From contig OX597815.1 in NCBI GenBank assembly GCA_951406725.2, positions 214,210,001-214,274,000 on the forward strand: a stretch of DNA of 64,000 nt, written 5' to 3'. Positions 1 through 64,000 of this stretch are shown here, piece after piece. The notes under the pieces were generated by a model that searched no databases, was not told the DNA's origin, and saw only the letters and a list, made by a program, of their open reading frames with translations. Numbering within the stretch: the stretch's first letter is position 1; each line of letters opens with the position of its first letter. The position numbers were made by a program, and so were the translations under genes. Source of the DNA: Octopus vulgaris (lineage: Eukaryota).

Positions 1-150
1 ACTTTACGTTCTGTGTTCAAATTCCGTTGAGATCGATTTTGCCTTTAATCTTTTCGACAAAATAAGTAGCGGTTGAGCACTGAGATCGGTGTAATCGAAT
101 TACCATTGCCCCTCAAAATTGCTGGCCTTGTGCTAAAACTGGAAACTATT
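1..150 (+). mobile_element. SINE-A (old-tail subfamily), 5' part outside window
   Basis: B-box-like GTTCAAATTCC, body similar to other copies, tail CCCCTCAAAATTGCTGGCCTTGTGC. Confidence 0.8.
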
Positions 151-410
151 ATTACTTAGAGTGTGCGTAATGTACGTCCAAGGGCGACGTTTTTGTTTAT
201 ACTACAAGTGATAAAATAACGCTAACCTTGTTTTACATTCACATAATAATGTGTAAAGAGGGTGAGTGTGTTATTGATGATGTCATTGACTTGCTCCAGG
301 TCAGTCTTGACTAAACAGAACAATGCTCAGATAGGTTCCACTCACAACCATCACATTTTTATCCCGATGTTACAAATTTAGCACATTATTCAATATGTTC
401 CTTCCATTTA

Positions 411-600
411 AAGGCGGTGAGTTGTCGGGGTTGTTAGCAGGTTGGGCAAAATGCTTAGCGGCATTTCGTCCATTTCTACGTTCTGAATTCGCCAAGGTCG
501 ACTTTGCCTTTCATCCTTTTGAAGTCGTTAAAGCAAGTACCAATTAAATCGACTTTTACTCTCCCTTGAAATTGCTGGCCTTGTGCCAAAATTTGAAAGC
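411..600 (+). mobile_element. SINE-A (old tail), degenerate
   Basis: AAGGCGGTGAGTTG head, GGTCGACTTTGCCTTTCATCC body, ATTGCTGGCCTTGTGCCAAAATTTGAAA tail. Confidence 0.8.
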
Positions 601-995
601 AGTATGTTGCTTCCATTTTGAAAATTGTAAGGAAATTTGACTGCTATACTTTGAAAGTCAAACAACTATAAAGAGCTTCCGTATCCCAGTGATTTTACTC
701 TTCGGGAAGTCTTCAACGACATCCTCTATCTCAACCGACTCAGATAATCTATTTCTGTTATTTTCTTTCTTTTTTTACTGTTAAAGTTAAATATTTCAAG
801 CAATTAAACAAATCATGCAAGTGGGTGTTTGAATGGATTAGCAACGCTAAATCCACCACACTCCACAAAGAAGAATTTAAAAACTCGTTGAGACCAAATT
901 CCCCTACAGTTTCTGATAAGAGATCATTTTTATCTGCAGGGTTTTCTTACTACTTATGATCGCCAGGATTTTCCTATCATGGAGAATATGTCAAG

Positions 996-997
<2 letters not shown>

Positions 998-1031
<34 letters not shown>

Positions 1032-1335
1032 TGTGTACAGTGCTCAGGTGCACTACAACTCATCTAAAGTGTATATATAATCAGGTGTAGTTTCGGCGGA
1101 TTTCGGAAAGGATGAGGGCCTTAAAGGATGCAGTGTCATGGCAGTCAACAACTGACGCAGGCAGTTTATTCCATGCTTCAGCAACTCTGAGCGTGAAAAA
1201 ATGTTTCCGAAAGTCATGGGAGCTGTGTTGTTTTCTGACTTTGTAGGCATGTCCACGTGTGTTAGACACATGGAGATCAAAAAGGTGTTCAGTGTTGTTG
1301 TTGGTGAGGTTGTTGGTGAGGTGTATAATAGCTTT
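998..1335 (-). mobile_element. CR1/L2-group LINE 3' end with (TTA)n tail
   Basis: C-terminus of ORF 1081..1569 reads TRGHAYKVRKQHSSHDFRKHFFTLRVAEAWNKLPASVV..FK, typical post-RT CR1 motif; short 3' UTR then TTA repeat. Confidence 0.85.
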
Positions 1336-1768
1336 TGAATTTCGGCACAAGACAAGCAATTTTAGATGGAGGGTTAAGTCGATTATATCGGCCTCAGTGC
1401 TCATGGTTTGACAACGAAAGGACGAGAAACAAACCTGATCACGGTGGGATTTGAACTCAGAACATAAAAAGCCGGAAGAAATGTCGCTAAACCTTTTATC
1501 CTCCATGCTAACGATTCTGCTGGACCACCGGCTTAGGCATGTATCTATAATCTTTCCTATGATAAGCACAAGGCCTGAAATGTTGGGGGAGGGGGATAGT
1601 CGATTGCATCGACCCCAGTACGCAACTGGTACTTATTTCAATGACTCTGAAAGGAGGAAACGTAAAGTAGACCCCAGCGGAATTTGAACTCAGAACATAA
1701 AGAATGGATGAAATGTCGTTAAATATTTTGTCCGATGCGCTTGCGATTCTACTTGCTGACCGGCTTAG
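1335..1768 (-). mobile_element. Two tandem degenerate SINE-A copies (old tail)
   Basis: Reverse-complement SINE-A at ~1335-1535 and ~1551-1768 (GCACAAG.., AGTCGATT..ATCG, GGAATTTGAACTCAGAAC). Confidence 0.75.
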
Positions 1769-2230
1769 CCATGCGTGAATAATAATAAATTTACGAATAT
1801 AGAATTAAACACAAAGACTACAAAAATTGAAATTTTCTCATAATTCGCCTCCTTATCGTTATTTTCCCGGAAACCATTAGTGGTCTCTTGTAGAATTCTT
1901 GGGTTCTGAGGAATTATACTTCGGAAACGCTAACATAAAGAATCTAGAGTTTTAGATGAATGTTGTTGTTCGTCTTAGTGTTTATCCTGCTTTAGTGCAG
2001 GTCAACTCGTTTTTTTTGTTTATTGATTTGAACGGAATGTTTATCCAATTAACGTTTATCTCCGGAACACTCCTATCATTGTTCGCCGGTCCTAAAGACT
2101 CCATTTTTCGCTACTGCAAGGTCGGAGATACAACACTATATTTGAAATCAGAATGAGAAGATCTAGCACTGATACCACAAGCAATTTCGTTTCCTCTTTT
2201 GACGATCCTGCCAAAGGCGGGACAGGCATA

Positions 2231-2436
2231 TTACTCTTTTACTTGTTTCAGTCATTTGACTGTGGCCATGCTGGAGCACCGCCTTTAGTCGAACAAATCG
2301 ACCCCAGGACTTATTCTTTGTAAACCTAGTACTTATTCTATCGGTCTCTTTTGTCGAACCGTTAAGTTACGGGGACGTAGACACACCAGCATCGGTTGTC
2401 AAGCGATGTTGGGGGGAAACAAACACAGGCACACAA

Positions 2437-2518
<82 letters not shown>

Positions 2519-2681
2519 GACCGGCTTCTTCCAGTTTCCGTCTACCAAATCCACTCACAAGGTTTTGGTCGGCCCGTGGCTTTAGTAGAAGACACTTGCC
2601 CAAGGTGCCACGCAGTGGGACTGAACCCGGAACCATGTGATTCGTAAGCAAGCTACTTTCCCACACAGCCACTCCTAAGCC
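2231..2681 (-). mobile_element. SINE-B, tRNA-headed CORE-like SINE with internal (CA)n/(TA)n
   Basis: Minus strand A box TGGCTGTGTGG, B box GGTTCAGTCCC, CORE-like CCTTGGGCAAGTG; tail ATGACTGAAACAAGTAAAAGAGTAA; near-identical to 21019-21430. Confidence 0.9.
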
Positions 2682-2749
2682 TATTTATTGAAAAATATAT
2701 ATTAGCGACAAAGACAGTAATATTAGCGAGGGGTAATATTTATCCCCAC

Positions 2750-2935
2750 TTAAACTTGGATGTTCTGTTAGAACAGCCTATACTGCGGTAGATAGGATGA
2801 GAGAAACTCTCATATTGATTTTTGGGGCAATTACACTCTTGTTTATATCGCTAGTGGTGAGATAAATGTTTGCCAACGCCAGCACCGAGACCACCTGATC
2901 ACGTGATTTCGACTTTCCTCGGTCTTGTCAATGAC
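2750..2935. repeat. Unclassified dispersed repeat, inverted partner of 14925-15118
   Basis: GATGTTCTGTTAGAACAGCCTATACTGCGGTAGATA is the reverse complement (1 mismatch) of sequence near 15075-15110; similarity extends ~180 bp. Confidence 0.75.
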
Positions 2936-3441
2936 GGACAAATTTATTGATTTTAAAGGAACAAGTGAAAAGTTGAACCGTCGGTGTGAATTGAACTCAG
3001 AGAGCTTTAATAAATATCGCAGAACATTCTATCTGACACTAACAACTTTACCAATCCACACACAGCTTTTACGACTACGTTGCTTTGGGAGGGATATCAT
3101 TGATTACAACGATCTTGTTACTCTTAAGTCAACCATACAAGAGAAGTGGAAGTGGAAATCAACTGTTTGGAACATAGGAAAACGCAACCGAAAATTGAAA
3201 TTCATTAGTCTACTGTTTCATAACACCTTTACATTGTTTCTGCAATATCATGCTTGGTATTTAGTTCCGCTGTTTCTGTGAAATCAACTTCCGAAGAAAT
3301 GCTACAAATGAAGAAAACTGATTAAAAGAGAGAGAAAGAGAGAAATGAGGAGGGGACAGGAGAAAGGATGTAGTAGTTGTTTATGCCCAGTTTGAGCCTT
3401 TCTTATAGACTTACGATCAAAAGAAAGCGAGATGGAATGTA

Positions 3442-4310
3442 CAGGGTCCGATGGGTAAATTGTCATCATTTTATATTTTAATTTCGAGCATGTACATTAT
3501 TTGCTTTTGATTTTGTCGACTACACTGTATAGTAGGGTCAGTTGGGCGCCGTCTGTAAGAAAAACAGTACCATGGCGCAATTCACTCATTCAGAAATTTG
3601 GAAACGACATTGTGTGCTGCTTGGTATTCGCGCCGGACAATACGAACAGATGGTGAACACACAGAACAACCGTTAGCTTGCCGTATCCCCAAAACATGTA
3701 CTGAGAGTGATAAAACTGAAACATCCAGTCAACTTCATGATGCTTGGAGTGATCACTAGTGATGGTGACGCTATGCTTCCATTCATCTTTTCACACGGCC
3801 TCAGTCTCAACACAGAGGCCTACATCAAGTGCCTGGAAAAGGTAGTGCTGCTCTGGGTCAAGAGGGTGGCTGCTGGAAGACATGTCTGGCAACAGGACTC
3901 TGTACCATTCTACACAAGCAGGAGAACTCAGTCATGGCTGTCAGACAATTTCTGCGATCACATCACCTCTAACATCTGACCACCTAACTCCCCAGACTGC
4001 AACTCCTTTGGTTATTGTGTGTGGGGCGTAGTTGAGTGAGGGACCTTGTTACACCAAAGATGAACTGAAGGCAAGGATTATGGCAGCATTCACCAACTTA
4101 AGCAAAGAGACCATCTAGAAGAGCTGCAGGAGATTCCAAAGTCACCTGGAAGCCGTGGTTGAAGCCAGTGGCGATTTTATTGAATAAATTTACTCTTTAG
4201 TATTTCAAGATATTTTTATGTAATTTTGGTAAATATATCTGATAAAATGTGATGTCAGCATTATTTTCATTTTTGTGCAATTTAGACCACACTATATTCA
4301 CCGCACTCTG
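3442..4310 (+). mobile_element. Internally deleted Tc1/mariner transposon, maT (DD37D) type; transposase pseudogene
   Basis: TA flanks, degenerate TIRs CAGGGTCCGATGG / CCGCACTCTG; ORF 3707..3979 continues WQQDS...NI*PPNSPDCNSFGYCVWG, 37 residues between QQD and the (D>G) third catalytic position. Confidence 0.85.
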
Positions 4311-4389
4311 TATATTTTAGGAGCAAAAGATTCTGATAATACAGCAATTAAAATGAGGGCCGCCAGCACCTGCAAGCACAGACATTATC

Positions 4390-4575
4390 CTTCTCAACCC
4401 ATACAGACTCATAAGGCTAGTTTCGCCGTTTACGTGGTGCCTACATTTTCTCCTTGGACGGGAGACAGGTCCATCGCAAGATTACTCACGGGAGCAACTT
4501 GAAACGAAGTGTTTTGCTTCTGAACACAACGCATCACTCGGTTCTTACGATCGTCATTCCAATACCCTAACCCAA
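4390..4575 (-). mobile_element. Degenerate SINE-C variant
   Basis: Collinear similarity to 5410-5645 (GTCCATCGCA, GAAGTGTTTTGCT, GAACACAACGC, CCCTAACC). Confidence 0.6.
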
Positions 4576-4769
4576 ACCCATTCGCCCCCAGAAGCACAGA
4601 CCTGAGTAAAGTTTGTTTTGAGGAAGGCCACCAGCTGCCGATGCGTGCAAAGTTTTCCGCTCCATTTCATCGATTATTTCCAAGAAAAACGGTCAGCGAA
4701 GATCGATGTAGCTTGACACCAATCTCATCTTATCCGATGCTCTATCGGTCCTGCCAATCTACGGCTCTT

Positions 4770-5095
4770 TTTCTTTGTTACTTGGTTCTGTCATTGGACT
4801 GCAGCCATGTTAGGGCACTGACTCGAAGCATTTAGTCGAACATGTTCATACCAGTTACTTAGTCGTAAACAAACCAACTCCGGTTGTCCAGCATTTATGG
4901 AGAAAAACGACAAACGCAAAAGTACACATTTACAATATGGGCTTCACAGTTTCGATCAACTAAATCCACTTACATTGTATTAGTGTGCCCGAGGCTGTAG
5001 TAGAAAAAACTTGCTTAAGATGCCACGCAGTGGGACGAGCCCCAAACCACCTGGCTGCAAGAGGAGGCACTTAATCACACAACCATACATGCACC
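4770..5095 (-). mobile_element. Degenerate SINE-B
   Basis: GTCATTGGACTGCAGCCATG, GCCCGAGGCTGTAGTAGAA, GCCACGCAGTGGGAC match SINE-B. Confidence 0.7.
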
Positions 5096-5409
5096 TTTAT
5101 TGGACACAGTAAAAAAAAAAGATGAAACGTAAAATTGACCTCTGCAAAATTCGAACTCAGAACATAGAAAGTCGGTAGAAGACATTCTATTCAACATGGT
5201 AACGCTGTTAAATAATAATCGATATTGATCATAGTTTCTAAAACAAAAACATAGGCGATTTATTGTTCCATAAAATAGTTTTGACAAAATATAAAACCGT
5301 AAAAATGTATTCTTGAAGTGATATGAAGGAGGTGCTAATGGTTTGCTGTCGAAACTTCATACGAGTATAAAGAAACCATTGCTCATAACTATAATAAATA
5401 ATAAAGAAA

Positions 5410-5645
5410 TAAATGCGCCCTTTAAAGCCTAGCCAGACTCATGGGCCCAGTTTCCCTGTTTCTATGGCGTATGTGTTCCCCAGCTACACGGAACGCCAGT
5501 CCATCGCAGCGTTACTCATTTTTGCCAGCTGAGTGGACTGGAGCACCGTGAAATGAAGTGTTTTGCTCAAGAACACAACGCGTCGCCCGGTCCAGGAATC
5601 GAAACCACAATCTTACGATCATGATGCTGACACCCTAACCACCAT
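5410..5645 (-). mobile_element. SINE-C variant (tRNA head, CORE-like segment, alternative 3' body)
   Basis: Minus strand TGGTTAGGGTG..GGTTTCGATTCC, TGTTCTTGAGCAAAACACTT, then CTGCGATGGACTGGCG body. Confidence 0.8.
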
Positions 5646-6093
5646 AACTATAATACGTACGTCATTTGATAACTGAAGTACTTGGTGAAATATGTTTAGT
5701 TCCATTACACACACACACACACACACAAATGTTTATGTGTGTGCGTGTGAGAGTAAGTAAAGGATGTGTACGAAAATATTACTATGTGGCAGCGCAGTAA
5801 TTATTTCCGATTAGATTTGCACGGAAAGAAAGAAGAAATACAATAATAAAAAGCAAGAGATGAACAAATTTACTGTTTGGTAGGAAAACGGAAAGAAGAC
5901 GGTGGATGAATGAGATGCAAGTTTATTTATTGCATTCAAAGAATTCACATGGAAATAATTGTAATTGAAGATTCAGTAACATAGTGAAATCTTGTACAAA
6001 ATGAAGCGTAATATGTAAGAGAAGGTGAAAAGCCATGAGTAATCTAGATCGACCATTGATACATATTGTTAAAGAATATATACATACATGTAT

Positions 6094-6147
<54 letters not shown>

Positions 6148-6597
6148 GTACATATATGTGTATGTATATATATATATATATATGTATGTATATATATGTA
6201 CATAACACAAAAAGACGTTTCAGTGAGCTCTTTGATAATAAGTCTTAATGATTCACCACCATTTTAAGTTTATTTATCAGTTGTGTTTCAATGCAGGCAG
6301 AGAAAGATAACCACTGACGAATTATTCAACTGAAAATTGAACATTTTCGCTTGTTTTATCCCGTGAATGTACCAGTTAATGACGGAGAAAGATAAAATGT
6401 TGTAAAATAAATGAGTAGTATTCGTTTCATGTGAATTGATACGATTATTGTACTCAGAAAAATGTTGTGGCTTTTGTACTCGATTATGACGACGACGATG
6501 ACTAGGGTGAGGAAGAAGATGATGATTGTTCGTGTTGTTATTAATATTTCTGTGTTAGACACGTTTTCATTCTGTTAGAAATCATCAATAATAATAA

Positions 6598-6988
6598 TCT
6601 ATATATATAAAGCTGAAGTTGTCTGTGTGTGGCAGGTTTGGTAGCCTTCAACTAACACTATCTCCTCCGAGACCCTGCGGCACAAGTTGACCAAACTTGA
6701 GAGTATGATAGAAGAAGGCTTGCTCTTCCTTCCGTAGAAGATAAAATTCAAATCGGACCATGTTAACACCAAAAGTTATTTACATCAATATGGTGCTTTT
6801 TTTCTATGAAAATCCCTATCTTTTAATGATTTTTTTGCTGCTGTGTCGCCATTTTTCGATGTATTTCAACCAGAAAAATGTTCACTTAAAGAGAATAACA
6901 AGCTACATAATACATAAGTTTTACTTTTCAAAAATTCCAATTCTGAAGGGTCGAAACAAACCGGAGCAACGCCGGGCGATACTGCTAG
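6598..6988 (+). mobile_element. Non-autonomous Helitron
   Basis: A|TC 5' end, CTAG|T 3' end, subterminal hairpin CCGGAGCAACGCCGG, no TSD. Confidence 0.9.
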
Positions 6989-7356
6989 TTATTTATAAAA
7001 GGGAAACGAAACAATGTATCATCGTAATGTTGGTAATAATGTCAAGTGGCAGAGATGATGAGAGCGGTGGTGCTGGTTGAAGCGATGCTTGCAGAAAGAA
7101 GTTGTTGTCCTCTCTGTACCCGTTCCTTAGACTACATTAGCCAAAGTGATCTTCATTCGTATTTTTAATACAGGAGACTTATCATATGAAAGAAATTTTG
7201 TTGCTATTTGGAGAAGGTCGCGTAACAAAGTGAAAACAATCCATTGTTCGTTTGGAAGAGACGTTGATGTAGTAAAAGATAGATTTTGTGCAAATGGTTG
7301 GGATAATCGACTACATCCTCTTGTATCTACCTATCTATTTGCTTGCTTATCTATCT

Positions 7357-8190
<834 letters not shown>

Positions 8191-8365
8191 GTGTTCTGAA
8201 TCTCGGACTTTTTCGGATCCCAGAACAAAAATCAGCTGCCTTAGATTGTAAACTAGACATCAAAATGGACGTCCTACGACTGTAGCAAAAGTATATGTTT
8301 ACGTACTTACAATCAGTGGGAGAAATAAAGATTACGAATATTACTACAGTTTATTTATAGGGTAT

Positions 8366-8530
8366 ACTAGCAAACGCACCCCTCCTTTGGACGGTGTAAT
8401 CTATGTATATATAACCCTTTGTTTGTCTGTCTGTTCCCTGTGCATTCTCAAATGGTTCGACCAAATCAAATCACATTTCACAAGGTAATTCTATCAGACC
8501 AATGATTGTCAACATGTAATTTTTTTTTTC
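8366..8530. mobile_element. Probable Helitron end fragments
   Basis: ACTAGCAAACGCACCC (minus-strand 3' end-like) next to A|TCTATGTATATATAA..GTCTGTCTGT (5' end-like). Confidence 0.4.
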
Positions 8531-9817
8531 CATTTGGATTAAAACAATATAACTGTGGTACTGGTTCAGTATTACGTGTCAAAAGTGAAAAAAGTGTCAA
8601 ACGTGTTCTATTATTCTATCCTAAAGACATGCAACATATAGAAACTGGCTTATTCAAGGATTTTGAAGTAGCAGTTTTAAAGATCAGATATATCAAATTA
8701 AACAGAATATTTTGAGTCACGTGTTAATAGTGTTACTTTTTAGAGATGGGGAAGAAATTAAAAACTAAATTAACAAACCAATAATTAAACTCTTTATATC
8801 AACATGATTGTCACACTGATAATTCGCAGAAAAGTATGTTGTTATTCCTCCTTCTTGGGGTTGCTTGTAGACGAGTTAAAAGGGAACATTCGAGCATCTA
8901 GAAATAGTAAACAAATATTTGTGAAATTGTTCCCTACCTTAAACAGAACGGAAAATATTGAATAATGTATTCTTAGATACTCAATACTCAAAAAAGAAAA
9001 AGAAAAAAGAAGGACCGAGGTGTCATGGCTAGAAAGTCTATGATCACAGATTTACTCAGACTGGGCTACTTGATGGCAACTAAATAACCCCTACTCACTC
9101 AAGCAGTAGTCCTTTCCGGAATTCTCACTCTTTAAAAGATAAATATATATAAAACGAATACATCTGTGACTGCTTACACTACTTTGACCTGTTCCTGTTC
9201 CCGGTATCTCTTACTGACTTCGCCTCGGCTATTCCCTGAAGATCTGTTTTCATATGTTCCAATAATAAGCAACATATCTCCGACAACTCACTTCCAATCA
9301 AATCTCCATTACTTACATTAGCATGACTTCATCTACTTACTTAACCAGACTTCCTAGTTCTCGGTTTTGTTTTTCCAGGTCAGCCTTAGATTTGGCGTAA
9401 ACGTATCTTCACTCACAGTAAAACCAGTAAACTTTTTAATGCGTTAGGTGTTCGGGATTGTTCTAATATTATTTGTTTTTTGTTTTTTCATTTGGCTTCT
9501 TCCTCTTTTATAAACAAAGACCACAGATATTTTCATTCCATCAAAGCTAATTCAAACGGATAAACAGAATTTACTGACAGAACATTTCTCATGAGTTTCT
9601 CTCGACTTTTAAAATCAATTTTACATCTGCATGTGACATTTGAAGGAAAACAATAACTGTTGTTTGCTAAATATTTTAATGTGAATGCATTTAGTTATTA
9701 AAGTTAGCAATTTGAAATTGTCGGCGAGGCAGCAGATTTCCTCAAATCATAAACACCATCTTATCGGTGTTACAAAGTGAAGTAAAGTAGTATCGGAATG
9801 TATCCTAAACAATTTAC

Positions 9818-10246
9818 GGATCTTTTCGGTTTGAACGGCAGTTTTTTAAGATAATTTCCACGTAAATAAACACTTTTAAACTTCGCATACTGGTAGAATG
9901 TGTTTATAAAACATCTTTTTCTCTTGGCTTTATTGAGAAAATTCTATAGTTTGTAAGATATTTGTTGTTTTTTTCTTCAATTTCTGCAATTTCAACCTAT
10001 CAATGACGTCTATTGAGGTGAAAACATTCTGTGCCGTATGAAAATGTCCCTCGTTTAAGAAACAGATTGAGTTTATTTACATTTCTGAAGAAAAAAGATA
10101 CCCTTCCCCCACCTCTAACCCTAACCCTAACCCTAACCCTAAAACAGATTGAAATGCAATAGATCGACACTAGGGTCATAATTATGGGTGGCAATTTCAT
10201 ATGACACCGGTAGAAAAAAAAACTGCAGTTCAAACCGAAAAGATCC
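9818..10246. mobile_element. MITE, Merlin-like, with internal (CCCTAA)n
   Basis: 30 bp TIR GGATCTTTTCGGTTTGAACGGCAGTTTTTT (1 mismatch), perfect 8 bp TSD CAATTTAC (9810-9817, 10247-10254), 5'-GG termini. Confidence 0.9.
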
Positions 10247-10409
10247 CAATTTACTCTTCTTTTGAATTTTAGAAAGGGAAACTACAACAAAATACTGTAC
10301 CAACTTTGTTTCTTAGTTCGTATTTTCTTTCTTTTATCTTTGTTGTATTTTCGATACAAATTTTACTAACAACGCAAATGTTACATTTAGTGCAGATTAA
10401 AATTCAAAT

Positions 10410-10600
10410 TTTATGCGCTCTTCCGGCTCTTTATGTTATAAGTTCAAATCACGTGGAGGTCAACTTTGTTTTTCAGCTTTTCGGTGTCGATAAAATTAAG
10501 AACCATTCAAGTACTGGGGTTTATAAAATTGACTAAAATCCTCCCGCTAAAAGAAAAGAAAAATTGCTGACCTTGTGACAAAATTTGAAACAATTATTAT
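10410..10600 (+). mobile_element. Degenerate SINE-A (old tail)
   Basis: AGTTCAAATC..GAGGTCAACTTTG..AAAATTGCTGACCTTGTGACAAAATTTGAAAC. Confidence 0.7.
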
Positions 10601-10984
10601 TATTACTATTATTATGAAATTCTTTCCGACACCCTCATTCTTTTCATTCAGACAATACAGCCGGTTGGACGTCAGCGCTTGCATAATAGGGGTGGGAGTT
10701 AGTGGTATACATGAGTGATGACGTTTACACGGAGGTTCTAAAAGATGATAAAGAGGAGTTGAACTGACTATCCCGAAAGACATTCAGATACTGGACAATG
10801 GACAACTTCTGAAAATTATCAACATTGTGGTGAGACCGAAGGCTACAGCGAGTTTCAGGATAAAATCAATAAAGTAACGAGCACAATAGTTCCGCCAACC
10901 GAACCCACCACAATCGAAATATGTGCAGAGTAACAAAATGTATTTCGTGATCTCATTCATTGTCTGAACATTGCTGATGCATAG

Positions 10985-11401
10985 AAAGGTGGCGAGCTGG
11001 CAGAGTGGTTAGCACGCCGGGCGAAATGTTTAGCGGTATTTCGTCTGCTGTTACGTTCTGAGTTCAATTTCCGCCGAGGTCGACTTTGCCTTTCATCCTT
11101 TCGGGGTCGATAAATTAAGTACCAGTTACGCACTGGGGTCGATGTAATCGACTTAATACCTATGTCTGTCCTTGTTTGACCTCTCTGTGTTTAGCCCCTT
11201 GTGGGTAATAAAGAAATAGGTATTTCGTCTGCCGCTACGTTCTGAGTTCAGATTCCGCCGAGGTCGACTTTGCCTTTCATCCTTTCGGAGTGTATTAAAT
11301 AAGTACCAGTTACGCACTGGGGTCGATATAATCGACTTAATCCGTTTGTCTGTCCTTGTTTGTCCTCTCTGTGTTTAGCCCCTTGTGGGTAGTAAAGAAA
11401 T
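10985..11401 (+). mobile_element. SINE-A young-tail dimer
   Basis: Full unit plus 5'-clipped unit; 15 bp TSD ACATTGCTGATGCAT (10968-10982, 11402-11416). Confidence 0.95.
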
Positions 11402-11579
11402 ACATTGCTGATGCATGGAGTTATTTCAAACAGTCATTGCTGTGTATAGGACGGGTTCGACTATGAAGCAACACTATAATTAAATGATGAAAAACAATAA
11501 CTGCTGTTTGTTAATATTTTAATGTAAATGTATTTAGTTATTAAAATTAGCAATTTGAAATTGTTGGCAAATTGTTGTT

Positions 11580-13350
11580 CTGCCGGAATTGAATACTGAA
11601 TAGCATAAACAGCAGAGAACATCTTTATATTGCAATATAAGGATTTTCTATCCTTGTTATGCTATTCAGCATTATCATTATGCGCTTGAGAATAAATTAT
11701 TTCCATATCTGTATATTTCAATACATCTCATCTCTTCTAAATAATTTTGCCTGATGAACTCTTCCGAACAGCAAGAAATAATTTTCATTTTTCATTTTGG
11801 TACCCCTTAACGGCTTATATTTAAACCTATTCTTTTATATTTAAATCTAAATCTTCTAAATCTAAAGTTATTCTTTTATATTTTAAAATTATCAATCTTT
11901 ATTTAAACTTGTGATGATGGTTCATTTACTGTGATAATTCGCCTTGACTCCCGCGGCTGCTTCTTGCTGCTTTCTTAACTATCTCACAAAAAATAATGAA
12001 ATAGCGTTGGTTTTAGGTAGTGAAAAAATTTGAATGGTGAAGCAGATAAAATTTAATATTCAATGACAACTTTTGTAGAGATCCATGGATAGGGAGGAGA
12101 TTCTGATTGTTGCATTTTTAGAGAGGATTGACTGAGCGAATTGTTTAGTACGATGATTCGGCAAGTGAAACGTAATAATGATAAGGAATAGCGGAAAGCT
12201 TAAATGGAAGTATTACTGAAGGACAGATTCACTTGTGGGTATGGTATAAAAGACATAGGGATGTTACAACTTGTTCTTGGGCTTGTGTCTGCAGTGAAGT
12301 TAGGCTCATCAATTGGATACTATTCTAGGGTCGTGATACAATCTTTTTGTCTGAAGCAGAGCAAGATTTTAGTGTAGGGACTTATAAGAGGATTAATGTG
12401 AAGATGCTATTTTGGCCATGTTATTAATGCATGATCACAATGAAAATTCATCAGATTGCGAGGCCAATTACTCGTAGGTCTTATGCAGGCTTTCTTAATG
12501 TGTATTTGTGTTTTATTAACTTGTGTATTAATGACATTGTGGTGTTGTTGAATAGGACTAGGTTGTTACATCACCAGTGGAGAATATTTGTACGATTTTC
12601 TTTTGATAGAAATAGTATGTGTTTGGTATGAGACATAAGTGTTACGCAGAGATGACGCCAGTGTCAGAAAGCTAAATAAAGAAGTGTTATATAATATTTG
12701 CATAGTAGTGTGTCGTTATGAAAGCTCATTGATATCCAGGGTGAAGAATGTGGGAAACATAACTAAATCCTTGAGTGGCGGTTTTGTTTGGCACATTGAT
12801 GGAGTAGTTTAACAAAAAAATAATTCCAATCATTAACTGACAGATGGGTGGAGCTCGCAGGCGGTAACTTCGTCAGAAAGGTTTTCTAGCAAGGATTTAT
12901 TGCTGTCAAGTTGTGATGAATCGCTATAAAAGCCCTTAATTTCCAACAGTTTATGATAATTTCTGGCATGCTAAATGTTGAAACGTAAAAGGATCAAACT
13001 GCATTATAATTCTTTGATTCATTCGGTAATTCCTTTGAACATTAACCAGTCAACTCAGGAAGTACTATGTAGCAAATGAGATCAATCAATTTTATTATAT
13101 CTTGCCACGCAAACATATTTTAGTCTTGCTGAATAATGAGTTTGTCTTTGGATAACTTAGAGGACAAGCGATCTACAGCAACGATTAAGCTATTTGTGAT
13201 GTAGTTATTATCTCTTAAGCCATTTCAGTCGCTGAATTTTCAGATTTTCTTATTTTGCGTAAATATAAAATATTGTGACATTACTGGCATGTTTTCTTTC
13301 AGTATTTCGCTCTTTTGTCGGTCCCAACAGTTGAGAAATATCAGTGTAAA
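11580..13350 (-). pseudogene. Highly decayed Penelope-like element (RT / GIY-YIG remnants)
   Basis: Minus-strand peptides FFTLDINEL (~12725-12750, RT motif-like) and FHLPNH (~12155-12172, like PLE endonuclease C-terminus); many stops; ends uncertain. Confidence 0.4.
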
Positions 13351-13454
13351 TTTATATATATATATATAGGTTTAAGAGACAGAATCCCCCTCAACCAACT
13401 CAATCATCATTGAATGACATTATCCACAATAGGTAGATGTAGGACTAAATATTA

Positions 13455-13527
13455 AAATTATCAAAATTAATACCTACAATTCTTATTCCAAATTATCAAA
13501 ATTAATACCTTCAATTCTTATTTCAAA
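13455..13527 (+). repeat. 35 bp tandem duplication
   Basis: AAATTATCAAAATTAATACCT(A/T)CAATTCTTATT(C/T)C twice. Confidence 0.85.
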
Positions 13528-14429
13528 TCATATACTTTACTACGCGCATTTTATGACAAAATATTCCTCGATATTGCTGAAATAGAATGTCTCTAAATAC
13601 AATACCATATTAAAACGATTATATTGCCAATCTTCAGGTCTAGCATATATGAACTTATTTTGCTATTTACATCCTATATAAAGACATAACAAACTAAAAT
13701 TATATAACTAGAAGTTGTTGGAGTAATTTTACTTTAGTAAATAATGAACAGAAATGTGGAATAAAAGTAGGAAAAAGAAATGTTAACTAATCTGTTTGGT
13801 AATTTTCTCTCCATGAATTAAACATGGCTACCAGCAATCGTATAATCCAACATTGAGAACGTAAAAGTGCAGAAATATCACACATTTCACGGGGTAAACA
13901 CTACTTCTTTTCAATTTTCTTTTACTTCTGGTATTAAAAAGCACATGTAAACTTTCATTTTGATTTATTCCCCCCCCCCCCACCAAAAAAACGTTATATG
14001 GTCTTGGTGATAAATAAAAGGTCACAGTTGGTGACCTTTTGACCTATGGTGACCTTTTTACGGAATTAATTTGCTTATCATTTGCATGAATTTGTAGACC
14101 TTGATCAGGCAATCATTTTAAGTTGTCATTTGAAATACTTTGGCGAAGAGTTGCAAAGTTAGAGCTGTTTGAATTTCCATTCCCCTAATTTCTGCCTCCA
14201 GCTGGGCGTAGTATCTTCAATCCCAGTTTTTTTGCTGGTGACATCAATTTTCTGGTTTGTTAGACCCAGGGCTACACGAAAATACCCATTAGAGTAAATT
14301 ACAAGGGTGGCGCACCATGATCACCTCCAGCCCATAGCCTAACGCTTACGCTGACAAACCCACAGTGGTTACTTAACAATGACAATGGCAAAGACGATGA
14401 ATTGATATGGTGGCCATTTTACCCGTTGC

Positions 14430-14900
14430 TTGTTACTTTTACTGAGATATATTTTGTATTTCCTTCTTTCGCTGAGGCAAATAAAAGAAACCTTAATACC
14501 AACTCCGTACTGAGATCGATGCTGTCAACTAAACCACTTACCTCAAAATTACCAGCCTTGCGCCTAATTTTAAAACAATTAGTAGTGTTAGTCTTAATTT
14601 CAAATTTTGGCACAAGGCCAGCAAGATCGGGGAATGGGGTAAATTGATTACACCGATCCCAGTATTCAATTGGTACTTATGTTAACACCCCGAAAGGATA
14701 AAAGCCAAAGTTGACCTCGGCAGAATTTGAACTCAGAATGTAAAGACAGAAGATATGGCGCTAAGCATTTTGCCCGGAGTGCTAACGATTTTGCCATCTC
14801 ACCGACTTAAGTAGTGTTAACATTTCAAATCTTGGCAGCACGCCATTAAGTTTGGAATGGGGTGAGTAAGTCGATTACATGGATCCCAGGGTTCAATGAC
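14430..14900. mobile_element. Cluster of old-tail SINE-A copies (one +, two -)
   Basis: Degenerate + copy ~14430-14580, - copy 14596-14810, partial - copy 14822-14900. Confidence 0.75.
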
Positions 14901-14924
14901 CTTATCAATGATGGACGCCGTCTG

Positions 14925-15118
14925 GTGTCTATCATTTATAAGACCAAGGAGGTTCGAAATCATGTGATCTGGTGATCTCGGTTCTGGAAATGGCGGGTAT
15001 TTATTTCCCCGTTAACGAAATAAACAGCAGTGCATTTTACACCGAAAGCCAATATGAGAGGTTCTCTCATGGGGTATCTACCGCAGTATAGTCTGTTCTA
15101 ACAGAACATCTATGTTTA
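14925..15118. repeat. Unclassified dispersed repeat, inverted partner of 2750-2935
   Basis: See 2750-2935. Confidence 0.75.
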
Positions 15119-16474
15119 ATATAAATGTTATCACTAGAAAAGTATTGCAGGAACAGAAAATATTAATACTTGGGAGAGGGGGCTTTTTTTGGGGGGGGGG
15201 ATAATAAACATCATTACGGAAATGAGCATGAAGTTTAATTACGCAGTCAAAAGGTTAAGTACCCGGTGAGTGCTGATACAGGCCTCGCTTTATCTCTCTT
15301 CTGTTGTTACATCCTTTACGTCCCGCTGCGTTTAGCATTGGAGATCCTAAAGTGTATCCATGCACACTCGCGTCTACATATATACGTGGATGCTACCAAT
15401 ATGTATATAAATATAGTTATAATAGCTGGTTTTTGGAAAAATGATTATTCAAATGTTTTAATCAGACTGGAAATATTATATATAAATACATACAAAGTAA
15501 ATAGAGAAAACCAGTCGGTCATCTATAGTTAGGTTATTTGGACTTCTGTTGTAATCTCATAAGACAATACTGATATAGTACTCTGATTAAACGTGCTACT
15601 TTTGTTCCGTACTATCACAGATATTTCAGACCTGGGAACTTTATAAAATCGTTTCAACTTAGGAAATATTTCACATCTTTTAGGAAACTCACTGTTTAAA
15701 ACCAACATCATAAAGATAAAGTTTCGCTTCCTCTCTTCAAATTTGAATTATTTCTTTCGTATTGCTGACCAAAATTTGACATAGAATTCGTGTTATTCTG
15801 CCCTTTCCGGTCTTTTATCAGCTCAATTCAGTTTCGGGTAATTTTTCTTGACAACTGATACGACTGAAATCAGATCAAGTTCTAGATATTTGTACAAGTT
15901 GAAGAAAGCTGAAGAATTTTATTTGACAGGCAGGATAAATATGTTAGAGCAATGCGACAGAATTTATATGTTTCTGTATCATAGTACTTTCATTCTATGC
16001 TTGAATAGCAATATAAATAACTGACAGTGGCCTCGTTTCGAAGAGAAATTCAAATATAGTAACACTGTAGATTTTGCTTTGTTTTTTTTCTTCAATTATT
16101 CACTTTTCTGCCAATCTTTTAAATGCAATTACACTAATTTTACGACGTGAGTCTTGAAAAATGATATTACATTAAATATTTTAAATATTTACGAGCTAAA
16201 ATTGGCGTTCATTTATATGTTTGTTCATTCGCACTTCATTAAGTCTTTCTTCAGTCACTTTTTTCTGCAACGACATAAGTGGAAGAAAATTTTTAAACTG
16301 AGTGAACAGGAAAAACAAAACATTGGTCATCCAGCCATTATAAAGTATATCACTTGCAACTTGTCAATAAACGACGTGTTAATCTATCTCTCTCTCCCTG
16401 TCTATCTATCTATATATCTATGTATCTATCTATTTATCTATCTATCAATCTGTCTGTCTATCTCTCTGTCTGTA

Positions 16475-16521
<47 letters not shown>

Positions 16522-16788
16522 CGTACACACACACATATATGTGTGTGTGTTTCAGTACATACATACATACATACATACATACATACATACATACATACAT
16601 ACATACATACATGTACAATCCCTTACAACACTATGACCTCAATAGGCTTCAGGCGATTCTTGGAAGTGTAGTCTATTCTTAGCTACAATAGCGACGACAT
16701 GAATTTCTTCCATCTTTTAACTCTGTTAAAATATTTGAGAAATATTATATTAATGTGTCCTGTTAGTTAAAATTCTATTTATTTATTT

Positions 16789-16876
16789 GTGCAGCTGAAG
16801 ATGGCACTGCATTTAAACTGATGTAATGATTGCATTCTTCAATTAAATGCAGCTGCTTGAAACGGTCGTACTGCAT
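16789..16876 (+). ncRNA. Type I hammerhead ribozyme motif in probable Penelope terminal repeat fragment
   Basis: Stem I GTGCAG/CTGCAT, core CTGAAGA (16795-16801), stem II GGCA-CTGCATTTAA/TTAAATGCAG-C-TGCT, GAAA, stem III ACG/CGT, GUA site at 16868-16870. Confidence 0.8.
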
Positions 16877-16919
16877 TACTACTTGATATCCTGTTGCTTA
16901 TTTTGATTTTATTCATACA

Positions 16920-16960
<41 letters not shown>

Positions 16961-16963
<3 letters not shown>

Positions 16964-17213
16964 TAGAAATGGTAAGACAACCAAAAGAATGAAAGAGACC
17001 TCGATATTATGTAAATAGCGGAATTTATCTGTAAATGTAATATGTGACAATTATTCGGTAGCCATGATAAAACTCCGAGTTTCAGATATCGGGGTGGAAA
17101 TCCACGCCGCCATCTCTTCAATTGTGGGTGGATAACTGAAGAGATAGCGGCGTGGATTTCCACCCCGACATCCGAAACTCGGAGTTTTATCATGGCTACC
17201 GAATAATTGTCAC

Positions 17214-17216
<3 letters not shown>
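16961..17216. mobile_element. Fold-back element in (TA)n, probably inverted Penelope pLTR
   Basis: ~82 bp arms 17042-17123 and 17134-17215, 10 nt spacer, (TA)n both sides. Confidence 0.8.
17131..17191 (+). ncRNA. Type I hammerhead motif with near-palindromic stem III
   Basis: GATAA/TTATC stem I, CTGAAGA 17136-17142, long stem II CGGCGTGGA-TT-TCCACCCCG, GAAA 17174-17177, ACTC-G-GAGT, GUU triplet. Confidence 0.65.
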
Positions 17217-17263
<47 letters not shown>

Positions 17264-18099
17264 AGAAGAGAGGAGAGAGAGTGAGAGAGAGAGAGAGAGA
17301 GAGAGACGGGGTGCAAAGAAAGAAAGAATATCTAGCGGTAAAAAATAATATGAGCATGAATGACAATTACACTTGTTACTTTGAACGTCTGAAAAGAGTT
17401 ACCATGGTAATGTGGACGGGGATGATAAGTATGAAGATGCCGATAAGGAAAAGGAGGATGGGAAGACGGCGACACCGATGATGATGTTAATGATGATAAC
17501 GATGATGATGTTGACGACGACGATGTTGATGATGCTGATGCTGATGATGATAAGGGGCAAGTTTATATACTTATGTTTCATAATCCATTATAAACTGGAA
17601 TTATAATGCACACACACGCACACACACACACACATATAATCACATATATTTAGATAGAGTTTAAGACAGAGAGAGGAAGGGAGGACAGAGAGAGATGAGT
17701 GTCTTTGAGGCTGTGGGCGCTTACGTATATATACGATATCAAGAGCAAATGTTAAGCGTTGTCATTGCGCGTTCACCTCTTGTTTTTGTTTGCCATTTCC
17801 TCAGAACCGTTTAGATTTTCTGTCTACCCGTCACGGAGAATTGGTAGCGAGGAAAATGGTTAAACACCAGCTGCTTACAATAAACAGTGAAAAACTTCTC
17901 CATTGACTTACAGACTCATTAAAATCTCACGGCTGAAGGGCTTAGGCGAGATTTTCGTATAGTATTCCAATTAGTACACATTAAACTAGCAGATATAACT
18001 CACTCTGTATACATTTACGATTGCAGAAAGTTGTGGAAATAAGGTTATAAGCCTGTTAAAATACACATTAACAATCCTTCTCTATGCACGCATGCACAC

Positions 18100-18665
<566 letters not shown>

Positions 18666-19082
18666 TTCTAGGTGAAGTAACAGCAGCAAAGCTCGAGCAT
18701 GTTGCGTATCAAATAAATGCTGCCGCTGCCATTGCACTGTGCTACTCTCACTCTACGGACAGCACAACTAAAATCTTTCGCTTTACTAAGAATACTTGAC
18801 ATCGGAAACCCTTACAGATCATTCAGGACAACTAACACATCTGTAATATTTTCGAAACTTTCAAATATTAGGTTTCCCATTCAAGGTCAGAAAAACGGTT
18901 CCGACCACACACCATTAGCGACTGATGGTCTCTAAAGCATAAATTCGGCTCCACGTTGTGTGGCTGCTTCAATATCTGGGACAATGCTGTTAGTTGCATC
19001 ACACAAATGAATGCATTATACACTGCTTCCAAAACTGGTTGTCTTTAGCCAATAAGTACAATTCATTTCACTCGCTGACTTT

Positions 19083-19144
<62 letters not shown>

Positions 19145-19175
19145 ATTATTATTATTATTATTATTATCATCATTA

Positions 19176-19696
19176 TTGAGTGAGAAGCAATGCATGCTAT
19201 CAAAGTGACACTGGGGTAAGTACACCCATCATGACTAACCGTCTGATAAGAGTACACCAGGCACATGCATCACTACCATATGTGCACTACAAGGCGACCT
19301 TATATCAAAATAAACAGCGCATGACCTTACAGGTGGGGCCCAGTTAGAATTTTCTTCAGGTTGAGTAGAGCTTCATACTCAAAAGGTCCCTGAATAAGGT
19401 TTGTTAAAGGATGTTGAACGAAACATTCATATTTCCAGAGGCAAATTATTCAAACTCTCCACACATGGCTATGACGCTCTCCCACTACTTCTGCTCCTGA
19501 TCAGAGATGCATATATTGTCAGTTACTAAGGGACATGCTCAAGTGGTTAAAGTCAAGCAGCTGACAAGAATATCAGTGATACTGAGCAGACTATTTGTTG
19601 TAGCCCATTTTTTATATCAAGATAAAACATGTAAAATGTAACACTTCTAATCAATTAAGATGAGAAGCCACGAGAGCAAGTGTCTGGTACTGCATG
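19176..19696 (-). mobile_element. ~520 bp non-coding interspersed element in (TTA)n (orientation assumed from tail)
   Basis: Reverse complement of 48494-49050 along its whole length; flanked by TTA repeats. Confidence 0.85.
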
Positions 19697-19724
19697 TTAT
19701 TTATTATTATCATTATTATTATTA

Positions 19725-20966
19725 TATGTTTGACTTTTGCTTTATATTTGTACAATTTGGCTCCAAGTCTCACCCGGAGACCTCAAGAGACAACAGGTTG
19801 GAAGTTCACGTTGTTGTTATGCCTAGTGTGCCATATATTTGGTTGTTTTTTGTGTTGTACTGGTGGATGTCTAAAAAAAAATGAAAACAAAAATGTTTGT
19901 TTTAAACCTTGAGATTACATAGAAAGTATTTTGCGTAGGATATGAGCAGTTCCCATGAGCACTATATTTTGAATTTCTGCCATTTTGGGGTTTCCTGGTA
20001 TCTGAGTTAGGTAGCAATCAGTCCCTTACGCTATCATTCCCAGGGCACCTATGACAACAAGTATTGTTTTAGTCTTCAGCTTCCACATTTTGCTGATTTC
20101 TATTTCAAGATCTTTATATTTGCTCAGTTTTTGGTAGGTCTTGACAGATACGTTTATATCGATTGGGACAGTCATATCAATGAGGAGGAATGTTCTTTGT
20201 TTGAAGTCTTTCAATATGATGTCTGGCCTATTTACATCTATCTTTCTGTCAGTTTGAATGGTGAAGTTCCAGAGGAGTGAGATAGGTCCTTTTCAAGCAC
20301 TGGGGGTGGTTTGTGTTCCCACCAGTTTTTTTCATGGGGCAAATCCAGGTTTTTTCAGATTACCCTGTGAATATATTGTGCAGCTCTATCGTGCCTGTTG
20401 AGATACACTGTAGGCGCTAGAAGACTGCACTTGGAGACCACATGGTCAATGGTTTCATTTTGTTGCTGGCATACACGACACGTTGGACTGCTTCTGATCT
20501 TTAATATGTTGGCCTGGTAGTTCCTTGTAGGTAGGCATTGATCTTGAGCTGCTATGATAAACCCCTCTGTTTCAGATTTTAAGCCAGAGGCCATTAGCCA
20601 TTGATGGGTCAGGGCTTTGTCAACATCTGCATTATTTGCTCTCTTTGGGTATTTGCCATAGAGAGGTTTTTCTTGCCATTTATCATTCAGAATATCTAAG
20701 GCCGCAGGTTTAGCACTGGTTTTCATGCGCTTAGCTTTTTCTGTGCCTGTTTCTTGTATGTCTATCTCTAATTCCGAAATTTGTTGTATTCGGAATTCAC
20801 TTAGATATTCATTTGCCTGTTTTGTTACTGAGTATGATGCTTTCTTGTTTTCACGTTTTGAGACAAGTTTTAACATCCAGTCCTCAGAGTTTTTCAGGTA
20901 GGTGTCTAGGCCAATTGTAGCAATCTTCATTGTTATTGCCAGTTGTAAAAGTCCACGGCCTCCCTC

Positions 20967-20969
<3 letters not shown>
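19725..20969 (-). mobile_element. R4/Dong-clade non-LTR retrotransposon, 5'-truncated (CCHC + restriction-like endonuclease)
   Basis: ETEGFIIAAQDQ, CRVCQQQNETIDHVVSKC, RHD, NRPDI..LIDMTVP..KLSKYKDL, VVIGALG, GTAHILRKILSM*; (TTA)n at both ends. Confidence 0.92.
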
Positions 20970-21018
<49 letters not shown>

Positions 21019-21430
21019 GGCGCAGGAGTGGCTGTTTGGTAAGTAGCTTGCTAACCAACCACATGGTTCCGGTTCAGTCCACTGCGTGGCATCTTGGGCA
21101 AGTGTCTTCTGCTATAGCACCGGGCCGACCAATGCCTTGTGAGTGGATTTGGTAGACGGAAACTGAAAGAAGCCTGTCGTATATATGTATATATATATAA
21201 GTGTGTGTGAATATGTTTGTGTGTCTGTATTTGTTCCCCTAGCATTGCTTGACAACTGATGCTGGTGTGTTTACGTCCCCGTCACTTAGCGGTTCGGCAA
21301 AAGAGACCGATAGAATAAGTACTGGGCTTACAAATAATAAGTCCTGGGGTCGAGTTGCTCGACTAAAGGCGGTGCTCCAGCATGGCCGCAGTCAAATGAC
21401 TGAAACAAGTAAAAAGAGTAAAAAGAGAGT
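21019..21430 (+). mobile_element. SINE-B full length
   Basis: GGCGCAGGAGTGGCTGTTTGG head, CTTGGGCAAGTG, internal TA/TG tract, AAAAAGAGT tail. Confidence 0.92.
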
Positions 21431-22243
21431 ATTATTATTATTATTATCATCGTTATTATGTCCCCTTGAACTGAACCTTCTGATAGCCTTGCCAGCGTTG
21501 CACCAATAATAAAAGATATATGAAATTATAAAACCAAAAGCCCTGCTCTCTGCCGTGTTTCTGTTGTGTCCCACCCCCAAAAACTTTATTAAGTACTTGG
21601 CTCATTTTCTCCTTCCCTGAACCAGACTCTTTTAAAAGTCATTTTCTGTTCCCGCCTTCCCTACAGGTATCAAGTCACAAGTCGAACATCAATCGACCCC
21701 AACCATGATATATTTGTAGACATCCTTTAGAAGTCTTGTATTTGTGCCTTTGAACTGCTGAAGAAGTTTAAATTGGCAATCAAACAAGTCTCGTCTTTAA
21801 AGTATTGAAAATTTACTGTAAACTATAGAAACCACTAAAACTAGTTAGAACTTACTGACTTGTTCGATATTTTACTCATTCGGTTTTGATTATTCTCTGC
21901 ACTGTTGGTTTTAATATTTCCATTGAGAAGCCTGCAGCATGTTGGATATGTTATTCGTTCTATTCTACGTAGTCTTGGAACTGTTGCCACAAATATTTCC
22001 ATTTGAGAAAACTCAATCGAAACTTGCGAAATAGAAAATTTCTTCTTTTGTATCATCTGAAGGATTTCAGGATTCAGAACAAAAATTATGACAACTTTCT
22101 CCAAGTTTTATTAAACTTCTACAAAACCGAGAAATAGATTTTAAATACTAAAGATGATTTTAAATTGTTTCATTCTCCTCCAGTTCCAAGCATTTTTTTT
22201 CGCTATGACCCCCTTGCTTTAAAATCTGCTAGCAAGTCACAAA

Positions 22244-22735
22244 GATTGGGGTTGGAGGGGTCCACGGACTAATATTTTTGTCTACGACAAATATTTTTCT
22301 CCATGACAAGATGCAGTGAATGGCTTTCATATGGGTTCTAATATATCTGAAGCATATTTGAACTGGTAACAAGTTTATATTTGCATATAAAACTGCTTGG
22401 CGCTTTTAATCCGTATTTTAAAACAACCGTGCCATCGATTAGCGCAACCAGTCGCAGTAGTTTGACTGGAATATAATACGAGAGAACTGATCCCTCGTAG
22501 TCAGTTCAGAGCGTCTTTCTCGTCAGTATTCGATGCTGAAGAGAGGATAACTACACCGAAATGCATACATCCATCGACTAGGGTAGAGGATGCCACGGAC
22601 TGACTTGGTATGTTTAAACTCTTTAGTCTGCAGCGAAAATGTTTCTCCATGACAAAAGGCAGGGAATGGCTTTATTAGTGACGCGAATATATTTTAAGCA
22701 TATTTGAACAGTGCACAAGATTATACTAAGGATGA
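22244..22735 (+). repeat. Partial tandem repeat (~330-345 bp period) containing a hammerhead; retrozyme- or pLTR-like
   Basis: 22244-22390 aligns with 22576-22735 (CCACGGACT, TTTCTCCATGACAA, GAATGGCTTT, AAGCATATTTGAAC). Confidence 0.75.
22530..22577 (+). ncRNA. Type I hammerhead motif, stem II degenerate
   Basis: Stem I TCGATG/CATCGA, CTGAAGA 22536-22542, CGAAA 22557-22561, stem III ATG-CATA-CAT, AUC site at 22569-22571. Confidence 0.7.
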
Positions 22736-22748
22736 AAATATCCAATAA

Positions 22749-22792
22749 TGGTTAAGCACCCGCTAGGGTCGACCTTAGCGGGTGCTTAACCA
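22749..22792. repeat. 44 bp spacerless palindrome
   Basis: TGGTTAAGCACCCGCTAGGGTC|GACCTTAGCGGGTGCTTAACCA, one mismatch. Confidence 0.95.
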
Positions 22793-23014
22793 AATACTAT
22801 CTTATATCCTCCATTGACATCTATCCACCGACACTTCTAAATTCAAATCTCGACTGATTATTCATTATCTCATACAATGAGGCGGACAACTTTGATAAAA
22901 ATCGATATCCAATATATTGCAATCTTTCTCTTTCCGACTATTCCTACATGTAAATATGTCTGCATATATCTATATATATATATATATATATATAAATAGA
23001 AACACATGTGTATA

Positions 23015-23071
<57 letters not shown>

Positions 23072-23531
23072 GGCATTGTGTGTGTGTACACGTGTGTTCC
23101 TTTTCATATTACAAACAGAAGAAGAAGCATCGAGAAAATCGGATTTGTCACTGAAAGGCTAAAAATGTGATCTGTAACAGTTAACACTGCAAAAACTTTT
23201 AGCTTCGATCGAAATATCAATGAGATCGATACGAAGCTAACACTCCGCCATTTTACTTTCCAATCTTTGTACAATGTCAGAGGAAGTTTAGACAATTCTC
23301 CAATAATTCTATTTATTTATTTTCCTTTATACTATACTTTTTTGATTTACCATCTTGTGTTGTTCAAATGATTCTATCTAAAATGGATTCCTTTTGCCAG
23401 AATTCATCTCCTGTTTTATATTGTCCTATGACTCATCTTGTGTAAGTCAATATTAATTTTCAATCTCTCCTTCAGGACAGACTTCAAACAGATACTCACA
23501 CACACATACATACACATGTATATATGTATGC

Positions 23532-23595
<64 letters not shown>

Positions 23596-23677
23596 GTATG
23601 CATGTAAAAGCATATATATATGCATACATATACAAACATAGACATATGCAATACGTATATAGATACATGCATATAAG

Positions 23678-23775
<98 letters not shown>

Positions 23776-25189
23776 AACGCTATCAGCAACAATAAAACAA
23801 CCACCATAATCACTACTCTAAAATTATTAGAACGACCACTAAATTCATTCCGCAAACCACAACAACAACAACTGCCACAATCCACAATATAAATACAGCT
23901 ACGATCCTGTCGCCACCAAATTTACCAACACCCTTATTGCAAGCAGAGTAGGCTCCCACCACTCGCTGCTACACCATTGCACCAACAAAAACGCTACGCT
24001 GACATCGTTGCAACAACACAAACTCTGCTGGCAACGCTACAAATACTTGTCCCCTTGCTACTATCATCATCATTATCATCATCAACGACCACCTCACAAA
24101 CTAGCGCTTCCACATCGACCACCTCTAATAATATTCTCATTACCCACAACCCCTATCAACAAAGATATCTGGATTCGGTAATTTATTACCTCAAGCTTTC
24201 TGCCTAATAATAAAGCTTGTGAAAGATTTCTATCTTGTTAAATTTATTACATGATCCTAGGTACAAAGCATGAGAGGTTAACACATTCAGCCTACGAACT
24301 GCAGATATTAATTTTAGTCTTATATCCTGTTTCTGACTTCAGTTTTAGACTGTAGCTATGCTGGGACACCGTCTTGTAGGGTATAATGGATTATATCCCC
24401 CACTTTTATTCATTCGGTCGAACGTTACTTATTTTTGTTGACCTTTGAAAGGTGAACGGCAAAGAGAAGAGGAGCAGGACTTGAAATCGTAACGTAAAAG
24501 GGACGTAATTAAATGCGACAAAATATTTCATAATGGCGCTCTAATCGGCAAGATAATTATATCTATTTATTTAAGGACTAAGTCTTATTTAGGACTGTAT
24601 AATATTTTACTACATATTTAACTTAAATTATGAAATTAAATATGTCTAGAATATAACTAATAAATGATAGTCTTGGAACATATGCATGAACGTGTGCACG
24701 TGTGTGTGTGTGCGTTTATAAATGTAGCTATGCATAAATATATATATATGTATATATATATATTATAAATGTAGGTATGTAGAAATATACATATATATAT
24801 ATTATAAATATAGGTATGCATAAATATATATATATGTATATATATATATATTATAAATGTAGGTATGTAGAAATATATATATATATATATACACACGCAC
24901 ATACACATGCACAAACACACACACAAACACGCACATACAGACATACAAACACACACATACGCGAACGCACACACGCACACACACACACAAACACGAATTA
25001 TTGCTGCTTCAAAATGGGTTTCATCCAGCTCTACACACAATACAGTGACTGTTAACATATTTAATGCAGCATCAAAAGCTAACAAAGGGATTACTTTGAA
25101 GAGGAGAAAAATATTTTGTGATTCAACTGATAAATACCGTTCTATCAAAATCTTTCTTTTAGAGTCCTCATACGTATTCTTTTCTTTTA

Positions 25190-25630
25190 TTACTCTACTT
25201 GCTTCAGTCATTTGACTGCGGCCATGCTGGAGCACCGCCTTTAGTCGAGCAAATCGACCCCAGGACTTATTTTTTGTAAGCCTAGTACTTATTCTATCGG
25301 CCTATTTTACCGAACCGCTAAGTTACTGGGACGTAAACACATCAGCATCGGTTGTCAAGCGATGTTGGGGCGACAAACACAGACACACAAACATATACAC
25401 ACACACAAACGTACATACGTACATTATGGATGCCCCCTCGTTATCGAGTATGGCCATTGCACGAAGCTTAACTGTTACTGGTGCTGTGATCGAATGTGAC
25501 TTTTTAGCCCAGCTAAAGATCTACAACGTCTTGTACAAAATTGGCAACTAAACATACATACATACATACATACATACATACATACATACATACATACATA
25601 CATACATACATACATACATACATACATACA

Positions 25631-25692
<62 letters not shown>

Positions 25693-25865
25693 ATATATAT
25701 ATATATATATATATATATGACGGGCATCTTTCAGTTTCCGTCAACCAAATTCACTCACAAGGCTTTGGTCGGCCCGAGGCTATAGTAGAAGACACTTGCC
25801 CAAGGTACCACGCAGTGGGGCTGAACCCAGAACCATATGGTTGGTAAGTAAGCTACTTACCACGT
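25190..25865 (-). mobile_element. SINE-B with ~130 bp insertion plus (CATA)n in its internal microsatellite
   Basis: SINE-B tail half 25190-25410 and head half 25718-25865; unrelated segment 25422-25552. Confidence 0.88.
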
Positions 25866-26371
25866 ATGTATAAAATTTAAAAAAAAATTAAACATAATTC
25901 AACCAGAACAAGGAAGTTACCATAATGAATAACATCATTCATATGAGAGGCACCACGCAATGCTAACACCGTTTCGCTCTAAAACAAAACGTCGGTCAGG
26001 TGTCAAATGGTATTCTAGTTATCCTCATCTAGAATTTGTTCAGAAAACCTGTAGTTCTATTTGAATGAAGTTACTTGACCTTCCACTCTATGATCCACTA
26101 AGGCTAGTTACTACATACATATTTATGAATTCTATTGCATAGTTCTCTCTGTTTTTTTTTTTGTTTTTACAATTGACCATCTCTTTTTAGTTGTCATGAC
26201 ATGCATTTTAACTTCGCCCTTTTAATAGAGTTCCTTTATACTGCACACGAACCACTCAATCCCAGACATTTCACCGTTGTGATCTCGTGTTTAAAGTGAC
26301 TCACTGGAAAATAATTATGTTCATTATCACTGGTACGTCTCAGACAAGGAATCTTTTAAAATATTTTACTC

Positions 26372-26534
26372 AGGCGCAGGCGTGGCTGTATGGTAAGAAG
26401 CTTGCTTCCGAACCACATAGTTCTGGGTTCGGCCCCACTGCGCGGCAACTTAGGCAAGTGTTTTCTATTATAGCGTCGGGCCGACCAAATCCTTGGGAGT
26501 GGATTTGGTAAAAGGAAACTGAAAGAAGCCCGTC

Positions 26535-26567
<33 letters not shown>

Positions 26568-26597
26568 CGTGCGTGTGTGTGTGTGTGTGTGTATGTT

Positions 26598-26632
<35 letters not shown>

Positions 26633-26812
26633 CCCACCATTATTTGACAATCGATGTTGGTGATTTTATGTGTACGTGGCTTAGCGGTTCGGCAAAAGAA
26701 CCGACACAATAAGTACTAGGCTTACAAAGAATAAGTCCTGGGGTCGATTTCTTCGACTAAAGGCGGTGATCCAGCATGGCCGCAGTCAAATGATTGAAGC
26801 AAGTAAAAGATT
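26372..26812 (+). mobile_element. SINE-B
   Basis: GGCGCAGGCGTGGCTGTATGG head, internal (TG)n, CAGCATGGCCGCAGTCAAATG tail. Confidence 0.9.
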
Positions 26813-26834
26813 ATGTTCGTTGTAATAGATATCG

Positions 26835-26965
26835 GCTGTGCGTCTAAGAACTTTGCATTGCACCCACGTGGACAATACTGCGCGGCATCAAGGGCAAACG
26901 TCTTTTACTATTGCCTCGGGCATTGCTAGTGAATTTCACAGACGGAAACTGCGTGGAAGCCCGTT

Positions 26966-26996
<31 letters not shown>

Positions 26997-27520
26997 ATTT
27001 TAAATTTGGGTACACATCATTCCATTTTTTCTTTCTCTCTCACACTCACCCACCACACACACATGTATGTATGTATGTATGTATGTATGTATGTATGTAT
27101 GTATGTATGTATGTATGTATGTATGTATGTATGTATGTATGTATGTGTGTGTCTAAGTATGTGTGTGTGTATGTATGTATGTATATATGTATGTATGTAT
27201 GTATGTACGTACGTACGTACGTATGTATGCATGTATGTATGTATGTATGTATGTATGTATGTATGTATGTATGTATGTATGTATGTATGTATGTATGTAT
27301 GTATGTATGTTTGCATGCATGAATGAATGTATATGTATGCATGTACACATGTGTGCGTCTTTGCGTTTGTATTTGTATCTCCCCGCCACTTGACCGCCTG
27401 CGACGGGCCGATAGAATAACTGGCAATCGAAGTAACTACTGAGATCGATTGATTCCATTGAAACCATTCTGGAAGGTACTCCTCAGTACAATGACTGAAA
27501 CAAGTAAAAGATAACAGATA
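26835..27520 (+). mobile_element. Degenerate SINE-B with expanded (TATG)n
   Basis: GACGGAAACTG..GAAGCCCGT, then ~250 bp (TATG)n, ATGACTGAAACAAGTAAAAGA tail. Confidence 0.7.
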
Positions 27521-27737
27521 TCAAAGTTATCGAATCCATTCATGCCATTTCTCTCCCTCAAAATCTGTTATTATAATAGTAATTTCCTTCCCTTCACGTT
27601 GAGGTGTAAATTCTTGAGCACTGTCCAAGGTTGTTGATCAGTGATTTGGCAGTGAAGGTTTGATGAAGCGATATGGGTTGCAGTGTCTAATTGAATGCAT
27701 CGTTTAACTACTACTGATAACTATCCATCCTTTAGCT

Positions 27738-27904
27738 CAGTGGTTGCCAGCCTTTTCTTAGTGGTTCCCAACAGTGGTTCACAACCCTTTTATTTAAATG
27801 TGTTTTCCCACGGACCCCTTTTAATATGCTTATCCTTATGTATATATTTATATATACCTTTGTGGACCACCAGAGGTCCGCAGACTCCGAGTTAAGAACC
27901 ACTG
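27738..27904. mobile_element. hAT-type MITE
   Basis: CAGTGGTT.. / ..AAGAACCACTG termini, 8 bp TSD CTTTAGCT/ATTTAGCT. Confidence 0.75.
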
Positions 27905-27949
27905 ATTTAGCTTTTAGAAATGTAGTTTTTAGAACACTATTCAATATTG

Positions 27950-28155
27950 ATTTCAATATTTGACATAAGGCCAGAAATTTCGTGAGAGAGGATAAGTTTA
28001 TTACATCGATCCTAGTTTTAAAATATTTTATCGACTCCGAAGATGCAAAAGGCAAAGTCGACCTCAGCAGAATTTTAATTCAGAGCGTAAAGACGTATAA
28101 AACGCCACTAAGCATTTGTCCGGCCCTACATGCTAATGATTCTGTCAGCTCACTA
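27950..28155 (-). mobile_element. Old-tail SINE-A
   Basis: AAAGGCAAAGTCGACCTCAGCAGAATTT and flanking similarity. Confidence 0.75.
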
Positions 28156-28190
28156 AATAAAGGTTGTCTTGTTATCTATAAGAGTTACTC

Positions 28191-28328
<138 letters not shown>

Positions 28329-28579
28329 AGAACTCAAAAAGGGTTATTGCTAATATGATGCTCGAGTGATAAGTCAATGACTGGTGGATGAGCAGTAGAG
28401 AGAGAGAGAGAGAGAGGTGGGAAGAGTGAACGCGCACGCGTCTGTGTACATGCAACAACGAAAGCATATAATCCTAGTAGTAGAGTGGAATACATTTTGA
28501 AAAACATTGAGGTGGCGGTGGAAAGAAAAAGAGACGATGGAGCCAGAAATATGAGAAGTAGAAGTAGAGCAATAGAGTA

Positions 28580-29145
28580 ATGTATGATCGCGTTGATGGT
28601 TACACGTTTCGTTATAACCATGTTTATGATTATGCCTTTCGCTACATCCGTGTCCAGAACGGTACTTTTTGCAATATTCACGTTTCGCTACATATGATCA
28701 TATGTTTCGCTATATCCATGTCTATTATCATACATCTCACTACCTCCATACGTTTTGCTACATCTGTCTCAAAAATTGTACGTTTCGCAATATTTGTGTC
28801 TATGATTATACGTTTCCTTATATTTGTGTCTCCGATCGCTACATTCATGTCTATCATTGTAAATTTCATCATTTCGTGTCTATCATTGTACGCGTCATTA
28901 TATCCATGTCTATGATTATACGTTTCACTGTGTGCGTGTTTATGATTGTTCGTTTCATTATATCCCTCTCTATGACTACAAGTTTCGCTACATCCATGTC
29001 TCTGACTATATATTTCGCTATATTCGTGTCTATGATTGAACGTTTCGCTACGTTCGTGTCTATGATTGTACACTTCATTATATTCGTGTCTCTCCTTGTA
29101 CGTTTCACTATATCCATGTCTATGATTATACGTTTCGCTACATCC
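28580..29145. repeat. Degenerate 30 bp minisatellite, ~19 units
   Basis: Consensus TATGATTATACGTTTCGCTATATCCATGTC; CGTTTC recurs in 30 bp phase (28681, 28921, 29041, 29101). Confidence 0.9.
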
Positions 29146-29789
29146 GCGTGTGTGTGTGTATTTGCATGTCTGTTGAACACCCCAAGAAACAAAGGAGTCG
29201 ACATGACGTTGTGTCCTTATGCAAGGTACGTCGTGTCTATTGTTTCAGTTCTCTCAGCTGAAAATGAGCGCCGGTGACAGTTGGGAAGGGGTTTCGCCAC
29301 TACGACGGATTGGTATCTCGTTCAAGAAGACAACTTATAGCGTCCGTCGTTTAAATCCTTCAGAAAACAAGATAAGATCCGGACCAATTAGTCAATAGGC
29401 AGACGGTAGCATTTAACTTCATGTATGTATACAAACATATTTGCACAATGCTCAAAACAAGCACACGAATACATACAAATATACGCGCGGGCGCGCGCGC
29501 GCACACACACACACACACATACACACACACACACACACACATACACACACACACAGAATCGCTTCATTTAATATTATGCGCATGCTATTGTTATTGTTTT
29601 GCTTTTGGTTAAGTTATAACAACTGAAAGGAATTTCTAGCACTGCGCTAAGAGTTTTGGTCACCGTGTCTGGCGCTTACCCGTTAATAGGTTTATTGTCT
29701 GTTAACACAATAAGAAGAACGAAATAAATGATTGGGAATTGAAATTATTTTAATATCCAAGTAAGATGTGAAGCGAGATTTTTTCTGTG

Positions 29790-30090
29790 CTGTTCTACAA
29801 TAAGTCCTGGATCGAACGACGCCATGTGAGCAAATTTGGTTGAGGGGAAACTGCTTCATAGCGCATCATGTGTGTGTGTGAATGTGTGTGTGTGTGTGTG
29901 TGTACATATATGTATGTGTGTCTGTTTACTTGCTTCTCCCACCATTTGACAACCGTTGTTAGATTATTTTCGGGCCCCGTAACTTAATAGAATAAATGCC
30001 TACCTGAAAAAACAGAAAAGCATTAGTTCTAGGATCAAGTTGTGGGGTCAATTCGCTGCCATACGATGAGTGAGACAAGTAATAGATACA
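29790..30090 (+). mobile_element. Degenerate SINE-B fragment
   Basis: GGAAACTG, (TG)n, TTGACAACCG, GAGACAAGTAATAGATA. Confidence 0.55.
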
Positions 30091-30184
30091 AGATTCACTT
30101 TTCCTTCTGTATGGTGTTCGAGTATTAGGCTGCTAAACTTAAAAGTAGAATAAATCTTTTATATTAGGAACTATTCCTTCATAT

Positions 30185-30830
30185 CAGTGGTTCTCAACCA
30201 CTTTTAGACTATGGACTCCTTTGATTACGACTCTTGTGGCCCACCATAACCATTCGATGTTTTAGATGTTCATTTCAAAATTCTTATTTTGTTTTTTACA
30301 CATTAACATGTGTAGGGTGAGCGAAGTGTGGGTTAATGGTTTGGATATTCGGCTCACGATCATTAGGGCGATTCCCGGCGATGCGTCGTGTTCTTGAGCA
30401 AGACACTTTAATTCACGTTGTTCAAGTTCACTCAGCTGCCAAAAGTGTGTAGTACCTGATTTCAAAGGGCCAGCCTTGTCACACTGTCTCGCTGAATGTT
30501 ACTGAGAACTACGTTAAGGATACTCGTGTCTGTCGGGTGCCCAGCCACTTGCACGTAAATTTCGTGAACGGGCTGTTCTGTTTACTGGATCAACTCGAAC
30601 CCTAGTCGTCGTAATTGACGGAGTTCCAGCATATATAGGATGAACTTTGTAAAAACGTAAGAAAAAGGAGCCTAGCTGTTTCTTGAAATAAATACAACCA
30701 AAGTAACATATTTTTGAAAGATCCTTAAAAGATTGTTGTCGTTCCCCACATTAATATTTTGCTTATGTGGACCCCTAAAAGCTTAATATGAAGTCATAGA
30801 AAACATGTGGATCCCGGTTGAGAACCACAA
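30185..30830. mobile_element. hAT-type MITE carrying a nested SINE-C (~30312-30630, +)
   Basis: CAGTGGTTCTCAACC / GGTTGAGAACCAC TIRs; SINE-C with TGTTCTTGAGCAAGACACTT and AAAGGGCCAGCCTTGTCACACT. Confidence 0.8.
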
Positions 30831-33430
30831 ATTTATATTGGTTTCGAATTTTGACACAAGCCCAGCAATTACAGGGAAGGGGTGAATGGCAAAGTCGACT
30901 TCGGCGGAATTTGGATTTGCAGCATGAAGATGGACGAAGTGCCGCTAAGCAAATGATTCTACCAGATCGCTGCCTTTAAAACACGAAATATTGATTTCAA
31001 GTTTCGGCACAAGGCCAGTAAGATTGGGGGAGGGGTAAGTCGATTACATCGACCCCGGTGCTCAACTAGTACTTATTCTGTCTACCCCGAAAGGCATGAA
31101 AAGTAAAGTTTACCTCGGTGGCATTTGAACACAGAACGTAAAGGTAGATGAAAGACCGCTGGGCATTTTGCTCTACTTGCTAAACTATTTACATGAGGAA
31201 ATATTGTTTTCCAAATACAGTCATTCATCAATAATAAAACAAATACATAAATAAATAAGTATACATGCTTAGGTGTACGATAAACAGATTTGGTGGATTA
31301 TCATTATTCATTAAAACGCCTCGGAAAACATGCACAAATATCAACTGGTAAAGGGTTACTCAGCGTTAGCGTATCGTTGTTTTGATTAATGACAACTAAC
31401 CGAGAGATAAAAGTATGTGAGCAGATTTACGTCTGAGTGGATCAACTCGAACCCCTCTTCCTCGTAACCGACGGAGTGTTAACATGTTTAGGATGAACTA
31501 TGCTAAACATCAGAGAAATGAACCTAGCTGATTCTTGCAATAAATACAACCAAAGTATATACAGCATCTCACAGAAGTATGTACACCCCTAAACATTTTC
31601 AGTAAAATTGCCATTACTTTGATAATATCGAAGGAAATAAAACGAAATTTACACTGAGTAAAATATTACACCAAATTTGGAACGCAAAACAAACATTTTC
31701 AGAAATATGAACGAAATATTATCTTTCAAACGTTACAAAGATATGTACACCCTAAGTAAATTTGCTATATTCAATATTATATCTCTTTTTATTTTCCTAA
31801 ATTCAGATATTGCTGATAATTTTAATTCTAATAAATTGTTTCTCCTGGCATTTTTGCACCGGTCACTGTTATTGCATCTGCAGGAATTCTTATTTGAGTG
31901 CCGAGGTGAAAATCTTCATTGTGATTAAAATGGTACCAAAATGAAAAGAATTGTCACGAATACATATTAACGTAAACCAAAGTAATTCAGAAGTACAAAG
32001 CTACTGGACGGCTGAGCAATAAACATCGTCCAGGTCGTCATTATATTTTACATCCGCGTGATATACGCCACATCCAACGTAGCAAGTTGGACGACAGGCG
32101 TCGTACCGCTTCATCTTCGAGAATGAGGACCCCCTTTCATTACGACTCTGTTCTTGTGGCCCACCATAACCATTCGATGTTTTAAAGATATACTTTTAGA
32201 TGTTCATTTCAAAATTCTTATTTTGTTTTACACACATTAACATGTGTAGGTTGAGCGAAATGTGAGTTAATGGTTAGGATATTCGGCCAACAATCAAAAG
32301 GGCGTGAGTTCAATTCCCGGCGACGCGTCGTGTTCTTGAGCAAGATATTTTAATTCACATTGTTCCAGTTCACTCAGCTGCTAAAAATGTGTAGTACCTG
32401 ATTTCAAAGGGCCAGCGTTGTCAGACTATGTCTCGCTGAATGTTCGTGTGAACTACATTAAGAGTACTCGTGTCTGTGGGGTGCTGAGCCACTTGCATTT
32501 TAATTTCACGGACAGATTGTTCCGTTCCATTGACCGGATCAACTGGAACCCTCTTCCTCGTAACCGACGGAGTGGAAACATGTGTAGGATGAACTATGTT
32601 AAACGTTTGAAAAATGAGCCTAGTTGATTCTTGCAATACACACAGCCAAAATAATATATCTTTGAAAGATCCTTAAAATACGATTGTGGTTCCTCAAATA
32701 AATATTTTACTTGTGCGGAGCTCTAAAAGTCTTACATGAATCTCTAGGAAAGATATGAGAACCACATATTCTCGACTGAGAACCACATATTTATACTGGT
32801 TTCAAATTTTCGCACAAGTTCAGCAATTACAGGGAAGGGGTGAATAGCAAAGTCGACTTCTGCGGAATTTGGACTTACAGCATGAAGATGGACGAAGTGC
32901 CGCTAAGCGTTTTGCCCGGGGTGCTAACGATTCTGCCAGCTCGCCACCTTTAAAACACAAAATACTGATTTGAAATTTTGGCACAAGGCCAGTAAGATTA
33001 TTGGAGGGGTAAGTCGATTACATCGACCCCGGTGCTCAACTAGTACTTATTTTATCTACCCCGAAAAGCATGAAAAGTAAAGTTTACCTCGGTGACATTT
33101 GAACATAGAACGTAAAGGTAGATGAAAGGCCGCTAGGCATTTTGCTCGGCTTGTTAACGATTTTGCCAGCTCGCTGCATTTTTCCCACTGATTTACATGA
33201 GGAAATATTGTTTTCTAAATTATTCGTCGATAATAAAACAAATACATAAATAAAGAAGTAAACATACTTACGTGTACGATAAGCAGATTCGGTGGATTAT
33301 CTTCCTTCACTAAAAACGCCTCGGAAAGCACGCACAAATATCAACTGGTAAAGGGTTACTCAACGTTAGCGTATCGTTTTGATTAATGACAACGGACCGA
33401 CGATAAAAGCATGTGACCAGGTTTATGTCA
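30224..33430 (+). repeat. Local duplication: ~1.2-1.3 kb copies at 30224-31433 and 32139-33430, partial third copy 31438-31557
   Basis: Same order of MITE, SINE-C, two minus SINE-A copies and unique flank (AAATATCAACTGGTAAAGGGTTACTCA) in both. Confidence 0.92.
31562..32125 (+). mobile_element. Tc1 left end with transposase N-terminal remnant
   Basis: TA|CAGCATCTCACAGAAGTATGTACACCCCT TIR, inner repeat TATGTACACCCT near 31742; peptide VIQKYKATGRLSNKHRPGRHYILHPRDIRHIQR. Confidence 0.8.
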
Positions 33431-33624
33431 CTACCAGGAGAAAGTAACTCACATATCACAGTCTACCAACTCTGGCAATAGATAATAGAATGCCACTTTG
33501 ATTTGGTTAATGCGTTGTTTAGATACTGATCGGTTCAACATAACATAATCTATTATCTTAAACAAATGTTTCTGAGAAATTATAGATGGTGTCTCAAAAT
33601 ATGTAACACATATTGATATTTGTT

Positions 33625-34178
33625 GGCGCAGAAGTGGTTGCGTGGTAAGTAACTTAGTTACCAACCTCATGGTCCCAGGTTCAGTCCCACCACGTAACAC
33701 CTTGGGTGAGTGCCTTCTGCTATAGCCTCGGACCGTCCAAAGCCTTGGGAATGGATTTGGTTGACGGAAACTGAAAGGAGCCCGTCGTATATATTTTTCT
33801 GTCACTCCGTCGTTGCGACGACGAGGGTTCCAACCTGCTTGTGAAATTAACGTGCAAGAGGCTGAACACACCACAGACACGTGTACCCTTAACGTAGTTC
33901 TCGGGGAGATTCAGCGTGACACAGTGTGACAAGGCTGGCTCTTTGAAATGCAGGTACAACAGGAACAGGAAGAAGGAGTGAGAGTAAGTTATGGTGAAAG
34001 AGTACAGCAGGGTTCCCCCCCCCCCTGCCGGAGCGACATAGAGCTTTAGGTGTTTTCCCTCAATAAACACTCGCAATGCCCGGTTTAGGAATCGAAACCG
34101 TTATCCTACGACCGCGAGTCCGCTGTCTTAACCACTGGGCCATTGCGCTTCCGTCGTGTATACACACACACACACAAA

Positions 34179-34266
<88 letters not shown>

Positions 34267-34480
34267 TTTTTGTGTGTGTGTGTTTGTCCCCCTCCCCAAC
34301 ATCGCTTGACAACTGATACTGGTGCTTTTACGTCCCCACGAATTAGCGGTTCAGCAAACGAACCGATAGAATAAGTACTAGGCTTACAAAGAATAAGTCC
34401 TTGGGCCGATATCTTCGACTAAATGCTTCAGCATGGCCTCAATCAAATGACTGAAACAAATAAAAGAATAATAGAATAAA
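33625..34480 (+). mobile_element. SINE-B interrupted by minus-strand SINE-C
   Basis: SINE-B head 33625-33795, tail 34155-34480. Confidence 0.88.
33800..34152 (-). mobile_element. SINE-C variant with tRNA-Arg-like head
   Basis: Minus strand GGAAGCGCAATGGCCCAGTGGTTAAG..GGACTCGCGGTCG..GGTTTCGATTCC; 3' body shared with the 30312 and 56110 copies. Confidence 0.85.
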
Positions 34481-34941
34481 AGAATATCTTATCAGAGATT
34501 AACAGTTCGAAACTTATGGCTTCGCAGCTATTGTTCTTTCATTGAACAGTCAGGATGTAAACAGAATTGTGTTTTCTCAAAAGTATCGAAACCTCGTGTG
34601 ATGATCTTTTTACTTCTCTGATGGAGGTAACCCTATCATTTGTTTCTTTATCTCCTTTCGTTCTATCTTTCTTTCTTTCTCCCACTCTCTATCTATCTCT
34701 ACAGACATACACGCACACACACAAGCACATATACTTGTTTCAGTTTCCACTGAAGCTCAATAAAATATGAACCAGACAAAGTCACGGGTTTGATATAATC
34801 GACTGAAACGTTTGAAAGTGTCACCCTTGCGCAGCCGCACTACAAATTACTGAAATACCAATAGAAAAATAACGGAATAAAAATATCGATTTCTTAATTT
34901 GGAGCCTAAATTTAGTCGAGTAATTCTGTTACTTCAAACAC

Positions 34942-35177
34942 TTATTTCTTTTATTGCCCACAAGGGGCTAAACATAGAAGGGACAAACAAGGACAGACAA
35001 ACCGATTAAGTCGATTACATCGACCCCAGTGCGTAACTGGTACTTAATTTATCGACCCCGAAAGGATGAAAGGCAAAGTCGACCTTGGCGGAATTTGAAC
35101 TCAGAACATAACGGCAGACGAAATACGGCTACACATTTCGCCCGGCATGCTAACGATTCTGCCAGCTCGTCGCCTTA
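34942..35177 (-). mobile_element. SINE-A young-tail monomer
   Basis: Full head to tail; TSD TACTTCAAA(C/T)AC at 34930-34941 and 35179-35190. Confidence 0.93.
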
Positions 35178-35391
35178 ATACTTCAAATACCTGAGCCTTG
35201 AGAACATAGAACAACTGAACGCCTCGTGTCGTGTATTTATTACCTTCACCTGTTCTATATTTTCATTCATAAAGTGAGCCCAGCAGACGAAATCGAGCGA
35301 TTCATTGCTTTTCATATCGTAAGAATAGTCACCTGACGTATTATGATAATATTGGTGTATTTTTCTAATGCAAGCTGTATCGGCAAGGGCA

Positions 35392-35452
<61 letters not shown>

Positions 35453-35680
35453 TTCTATTATAAGCACAAGGCCTGAAATATGCGGGAAGGGAGGGAGGTA
35501 AGATGATTACATCTACTCCAGAGCGTAACTGGTACTTATTTAATAGACCCCGAAAAGATGAAAGGCAAAGTCGACCTCGGCGGAATTCGAACTCAGAACG
35601 TAGCACGGGCGAAATACCGATAAGCATTTCGTCCAACGAGCTAAAGATTTTGCCAGATTGCCATCTTAATAATAATAATG

Positions 35681-35774
<94 letters not shown>

Positions 35775-35785
35775 CAACAATAACG

Positions 35786-35840
<55 letters not shown>

Positions 35841-35898
35841 TAATAATAATAATAATAATAGTAACAATAATAATAATAATAATAACAACAATAATAAC

Positions 35899-35981
<83 letters not shown>

Positions 35982-35998
35982 CAACAACAATAATAACG

Positions 35999-36061
<63 letters not shown>

Positions 36062-36330
36062 GTTTCAAATTTATATACAGGGCCAGCAAGCCCGGGGGGG
36101 GGAGTAAGTCGATTACATCGACCTCAGTAGTCAACTGGTGTTTATTTTATCAATCCCGAAAGGATGAGCAGCAAAATCGACCTCGGCGGAATTTGAACTC
36201 GGTTCGTGAAGACGGAGGAAATACCGGGATAGTGGATAAGTCGATTACATCGACCCCCGTTAGTCAAGTGGTGCTTATTTCATCAACTTCGAAAGGATGA
36301 AAGGTAAAGTCGGAATTTGAACTCAGTACT
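35392..36330. repeat. (TAG)n, old-tail SINE-A (-), ~390 bp (TAA/CAA)n, further SINE-A fragments
   Basis: SINE-A at 35453-35668 and 36060-36330; poly-L/N/I ORFs come from the triplet tract. Confidence 0.9.
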
Positions 36331-36381
36331 GTGTGCTATCGATTCTGCGCAGCACACTATCACTCCTGTAGAATATCTCAA

Positions 36382-37098
36382 CTAGAACTACCTTCGCACA
36401 AAATACACACCTTGTGCAATAAGTACCTCACAATCTAAAACAACACAATCTAAAACAACTTACGCAAATATACTATACATGATTAAGGCCCTATAAGGTA
36501 ACACAACTCAAATTACCCGCCCTACACGCATCTGAACAAACACTAATATAACAAGAAGCAAGAAACTAAACTCCAAAACAAAACAAACTAATGCAGTACA
36601 CCCTCAGGAGGAGTGTACTCTCCTCCAGTCCCTACAAAATTAAGAACACAATGCTACACATACCTCAGGAATATCCTGTGGCGCTGTAGTAAGTCGCATG
36701 AAATTACCGAAGTAAAATTGTTAATATGTGCAATATTAAATACGAGCAAAATGCCCCCCATTCAATGGACGTTGCTGTCAAACATTTAAACCAAATTTTC
36801 TCAAAACAACTTGTCCGACTGTCCCATAGGACTCCCCTTTGAGAAACACTGATTTAACCTAAATTTGAGACACCAGCAAAAGACGGATTTCGACTGATGT
36901 ACTTGCGCGTACAAATGCACGTTCCCACTACTTTATCGATCGCATTCTCACGTGGAATCGATTTTTTTAATTTTTTCAAGACTTATACACGCTCTGATAC
37001 CGTCGGTATCTGCATATCAAATTTGAGCGTAATCGGATGGAGGATGTCCGAGATCCTAGAAGACACACAGACAGACAGAACGGATTTTATATAATAGG
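36382..37098 (-). mobile_element. Non-autonomous Helitron
   Basis: Minus 5' end (T>C)CTTATATATAAAATCCGTTCTGTCTGTC; 3' end hairpin GCACAA/TTGTGC then CTAG|T. Confidence 0.55.
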
Positions 37099-39154
37099 TA
37101 ACAAAAGCACTCAGAGAGCGCAAACCTCCGCCAAGGTAACACCATTTCCTAATTTTTAATTATTCACCAGGGGACAATACGTAACATGTGGGGACACACA
37201 ACAAGAAAAAAATAGGACAAACGTGTAAAAAAAAATGAATGAAAAAGTGAAAACAGGAAAAAAATGGAACTAAACTACTCGGCCCCATCTCTGTGTAGCC
37301 TCATTTATATCTATTCTCTTTTAAATCCAGTTCCTTTAAGAATGTCTGTTTTATATTTTTATCAAAATATCCGTGCAATCTATAATTATTGGCATCTCAT
37401 CTCTGTCCAAGTTTACTTCCCAATACTCATACCCATAATCAAGTCTTTCTAATATTTCTGTTCATTCTTTGGTTAATATCACACAACTGTGCCACTGCTT
37501 CACATACTCCTCAGTCTTCACGCTTTTTACGTCTTTCCATGAAGCTATGTCCTGGTTTTGTTCTTAATTCATATCATAAATTATACCAATAAAGCTTTTG
37601 TTTTCCCTTTAACTGGAGGAGGGGAAGTTTGGAGATCCTTGTGATCGTGTGTCTTTTTCCTTTGTTTTTGTGTCGGAAGGAAATGGATAGACTTGGTGTC
37701 TGTGGGGGAGGGGAGCTGAGAGGGTGTGGGTTGGGGTTTTATGACCGTATAATTTGCCTTTTTACTTTTTCTTCTGTTTACTCCACTCACCGTTTTCCAC
37801 GTTTCCTCCCTTTACTTCACTGCTGGCGGCAAAGTTTCTTCCTTTTTTCCTGTTTCCTCCACCGGTTCTTACATTTCCTTCTCTTGTTCTTCCGTTGTCT
37901 TTTTGGCCGGTGAAGGGCAATCCACCCTAATGTGGCTGTTTAGACCACATTTGTAATATCGAAGGATTCTGCCTTTACCCTCATTACCACCTCGTCCATC
38001 GTTATGGTTTCCGTCATCATTTCCAACGTTTCCACCGACCCTTGAATGGTCATTTCCAGTGCTTGCCCCTTCCTCATTTCGCATTGTGTTCTAGTGGCCT
38101 GGAGCACCGTTATATCATCCTCATTTTCTATGAGGATCGCGGCTGCTATCCAGGCAACGTCTAACTCCGGCGGTATTCCTTCTACTCTTACCCTGGTTGC
38201 ACGTCGTCCAAGGTGCGTGGGAAGAAGGACTATTTCTTCTCTTTTGATGGTTTCTGCTGCATGCCTTTTTGTTGTTGCCGTACCAAATTTTTTTCCTCTT
38301 GCCAGGGTATGTAATTTTATGCCAAATTGGCCTAAGCCTTTCTCTATTTGGCTTGCAGTCATAATGTCTATTTTTCCTACTTTAACCGAATAAGTCTTGA
38401 ACGTAATGGTTCTTTCCCTTATGTCACTCAGTGTTTCCCGCTGGAGGGACAAGTCCACATTATACCCGTCCCTACTTAGAAATTCTTTAAAACTTTCAAT
38501 TTCCTTCATATCAATTTCATTTTCTTGACGTTTTGCCACATCCGCAAATTTTCTTTCCTTTTCAATTTTGTTGTCTCTCTTCCCATCAATTCATCTTCAG
38601 AAGACGACACTTCAGAAGACGACAGCTTCAGAAGCTGACATCCGAATAGAACATCTTCTTCTCCATTAGGTTAATTCTCCTCATGTGAGGAGGGAAAGGA
38701 CAAACACACTGCCACGATGCAGCAAAGAACAATTAACAAAAGTGTTCAAAAATCACTGACACAAAAAATTAAACGTCCGAACACGATGAAAATACTGGCA
38801 AAATAATGTACTTGCAACTTAGTACAACCTGAGGTGACACCAACGACCTCTCAACGATTAGCCAGAGATACCTTTTAAAATGAGAATATCCGAAATAAAC
38901 TCGACTGCTCTCACAAATGAGAATACAAAAATGAACCTGACCTCTCTCAAAAATTAAGTAAAAAAGCCAGAAAAATAATCCAGAATCCTCGTCCGGCACT
39001 AGATCAATCCCAAAATCTAATCAGTTCGTGCCAGTCACGAGGCTAAACACCCCTGAAAGTTTCATCCGAAGCCACCCAGTGGTTCTTGAGATATCTTGTC
39101 CACGAGCAAACAAACAAACAAACAATACCTCGGCCTTAACGAAAGCGGAGGTAA
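37099..39154 (-). mobile_element. Helentron-associated (DINE-1/HINE-like) element split by a retroposon
   Basis: subTIRs ACCTCCGC/GCGGAGGT, 5' hairpin 39126-39153, (TTTG)n, 3' hairpin GCGCTCTCTGAGTGC; pieces 37099-37144 and 38832-39154. Confidence 0.75.
37145..38831 (-). mobile_element. ORF1-only non-LTR retroposon (HAL1-like), copy 1
   Basis: 11 bp TSD AGGT(A/G)ACACCA (37134-37144, 38832-38842); decayed ORF1 (ORFs 37940..38539, 37869..38084) with (C>Y)YKCGLNSHIRVDC knuckle; no EN/RT. Confidence 0.85.
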
Positions 39155-39159
39155 TAATG

Positions 39160-39585
39160 GCTCTTGATATAGGCACGAGGACAGCAACTTAAAGAGGAGA
39201 GGTTAGTCGGTACCATCGAAATCCAGTACTTCAATGGTACCTTTATTTATCGATCTCCGAAGAATAAAATACAGAATTGACCTTGACAGGAATTGAACTT
39301 ACAAGATAAGGAGCCGAAACAAATACTGTAAGGTATTTCGATCGACGCACTTACATTTCTGCTAATCCATTGCCTTTTAATAATTCTTACTAATTCTTAA
39401 CACAGTTTTTGAAGGAAGAGGAAAGTCGATTACTCCTGTACTCACCTTGTACTTTATTCATTGAACCCAAAAGGATGAAGTGCAAAGTTGATCGCGGTGG
39501 TACCTGAATGCAGAAAGCAAAGTCGATGAGCATTTTTGTCTGCGGTGTGTTAACGATTCTTCCAGGTCACCGCCTTCCACCGCTT
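39160..39585 (-). mobile_element. Two degenerate old-tail SINE-A copies
   Basis: GGCACGAGGACAGCAA, GAATTGAACT, AAAGGATGAAGTGCAAAGTTGA, TAACGATTCTTCCAG. Confidence 0.6.
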
Positions 39586-39984
39586 TAAACAGTAAATACA
39601 ATAATAAGAAAAAGAATGAATAAGAGATGAAAAAAACTCAGTATTACATGTTTTGCTGTATTTTATTATTATTGAGTATCTTATCTTGCTACGTCTACCA
39701 GAGTTAAACTGTACTGGATATTTATAGCTGTATGGACGAAACATTTTGAGAAACATATCTTCTGGGCTGCGAACATAAGGCGGAGCTAGTGACAGAAAAC
39801 AAATCAGTAACATTTAAACCCATTGTTCTGCATCACAAGATTAATTCTACGCTTTTACATCTCTGATACTCGCATACCATTTTGTGTACGCTTGCATAGA
39901 GATACTGTAGGATACCTTTCACTTTGATATGAAAGATTCTTGTTAGTGTATCTACAACAAATTTATCAGGAACCAAATGCAAAT

Positions 39985-41381
39985 AATTAGAAAATGGAGA
40001 AAACCACAGATTAACAAACACATCGATTGGACCACATTTATAGTTAAGTTTTTAATACAAAGTATGACATAACAAAATAGGTGACGCAACATGTCTTACG
40101 GCCGTTACCGATCGGTTTCCAAAATGTAATCTATAAATAAATGCAAGAATAAAGTTCTTCATCTTCATAGGGTATTCGAATAAAGCCAACGGATCTTCAT
40201 AAGAGTAAAAAACAATATAAACAAAGGGAAGAAAGAAAGGAAAGAAAACATGGCTTAGAAGTCCAATATGTTAAGAGCAAATAATTTATCATCAGGGGTC
40301 ACAGGGTCCATATGTAAAAAAGTGAGTTAGTAATGGTCTAGGGAATACTACAATTTATTAACGGATAGGTGCAATTTGAAGGTGGGAGTCAGGATGTTTA
40401 AAAATGAAGTTATCAAGAAATTATATATAAGGAAAATACTAACATGGATTGTCAAAGGGCAGTGGCTATGCTAACGGAGTAAATTAAAGTAAAAGTAAAT
40501 AATTATCGTTGGGTGCTTAAGAAAAATTTACAGAAATTAATACCGAGAGTCCGACCCATGGTCCACAATTGGGCAAGCCTAAGTCCAGCAGTCTGTACAA
40601 TTGGTCAGTTACAATTTGAATCGAGGGCACTAGTTAAAACCGTTACAAAGGATTTGTTTATGAAAAAAAAAACAAGAAAAGAAAAAGGGAAAAAAGATAC
40701 GGAGGAGAAGTCAATGAATAGATAGCGTGAGCTGTTTATGTCCGTCAGCATTTTAACGTTATAACATGCATGAGTGAAGAGATGGGGAATCTACGAGATG
40801 GTAGTTAAGGGAAGGTAATTCAGCGGTTCAATTAGAGAATGAAATTGGGCTGAACCTCGTATATAGCGAATTGTGGTAATAATTAGATATATACAGGTAC
40901 GCAAGAACAATCCATCTCATATGTGATCTACAATGCACAAATAAAAAGGCACTTGCAATTAGGCGGATAATATTTAATGCCAAGTCACATGATGAAATAA
41001 TATCAAATAATGAAACTACCTCAACAGTGTCCTAAATATGCTTCATAAATATTACATAGTCACTAAAGTAATATTGTTCCTATTATTATAAACCAATTAA
41101 AAGGAATATAATGGCACTATACCGGTACAATTAATGCCGGGTCCACAGGCAGATTGTTAATAGAAGAAAAGTTACCTTAAATCAAAATGAAGATCCTTTG
41201 CCTATGAAGATGAAGGAATTTATTCTTGCATTTATTTAAAGACTGCATTTTGGCAATCCGATCAGTAATGGCCGTAAGATATGTTACGTCACCTATTTTG
41301 TTATGTCATGCTTTGTATTACAAAATAAGCTATAAATGTGGTCCAATCGATGTCTGCTAATCTGTGGTTTTCTCCATTTTC

Positions 41382-41387
<6 letters not shown>
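39985..41387. mobile_element. 1.4 kb element bounded by ~200 bp inverted repeats (Penelope inverted pLTR-like)
   Basis: 39985-40200 is the reverse complement of 41187-41387; abuts (TA)n. Confidence 0.75.
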
Positions 41388-41412
<25 letters not shown>

Positions 41413-41433
41413 GTGTATATCATACATACATAC

Positions 41434-41529
<96 letters not shown>

Positions 41530-41831
41530 AGACTAGCCTCCTAAAGTGTAGACACGAATCTGTAGGTACGAGTACGTATGTGTATATACGTGAACGTATG
41601 TAGATGTTTGTATGTATGAATATAACGCGTGCGTACGTGTATGTGTATGAGTGTACGAATGGGTGAATGTACGTGCTAATGAGTGTGCGTGCGGGAATGA
41701 GTACTTGCCTTCTAGTAGACAGACAAATGGACATGCTGCCATAGCCAGGATCCTTAGCTCTAGCGATCAAAGATAACAAAAGTAATAAATGAAGATAATA
41801 AAATTAAAATTAGGGAATGGGCCTGTATTGG

Positions 41832-41873
<42 letters not shown>

Positions 41874-41981
41874 TGTATGTGTGTATGTGTAGGTATGTAT
41901 AGGTACACATGTGTATGTGTATGGGTATGTATGTGTGTATATGTATGTATGTGCACACATGTGTATATATATGTATGCGTG

Positions 41982-42014
<33 letters not shown>

Positions 42015-42410
42015 GTGCATATGTGTATGTGGGTGTATGTATATATAGGTGTAAATATGTGTATATAGGGAACTAGGTGTGTTGTGTGTGCATGAGTGTA
42101 TGTGCGTATGAATATATATTTTTCTGTGTATATATGTATGTGTGGTCGTGGGTATATATATACATGTGCGTATGCGTGCATGCATGGGAGTGAGTGTATG
42201 CATATATACGTGTGTGTATGTGTAGACAGGTATTTGCATGTGCATGTGTATAAATTTGTATATGTGGGCGGGTGTATGTATGTGTGTATGTAGATATGTA
42301 TGTATATGCGTGTGTATGTATATGTGCATATATATATATGTGTATATATATATATATATATATGTGTGTATGTATATGTGTGTAGATACGTATACATATG
42401 TGTATAGGTA
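41388..42410. repeat. (TA)n/(TG)n compound low-complexity region
   Basis: Directly visible. Confidence 0.93.
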
Positions 42411-42785
42411 TAAGTGAGAATCTCCTTATTTACCTATAACTCTATCCCCCCTTTTTTTATATATATATATTTTTTTTATATATATATATTTTTTATATAT
42501 ATTTTTTATTTTTTTATTTTTTTATTTTTTTATTTTTTTATTTTTTTATTTTTTTATTTTATTTTTTTATTTATATATTTTTTTTTATATATTTTTTTTT
42601 TTATTTTTTTTTTTTTTTTTATTTATTTTTTTATTTATCTATTCTTTCATCTAACTTACCACTGACTCCTTGACCACTCCTCCAAGTATGATATTTTGCG
42701 CTATGCCTACCCCCAAAAATGTCCCCCACCACCACTCCTTTAAACCTGCCTAAATGTATAAATGCTAATACAATTCTTGTTAAAT

Positions 42786-42836
42786 AGCTTCCTGAAGATT
42801 TCTCTTGAATGAAACAGTACTAGTCCTGTAGAAGCT
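42786..42836 (+). ncRNA. Type I hammerhead ribozyme motif in probable Penelope pLTR (42414-42920)
   Basis: Stem I AGCTTC/GAAGCT, CTGAAGA 42792-42798, stem II TTC/GAA, GAAA 42811-42814, stem III ACAG/CTGT with 8 nt loop, GUA site 42828-42830. Confidence 0.8.
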
Positions 42837-42917
42837 CCTTCTATATAATAAATTAATTTTACTCTGCTATGTATTGAGTACCTTACTTACTGTGGTTAAC
42901 CCCGAATCAACCCGGGA

Positions 42918-42956
<39 letters not shown>

Positions 42957-43241
42957 CATACATACATACACACACACACACATATATATATATATTGAAG
43001 AAATGAAATTTCACACAAGAACATCTATTTTAGAAACAAAGGGCTAAACGGGACGAAATATTTAAATCTTTTCAAAACTTGCTACAGGTTTCAAATGTTA
43101 AAATATATATAGTCATGCAAAAAAGAAAATAGGAGATGTAGGAGATTAATTAAATTAATTGTTCACTATAGCATTGGTTTGTATTGTTAGGAAAAGCCGT
43201 ACGGTGGTGGTGCCGGTAGTAGTAGTAGTAGTAGTAGTAGT

Positions 43242-43591
43242 CAGTTAAAGTTGAGACAGTGTCACGTGACGACTTGCTGGGGCTGCCTTCTGGAGCCTTG
43301 CAGCAGGTATTTAAAGGGGAAAATTTGACAAAACAGTCGCCCGCTGACACTCGTTGACGCTACATCGAAGAGGCCAGGGAACAGAAGAAAGAAGGAGAAA
43401 GAAGAAAGAAGACACGCACCCAACACCAGAGCTGAAGACACCTCCGAAAGGGGGAGGGGGTGCCACTTCAAAACGGTAGAGGAGTAGGGGCCGAAACCGG
43501 ACGTGGTTCCTCCTGATGATGTCTTGAGTTAACTGGATTCTATAAAGGAACTGTTGTGGTAGCAGACCACGAAACACGGTTGAAATTCCTC
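43242..43591 (+). mobile_element. 350 bp GC-rich element in (GTA)n with two hammerhead-like cores
   Basis: (GTA)n both sides; CTGAAGA 43432 / GAAACC..GGTT 43493; CTGATGA 43513 / GAAACACGGTT 43571. Confidence 0.6.
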
Positions 43592-44583
43592 AGTAGTAGT
43601 AGTAGTGATAGTGGTGGTGGTGGTGGTGATGGTCGTTCTATCAAGCTAATTAGTAGAAGTATTAGTAGTAGACATTGCAGTATACAAGAGACTTCATTTT
43701 TAGTTAGAGTAATTGTGAAAATAGTGGAAGTCGTAGGTGTAAGAGGAGATTGCGCTTTTATTCAGCAGCAGGAGTGACAGCTGTGACCGTACCGGTAGTA
43801 GTAGTAGTAGTAGTAGTAGTGTTAGTAGTAGTAGTAGTAGTAGTAGTAGTAGCAGCAGCAGCAGTAGCAGCAAAAATAGCAGCAGTAGCAGCAAAAATAG
43901 CAGCAGTAGCTGTTGTGGTAGCAGAAGCATATATCCTTCGCAAGCCTTTATATGTGTTTAATTTTGCAGATAAGCCTCCAAGGATTTAACTCCGAGTTAA
44001 AAATCCCACGTGAGCAGCTGTAATTGATTGAACGTAAGCCGAATGCATATCCAAATCGTTATTCTCGAGTTACTGAGCATCAAATCTCTGTAACCCCACA
44101 AAAATCTTCATAGAAAGGTTAAGTATGTTTACATAAGCAACATGGATTATTAAATATGCTGTTTACTATATAAAAGGTATTCAATTGCCAAAATGTAGCA
44201 GCGTTCTTCATTTTTTTTACAGGATGCAAAGTCTCACTTTATATATCGGGATTTTCTTGTCATAATTCAATTAGTATAGCAATACGATTTTAGTTGCAAA
44301 ATAAAGAAACAAAATATATTTTTGTTTGTTTTTGTTGTTTTTCTTTTTATTTAGTTTAATACAATTTCTTAAATATTTATTTTTCTTCAATTTTTCTTTT
44401 TACGATCTAGTGAGTTATTAGATCACAGCAATCGAAAGAATACGATCTCGAATACAAGCAGAAGAAATGGGGTTTCTCTGAAGCAGGTTGCTTAGGTAAC
44501 ATTACTTGTAAACGTGCGTAACTTAGAGATCAGGGAATCGCTCTAGGTCAAGCCGTTACTTATCTGAATTTGTAGGTCACAGC

Positions 44584-44740
44584 CAGTGCCAAATTTACCA
44601 TTGTGCTAAGGTTTGCTAAAGTACAGGGCCCCGTTAACCAGGTACCCTGTAAGGGGCCCTTGGTCAACGGGGCCCGGTCTAAATAAGGGGCCTCATAACT
44701 TAACTTGCACAGGCCCTCATTTGTCCTAAATCCGGCATTG
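44584..44740. mobile_element. hAT-type MITE
   Basis: TIRs CAGTGCCAAATTTA / TAAATCCGGCATTG, TSD GTCACAGC/GTTACAGC, GGGCCC subterminal motifs. Confidence 0.8.
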
Positions 44741-44773
44741 GTTACAGCTCTGATACTTGAGAAATATCTATAA

Positions 44774-44824
<51 letters not shown>

Positions 44825-45264
44825 CGTGCGTACGTCTATTATACATCATAGCTGCCTAGGCATGAGGATCTGCTGACAGTTTTATGATTCCACTAGCACA
44901 CCATTTAGTAAACCATACCAGCATACGTATTCTCTGGTTAACTTCTGAATTTCTGCTAAATTAGCTTCTTATCTACTAAAGGGAATGTTTGACGAAAGAA
45001 TTGCAGGACAGAGAAGCCAACTTGTTGGGGTGTTCTAGGCTTGGCCGCGATCGAAACCATTGGATAATATCCATAGCTTCATTTGGTTCCACAGAGAGAA
45101 CCAGCCGGATCCTTTGCTGAGGATTTCTTCCGACGTATCCTCTGAAGAGGGTGTCTGAAGACTCTGACCTTTTGACCCTTTGAATCTAAGAAGAAGAGTA
45201 GGCTACGAAGGTGGAGAGATAAATGAATGGACTAATATTGTTTATTTCAATTTTTATTAAGAAT

Positions 45265-45475
45265 ATTGGTTTCAAATGTTGGCACATAAGGCCAGCAATT
45301 TCGAGATGGGTACTAAGTCGATGACACCGACCCTAGTACTCAACTGGTACTTATTTTATCAACCCTGAAAGGATGAAAGGCAAAGCTGACCCTGGTAGTA
45401 CTTGGAGCCAGAACGTAAAGACGGACGAAATGTCGCTAAACATTTTGCCCGGCGTGCTAACGATTCTGCCAGTGT
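45265..45475 (-). mobile_element. Old-tail SINE-A
   Basis: GAAAGGATGAAAGGCAAAG..CCCGGCGTGCTAACGATTCTGCCAG. Confidence 0.85.
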
Positions 45476-45513
45476 GCATTTTTTCGGATATATGAACGAA
45501 TGACTACACACAA

Positions 45514-45558
<45 letters not shown>

Positions 45559-45586
45559 TACATATATATATATATATATATATGTA

Positions 45587-45680
45587 CAGGGTGGGGGAAA
45601 AGTAAGTAGGCATTAAAAAGTGGTAATAAAATCCATATTCCCTTTATTCAAACAAATGTTTCTTATTACATGGGAAAATG
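45587..45680. mobile_element. Possible Tc1/mariner terminal fragment
   Basis: TA|CAGGGTGGGGGAAAAGTAAGT; no partner end found. Confidence 0.35.
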
Positions 45681-46883
45681 AAAGTAAATCTTTAAGGAAG
45701 GAGTGAGACACCAAATCTGACAAGTTTGAACATAAAACAGGTCGAATATTTGAATTAGATTTGGCCGGTTTAAATGCTAATGAGCTAATAAATAATATGA
45801 CAATGTGATAATTCATTCCAGAAGCACTGATGTTTAAATTAAAGTTGAGAATGTATTTTGTATGGGATCTATGTACGATAAATGGCTTAATAACAACTAA
45901 AATGAACATATTTTGAAAAAGTTCAGCAATGTGTTCATGTTATATTTTGTCATTTCATTTAATTTTTTTTTTTCGAATTTTCAAATTTACATCGACAATT
46001 TAATAATGTAATTTGATTAAATTTTTCGTTGTACTGTTTAAAATTAACAAATGCCGACTAAAATTTTCAGTTTTGCAATTAATAAACGACGAATGATAAT
46101 TAATGAATTATTTCTTTAGGCTATTCAAGCCAAGCCATTTTAGTGAAACTGGTTAGATGGAAACTATTGCTGTAATTCGAAGGTCCATCCTTGAAACGTA
46201 CTGTCTCGCTGTATCTACTTGAAAATTACGCTATGACTACGAGATTCTGTGGAATACTTCGTCACTTAAGCATTAAGCAAATGAGTAGGTAGTTGTATTG
46301 ATTGAATAACTGGCGTATTTATTCGTCGAAATCGATACTTGAGTCCATTCATACAAGATCAAATTTATTCGTGACGCAGGAAGAGACCACATCTACTTGA
46401 CTAAATTGCTGGTACTTATCTATTCTGCGAGGAATGCAAGGGTCAACTAACAGCACGAATTTAATCTCACAATAATGAGTTGATACGCAGAGGACAATTA
46501 CAATCAAGAGTCCAGTAATGGGTTCTCTAGTTTCGATATCTTCACGACTGTTAATTTAATTATCAATTATCCGTGTATTCCTTGAAATTTTCAATGTACA
46601 AGCTATTTCAGAGAGGTTTTATGAATACAACTTAATAACAAATTTTCGATTACTGCCGGATTTTCTCTGCACTTTCTATATCCAAGATGTCCGATACGAA
46701 TAAAAATATCAAATGCAATAATTTCTTATCTATTTATTTTATTGTACAGCGTTTTTAAAATTGCATTGTGTAGTGCTATTTTGTTTCTTGATGTATACAT
46801 ATATACATATGTGCGTGTGCGCGTGCGTGTGTGTGTAATATATACACATATATATTTATCTAATATATGCATATGTATATATA

Positions 46884-46934
<51 letters not shown>

Positions 46935-46940
<6 letters not shown>

Positions 46941-47240
46941 GTTAAAGAGGACAACAAGCATTAAGGCAAGGCAAACATCTAAAGTCGTATACAATATTAT
47001 TATTATTGGAAAATATTCGAAGTCTTACACCTGTTTCTGTAGACGACTTGAGATGTTTGTCTTGCCTTAATGTCTGTTGCCCTCTTTAACAATTATAAAT
47101 CCACTGCATCGGAAATCTTTAATGGCTCCATAGCTACCGTCTCGGCTGTAACCTTGGAGCCCTAGTAATCCGTTACAGCATTTACTTAGCGTGCCTAATA
47201 ATTTAGATCACTTGTGAACTAAACCCCCATACTCTGTGCG
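46935..47240. mobile_element. Fold-back fragment in (TA)n (Penelope pLTR-like)
   Basis: ~58 bp arms 46935-46993 and 47038-47096; minus-strand spacer begins GAAACAGGTGTAAGAC like a hammerhead 3' half. Confidence 0.7.
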
Positions 47241-47271
<31 letters not shown>

Positions 47272-47483
47272 CTTGCTGGTTTTTTTAACCCGAAAGAATT
47301 AATTATACTCAGAAACAAATAACAATATCGCTTTAACTGAAAATCAATTTTACCCATGAGCAAGAGACGAAACATGTCCACCAGTGCATTGTATCAAGGG
47401 TTTGAATGTATGTTCCTTCGAAGTATTACGTCTCTAATTTAGAGAAGATTACAAGAGAAAAATAGCATTGTTATTTTCCTCTA

Positions 47484-47554
<71 letters not shown>

Positions 47555-47559
47555 TAAGG

Positions 47560-48302
47560 GATTTTTAATTGCAGCACAAGACCAAAGCCTCCCCACCAGA
47601 AATTACCAAAACCATGTAATGAAAAGAAATATTACAAGTAACTGCAGAATATGTGGAGATGGACAAGAAACAATAAATCATATTATCTCTAGCTGCCAGT
47701 CCTGGCTAAGAAGGAATATATTCACAGACATGACAGAGTTGGAACCTACATACATTGGAAGCTATGCCAACATTATGGAATAACAACAGAAAAAAGATGG
47801 TATAGGCACACACCAGAAAAGGTCACAGAAAACGAGAAAGCAACCATACTTTGGGATATGCCGATACACACAGATAGAGAAATTAAGGCCAACAGACCAG
47901 ATATAGTTGTCAGAGATCATGAAGAAAAAAAATGCTTTCTAATTGATGTATCAATACCGGTAGATGACAACGTGTCTCTAAAAGAAATGGAGAAACTCTC
48001 AAAATACAAAGACCTGGAAATAGAGGTAACTAGAATGTGGAATCTGAAAACAGAAACAATTCCTATCATAGTAGGTGCATTAGGCATGATAAAAAATATT
48101 CAGACAAATACATAACAAAAACATCAGGACTTACAAACACATATAACACAGAAAATTGCACTACTAGTCACTGCACACATCCTACGCAGAACACTTTCCA
48201 TACAATAACCATCAGAGCATCACAACAAATCACAGCACATACCCAAGGCACACAGAGCTGCGCTCGGTAGTGAAGTGAAAGCACGCTATAAAAATAAAAC
48301 TA

Positions 48303-48306
<4 letters not shown>
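47560..48306 (+). mobile_element. R4/Dong-clade LINE 3' end in (TAA)n
   Basis: CRICGDGQETINHIISSC, HRHDRVG, TDREIKANRPDIVV..LIDVSIP..KLSKYKDL, IIVGALG; (TAA)n at 47485-47555 and 48306-48485. Confidence 0.92.
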
Positions 48307-48376
<70 letters not shown>

Positions 48377-48399
48377 TAATAATAATAATAATATTAATG

Positions 48400-48475
<76 letters not shown>

Positions 48476-48493
48476 TAAATAATAATAAAAAAT

Positions 48494-49050
48494 ACTGCCC
48501 TGATGCAGTACCTAGCAGTGGCTCTCATGGCTTCTCATCTTAACTGATTGGAAGTGTTATCATGTACATTGTTTTATCTTGGTATAAAAGATGGCTACAA
48601 CAAATATTCTGTCAGTATCACTGATTTGCTTGTCAGTTGTTTGATCTTAACCACTTGAGCATGTCCCTTAGTGATTCACAATATGTGCATCTCTGATCAC
48701 GAGCAGAAGTAGTGGGAGAGCGTCATAGCCATGTGTTGAGAGGAATTCTAGGGAGTTTTAATAATTCGCCTCTGGAAACATGAATGTTTCGTTCAACATC
48801 CTTAAACAATCCTTATTTAGGGACCTTTTGAGTAGGATGGGCTACTCAACCAGAAGAAAATTCTAACTGGGCCCCACCTGCAAGGTCATGTGCTATTTAT
48901 CTTGATATGAGATCACCATGTCACACACATATGGTTGTGATGCATGTGCCTGGTGTACCCTTATCAGACGGGTAGTCATGATGGGTATAGTGGGCTTCGT
49001 ATATTTTACCCCAGTGTCACTTTGATGGCATGCACTGCTCTCTCACTCAA
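48494..49050 (+). mobile_element. ~555 bp non-coding element in (TAA)n, second copy
   Basis: Reverse complement of 19176-19696; ends CTCTCACTCAA(TAA)n. Confidence 0.85.
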
Positions 49051-50359
49051 TAATAATATCTTTGAAGTGAAACAATTTCATCTATGAATTCAAATTAAAT
49101 CTTAGATTGTGCGCACTAGGAACTTGCCTCATACTTTAAGGACATCGCCATTCGATTATCAGTCATTGTTGTGCTTCGATTAGATTGATTTCAGTTAGCG
49201 TGGATGTTATTATTTGTTTCTGAGTATGATTTCAGGTTTTAAAAAATACTTCATGGAATTTAACCTCAGTCTAGTGCTTGACTTACAAAGAGATCTATCC
49301 TCGTTTATCACGGGAATTTGGTCGCAATAACACCATGTTAAATGAATCAGTAATAAATTAATAATGAAATATATAAAAAAATAGGTCTTGTTCCGAGGCC
49401 CGAAGTTGTCTTAAGAATTGTAGATGGTCGCTTGGAAGTGCGTTTGCGATCCAAGCAGAATCTTTAACTGACAACCGATCCGTGTAATCACAATTCAATT
49501 TATGATAAGCGTAACACGATTTACAATTAGACGTTTTACCTGGATCAGTGATGAATGAATCACTAATCAACGAGGGTAGATGTATTTCATTACACTAATA
49601 TTAAGATAGACGACTTCGGTAATATTTGAACCAGGATTTGAACGGGAAAAAAACTAAAATCATTAATGGATTTAGTTTTTTACTGTCCCAGAAATCTCCA
49701 CAACCATCATATATTAAGTTGTATTCTCTCTTTAAAAGGACAAATCTGAATTGCTCATATAAATAGAAACAGCCTAAACTTTCAAGGATAAAAGCTTGTC
49801 TATGCCACTCAAACGTTAACATCGTATACGCAGCCTTACTATTTGGAGAATCGGTGCATTTGTCAAATCTATAGTTGCAAAAGGAGGGTGTGTTTTCCTC
49901 TCCGTGTAAGAAACATATAAAACACGGAGACCTGGTTATTAATGTGTAAAGTCACTATGAAGAAGGGAGTGGGTAACACATAAAGGAGTCTAAGTGTATT
50001 CTGTAAAGTTTAGGGAGCTATTTGAGAGTTTAGGAATGGGACAGACTGCTGTGAAAATACACCAGCAAAATAAGAATAAAATAAAATAACATTAATATAT
50101 GTCAACAGGATTTGTCGTTTACCGGAAGTAAGTCTGCGGGTGTGCTCCCTACGTTAGAGAAAAATGGGTGTTAAAGGGATATGTATGGTCTGGAAGTAGA
50201 TTGCAGACTTAAAAAAGAGAGAGATGAGGACATATATGGAGAGAGGGGGAGAGAGGGGAAGCGAAGGAAAGAGAGAGGGGGAAAGAGAGAGCGAAGGAAA
50301 GAGAGAGAGTTAAGAAGACAGAGATGACATTGCAATTATACAGAAGTGTAGACGCGTTT

Positions 50360-51060
<701 letters not shown>

Positions 51061-51629
51061 ACTTCTGTAGTTCTATGTATGTGTATAGTGTATACGTGTG
51101 CATGCGAACTTGTGAAAGTGATCTATGTCTTTGTGCGTGTTGTGTTAAGAAACGGCAAAACAGCAAAAGAGAAATAAGGACAGGTCTGCAATTTATTGCA
51201 GTGCCCCCAAATCGACATATATAGGTCTGCACTTGTTCACTTGCCTCTGTTTTATTATTGTGATAGTTTCTGTTCTAAACATCGCCTTAAGAACTCCCCC
51301 ACCACTTAAGCAGCACGGTAGCAGCTACATTTAAAGTACGGTGTGGGCTTTTCTGTTTGAACGCCGAAGGTGAGAACGACATAAATATGCAAAACAACTC
51401 TCACCTACATAATCACAAACACCATGCATATTCACTGAAGACACACGCGCATGCGCCGCACATATACACTTATTTACATGTTCATATGTACACATAATAC
51501 ATACACACTGACGTTTATCTATATGCACATGTAGCTAGACAGACAGACAGACAGACAGACAGATAGATAGATAGATAGTTATTTTATGTACGAACGCACG
51601 TTTCAAATATACAAGTGCACAAAGAAACG

Positions 51630-51660
<31 letters not shown>

Positions 51661-51782
51661 ACACACATATATATATATACATGCACACATACATATATGC
51701 ACACATACATGCACACATACATATATGCACACATATATATAAGATTCCGTTATATATATATATATATATATATGCACATATC

Positions 51783-52510
51783 GTAGGATGAGTTCCTGGA
51801 TCTTAAGAACTTTCCGGTCCAGAGAACAAGGTGTCATCATACCACTTTTTTCCTCCTTTGTACGGCCACACCTTGAATACTGCTGTCCACTGTGGTCTCC
51901 TCACACAAGACAAAACATCTCCAGAATTGAGTCACCCCAGAGGGCTCTCACTAAACAAATTGAAGGCATGGCTGCTCTCGATTATTGGGATCGCCTTAAA
52001 GCCTTGAAACTTTACTCCCTCCAGCGTCGCCGTGAGCGGTACATCATTTGTACGATGTGGAAAATATACCGCCAACTTTGCCCAAACTACCTAAACATTA
52101 GCTTCAAGGTTCATCCAAGACTTGGACCACGGGCTATACGTCCCCTGCCAAATTCAAGATCACAACATACATGTACACTGCAACATAATTTCTTTTCCTC
52201 AACAGGCCCTGCCCTATTTAACATTGTCCCGAGGGAGATCAAAGAGGAAAAGGATCCCATCAACTTCAAACAGAGTCTGGATAGATTCCTTCAAAGAATA
52301 CCAGATAAGCCACCTATAATTGGATACAACTCACCCAACAAGAACTCACTACTTGAACAAAACTGGATACAACTCACCCAATAAGAACTCACTACTTGAA
52401 CAAAACTTGACTTAAACAGGATTCGAATAATCCTATCAGGTGGTGCTATTAAGTTAGACATGGCCTGGACCAATCTCTGGTCGAAACATATCTAAGTTTA
52501 TCTAAGTTTA
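51783..52510 (+). mobile_element. CR1-group LINE 3' end (RT C-terminal region, 3' UTR, tail)
   Basis: ORF 51788..52384: WILRTF, VRPHLEYCCPLWSP, LYSLQRRRERY, GPALFN, FKQSLDRFL; tail TCTAAGTTTA x2; short tandem duplication near 52327-52408. Confidence 0.9.
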
Positions 52511-52589
52511 TATATATATAATAATAATAATAGGGAGTAGAACTCCAAACGTACAGGGAAAAATCCAATTTCGTATTAAATCAAATTTC

Positions 52590-52718
52590 ACAATATACAT
52601 ATATGAAATATAAATTAGAGATAAAACCACTATTATGCAACTAGTTATATGTTCTATAAAAATATCATTGTTTGAGTTGCATAATAGTGGTTTTATCTCT
52701 AATTTATATTTTATATAT
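52590..52718. repeat. Fold-back inverted repeat beside (TA)n
   Basis: AAATATAAATTAGAGATAAAACCACTATTATGCAACT and its reverse complement, ~33 nt spacer. Confidence 0.85.
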
Positions 52719-52724
52719 GTCTGC

Positions 52725-52792
<68 letters not shown>

Positions 52793-53499
52793 ATAAGTGG
52801 GGGTAGCTAAGTCTATTTCGATATACACTGAGAATAACAGTGTTCGAGTTGTCATTAGTTTACGTTTCGCTGCAAATATGGCGCCGTATCTCAGTTGTTT
52901 CGTACGAACCCTTTCGAAAATTAAATTCAAGTCAACGTTACTTGAAAACGACGACAAATTTAATTTGACCAATTATGCCTAATGTGTCTCCTAAAACAAC
53001 CATAAAATTGATGATTTTCCTGTAGTTAAAGGAAAATTTTATTGTTGTCGTGTGACTAATTCAGTAATTACTTGTGTTTGATATGTAAGAAAGGTCTTTG
53101 TTAATACCACTAACATTACCCAGAGTGAATACAGATCTATATTCCATTAGCGTCACTGCATCATATAATGGTTTGGCTCCATTTGCTGATGAATCTTTTA
53201 TTCCGTTGAGATGCTTCAAACCAGTATGAGATAATGAACCTACGCAAACTCTATCATAATCAGAAATCCGGATTGTTGGGTGATGAACATGATGCTACGA
53301 AGTGGCTAACAAATACCAGCCCGCGCCGATAACTTAGATAACTTACACGAGAAAGTGGGGTTGCCTACGATCTTTGTAGGTTACATACACCTTCAACCAA
53401 ATGGGATTGGTTTGGTGATGTTCAGCTTGAACATTTTGGGGACAGAACTTGCAAAAAAGAAAAAAGTACGAACAAGACGGAATTTCGAGAGGATTGCGC

Positions 53500-53705
53500 T
53501 CGTGTCATTATGTCTGTATTTGTTCCCCACCACCGCTTGACAGCCGGTGTTGATATGTTTACGTCCCCGTGACTTAGCAACTCGGCAAAAAGTGAACAAT
53601 ATGATAAGTACCAAACTTTAAGAAAAACAATAGTTATTGGGGTCGAATAATTCGACAAAAAAATTCTTCACAGCAGTGCTCCAGCGTGACCGCAGTAAAA
53701 ATAAA
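53500..53705 (+). mobile_element. SINE-B 3' half, degenerate
   Basis: CGCTTGACAGCCGGTGTTG..TTTACGTCCCCGTGACTTAGC..GTGCTCCAGCGTGACCGCAGT. Confidence 0.75.
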
Positions 53706-53962
53706 GAAGAGAAAAAGAATTGAGAGAGTTGTTAAGTCGTCAGAGACGATACTTTTTGTTACTTGTACCTGATCTCTGTAATCTAAATTCAAATCCCTTT
53801 AGCTTTCATTCTTTCGAACTCATAAAAAAAGAACCGTACCATTCCAGAACGGTGAATTGGTAGGACGCCTAACAATAGTTCTTTCAGAGTTGTAACAGAT
53901 TTAATTATTCATCTCCTACAAAAACGAATCTCTTTCTCGCATAATAGGCATTTGTAATTTTA

Positions 53963-54984
53963 AAGGCGGCAAGCTGGCAGAAACGTTAATATGCTGGGCG
54001 AAATGCTTAGCGGTATTTCTTCTGCCGTTACGTTCTGAGTTCAAATTCCACCGAGGTCAACTTTGCCTTTCATCCTTTCGGGGTGGATTAAATAAGTACC
54101 AGTTACGCACTGGGGTCGATATAATCGACTTAATCCGTTTGTCTGTCCTTGTTTGTCCTCTCTCTGTTTAGCCCCTTGTGAGTATTAAAGAAATAGGTAT
54201 TTCGTCTGCCACTACGTTCTGAGTTCAAATTCTGCCGAGGTCGACTTTGCCTTTCATCCTTTCGAGGTCGATTAAGTACTATTTCTTTACTACCCACAGG
54301 GGACTAAACACAGAAAGGACAAACAAGGACAGACAAACGGATTAAGTCGATTATATCGACCCCAGTGCGTAACTGGTACTTGATTTATCGACCCCGAAAG
54401 GATGAATGGCAAAGTCGACCTCGGCGGAATTTGAATTCAGAACGTAGCGACAGACGAAATAGGGCTACGCATTTCGCCTGGCGTGCTAAAGTTTCTGCCA
54501 GCTAACCGCCTTAATTACCGATTAAATAAGTACCAGTTAGGCACTGGAGTCGCTATAATCGGCTTAATCCGTTTGTCTGTCCTTGTTTGCACCCTGTGTG
54601 TTTAGCCTCTTGTGGGTTGTAAAGAAATAGGTATTTCGTCTGCCGCTACGTTCTGAGTTCAAATTCCGCCGAGGTCGACTGTGCCCTTCATCCTTTCGGG
54701 GTCGATTAAATAAGTACCAGTTACGCACTGGGGTCGATGTAAGCGACTTAATCCGTTTGTCTGTCCTTGTTTGTCCCCTCTGTGTTTAGCCCCTTGTGGG
54801 TAGTAAAGAAATAGGTATTTCGTCTTTATGTTCTGAGTTCAAATTTCGCCGAGGTCGACTTTGCCTTTCATCCTTTCCGGGTCGAATAATTAAGTACCAG
54901 TTACGCACTGGGTCGATATAATCGACTGCCCCCCAAAATTCTTTCAAAAACAGTCGGGCCCTGAGCCTAGAGTAGAAAAGAATA
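53963..54984 (+). mobile_element. SINE-A tetramer with nested inverted copy (54280-54512)
   Basis: One full and three 5'-clipped units joined at GAAATA|GGTATTTCG; last unit has old tail. Confidence 0.92.
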
Positions 54985-55505
54985 AAATTGGTTGTTGTTA
55001 TTTGATTTCATTTCAGACATTCCTTGGGTTTAAAGATTCGTGTTATAAAGTAAATATCTTTATGTTGGTAATTTATTCCGGATGGATATTCCACTTTTCC
55101 CTTCTTTACAACACCCTCGTCTACTGATTGTGTAGTAAATCTGCTAGTCAGTAATGGTGAGTCATCAAATTTAGCCCTACTGTATTGACATTTATGACTC
55201 ATCGGTTAATTACATAATGATCCTACGACTAGATACTGCAATACAGGAAGATAGGTACGTATAGTAAATCCAGATGAGAAAAAGAGTGGATTCCGAGACG
55301 GCTTGGCGGCGGCCTTTCTATTGTTTTATTATTGAATATAATCAAGAAACAACCAAATCATCTGAAGCTCATCAAAACCTTCGATAATATTATGGTGTCG
55401 CTGCTGCTGCTACAACTATACTGTTGTATGAATATCTGTGACAAGGCACTTATATTAAACTGTTGTGTGTACTAATGCATCACTATACTAATCTTACTCG
55501 AGTAT

Positions 55506-55741
55506 AAGGCGGCGAGCTGGCAGAAGCGTTAGCACGCCGGGCGAAATGCGTAGCCCTATTTCGTCTGCCGCTACGTTCTGAGTTCAAATTCCGCCGAGGT
55601 CGACTTTGCCTTTCATCCTTTCGGGGTCAATAAATTAAGTACCAGTTACGCACTGGGGTCGATATATTCAACTTAATCCGTTTGTCTGTCCTTGTTTGTC
55701 CCCTCTGTGTTTATCCCCTTGTGGGTAGTAAAGAAATATAA
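55506..55741 (+). mobile_element. SINE-A young-tail monomer
   Basis: 19 bp TSD ACTAATCTTACTCG(A/G)GTAT at 55487-55505 and 55742-55760. Confidence 0.95.
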
Positions 55742-56109
55742 ACTAATCTTACTCGGGTATTCTGGTTGCTGACCTTTCATTTTGTCAACCCTAACCGAGA
55801 AAATCTATCGACAAAAGTATTCCAGTCACAACCTCACGTCTGTCTATGAATATCTAGGAATAAATTTCCTAATGTGTCCTAGTTATTTTTGTTTTGTTTT
55901 GCTTTTCTTTTGCGATTGTAGGGCGCGATTTGAGGGAAATTTGACTGCTATTTCTAGCTGGTCAATATATTGATATTTCTGATCCTTTTCTATGTATCTC
56001 CGGCATACATCGCTGCCAGCATGACGATTAATGTAGACAGGTGATGCTTGGTTTGGCCCCTTGGTTGATGGAGGAGATGCAAACTGGAAGACAGCTGCAA
56101 CTTTGCATT

Positions 56110-56872
56110 ATAACTTGGCACTCCGTAGGTTACGACGAAGAGTACTCTAGTTGATCCGATCAACGTTACAACCTGCATGTGAAATTAACGTGCAAGTGGG
56201 TGAACACTCCACAGACACGCGTACGTTTAGCATAGTTTAGGCGGCGAGCTGGCAGAAACGTTAGCACGACGGGCGAAATGTGTAGCCGTATTTCGTCTGC
56301 CGTTACATTCTGAGTTCAAATTCCGCCGAGGTCGACTTTGCCTTTCATCTTTTCGGGGTCGATTAAATAAGTACCAGTTGCGCACTGGGGTCGATATAAT
56401 CGACTTAATCCGTTTGTCTGTCCTTGTTTGTCCTCTCTGTGTTTAGCCTCTTGTGGGTAGTAAAGAAATTGGTATTTCGTCTGCCGTTACATTCTGAGTT
56501 CAAATTCCGCCGAGGTCGACTTTGCCTTTCATCCTTTCGGGGTCGATAAATTAAGTACCAGTTACGCACTGAGGTCGATGTAATCGACTTAATCCGTTTG
56601 TCTGCCCTTGTTTGTCCCCTCTGTGTTTAGCCCCTTGTGGGCAATAAAAAGATAAGTACCTTTAGCATAGTTTTCAAGAAGGTTCGGCGTGGCACTGCAT
56701 GTTACAAGGCCGGCCTTTTTCAATTACAGGTACAACTTATTTTTGCCAGCCGAGTGGACTGGACCAACGTGAAACATAGTGTCTTACTCAATGTCACAAC
56801 GCACCTCCATGAATCGAACTCACAACCTTATGATTGTAAATCAAACCTAACCACTAAGCCGTGCGCCTTCAC
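56110..56872 (-). mobile_element. SINE-C interrupted by SINE-A dimer
   Basis: Body 56110-56238 and 56656-56872 with tRNA-like head at right end. Confidence 0.8.
56239..56655 (+). mobile_element. SINE-A young-tail dimer
   Basis: 18 bp TSD GTAC(G/C)TTTAGCATAGTTT at 56221-56238 and 56656-56673. Confidence 0.95.
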
Positions 56873-57460
56873 TGTGCATCATAGGTTCCCTTTGTTGATC
56901 CAACTCCTCGTCAGTTTCCCAATCTGTTTGGCAGTCCAGCTTACAACACGGTTTCGATTGTTGAGTGAAGTTATTTTGCATCACCTTATGAAATCGACAT
57001 GACTCCTTTCGGTTCACTTAGGTCGTTGGTAACTCTTTTGCTTTCATTTTATACGTTCACATCGCTCTAAGCCTTAAACTACCTTACAGAATTGAGGGGG
57101 TTACATGCTGTGCATGAAAACTGAAAGTAAACCCGAATATCTTTGCAACAAGGTTCGAGTATGATTAATGGTTTCAAAGTATGTACTTTTATATTACGTG
57201 TGAATACGTTCAAAAATCAAGCTGATATCATGTTATCTTTCATCCTTTTTGAGGGTACGGATGGACAGGATTATTGAATGGACTTCCAAGCATGTTGTGC
57301 ATTGTAGCTAACACCGTGGAGTGGATTGTGAGAGGCCGGCGGTTTTGAATCGGTTAAATGCCATTTATTTTACTTATACTGTTAAATTCCTTTGCCAAGG
57401 GCATTGAGTTAACAGCAAATATTTTATCTCCCATTAAAATCAGAGATCTCACATTCAACA

Positions 57461-57493
<33 letters not shown>

Positions 57494-57834
57494 CATACAC
57501 ATGCACACACACACACACATGTAGCAGGTTAAAAAGTTATATATATATATAGATATATATATATATATTACGATTATGCTTAGAAATATCGTTACTAATA
57601 GTCATTTCTTAGAACTCAATATAGTTATACTTTAGAGTAAAGCGCCAGCTGAGTTTAGAATATATTTATGTATTAATGAAAACAAAATCACAGGAATTAC
57701 GTAATCCCCTTATTTAAATGGCCCGCAAAAGCTATAAGATGTCGCACAAGCACTCAGCCGTAAGTGCAATGCTCCTAACAGCAGAAACAATTGTAAGCTA
57801 AAGAAAGTGATTCCGTAACTCTTGTCATCTTACG

Positions 57835-58405
57835 TTAAGTCCATCTGTCTGTCTGTTCCGTCATCATGGTCAACGGCTGGACCAAGAGTCACGATGGTTT
57901 TCGGGATTAAAAAGGAGGTAATCAGGGACGTTTTTAGTGAAAAAATGTGAAAAAGTATAATTATTTAGTGAATATTGAGTTTCGTATTAATAAATCAGCT
58001 TTGATTTTCTTTTTTTTTTGTTAAAATTGCGGCGACGAAGATTAACTCTGGATTTCCGCCCCATATAGTTCGTGAATTTAGAGGGTTTAAATTTGCAATA
58101 CTGTCCCCTTATTTCACATCGTAGATGAGGAGATTTGCTATCTTACTATAATGGGCGCTATGACCGTCTTTCTGTCCGTCTCTTTGTCTGTTCCCTCTTC
58201 GCTGCCAGTCGGCTGGACCAACGGTTACGATATTTTTCGGGATTACAAAGACGGTCGTCGGGAAGGTTTTTAGCATTAAAAAAATAAAAAAAGTATGATT
58301 ATTTCGTGGACATCGATTTTTGAATTGATAAACCACCTTCGCATTTTTATTAAAAATTCATCGACCGCGAGTAACTCTCGATTTTCATCGTATAGTTCGT
58401 AGCCC
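57835..58405 (+). mobile_element. Two diverged tandem units resembling Helitron 5' ends
   Basis: ~57840-58075 aligns with ~58165-58400 (GTCTGTTCC, CGGCTGGACCAA, TTCGGGATTA, TATAGTTCGT); A|TCTTACTATAA at 58141. Confidence 0.55.
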
Positions 58406-58637
58406 CATCGTAGATCCGAACGGGGTCGCAAGGACGGTTAATAGCGAAAATAAAATCGAAAAAGTGTGTGTCAGTATATAGTGTATGTGATTATTTAGTG
58501 GTTATTGAAGTGTGTCAGTCACATGCAGGATTCGAAACGGCTAATCGAAGCGGCTGTTGTCAATCAAAATAACCCATGGTACCCGTGTATTGTCACCTCT
58601 TTCTTTAACCCTTGTGGTTTGAATAAAATCATCGTTC

Positions 58638-60730
58638 TAGTTCTACTTTGTGTTAAAATACATATTTGTAGTAAGTCACTGTTAAATTAATTGTTGCACT
58701 GTTGAATGGCTGTTTATTCTAATTATTTTGTGTTGAACAACACTTTGTTTTGCTGCCTTACGACAGTTTTGTTGACGCCTTCCCCCTTGTTTGAAGGGGG
58801 TAGCACAGCGTTAAAAAATGGAGTATGACAATCTGAGTTCTTCCGAGGAAGAATTGCTGAAAACAATTTCTGTGATAGACAAAAAAAGAAGAAAGAATGA
58901 ATTTTGCGGCCGTGGTCAAAAGCCACAACGAACAAATTGATGCAAAGGAACTAGGTAAATGCAAGAATATGCTTCGTAGGTAGGGGCAAGACGTAAAGGT
59001 GTCCCCTCCCCGAGAAGTTATTACAGAAAACCAACCAAAGAAAAGATGATAATCTATAGAACTTACTCTGTCAAAACCAAGAAAATCGAATTAATGACTA
59101 CAATTCAAATTGAAAAGGCGTTAAAACCCATCTGGCAGAGGAAGAAAGTTCGGAACGGTGGAGGTGCGGTTCCGAGATGAAGCTACTGCCAGGCTACCCC
59201 TTAAAATCTGATGAGGTGTTACTTCTGCCCATATACCTTGGAAGACGTGCTTCCAGGGAAGGGGTAGAAGACATAGAAGCTAGTAACTGCTATACTGCTG
59301 GGCCTCCAAGCCACCAGCACTGCACATAAAAATTCGCAAGGGCAGGGCCTGGATATGGTAGTCTAGGCCACCCTGGAAGACCTGGAAAATATGGTCGAGA
59401 TCATTACATTCAAAGATGTAATACTCGGTGTTAGAGTGGTGGTCAGTATCCCTCGTTGTTACATATGTGGCCAAAAAGAGCACATTAGAGCGGAATGTCC
59501 TCCACCGCCCATAAAGTCACAAGAGGTACCCGTGATCGTAAAAGAAACTGCACCTCCACCGCCGGCAAGAACTAACGGAAGAGAGATCAGCACAGGGGGA
59601 AAAGGAAAAAATAAAACCAAAGACGGATGGGAAACTGCAGGAAAGAAGAACAGAAAGAGGAGAAAAAGTACAATCGGTGAACGATAATCCTCATCTCACA
59701 CCCATCCGACTCCCACCCAGACCCACACTGCTCCACCCTTCCCCTACAGACACTAACCCTCACCCTACCCCCACCTTACACTGACAAATTAACCACAAGC
59801 ACACAAGAGCCCCAAATTTCCCAAGCCCCAACCTGTGAAAAAAAGTATAGTGATTTACAATGCAAAACATGCTAAGCTATCTAAGGGGGTAGACAGGTGG
59901 GAAGAGTAGATAAAGGTAATCATTGTAGAGTGTGGGGAGGTGCCCTCGCACTATGACTGTGTGATAGTAGACCCCAGATACACATCAGAACTGGAAGAAT
60001 ACGGGAACAATGTTTTTCACTGGCGAAAGAAAATCGATACCAGGTATATACCAACAACAGTAGGTTACAAAGAACTTCTTAAAGACTTTAATATAGACAT
60101 TTTATGTGGTGAATAAGATTTTAAAATGTTTTATAATAAGTAAAATAAGTAAATTGTGTATATCTTTATATATAAAAGTGAGGTTGTGTGCTGTCTGTCT
60201 CCTACGATTTAGATTCCTAACTACTCCCACATTTTGCGGTGCAGTTTAACCAAAACCGGGTATCTTATAGTCGTGATTCATATCGAGCCCTTCTGGGTAT
60301 TAGCGCGCGTCTACGATGAGTCTACTATTAAAAAAAAAAATTACCATAAAGTTTTCCCATTTTTAATGCATTTTTGGCATATATAAGGGAAGTAACTCTC
60401 TAAAAATTTATTATTAAATCTCAGAACGTAAAAAGCTAGAGTAACCCCCCCCTTTGTGGTTAGCTATATTGAGATGGCTATTATACTTTACATCTCTAAA
60501 AATGCTTATATAGTTATTTCCCTTACAAACCCGAGCAACGCCGGGCGATACTGCTAGTCAAAGATAAATGAAGTCATCTGGATGTGGGGTCGAGTGGCTT
60601 CATTCCGTTTTTCATTTGATTATTTAATTCATCCTTTTCATTCGAATTTTTTGTCCCCATCCTTGGGTTTTTTGTCTGTCCTTGTACTGTCACCTCTATA
60701 TTGGCCCCGTGTGGGCAATAAAGAAATAAG
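58638..60730 (+). mobile_element. ORF1-only non-LTR retroposon (HAL1-like), copy 2
   Basis: ATG 58818; decayed ORF1 homologous to copy 1 (RTYSVK, RGRKFGTVEVRF, LLPIYLGRRAS, CYICGQKEHIRAEC); T-rich 3' UTR ending GTGGGCAATAAAGAAATA; 5' end approximate, no clear TSD. Confidence 0.82.
60163..60557 (+). mobile_element. Non-autonomous Helitron nested in the retroposon 3' UTR
   Basis: A|TC start, CCCGAGCAACGCCGGG hairpin, CTAG|T end. Confidence 0.9.
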
Positions 60731-60866
60731 TTTGAGCTAGTTCCACCGTTCGTGCGTTGATAGTTCACAGCTCGAGTTAGCGCGTTGGATTGTTGTTACG
60801 TTCCGTGTGCTTACGGCCGTTTTTTCGATTATATTGTTGCAGTGTATTCGTTTATCCGTAAGGGTA

Positions 60867-60905
<39 letters not shown>

Positions 60906-60906
<1 letters not shown>

Positions 60907-61022
60907 TGAGTCATTCCATAAATAATGCTGTTTTTTATAGTTCTTTTATTTTTCAAATTTAAGATATAAACAAAGCTTTTAATCTAGTATGTATTCTCCT
61001 TCATTTTCTACAATGCTCGTCC
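60906..61022 (-). mobile_element. Mariner right end
   Basis: Minus strand TSIVENEGEYILD* resembles mariner C-terminus, followed by TIR-like end and TA. Confidence 0.6.
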
Positions 61023-61039
61023 CTCACATCCAGCAATGG

Positions 61040-61079
<40 letters not shown>

Positions 61080-61403
61080 CTTTATTTTATTATTGATATT
61101 CTACATAAATGAAGCTATATCATTTATTTTGCTGTTTTTCTTTACACGAAATGAGAAGATACATTGCGGAATTGTTATTTTAACGAGTTATATCTCTCTA
61201 TCATCCGAAAAGATACATCTATACCGCCGGAGGCTCCTGAACCAGTTGTTAAGTATCCCACCCATGAGGGGTCGATGGTAGACCGTGATTAATAAAAATA
61301 CTCGTATCTTCCATCCTTCATTTACCACACACATACATACACACACATATATATATGTTGCCACTACACACATTTTTTCTCTCGTTGTTTCTTTCTGTGT
61401 TCC

Positions 61404-61437
61404 TTTCTGTGGAAGAGCGTAGGCTCGAAACGTAAAA
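61404..61437 (+). ncRNA. Minimal hammerhead-like motif with variant core
   Basis: TTT-CTGTGGA-A-GAGC-GTAG-GCTC-GAAACGTA-AAA; A6 position is T. Confidence 0.5.
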
Positions 61438-61615
61438 CACGTTTTCAATTCCCGAGCGTTATACTAATACATCTGTTTGTTTTCTACACCACCTTCTCAT
61501 TCTTTTGCTTTTTCGTGAATTCTCCCTATATATATATATATATAAATGTGACCGCGTGTGTACCGTTGGCGATTTTTTCCTCCGTCTTCCCTTCTTTGGA
61601 TCTTTCCTTTTCCTA

Positions 61616-61652
61616 TGTTTCTGACGAAGAGCTCCGCTCGAAACGTTAAACA
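61616..61652 (+). ncRNA. Minimal type I hammerhead (Penelope type)
   Basis: TGTTT-CTGACGA-A-GAGC-TCC-GCTC-GAAAC-GTT-AAACA; loopless palindromic stem III ACGT. Confidence 0.8.
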
Positions 61653-61738
61653 CTCCTTCTTTCCTGAGCATCCAATAATACTATATTTGTTTCACGTCCT
61701 CGCGTTGTTGTGTTTTTTGTGCTTTCTTGTTTGGATTA

Positions 61739-61804
<66 letters not shown>

Positions 61805-61849
61805 CATACATACATATACGTAAAAACACACACAAACATACACATAAAT

Positions 61850-61913
<64 letters not shown>

Positions 61914-62104
61914 CAGATCCTATACATATATTCTCATATATACATAACACACACATAGGCGTACGTATGTACGTAACTGTTTGTGTGTACGCGCGCCAAA
62001 ATGAGTGTGTTTGTTTGTTCTTTCGGAGCAATTATCGTCCCACACAAGGAATTTCGAACACGTGAAAGAAAATCTTCAACAAAAATCTAATTACAAGTAC
62101 ATGT

Positions 62105-62210
62105 AGAAGAAGAAGAAGTGGAAGAAGAAGAAGTAGAAGAAGAAGAAGAAGAAGAAGAAGAAGAAGAAGAAGAAGAAGAAGAAGAAGAAGAAGAAGAAGA
62201 AGAAGAAGAA
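62105..62210. repeat. (GAA)n microsatellite
   Basis: Directly visible. Confidence 0.97.
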
Positions 62211-62777
62211 CTCTATCCGTACTTGTAAGTACATATGGTCGTGGAACGCTGCACAAATATGCAGGTATGGATACACATGCATCACACATGATACTCATGA
62301 TGTTAATGATATCAAATATAACTATGACGCTAAATGAGACAGCATAACTATCACAATAATACCAGTAATAACTACCATAAATTTAATAGTATTTATTTTT
62401 AGTGGTGATGGTATTTCTGTAAGAGGGAGGCGGTATTATCCATTCAGTCAACTAATGTTGTTGTTTTTGTTTTTGCTGCTGCTACATTAGCTGTTGTTGT
62501 TGTTGCTGTTGCTGTTGTTTAGTCCCGGGTTACCCCAGACTGGGTAGGCCTAAACTAACATCAGTAGTCTGGGAGTAACCTGTTTTGGGGTTGTTTTTTT
62601 TTATGGTGGGGTGTTTGTTTTTTGTCCCTTTTTTTTACATCAAGGGCTTCATTGCCTAATGCATCTTTCGTTTTTTTAAGACAGTAAACTGTGGGTTGAG
62701 CTTGATCTAGCTGCTATTTCTTGAATGTTAATTACACCGTGTGAGCTCCCCCATTGACTGTAGGGCCTGCTGATAAT

Positions 62778-63150
62778 GGTTTCCGATTTTGGTACAAGGC
62801 CAGCAATTTTGAGGAGAACGAGTTGACCACTTCATCTACAGAACCTGATCTCAGTAGGATTGGAGACCAGATCGTAAAGACACGGAACAAATACTGCAAG
62901 ACCTTTTGATCGGCACTCTAACGTGTTTGCCAATCCAGCACTCGTGAGAGAAAATAAGTATTCTATAAGTCAACAAGTATTAAATATTTTCTCTTAAGCG
63001 ACATATTGTCTAGAAAAGAAGGATGAGTAAAGTCAAACAATGCAATCATGGCAGGATTTGTAATCAGAATATAAAGGAGTAACAAAATATAAAAGTACTT
63101 AGCGACAGACAGCATTCTAGCGATGATGTAATGACGCTACCAAACTACGG
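62778..63150 (-). mobile_element. Degenerate old-tail SINE-A copies
   Basis: GGTTTCCGATTTTGGTACAAGGCCAGCAATTT; GAAGGATGAGTAAAGTCAA. Confidence 0.55.
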
Positions 63151-63297
63151 CCCCTGTAGGGATCCTTGAGCAAGTCTCCTTCGAAATCCTGAAGCACTTA
63201 GTATAGTCTGTGTGAGGAGTTAGTGGACTTGTTAACTCTCAGTTTTTGTCCTGTAGAACTTCGGGACAAAAAGCTCGTGTAAGTGATGCGCGCGTGC

Positions 63298-63331
<34 letters not shown>

Positions 63332-63345
63332 AAGAGCGAGAGACC

Positions 63346-63383
<38 letters not shown>

Positions 63384-63874
63384 GCAATGGAGTCGACAAT
63401 CATAGCATTTTTTGAGCTAACCCACTTGAGAATTTCCTCTCTTTGGTACAAGTGAGACACTGAGACAAGTAAATATCTAAATAAAAATATATCAAACCAA
63501 CTGCTCTAGATTCCAGCTGCTGCTGACTGAATCGGCTGAAAATTCCGTCTGCTGCAAACTCCGACTGCTAATCAAACAGACTGCACTGATGTAAAAATAG
63601 TCGTAAGTACTGAATTTAAGTGGAAAACCCTGCTTTCTTGGCAAGTGATTTCTAAAAAATAGTTTTTCTTCTTTGCTATGATATTTAGATATATAGTTTT
63701 CCAAAACACTTTTAAAATAGATTCTCAGCAATATACTTTGTTTTTTGCTTTTTCTTTTCGTCTGAAGAGCAAAACTGTTGGCAATCTTTGAAAGAATTAC
63801 AAGATGTGATTAAAAATATTTGCTACCATGCATTTATTCGTTTCCAGGTATTTAAACCGTTTTGTACTGTAAAT

Positions 63875-64000
63875 CAGGGGTTCCCAACCACTGGGCCCGA
63901 AGAGCAGTACCGGGCTGTGAATCATTTGCCACCGAGATGCACAGAAAGAATATAAATTTCTAAATTTTTATTTTTTACAATATTGTATTGACTTTCGCTG
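63875..64000 (+). mobile_element. hAT-like element left end, runs off window
   Basis: CAGGGGTTCCCAACCACTGGGCC terminus. Confidence 0.55.

Follow-up and report, generated by a model that had tools for sequence, protein, structure and literature searches.

An ORF1-only L1/Tx1-type retroposon lineage of Octopus vulgaris that likely borrows ORF2 from its relatives and is often inserted some 30 nt after a TATA box

The window, by which we mean the whole 64,000-nt stretch of Octopus vulgaris DNA analyzed here (assembly GCA_951406725.2, contig OX597815.1, forward-strand positions 214,210,001 to 214,274,000), holds two full-length, decayed copies of an element with ORF1 as its sole gene, each lodged in another repeat (Table 1). 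An Rfam search of the window gave no match. Copy 1 had been described in the initial annotation as 1687 nt between an 11-nt duplication, and this was borne out, with one mismatch; the 11-nt pair is the sole direct repeat of at least 9 nt that a scan of the flanks found around the copy. Comparison with L008, a locus occupied at the same site, suggests that the duplication may originally have been 16 to 17 nt and has since decayed. The ORF1 remnant of copy 1 runs from an acidic N terminus through two RRM-like domains, a zinc knuckle, and a linker to a C-terminal domain and is broken by at least three frameshifts as well as stops, and the 3′ tail scores just 17 against the SINE tails. The repeat split by copy 1, which from its anatomy may be Helentron/DINE-like, is also occupied at this site in L002, L008, and L017.

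Table 1. Features of the two ORF1-only copies, their host repeats, and related tails in the window.
Feature	Position	Strand	Details
Copy 1, full-length ORF1-only element, decayed	37145..38831	-	1687 nt; flanking duplication; member of the no-ORF2 clade
Copy 1 target site duplication at the 3′ end, AGGTAACACCA	37134..37144	.	11 nt; 1 mismatch to 38832-38842
Copy 1 target site duplication at the 5′ end, AGGTGACACCA	38832..38847	.	11 nt clear (38832-38842); ~16 nt by comparison with L008
Copy 1 ORF1 remnant	37345..38667	-	Translations, tblastn to intact relatives, C-terminal profile, model of an intact relative
Copy 1 3′ tail	37145..37215	-	Degraded version of the tail common to autonomous elements and the SINE
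TATA-like TTTTAAAA in the copy 1 host repeat	38873..38880	-	Inferred first nick 32-33 nt further downstream
Host repeat split by copy 1	37100..39154	+	~370 nt without copy 1; hairpin end; halves join across copy 1
Copy 2, full-length ORF1-only element	58647..60730	+	1689 nt once the nested insert is removed; member of the no-ORF2 clade
Copy 2 ORF1 remnant	58818..60116	+	Complete zinc knuckle and C-terminal domain; frameshifts, stops
Nested Helitron-like insert in copy 2	60163..60557	+	395 nt; gap in comparison with L036, L037, L046
Copy 2 3′ tail	60671..60730	+	78-85% identity over ~60 nt to SINE tails in the window
Copy 2 target site duplication at the 5′ end	58631..58646	.	~16 nt, decayed; partner 60731-60746
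3′ tail stub of an autonomous L1/Tx1-type family	58582..58630	+	Directly upstream of copy 2, same site
Copy 2 host repeat, downstream part	60731..60870	+	Putatively LTR-like, judging from a TATA box and a CA end
tRNA-like SINE tail with the element's 3′ end	56597..56656	+	
Further SINE tail	34941-35001	-	
Further SINE tail	54756-54813		
Further SINE tail	11345-11402		

For copy 2, the length without its nested Helitron-like insert agrees with the earlier figure of about 1700 bp, and the start first given (58638) gives way to a better boundary. The insert ends in A^TC...CTAG^T with a 3′ hairpin, its exact limits being taken from the TC/CTAG termini between A and T. The stub directly upstream belongs to a separate autonomous family, a longer piece of which is present in L034; the piece in L033 is, by eye, an ORF2 end. 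This identification displaced an LTR or Penelope-type reading of the tail-like sequence before copy 2. Neither window copy is a clean TATA case. The TTTTAAAA upstream of copy 1 matches a relaxed TATA pattern and not the strict one, and the upstream part of the copy 2 host repeat, which in L032 and L048 carries TATAAA some 30 nt ahead of the site, is absent from the window.

The two copies align over their full length, with 60 to 75% DNA identity in the best blocks, and all of the peptides quoted in the initial annotation are present in them. The CX2CX4HX4C knuckle reported for both holds for copy 2 (Pfam zf-CCHC, E = 6e-5); in copy 1, the first Cys is a Tyr. The proposed layout of a 5′ UTR, one decayed ORF, and a 3′ UTR is right in its single ORF, and about 270 to 300 nt of the supposed 3′ UTR proves to be coding. 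Both copies encode a C-terminal domain of about 90 to 100 aa downstream of a proline-rich linker; a profile of this domain from 20 related copies, close relatives of copy 2 included, gave E values of 4e-15 for copy 1 and 2e-32 for copy 2. Neither ORF is followed by any similarity to ORF2, in keeping with the reported lack of an endonuclease and RT.

What was first described as a family of two copies has hundreds of copies or more. DNA searches returned 164 candidates with copy 1 and 321 with copy 2, and among the 40 scored for each, the best other copies were 77 to 82% identical (82% and 77% for the two closest to copy 1). At a rate of 0.0036 per million years, given in the available text of PMC13282606, such identities would correspond very roughly to 30 million years. 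A protein search with an ORF1-only query gave 35,800 candidates, of which 136 were scored, so that a closer autonomous relative could have escaped. DNA was taken for these 136 places and for 20 more from a zf-RVT search, most of these 20 with an intact ORF2. Among the 136, ORF2 was absent at 116 places and present at 16, with 1 not determined and 3 not placed; because the query was itself ORF1-only, the 116:16 proportion is biased and is not the genome ratio. The places without ORF2 comprised 77 with the tail 550 to 950 nt past the ORF1 core and 39 where 1.4 kb or more showed no ORF2. Thus, 116 of the 136 homologues scored with the ORF1-only query lack an ORF2, the reverse of the outcome that the initial annotation had said would speak against its reading.

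Units with called duplications were near-uniform in length (median of 1662 nt, n = 46), and target duplications had a median of 17 nt (n = 64), the duplications being accepted by eye following automatic calling. The anatomy was bimodal, with the tail either about 570 to 830 nt past the ORF1 core and no ORF2 or about 4150 to 4420 nt past it with an ORF2, which in ORF2-bearing units started 500 to 850 nt past the core. Nine ORF2 queries found no match between ORF1 and the 3′ end of ORF1-only units. Intact frames of 480 to 510 codons stand in head-to-tail arrays without ORF2 (L130, L131, L136, and L139), and other arrays mix ORF1-only and autonomous elements (L119, L138, L166, and L217); some units are near-identical duplications (L236/L237 and L273-L275). 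Word-based protein searches matched Octopus vulgaris hypothetical proteins only. Parts of ORF1-only arrays are annotated as octopus protein-coding genes, which bears on the annotation of this genome. In sequencing runs, four contig runs with four organism labels span the element body, which speaks to DNA presence only and not to expression or starts; a sequencing-run search listed no RNA run with the element.

One origin for such copies would be sporadic internal deletion of autonomous elements, since their ORF1 and tail are homologous to the autonomous ones. The trees speak against this. In a FastTree analysis of 232 ORF1 cores, 170 units, including both window copies, fell on one side without a single ORF2-bearing unit (support of 0.88, and 1.0 in a smaller tree set), and all 39 ORF2-bearing units fell outside it. 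IQ-TREE with 59 representatives put 39 no-ORF2 rows on a 98/97 branch excluding all 13 ORF2 rows. Five further no-ORF2 rows sit among the autonomous ones, as sporadic deletions would, and point to repeated ORF2 loss or to truncations. A tree constrained to unite copy 1 with the commonest autonomous family was rejected (AU p of 0.00025, for one alternative picked after seeing the tree). Within the clade, the 66 cores with open frames gave median dN/dS values of 0.32, 0.21, 0.19, 0.13, and 0.22 from the lowest dS bin to the highest (596 of 2145 pairs were saturated), like the 0.13 to 0.29 of autonomous ORF1. Choosing open frames biases dN/dS low, yet not as far as about 0.2 at dS above 1. The separate clade, near-uniform length, and purifying selection argue that these are not sporadic deletions, as do the young intact arrays; that reading is very improbable and, for the sampled units, largely refuted. 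The same evidence supports the long-lived, non-autonomous ORF1-only lineage put forward in the initial annotation. Both window copies are old members of this genome-wide lineage.

The ORF of the ORF1-only elements is homologous to ORF1 of the ORF2-bearing units (26 to 36% identity by tblastn and alignment). In the model predicted for one intact member (mean pLDDT of 72, core above 85), two alpha/beta domains resemble RRM pairs; the knuckle comes next, and a disordered linker then leads to a small C-terminal domain. Foldseek matched the model to IMP3 RRM12 (E = 1.5e-5), and comparison with the La RRM gave a Z of 8.5 and an rmsd of 2.5 over 79 aligned residues. Judging from this model, ORF1 probably binds RNA. 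Pfam searches with ten ORF1s found zf-CCHC alone to be significant, and matches of the ORF1 profile in a PDB sequence search were limited to the zinc knuckle and the low-complexity linker. A fold search with the C-terminal domain gave a best Z of 3.4 and no assignment (single-sequence model, pLDDT of 62), and profile-profile comparison of this domain among the autonomous, old ORF1-only, and young ORF1-only groups gave probabilities under 1%. A feature search with ORF1 returned CCHC proteins and the ZCCHC3 RBD1/RBD2 architecture (0.90 to 0.92). The cluster of ZCCHC3 RBD1/RBD2 with zf-CCHC, at 0.90, could suggest that the copies are processed pseudogenes of a domesticated ZCCHC3-like host gene whose product combines two RNA-binding domains with a zinc knuckle. 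Such pseudogenes hardly fit a retrotransposon tail without poly(A), the many subfamilies that are saturated at silent sites yet selected, or the homologous ORF that precedes ORF2 in autonomous elements, and we give the idea next to no credence.

Intact autonomous elements of about 5.2 to 5.5 kb carry the homologous ORF1 and an APE-RT-zf-RVT ORF2 of 1125 to 1148 aa, the ORF2s forming several families that are 56 to 90% identical. The solved protein closest to this ORF2 is human L1 ORF2p (E = 4e-66, versus 4e-26 for R2). With APE, RT, and a C-terminal zf-RVT in ORF2, these partners belong to the L1/Tx1 group; judging from the ORF1 type and target preference, they may be Tx1 rather than L1. Most autonomous families share the ORF1-only tail, at an equal distance past AATAAA, and an abundant SINE also has it. 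Given the homologous ORF1 and the same 3′ tail, intact L1/Tx1-type elements are the likely source of ORF2. The shared tail, the sites common to ORF1-only and autonomous units (L106 with L136/L161; L120 with L143), and the mixed arrays suggest that the ORF1-only elements move in trans via a partner ORF2.

The initial annotation did not cover the tail shared with the SINE, the arrays, the fixed targets, or the TATA spacing. The recurring targets are two SINE heads, two sites in the copy 1 host repeat, an LTR-like repeat, (CT)n, and others. At the second SINE head, the hosts are 75 to 89% identical and the inserts of its two subfamilies 63 to 68%, and since the hosts are closer than the inserts, these are independent insertions at one site. 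Host and insert are about equally diverged in several groups, which fits composite movement too, and each target group was therefore given one vote. With the first nick placed 6 nt past the AATAAA of the tail, a strict TATAWA starting at −33 to −28 was found in 10.0 of 20 non-SINE discovery groups; other 6-nt intervals had a mean of 0.3 and a maximum of 1.5. This interval was picked on the discovery set, after looking. The TATA rule was then fixed in advance and applied to 53 fresh loci yielding 13 new target groups, of which 4 had the strict TATAWA, compared with 0.22 in other intervals (binomial P of ~1e-4), and 6 had the relaxed pattern (P of ~2e-5). Tandem neighbors, microsatellite and SINE-head targets, and the two copy-1-host sites were excluded from the TATA counts, as were repeats of discovery targets (L257, L262, L273-L275, and L283) and internal false matches (L252, L254, and L389). 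For autonomous elements, 60 loci were screened and 20 extended, giving 12 non-tandem groups with a duplication; a hand count found TATA in 3 of these 12, one among 6 truncated copies and two among 6 other groups. The background for TATA at this spacing is about 2%. With the strict rate down to 4/13 and 3/12 in the later sets, most later sites are without a strict box.

None of 13 sites of the tail-sharing SINE had the TATA spacing, a callable duplication being present in 13 of 30 SINE loci. Against the ORF1-only sites, this gave a Fisher p of 0.004 for all 33 groups; for the validation groups alone, the difference was not significant by the strict pattern (p of 0.096), and p was 0.015 by the relaxed one. 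The SINE duplications mostly start with TA-rich bases. At the mirror position on the opposite strand, TATA was found in 0 of 20 groups; the spacing is present in the sense orientation. Across the 33 pooled groups, A+T was 81 to 90% at −29 to −24, no motif was common at the nick, and an initiator motif was not enriched there. The distance from a TATA box to the transcription start is about 30 nt. Two targets lie shortly before transposase-like frames, in sense: L133 is 14 nt before an ATG, and L085 is at most about 200 nt from an HTH frame.

In the chief rival account, the spacing is a by-product of sequence specificity and selection, with Tx1 endonucleases cutting their own short sequences, promoter-adjacent copies alone being transcribed, and ORF1 aiming at nothing. 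The exact repeated sites in SINE heads, (CT)n, and the copy 1 host are what such endonucleases would produce, as are the sites common to ORF1-only and autonomous units, and the available text of Kojima 2015 (PMC4494074) credits the endonuclease for Tx1 families fixed in Mariner, LTR, and Harbinger sites. Certainly, some of the octopus subfamilies, those of the SINE heads and (CT)n, look sequence-specific instead. However, single young families insert in unrelated sequences with the TATA spacing as the sole common trait (L106, L107, and L108; L133, L143, and L239), and the 33 target groups have no nick motif in common. The box is also found at 5′-truncated copies (L239, L294, and L387), and the SINE, which presumably uses the same ORF2, shows no such spacing. 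As a full account, we find sequence specificity with selection rather unlikely. It is more improbable still that the elements spread as passengers in host DNA transposons, Helitrons, or duplications, each shared site going back to one old insertion. The identities of host and insert are alike in T6, T7, V10, and C2, and the near-identical duplications mentioned above would also fit. Across SINE-head subfamilies, though, hosts are far closer than inserts, the 33 target groups are unrelated and have duplications of their own, and L003, a 77% sister of copy 1, is inserted in an unrelated site. Movement as passengers is refuted as a general account; single groups may have arisen in this way.

Some 5′ ends hint at where the RNAs began. 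L230/L231 occupy a site of their own without a TATA box, and their 5′ end, following their own duplication, is 19 nt identical to the L120 target; this stretch starts 2 nt before the L120 nick, and the L120 site bears a TATA. Similarly, L243 and L254 carry the L234 duplication at the 5′ end. When donor-derived 5′ ends were scanned for automatically, 406 of 1280 shuffles reached scores of at least 9, and with so high a background, the exact donor-end cases alone were used. For these few cases, the simplest reading would be that the donor RNA started near the nick, driven by the host promoter.

Taken together, we consider it likely that this ORF1-only L1/Tx1-type lineage borrows the endonuclease and RT of its full-length relatives via the shared tail. 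Its copies are often found some 30 nt past a TATA box, a position that is likely a transcription start. We imagine that RNA would be made from the promoter of the host element, starting at about the nick and hence carrying the donor duplication at its 5′ end. ORF1 would be translated and bind its own RNA, and a partner ORF2 would recognize the tail and prime reverse transcription at the nick. The duplication would restore the site, allowing repeated insertion and the formation of arrays. In the least certain step, a requirement in cis would explain why ORF1 has been retained, and the protein may anchor the particle to the TATA-bound complex, which is what has been reported for TRE5-A of Dictyostelium.

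One can envision, tentatively and with rather more doubt than confidence, that octopus L1/Tx1-type elements aim via ORF1 at the TATA-bound pre-initiation complex, inserting at the start sites of other transposons and gaining a promoter with each landing. ORF1 would then have been kept for tens of millions of years for aiming in cis, and the SINE, having no ORF1, would land in TA-rich DNA. Given that the ORF1 of TRE5-A binds TBP and that TRE5-A.2 targets like the full element, tethering by ORF1 is a reasonable guess. A complex prediction for the ORF1 core with the TBP core, with alignments not used, scored 0.00 and carries no weight either way. It could equally be that ORF2 or the RNA, not ORF1, reads the TATA, and the SINE may use another partner.

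Why some non-autonomous LINEs retain ORF1 could be approached in this system, in which young ORF1-only copies, intact partners, and a SINE without ORF1 provide a three-way test. If the spacing holds genome-wide, it would be a targeting rule for non-LTR elements for which our literature search gave no precedent, and one transposon class would be seizing, and likely disabling, the promoters of others. If aiming by ORF1 is true, a non-LTR element would be placed at RNA polymerase II core promoters while being parasitic on other transposons.

A 2026 repeat annotation of O. vulgaris lists 80 L1-Tx1 consensus families, 13 of them recently active (PMC13282606, in the text available); the autonomous partners, and perhaps the ORF1-only elements too, may be among them. 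The available text of that study has no ORF1-only elements or TATA targeting, and its supplement does not contain ORF1, non-autonomous, HAL1, or target. The octopus OR2 SINE is mentioned solely as a CORE SINE in the available part of PMC4758252. A literature search, with most subscription journals outside its reach, found neither an ORF1-only element in cephalopods nor non-LTR insertions at a TATA spacing. The ORF1-only family may already be named in Repbase, Dfam, or an octopus library.

Among known systems, HeT-A of Drosophila is an ORF1-only, telomeric element of the jockey clade with head-to-tail arrays and autonomous relatives; the octopus lineage likewise forms ORF1-only arrays, but these are interstitial and have target duplications. 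Elements of the Tx1 clade (Tx1L, Keno, Kibi, Koshi, and Tx1-Mar) have APE-RT, are fixed in transposons or microsatellites, and have SINEU partners, and flank-driven transcription has been proposed for them (PMC4494074, available text). The octopus elements resemble them in their fixed sites within other repeats and their SINE partners; neither "TATA" nor "ORF1" occurs in the available text of that study, which has no ORF1-only lineage or start-site spacing. Yeast Ty3 is placed at transcription starts by the TBP-containing TFIIIB (PMC5911963, in part). It is an LTR element that uses an integrase at RNA polymerase III genes, whereas the octopus elements combine target-primed insertion with TATA boxes in repeats.

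Closer still are two elements without ORF2. HAL1 of mammals is a non-autonomous L1 derivative with ORF1p only, which arose several times from mammalian L1 (PMC5753468, available text). Like the octopus lineage, it is non-autonomous with ORF1 as its sole gene. Unlike HAL1, the octopus elements form one deep clade with many subfamilies, young intact copies, and fixed targets, and they have a two-RRM and CCHC ORF1 and a defined tail without poly(A). The modeled pair of RRM-like domains with a knuckle, in place of Transposase_22-type domains, would exclude mammalian HAL1 proper. Dictyostelium TRE5-A.2 is an L1-clade element without ORF2 that is mobilized in trans and targets like the full element; TRE5-A forms tandems at reused targets, and target detection is ascribed to its ORF1, which binds TBP in vitro (available parts of PMC5391098 and PMC5911963). 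Insertions of TRE5 lie about 47 bp 5′ of tRNA genes, in the opposite orientation, and the element has a promoter module of its own (same sources). The octopus lineage is similarly without ORF2 and forms tandems at reused targets, and a minority to half of its sites share with TRE5 a fixed distance from a TBP-binding position. In contrast to TRE5, its sites are downstream of TATA, in sense, and inside repeats, and the lineage is deeply separate from its partners; no tRNA genes were found in the four loci scanned. The ORF1-only part of our findings is a fresh case of a known type, working like both HAL1 and TRE5-A.2 and a member of neither. What sets the octopus lineage apart from the known cases is its depth, the tail shared with a SINE, and, above all, the TATA spacing.

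The tRNA-like SINE that shares its 3′ tail with the ORF1-only elements is abundant: a 44-nt pattern from its head matches exactly at 5,996 places. It contains an internal 184-nt tandem unit. Its copies end at the same tail position as the ORF1-only elements and are flanked by duplications of 13 to 20 nt. The tail scores highest, at 36 to 40, against copy-2-type ORF1-only tails, compared with no more than 29 against autonomous ones; because of this ranking, the ORF1-only lineage may, judging from tail sequence, have been the donor.

The head of a second SINE is itself a target. Two unrelated ORF1-only subfamilies, 63-68% identical to each other, are inserted there at exactly the same base, with 13-nt duplications and a variant of the tail ending in GAAATAAA. 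Arrays of another ORF1-like group, very long-branched and outside the main clade, also lie at this head; no ORF2 was found in the two units of locus L140 that left room to check.

Coordinates and loci of the repeats and open frames
Feature	Location	Remarks
tRNA-like SINE	window 34941-35001, 54756-54813, 56597-56656, 11035-11402; loci L350-L379	
Two ORF1-only subfamilies, second SINE head	L141, L172, L188, L138 and L079, L148, L157, L194, L200	
Long-branched ORF1-like group	L140, L158, L171, L176, L178, L192, L222	
Open frames, apparent remnants by eye	window 1081-1804, 20355-21050, 47466-48115, 51743-52384, 3677-3979	LINE or Tc1/mariner transposase
Degenerate 30-nt tandem repeat	window 28568-29277	about 10-20 units; several frames open, both strands

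By eye, the open frames listed above appear to be degraded remnants, derived from other LINEs and from a Tc1/mariner transposase. Several annotated O. vulgaris hypothetical proteins (P0001, P0002, P0005 and others) are built from the lineage's C-terminal domain, present one to three times in each, and are likely gene models stitched across arrays.

At locus L277, an ORF1-only copy has inserted into a different element, within the sequence that encodes its ORF1; the interrupted coding sequence carries TATAAA 30 nt before the copy. As for TATA-binding protein itself, contig C14 carries TBP exons, and contig C23 a second, diverged member of the TBP gene family (loci L285-L289).

Some autonomous families have other targets (L123, L126-L129, L145; L122; L111-L115). 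These are (CT)n, an (ATT)n run after L122 and one fixed site, occupied by arrays with a period of about 5.4 kb (G000 C2:73046133-73062761). A further ORF2-less unit, L130:4608-5801, is placed among the autonomous elements.

What the first reader, a model, noticed from the sequence alone, without database searches (positions are those of the whole stretch)
60668..60730. Young SINE-A tail matches the 3' end of the ORF1-only retroposon
Seen: retroposon end TTTGTCTGTCCTTGTACTGTCACCTCTATATTGGCCCCGTGTGGGCAATAAAGAAATAAG versus SINE tail TTTGTCTGTCCTTGTTTGTCCCTTCTATGTTTAGCCCCTTGTGGGCAATAAAAGAAATAAG (34942-35001, minus). Known: SINEs share 3' tails with the LINE whose RT mobilises them. Inference: a three-party system of an unseen autonomous LINE, the ORF1-only element and SINE-A, all using one tail signal; their 11-19 bp TSDs fit one enzyme class.
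Basis: partly seen in the sequence, partly recalled or inferred. Interest (0 to 1): 0.75.

Follow-up and report, generated by a model that had tools for sequence, protein, structure and literature searches.

The report
Octopus half-LINE shares tail with SINE
In what looks like an octopus genome, a jumping element that carries only a LINE-type RNA-packaging gene and a young short repeat end in the same 60-base tail, so both probably borrow one copying enzyme that was not found; this is a new case of known kinds of genomic hitch-hiking.

Summary
The match is real: 60671-60731 hits all 10 SINE-A tails in the window (best 85.7%, E 1e-12; mean 80% against 90% among SINE-A copies). It is not a truncated SINE. 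It ends a 1.69-kb ORF1-only element (A, 58647-60736; two RRMs plus one CCHC knuckle, no endonuclease or RT). A paralog, B (38831-37145, minus, 1.69 kb), is colinear from the ORF1 end through the 3' UTR, and its last 62 nt are the top hit of 40,770 windows scanned with a SINE-A tail. The same SINE head also occurs with a different tail, and the switch point lies 5 nt before the match begins, so SINE-A arose by tail swap. Not shown: the autonomous partner (no RT element with this tail seen; L1/Tx1 is my guess, about 0.55) and 'one signal', because B's tail is only 62-64% alike and breaks the hairpin. The TSD argument is weak: A's and B's TSDs are each about 12% likely by chance. SINE-A's tail is closer to A than A is to B, so the half-LINE lineage itself may be the donor. 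Verdict: new variant of known kinds (HeT-A/HAL1/Ag-Sponge plus SINE tail exchange).

The parts
60671..60730 (+). Shared 3' tail of element A: pyrimidine-rich stretch, predicted hairpin at about 60700-60722, then AATAAA; no poly(A) or microsatellite
58647..60736 (+). Element A, ORF1-only non-LTR retroposon; 2090 bp, 1693 bp without the later insert
58637..58646 (+). Candidate 5' TSD copy of A (10 bp, 1 mismatch; weak on its own)
60737..60746 (+). Candidate 3' TSD copy of A
58818..60116 (+). Decayed ORF1 of A (at least 5 frame changes in the first 700 nt, plus in-frame stops): two RRM-like domains, CCHC knuckle at 59454-59501, low-complexity linker
   Evidence: family fold
60162..60558 (+). Later 397-bp insertion in A's 3' UTR; both ends match another copy at 6597-6989 (non-autonomous DNA element; HINE/Helentron-like label is recalled)
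60560..60670 (+). Pre-tail 3' UTR of A, colinear with B 37312-37213 (61% identity, z 6.9)
37145..38831 (-). Element B, paralogous ORF1-only retroposon, 1687 bp; ORF1 from 38666 to about 37320, decayed
37150..37212 (-). Diverged tail at the 3' end of B (64% to SINE-A, 62% to A)
38832..38842 (-). 5' TSD copy of B (11 bp, 1 mismatch); B sits inside a host repeat whose inverted 8-mers lie at 39152 and 37132
37134..37144 (-). 3' TSD copy of B
58575..58632 (+). Third tail (C), ending just upstream of A; 63-64% to A and SINE-A; shares two differences with A against SINE-A; its parent element was not identified
34943..35180 (-).
10986..11402 (+). SINE-A, full unit plus 184-nt head-truncated repeat; 15-bp perfect TSD
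53964..54927 (+). SINE-A tandem cluster, interrupted by an inverted SINE-A at 54515-54280 (minus)
55501..55738 (+). SINE-A monomer; 19-22 bp TSD
56239..56655 (+). SINE-A with 184-nt tandem unit; 18-bp TSD

Best explanation
The 60 nt are the native 3' end of an old family of ORF1-only ('half-LINE') retroposons in an octopus genome. Steps: (1) a two-ORF LINE lost ORF2 and kept its 5' UTR, its Type I ORF1 and its 3' UTR (ORF1-only anatomy shown for two copies; the parent is inferred). (2) The derivative spread and diversified as a 1.69-kb unit (two copies shown in the window; 374 protein clusters). (3) A tRNA-type SINE that already carried another tail swapped it for the last 65 nt of an RNA from A's lineage, most likely by RT template switching, giving young SINE-A (switch point shown; mechanism inferred). 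(4) An RT supplied in trans binds the tail, probably the terminal hairpin before AATAAA, and inserts both RNAs by target-primed reverse transcription with 10-22 bp TSDs (inferred from established LINE biology). My estimates: partner is an L1/Tx1-clade LINE about 0.55; tail donor was the half-LINE lineage rather than the LINE about 0.4.
For: B ends in the tail: it is the top locus of 40,770 62-nt windows scanned with a SINE-A tail (score 51; next 45 is C, background 40 or less) and also with A's tail (44; C and one unrelated locus 41). A and B are colinear over the ORF1 end (z 4.7), the pre-tail UTR (z 6.9) and the tail (z 4.9), and have nearly equal lengths (1693 and 1687 bp). No repeat of 6 bp or more flanks the tail alone (0 in 1752 position pairs). 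Of 34 SINE core hits, 10 carry the A tail, 11 a different tail and 13 were left unclassified by the pattern; the classes part right after the same core motif, and A's match starts 5 nt later. ORF1 family: 374 clusters at E<=0.001; model with two RRM folds; one knuckle in 16 of 150 proteins, never two. No endonuclease or RT family in 32 proteins or in 102 alignment members (the two sets overlap). Hairpin: 90% of 104 cells paired, 2 of 8 pairs changed on both sides, 2 of 500 shuffles as high for pairing. Among recently active O. vulgaris LINE groups (RTE, Dong-R4, CR1, L1-Tx1, Hero, R2; PMC13282606 Table 1) L1-Tx1 and CR1 are the two-ORF kinds (recalled); CR1, L2 and Jockey Type I ORF1s have three knuckles where a count is given (PMC4120745 Table 1).
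Against: No RT-bearing element with the tail was seen. The tail profile has no hit below E 0.4 other than SINE-A, A and C (B scores E 0.71), and the three LINE-fragment 3' ends displayed end differently. B's tail is only 62-64% alike and breaks 3 of the 4 inner stem pairs as aligned. None of 6 tails folds better than shuffles (z -0.05 to -0.87), and the hairpin was drawn from these same sequences, with 10 of 13 rows being close relatives. The TSDs of A and B are weak. A profile of homolog C-termini did not recognise the ends of A or B (best E 0.08). Only two ORF1-only copies could be examined as DNA. ORF1 type does not fix the clade (PMC4120745).
Confidence: 0.75

Rival explanations
1. A 5'-truncated SINE-A was inserted at, or fused to, the end of A; the tail is not part of the retroposon.
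For: A's tail is far closer to SINE-A (mean 80%) than to B (62%). SINE-A is abundant and inserts into other repeats, including itself.
Against: The truncation would have to fall within about 5 of 240 nt of the SINE's own tail-swap point. No TSD surrounds the tail alone. B has a colinear tail at the same place. A shares with C an extra base and a substitution; none of the 10 SINE-A tails has both.
Confidence: 0.06
2. A had a native but diverged tail like B's, which was later overwritten by SINE-A sequence (gene conversion or cDNA recombination) at this one locus.
For: It explains why the tail is 80-85% to SINE-A while the rest of A is 58-66% to B.
Against: The A/C shared differences are not SINE-A-like. 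A lies outside the SINE-A spread (75-85% against 83-98% among SINE-A pairs), as expected if it has decayed since before SINE-A spread.
Confidence: 0.07
3. A and B are two separate internal deletions of ordinary full-length LINE copies, not a family that transposes in ORF1-only form; the system is then a plain SINE-LINE pair.
For: Only two DNA copies were seen. A has about 30 extra nt near the ORF1/UTR junction. Absence of ORF1-ORF2 fusions among predicted proteins is weak evidence, since the two ORFs are normally separate.
Against: Two copies only 58-66% alike have the same length and stay colinear across the junction, which independent deletions would rarely give.
Confidence: 0.1
4. A is a gag-only LTR element: C plus A's 5' end is the left LTR, and the tail plus the sequence after it (D, 60737-60866) is the right LTR.
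For: A tail-like sequence lies at both ends. D weakly resembles A's 5' end (8 of 2000 shuffles).
Against: C and A's tail are only 63% alike and the DNA upstream of them is unrelated (z -0.6). With CpG-aware scoring the D match fell to 58 of 5000, below at least 10 unrelated loci. B has no such repeats, and the protein is an RRM-type ORF1.
Confidence: 0.02

Closest known systems
ORF1-present non-autonomous LINEs: HeT-A (Jockey clade), HAL1 (L1), Ag-Sponge (CR1) (PMC5786205 and PMC5753468, passages)
   Same: 5' UTR, ORF1 and 3' end of a LINE with no ORF2; dependent on a partner RT.
   Different: Mollusc host; ORF1 with two RRMs and one knuckle; no poly(A); interspersed, with no telomere array nearby; tail shared with a SINE, which the passages I saw do not report for those three.
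SINE-LINE shared 3' tails and tail exchange (PMC3747384, PMC4824008, PMC11481361; passages)
   Same: Shared tail of about 60 nt at 80-85% (bivalve pairs: 35-61 bp, 72-95%); one SINE body with alternative tails; possible terminal stem-loop.
   Different: The visible sharer is itself non-autonomous. [quoted passage not shown]
SINEU with Tx1-Mar in crocodilians (PMC4494074, passages)
   Same: SINE inferred to be mobilised by Tx1; TSDs of about 10-16 bp; tandem insertions and insertions into other transposons.
   Different: That link rests on shared targets and the heads are snRNA-derived; here it rests on tail sequence, and no shared target was found.
Octopus OK, OR1 and OR2 SINEs (Ohshima and Okada 1994; seen only as citations; the name OK is recalled)
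   Same: tRNA-type SINEs of octopus; SINE-A or its other-tailed relative may be one of them.
Tandem SINE arrays TSD-(SINE)n-TSD in the bivalve S. broughtonii (PMC11481361, passage)
   Same: First unit with full head, later units truncated at one fixed head position, one TSD pair around the array.
   Different: In SINE-A every unit keeps a complete tail.

Membership tests
ORF1-only non-autonomous LINE (HeT-A/HAL1/Ag-Sponge kind) | Encodes a LINE-type ORF1 protein | tested here: met
   Two RRM folds plus CCHC knuckle (Type I ORF1); definition
ORF1-only non-autonomous LINE (HeT-A/HAL1/Ag-Sponge kind) | No ORF2 (endonuclease/RT) between ORF1 and the 3' end | tested here: met
   About 220 nt (A, insert excluded) and about 180 nt (B) follow ORF1; longest stop-free stretch 57 codons
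ORF1-only non-autonomous LINE (HeT-A/HAL1/Ag-Sponge kind) | Transposes as a unit (several full-length copies with TSDs) | tested here: inconclusive
   Two copies of equal length with shared junction; TSDs weak; no genome access
ORF1-only non-autonomous LINE (HeT-A/HAL1/Ag-Sponge kind) | 3' end shared with an autonomous LINE | not testable with these tools
   No eukaryotic DNA collection available; no partner in the window
L1/Tx1 clade derivative | RT phylogeny places the parent in L1/Tx1 | not testable with these tools
   No linked RT found
L1/Tx1 clade derivative | Type I ORF1 (RRM plus CCHC) | tested here: met
   atlas lead to ZCCHC3-like RBD plus CCHC clusters at 0.90. Not unique to this clade
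L1/Tx1 clade derivative | Target preference typical of many Tx1 families | tested here: inconclusive
   TSD sequences of A, B and five SINE-A loci differ by eye; several sit in or beside other repeats
Stringent-type SINE/LINE tail pair | 3'-terminal similarity confined to the SINE tail module | tested here: met
   (partner in the comparison is the ORF1-only element)
Stringent-type SINE/LINE tail pair | Conserved stem-loop with compensatory changes | tested here: inconclusive
   2 of 8 pairs changed on both sides and 90% paired, but B breaks the inner stem and folding z-scores are near 0
Stringent-type SINE/LINE tail pair | Tail required for mobilisation by the partner RT | not testable with these tools
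   Needs a retrotransposition assay
tRNA-derived SINE (SINE-A) | [quoted passage not shown] | tested here: inconclusive
   Box-like motifs by eye (box consensus recalled); ARAGORN 0 genes; no tRNA family among 4 Rfam hits
tRNA-derived SINE (SINE-A) | Short, non-coding, interspersed, TSD-flanked | tested here: met
   238-nt unit, 10 tails at 6 loci, TSDs of 12-22 bp at 4 loci
MetaSINE or CORE-SINE (SINE-A body) | Conserved central domain | tested here: inconclusive
   By-eye look at bivalve Meta and CORE consensus rows showed no clear match; no alignment computed
Gag-only LTR retrotransposon | Near-identical long terminal repeats | tested here: not met

The most novel reading that the evidence does not exclude
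The LINE behind this system is split: no two-ORF parent survives, the large ORF1-only family supplies the RNA-packaging protein in trans to a separate RT-only element with the same tail, and SINE-A took its tail from the ORF1-only RNA. That would be a segmented retrotransposon with a SINE parasitising it. Not excluded, because no ORF2 could be linked to any ORF1 homolog examined, but that absence is weak. The milder reading, tail donation by the half-LINE with a normal LINE present, I put at about 0.4.
Probability: 0.08. Interest if true: 0.8.

Novelty: new variant of a known kind. Interest (0 to 1): 0.45.

Why it matters
SINEs are 11.6% of the O. vulgaris assembly and nearly all recently active families are unclassified (PMC13282606). 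A tail tied to an ORF1 family gives a handle for finding the enzyme that moves one young family. It would add a mollusc lineage to the three ORF1-only LINE derivatives named in PMC5786205. If the partner is L1/Tx1, it would be one of few sequence-specific tail pairs in that clade. If SINE-A took the tail from the half-LINE, one non-autonomous element handed its RT passport to another. Each ingredient has precedent, so the surprise for a specialist is moderate.

Tried and rejected
Looking for the partner: the word-index search of 598-2000 aa proteins with a 41-sequence alignment found 0 of 7252 candidates (weak evidence by the tool's own note). An exact 25-nt tail pattern in bacterial and archaeal genomes gave 0 hits, as expected. 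The RT-related fragments in the window (1081-1632, 20355-21050, 47693-48115, 51743-52384) carry no tail hit; the 3' end of the 20355 fragment was not displayed. PDB sequence search gave only weak knuckle matches (best E 0.006). One search used a misregistered structure string and is superseded. D as a homolog of A's 5' end: not supported after controls. C as an element with its own TSD: best candidates were 9-12 bp among 61,220 position pairs, not convincing. My early note that SINE-A has a Meta-like core was dropped after seeing the published rows. A C-terminal profile from 7 homologs did not recognise the ends of A or B. The first repeat scan was swamped by microsatellites. Ten paper searches listed no description of an octopus ORF1-only element; Repbase, Dfam, the Zenodo library of PMC13282606 and subscription papers were not searchable and may already hold these consensus sequences.

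Full report
1. Observation. The match runs 60671-60731 and reaches all 10 SINE-A tails in the window, E 9.6e-13 to 4.7e-4, best 85.7% to the copy at 35001-34940. In global alignments A's tail averages 80% (75-85%) to SINE-A tails, while the 45 SINE-A pairs average 90% (83-98%). Shuffles give z 10.2, 0 of 2000. Similarity stops at the tail: the preceding 60 nt score z 0.6 against the SINE body.

2. Host. The two named homologs of the ORF are UniRef entries from Octopus bimaculoides, 53-54% identical. I infer an octopus genome; the species is not determined.

3. Element A. An ATG at 58818 opens a decayed frame that ends near 60116. Homolog matches fall in alternating frames, at least 5 frame changes in the first 700 nt, with in-frame stops. 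It holds a CCHC knuckle (PF00098, E 8.4e-5) and matches the family profile at probability 99.3. A 397-bp element was inserted later at 60162-60558; its ends match a copy at 6597-6989. Without it, A measures 1693 bp between 10-bp repeats at 58637 and 60737.

4. The protein family. A profile of 4 sequences found 374 clusters at E<=0.001 among 1.84 billion representatives; the best 150 were returned. Sixteen of the 150 have a full knuckle pattern, each exactly once. AlphaFold on P0005 with 102 sequences is confident over about residues 120-350 (mean pLDDT 66 overall). Foldseek's best hits are tandem-RRM proteins (E 1.4e-4, low TM because of long disordered parts), and VIA-align gives Z 8.3, rmsd 2.5, 76 aligned for the first domain, a middling value. 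RRM plus CCHC defines Type I ORF1, found in I, Jockey, R1, Tad1, plant L1 and L2 clades (PMC4120745) and in L1s of fish and amphibians (PMC5203782). No endonuclease or RT family appeared in 32 proteins chosen for rank or length or in 102 alignment members. Several long hits are gene models fused to unrelated host domains.

5. The decisive paralog. Element B (38831-37145, minus, 1687 bp) lies inside a host repeat, between 11-bp repeats. Its ORF1 core is 58% identical to A's in DNA (66% of ungapped columns), and the two stay colinear through the ORF1 end (z 4.7), the pre-tail UTR (61%, z 6.9) and the tail (62%, z 4.9). In a blind scan of 40,770 windows outside SINE-A and A's tail, a SINE-A tail scored highest on B's last 62 nt (51), then on C (45), then background (40 or less). 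With A's tail as query B was again first (44), but an unrelated locus tied with C at 41. On its own the profile hit on B is weak (E 0.71); its weight comes from rank and position.

6. SINE-A is a tail-swap product. Of 34 hits to the SINE core, 10 continue into the A tail, 11 into a different tail that often ends in short trinucleotide repeats, and 13 were not classified by my pattern (several of these look like the second class or are partial). The classes part directly after the same core motif, and A's match starts 5 nt later. A random 5' truncation of a 240-nt SINE would seldom stop there, and no repeat of 6 bp or more flanks the tail alone. A and C also share an extra base and a substitution; no SINE-A tail has both. 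Tail exchange is the known way SINE families change partner LINEs (PMC4824008, PMC11481361).

7. What speaks against the simple three-party picture. No RT element with the tail was found. B and C are only about 64% alike to SINE-A, the same level as the rest of A against B, so the tail shows no special conservation across the family. The hairpin before AATAAA is 90% paired with 2 double changes, but B breaks 3 of 4 inner pairs, no tail folds better than shuffles, and the structure was derived from these sequences. A's and B's TSDs each arise in about 12% of shuffles; their support is the matching element lengths and 5' UTR lengths (171 and 165 nt). TSDs of 10-20 bp come from several LINE clades (recalled).

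8. Who gave the tail? A's 3' end descends colinearly from the A/B ancestor, and A and B differ by about 40%. A LINE evolving separately since then should differ from A's tail by a similar amount unless constrained, yet SINE-A differs by only 15-20%, part of which is A's own decay. So the donor was close to A's lineage: either the ORF1-only RNA itself or a LINE whose tail A's lineage tracks (inference; about 0.4 against 0.6).

9. Mechanism. Shown: ORF1-only anatomy in two copies, shared tail, swap point, SINE-A TSDs. Inferred: Pol II transcription of the half-LINE and Pol III transcription of the SINE, packaging by ORF1p, tail recognition and target-primed reverse transcription by a trans-acting RT. 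Partner guess: L1/Tx1, because 13 such families are recently active in O. vulgaris (80 families in all), the tabulated CR1, L2 and Jockey Type I ORF1s have three knuckles where a count is given, the O. vulgaris RTE described has a single ORF, and the CR1-like and Dong-like ends in the window differ (clade labels recalled). About 0.55.

10. Comparison and novelty. ORF1-only derivatives are known from Jockey, L1 and CR1 clades, shared tails from many SINE-LINE pairs, and head-truncated SINE tandems from bivalves. In ten searches I found no description of this octopus family or of a SINE sharing a tail with an ORF1-only element; repeat libraries were not searchable. Papers: passages only for PMC4758252, PMC4494074, PMC5786205, PMC5753468, PMC5203782, PMC11203168, PMC11481361, PMC4120745, PMC3747384, PMC3531059 and PMC9115989; passages plus 2 of 4 supplement parts for PMC4824008; parts 1-2 of 3 plus a supplement search for PMC13282606; Ohshima and Okada 1994 not seen. 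Figures and unseen supplements of these papers may hold the relevant consensus sequences.

11. Verdict. Observation confirmed; interpretation partly supported; new variant of a known kind; interest 0.45.

Noticed in passing
window 10986-11402, 53964-54927, 56239-56655: SINE-A forms partial tandems of a 184-nt unit; all 5 junctions restart at the same point inside the head, right after a complete tail.
   Followed up: partly
window 58575-58632 (+): A third tail (C) ends 4 nt before A's candidate TSD, giving a head-to-tail arrangement; its parent element and TSD were not found.
   Followed up: partly
window 60737-60866 (+): CpG-rich stretch (13 CpG in 130 nt, observed/expected 2.0) right after A; single copy in the window; may be the 5' end of another element. 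Unexplained.
   Followed up: partly
window 54280-54515 (-): A SINE-A inserted in opposite orientation into a SINE-A tandem; the resulting hairpin gives a sub-threshold Rfam miRNA match, an artefact.
   Followed up: partly
window 93-165, 14637-14582, 31035-30976, 33009-32951, 36103-36044 and others: An older SINE class with the same head and core but another tail; about 17 tail hits at E<0.002. Its partner was not identified either.
   Followed up: partly
window 47693-48330 (+), 20355-21050 (-), 51743-52520 (+), 1081-1632 (-): Four LINE ORF fragments (two Dong/R4-like, two CR1-like by recalled motifs); the three ends displayed finish in short repeats unrelated to either SINE tail.
   Followed up: partly
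window 57839-58073 and 58174-58400; 60162-60558 and 6597-6989; 39152-37100: Several non-autonomous DNA elements of HINE/Helentron-like look (label recalled): one pair upstream of A, one inside A, one hosting B.
   Followed up: no
window 28600-29190: A 30-bp tandem repeat array that gives long open frames on both strands.
   Followed up: no
proteins P0015, P0033, P0043, P0097: Predicted proteins in which this ORF1 is joined to unrelated sequence (LDL-receptor repeats, C2H2 zinc fingers, astacin; no Pfam family for P0043); probably gene-model errors, exonisation not excluded.
   Followed up: no
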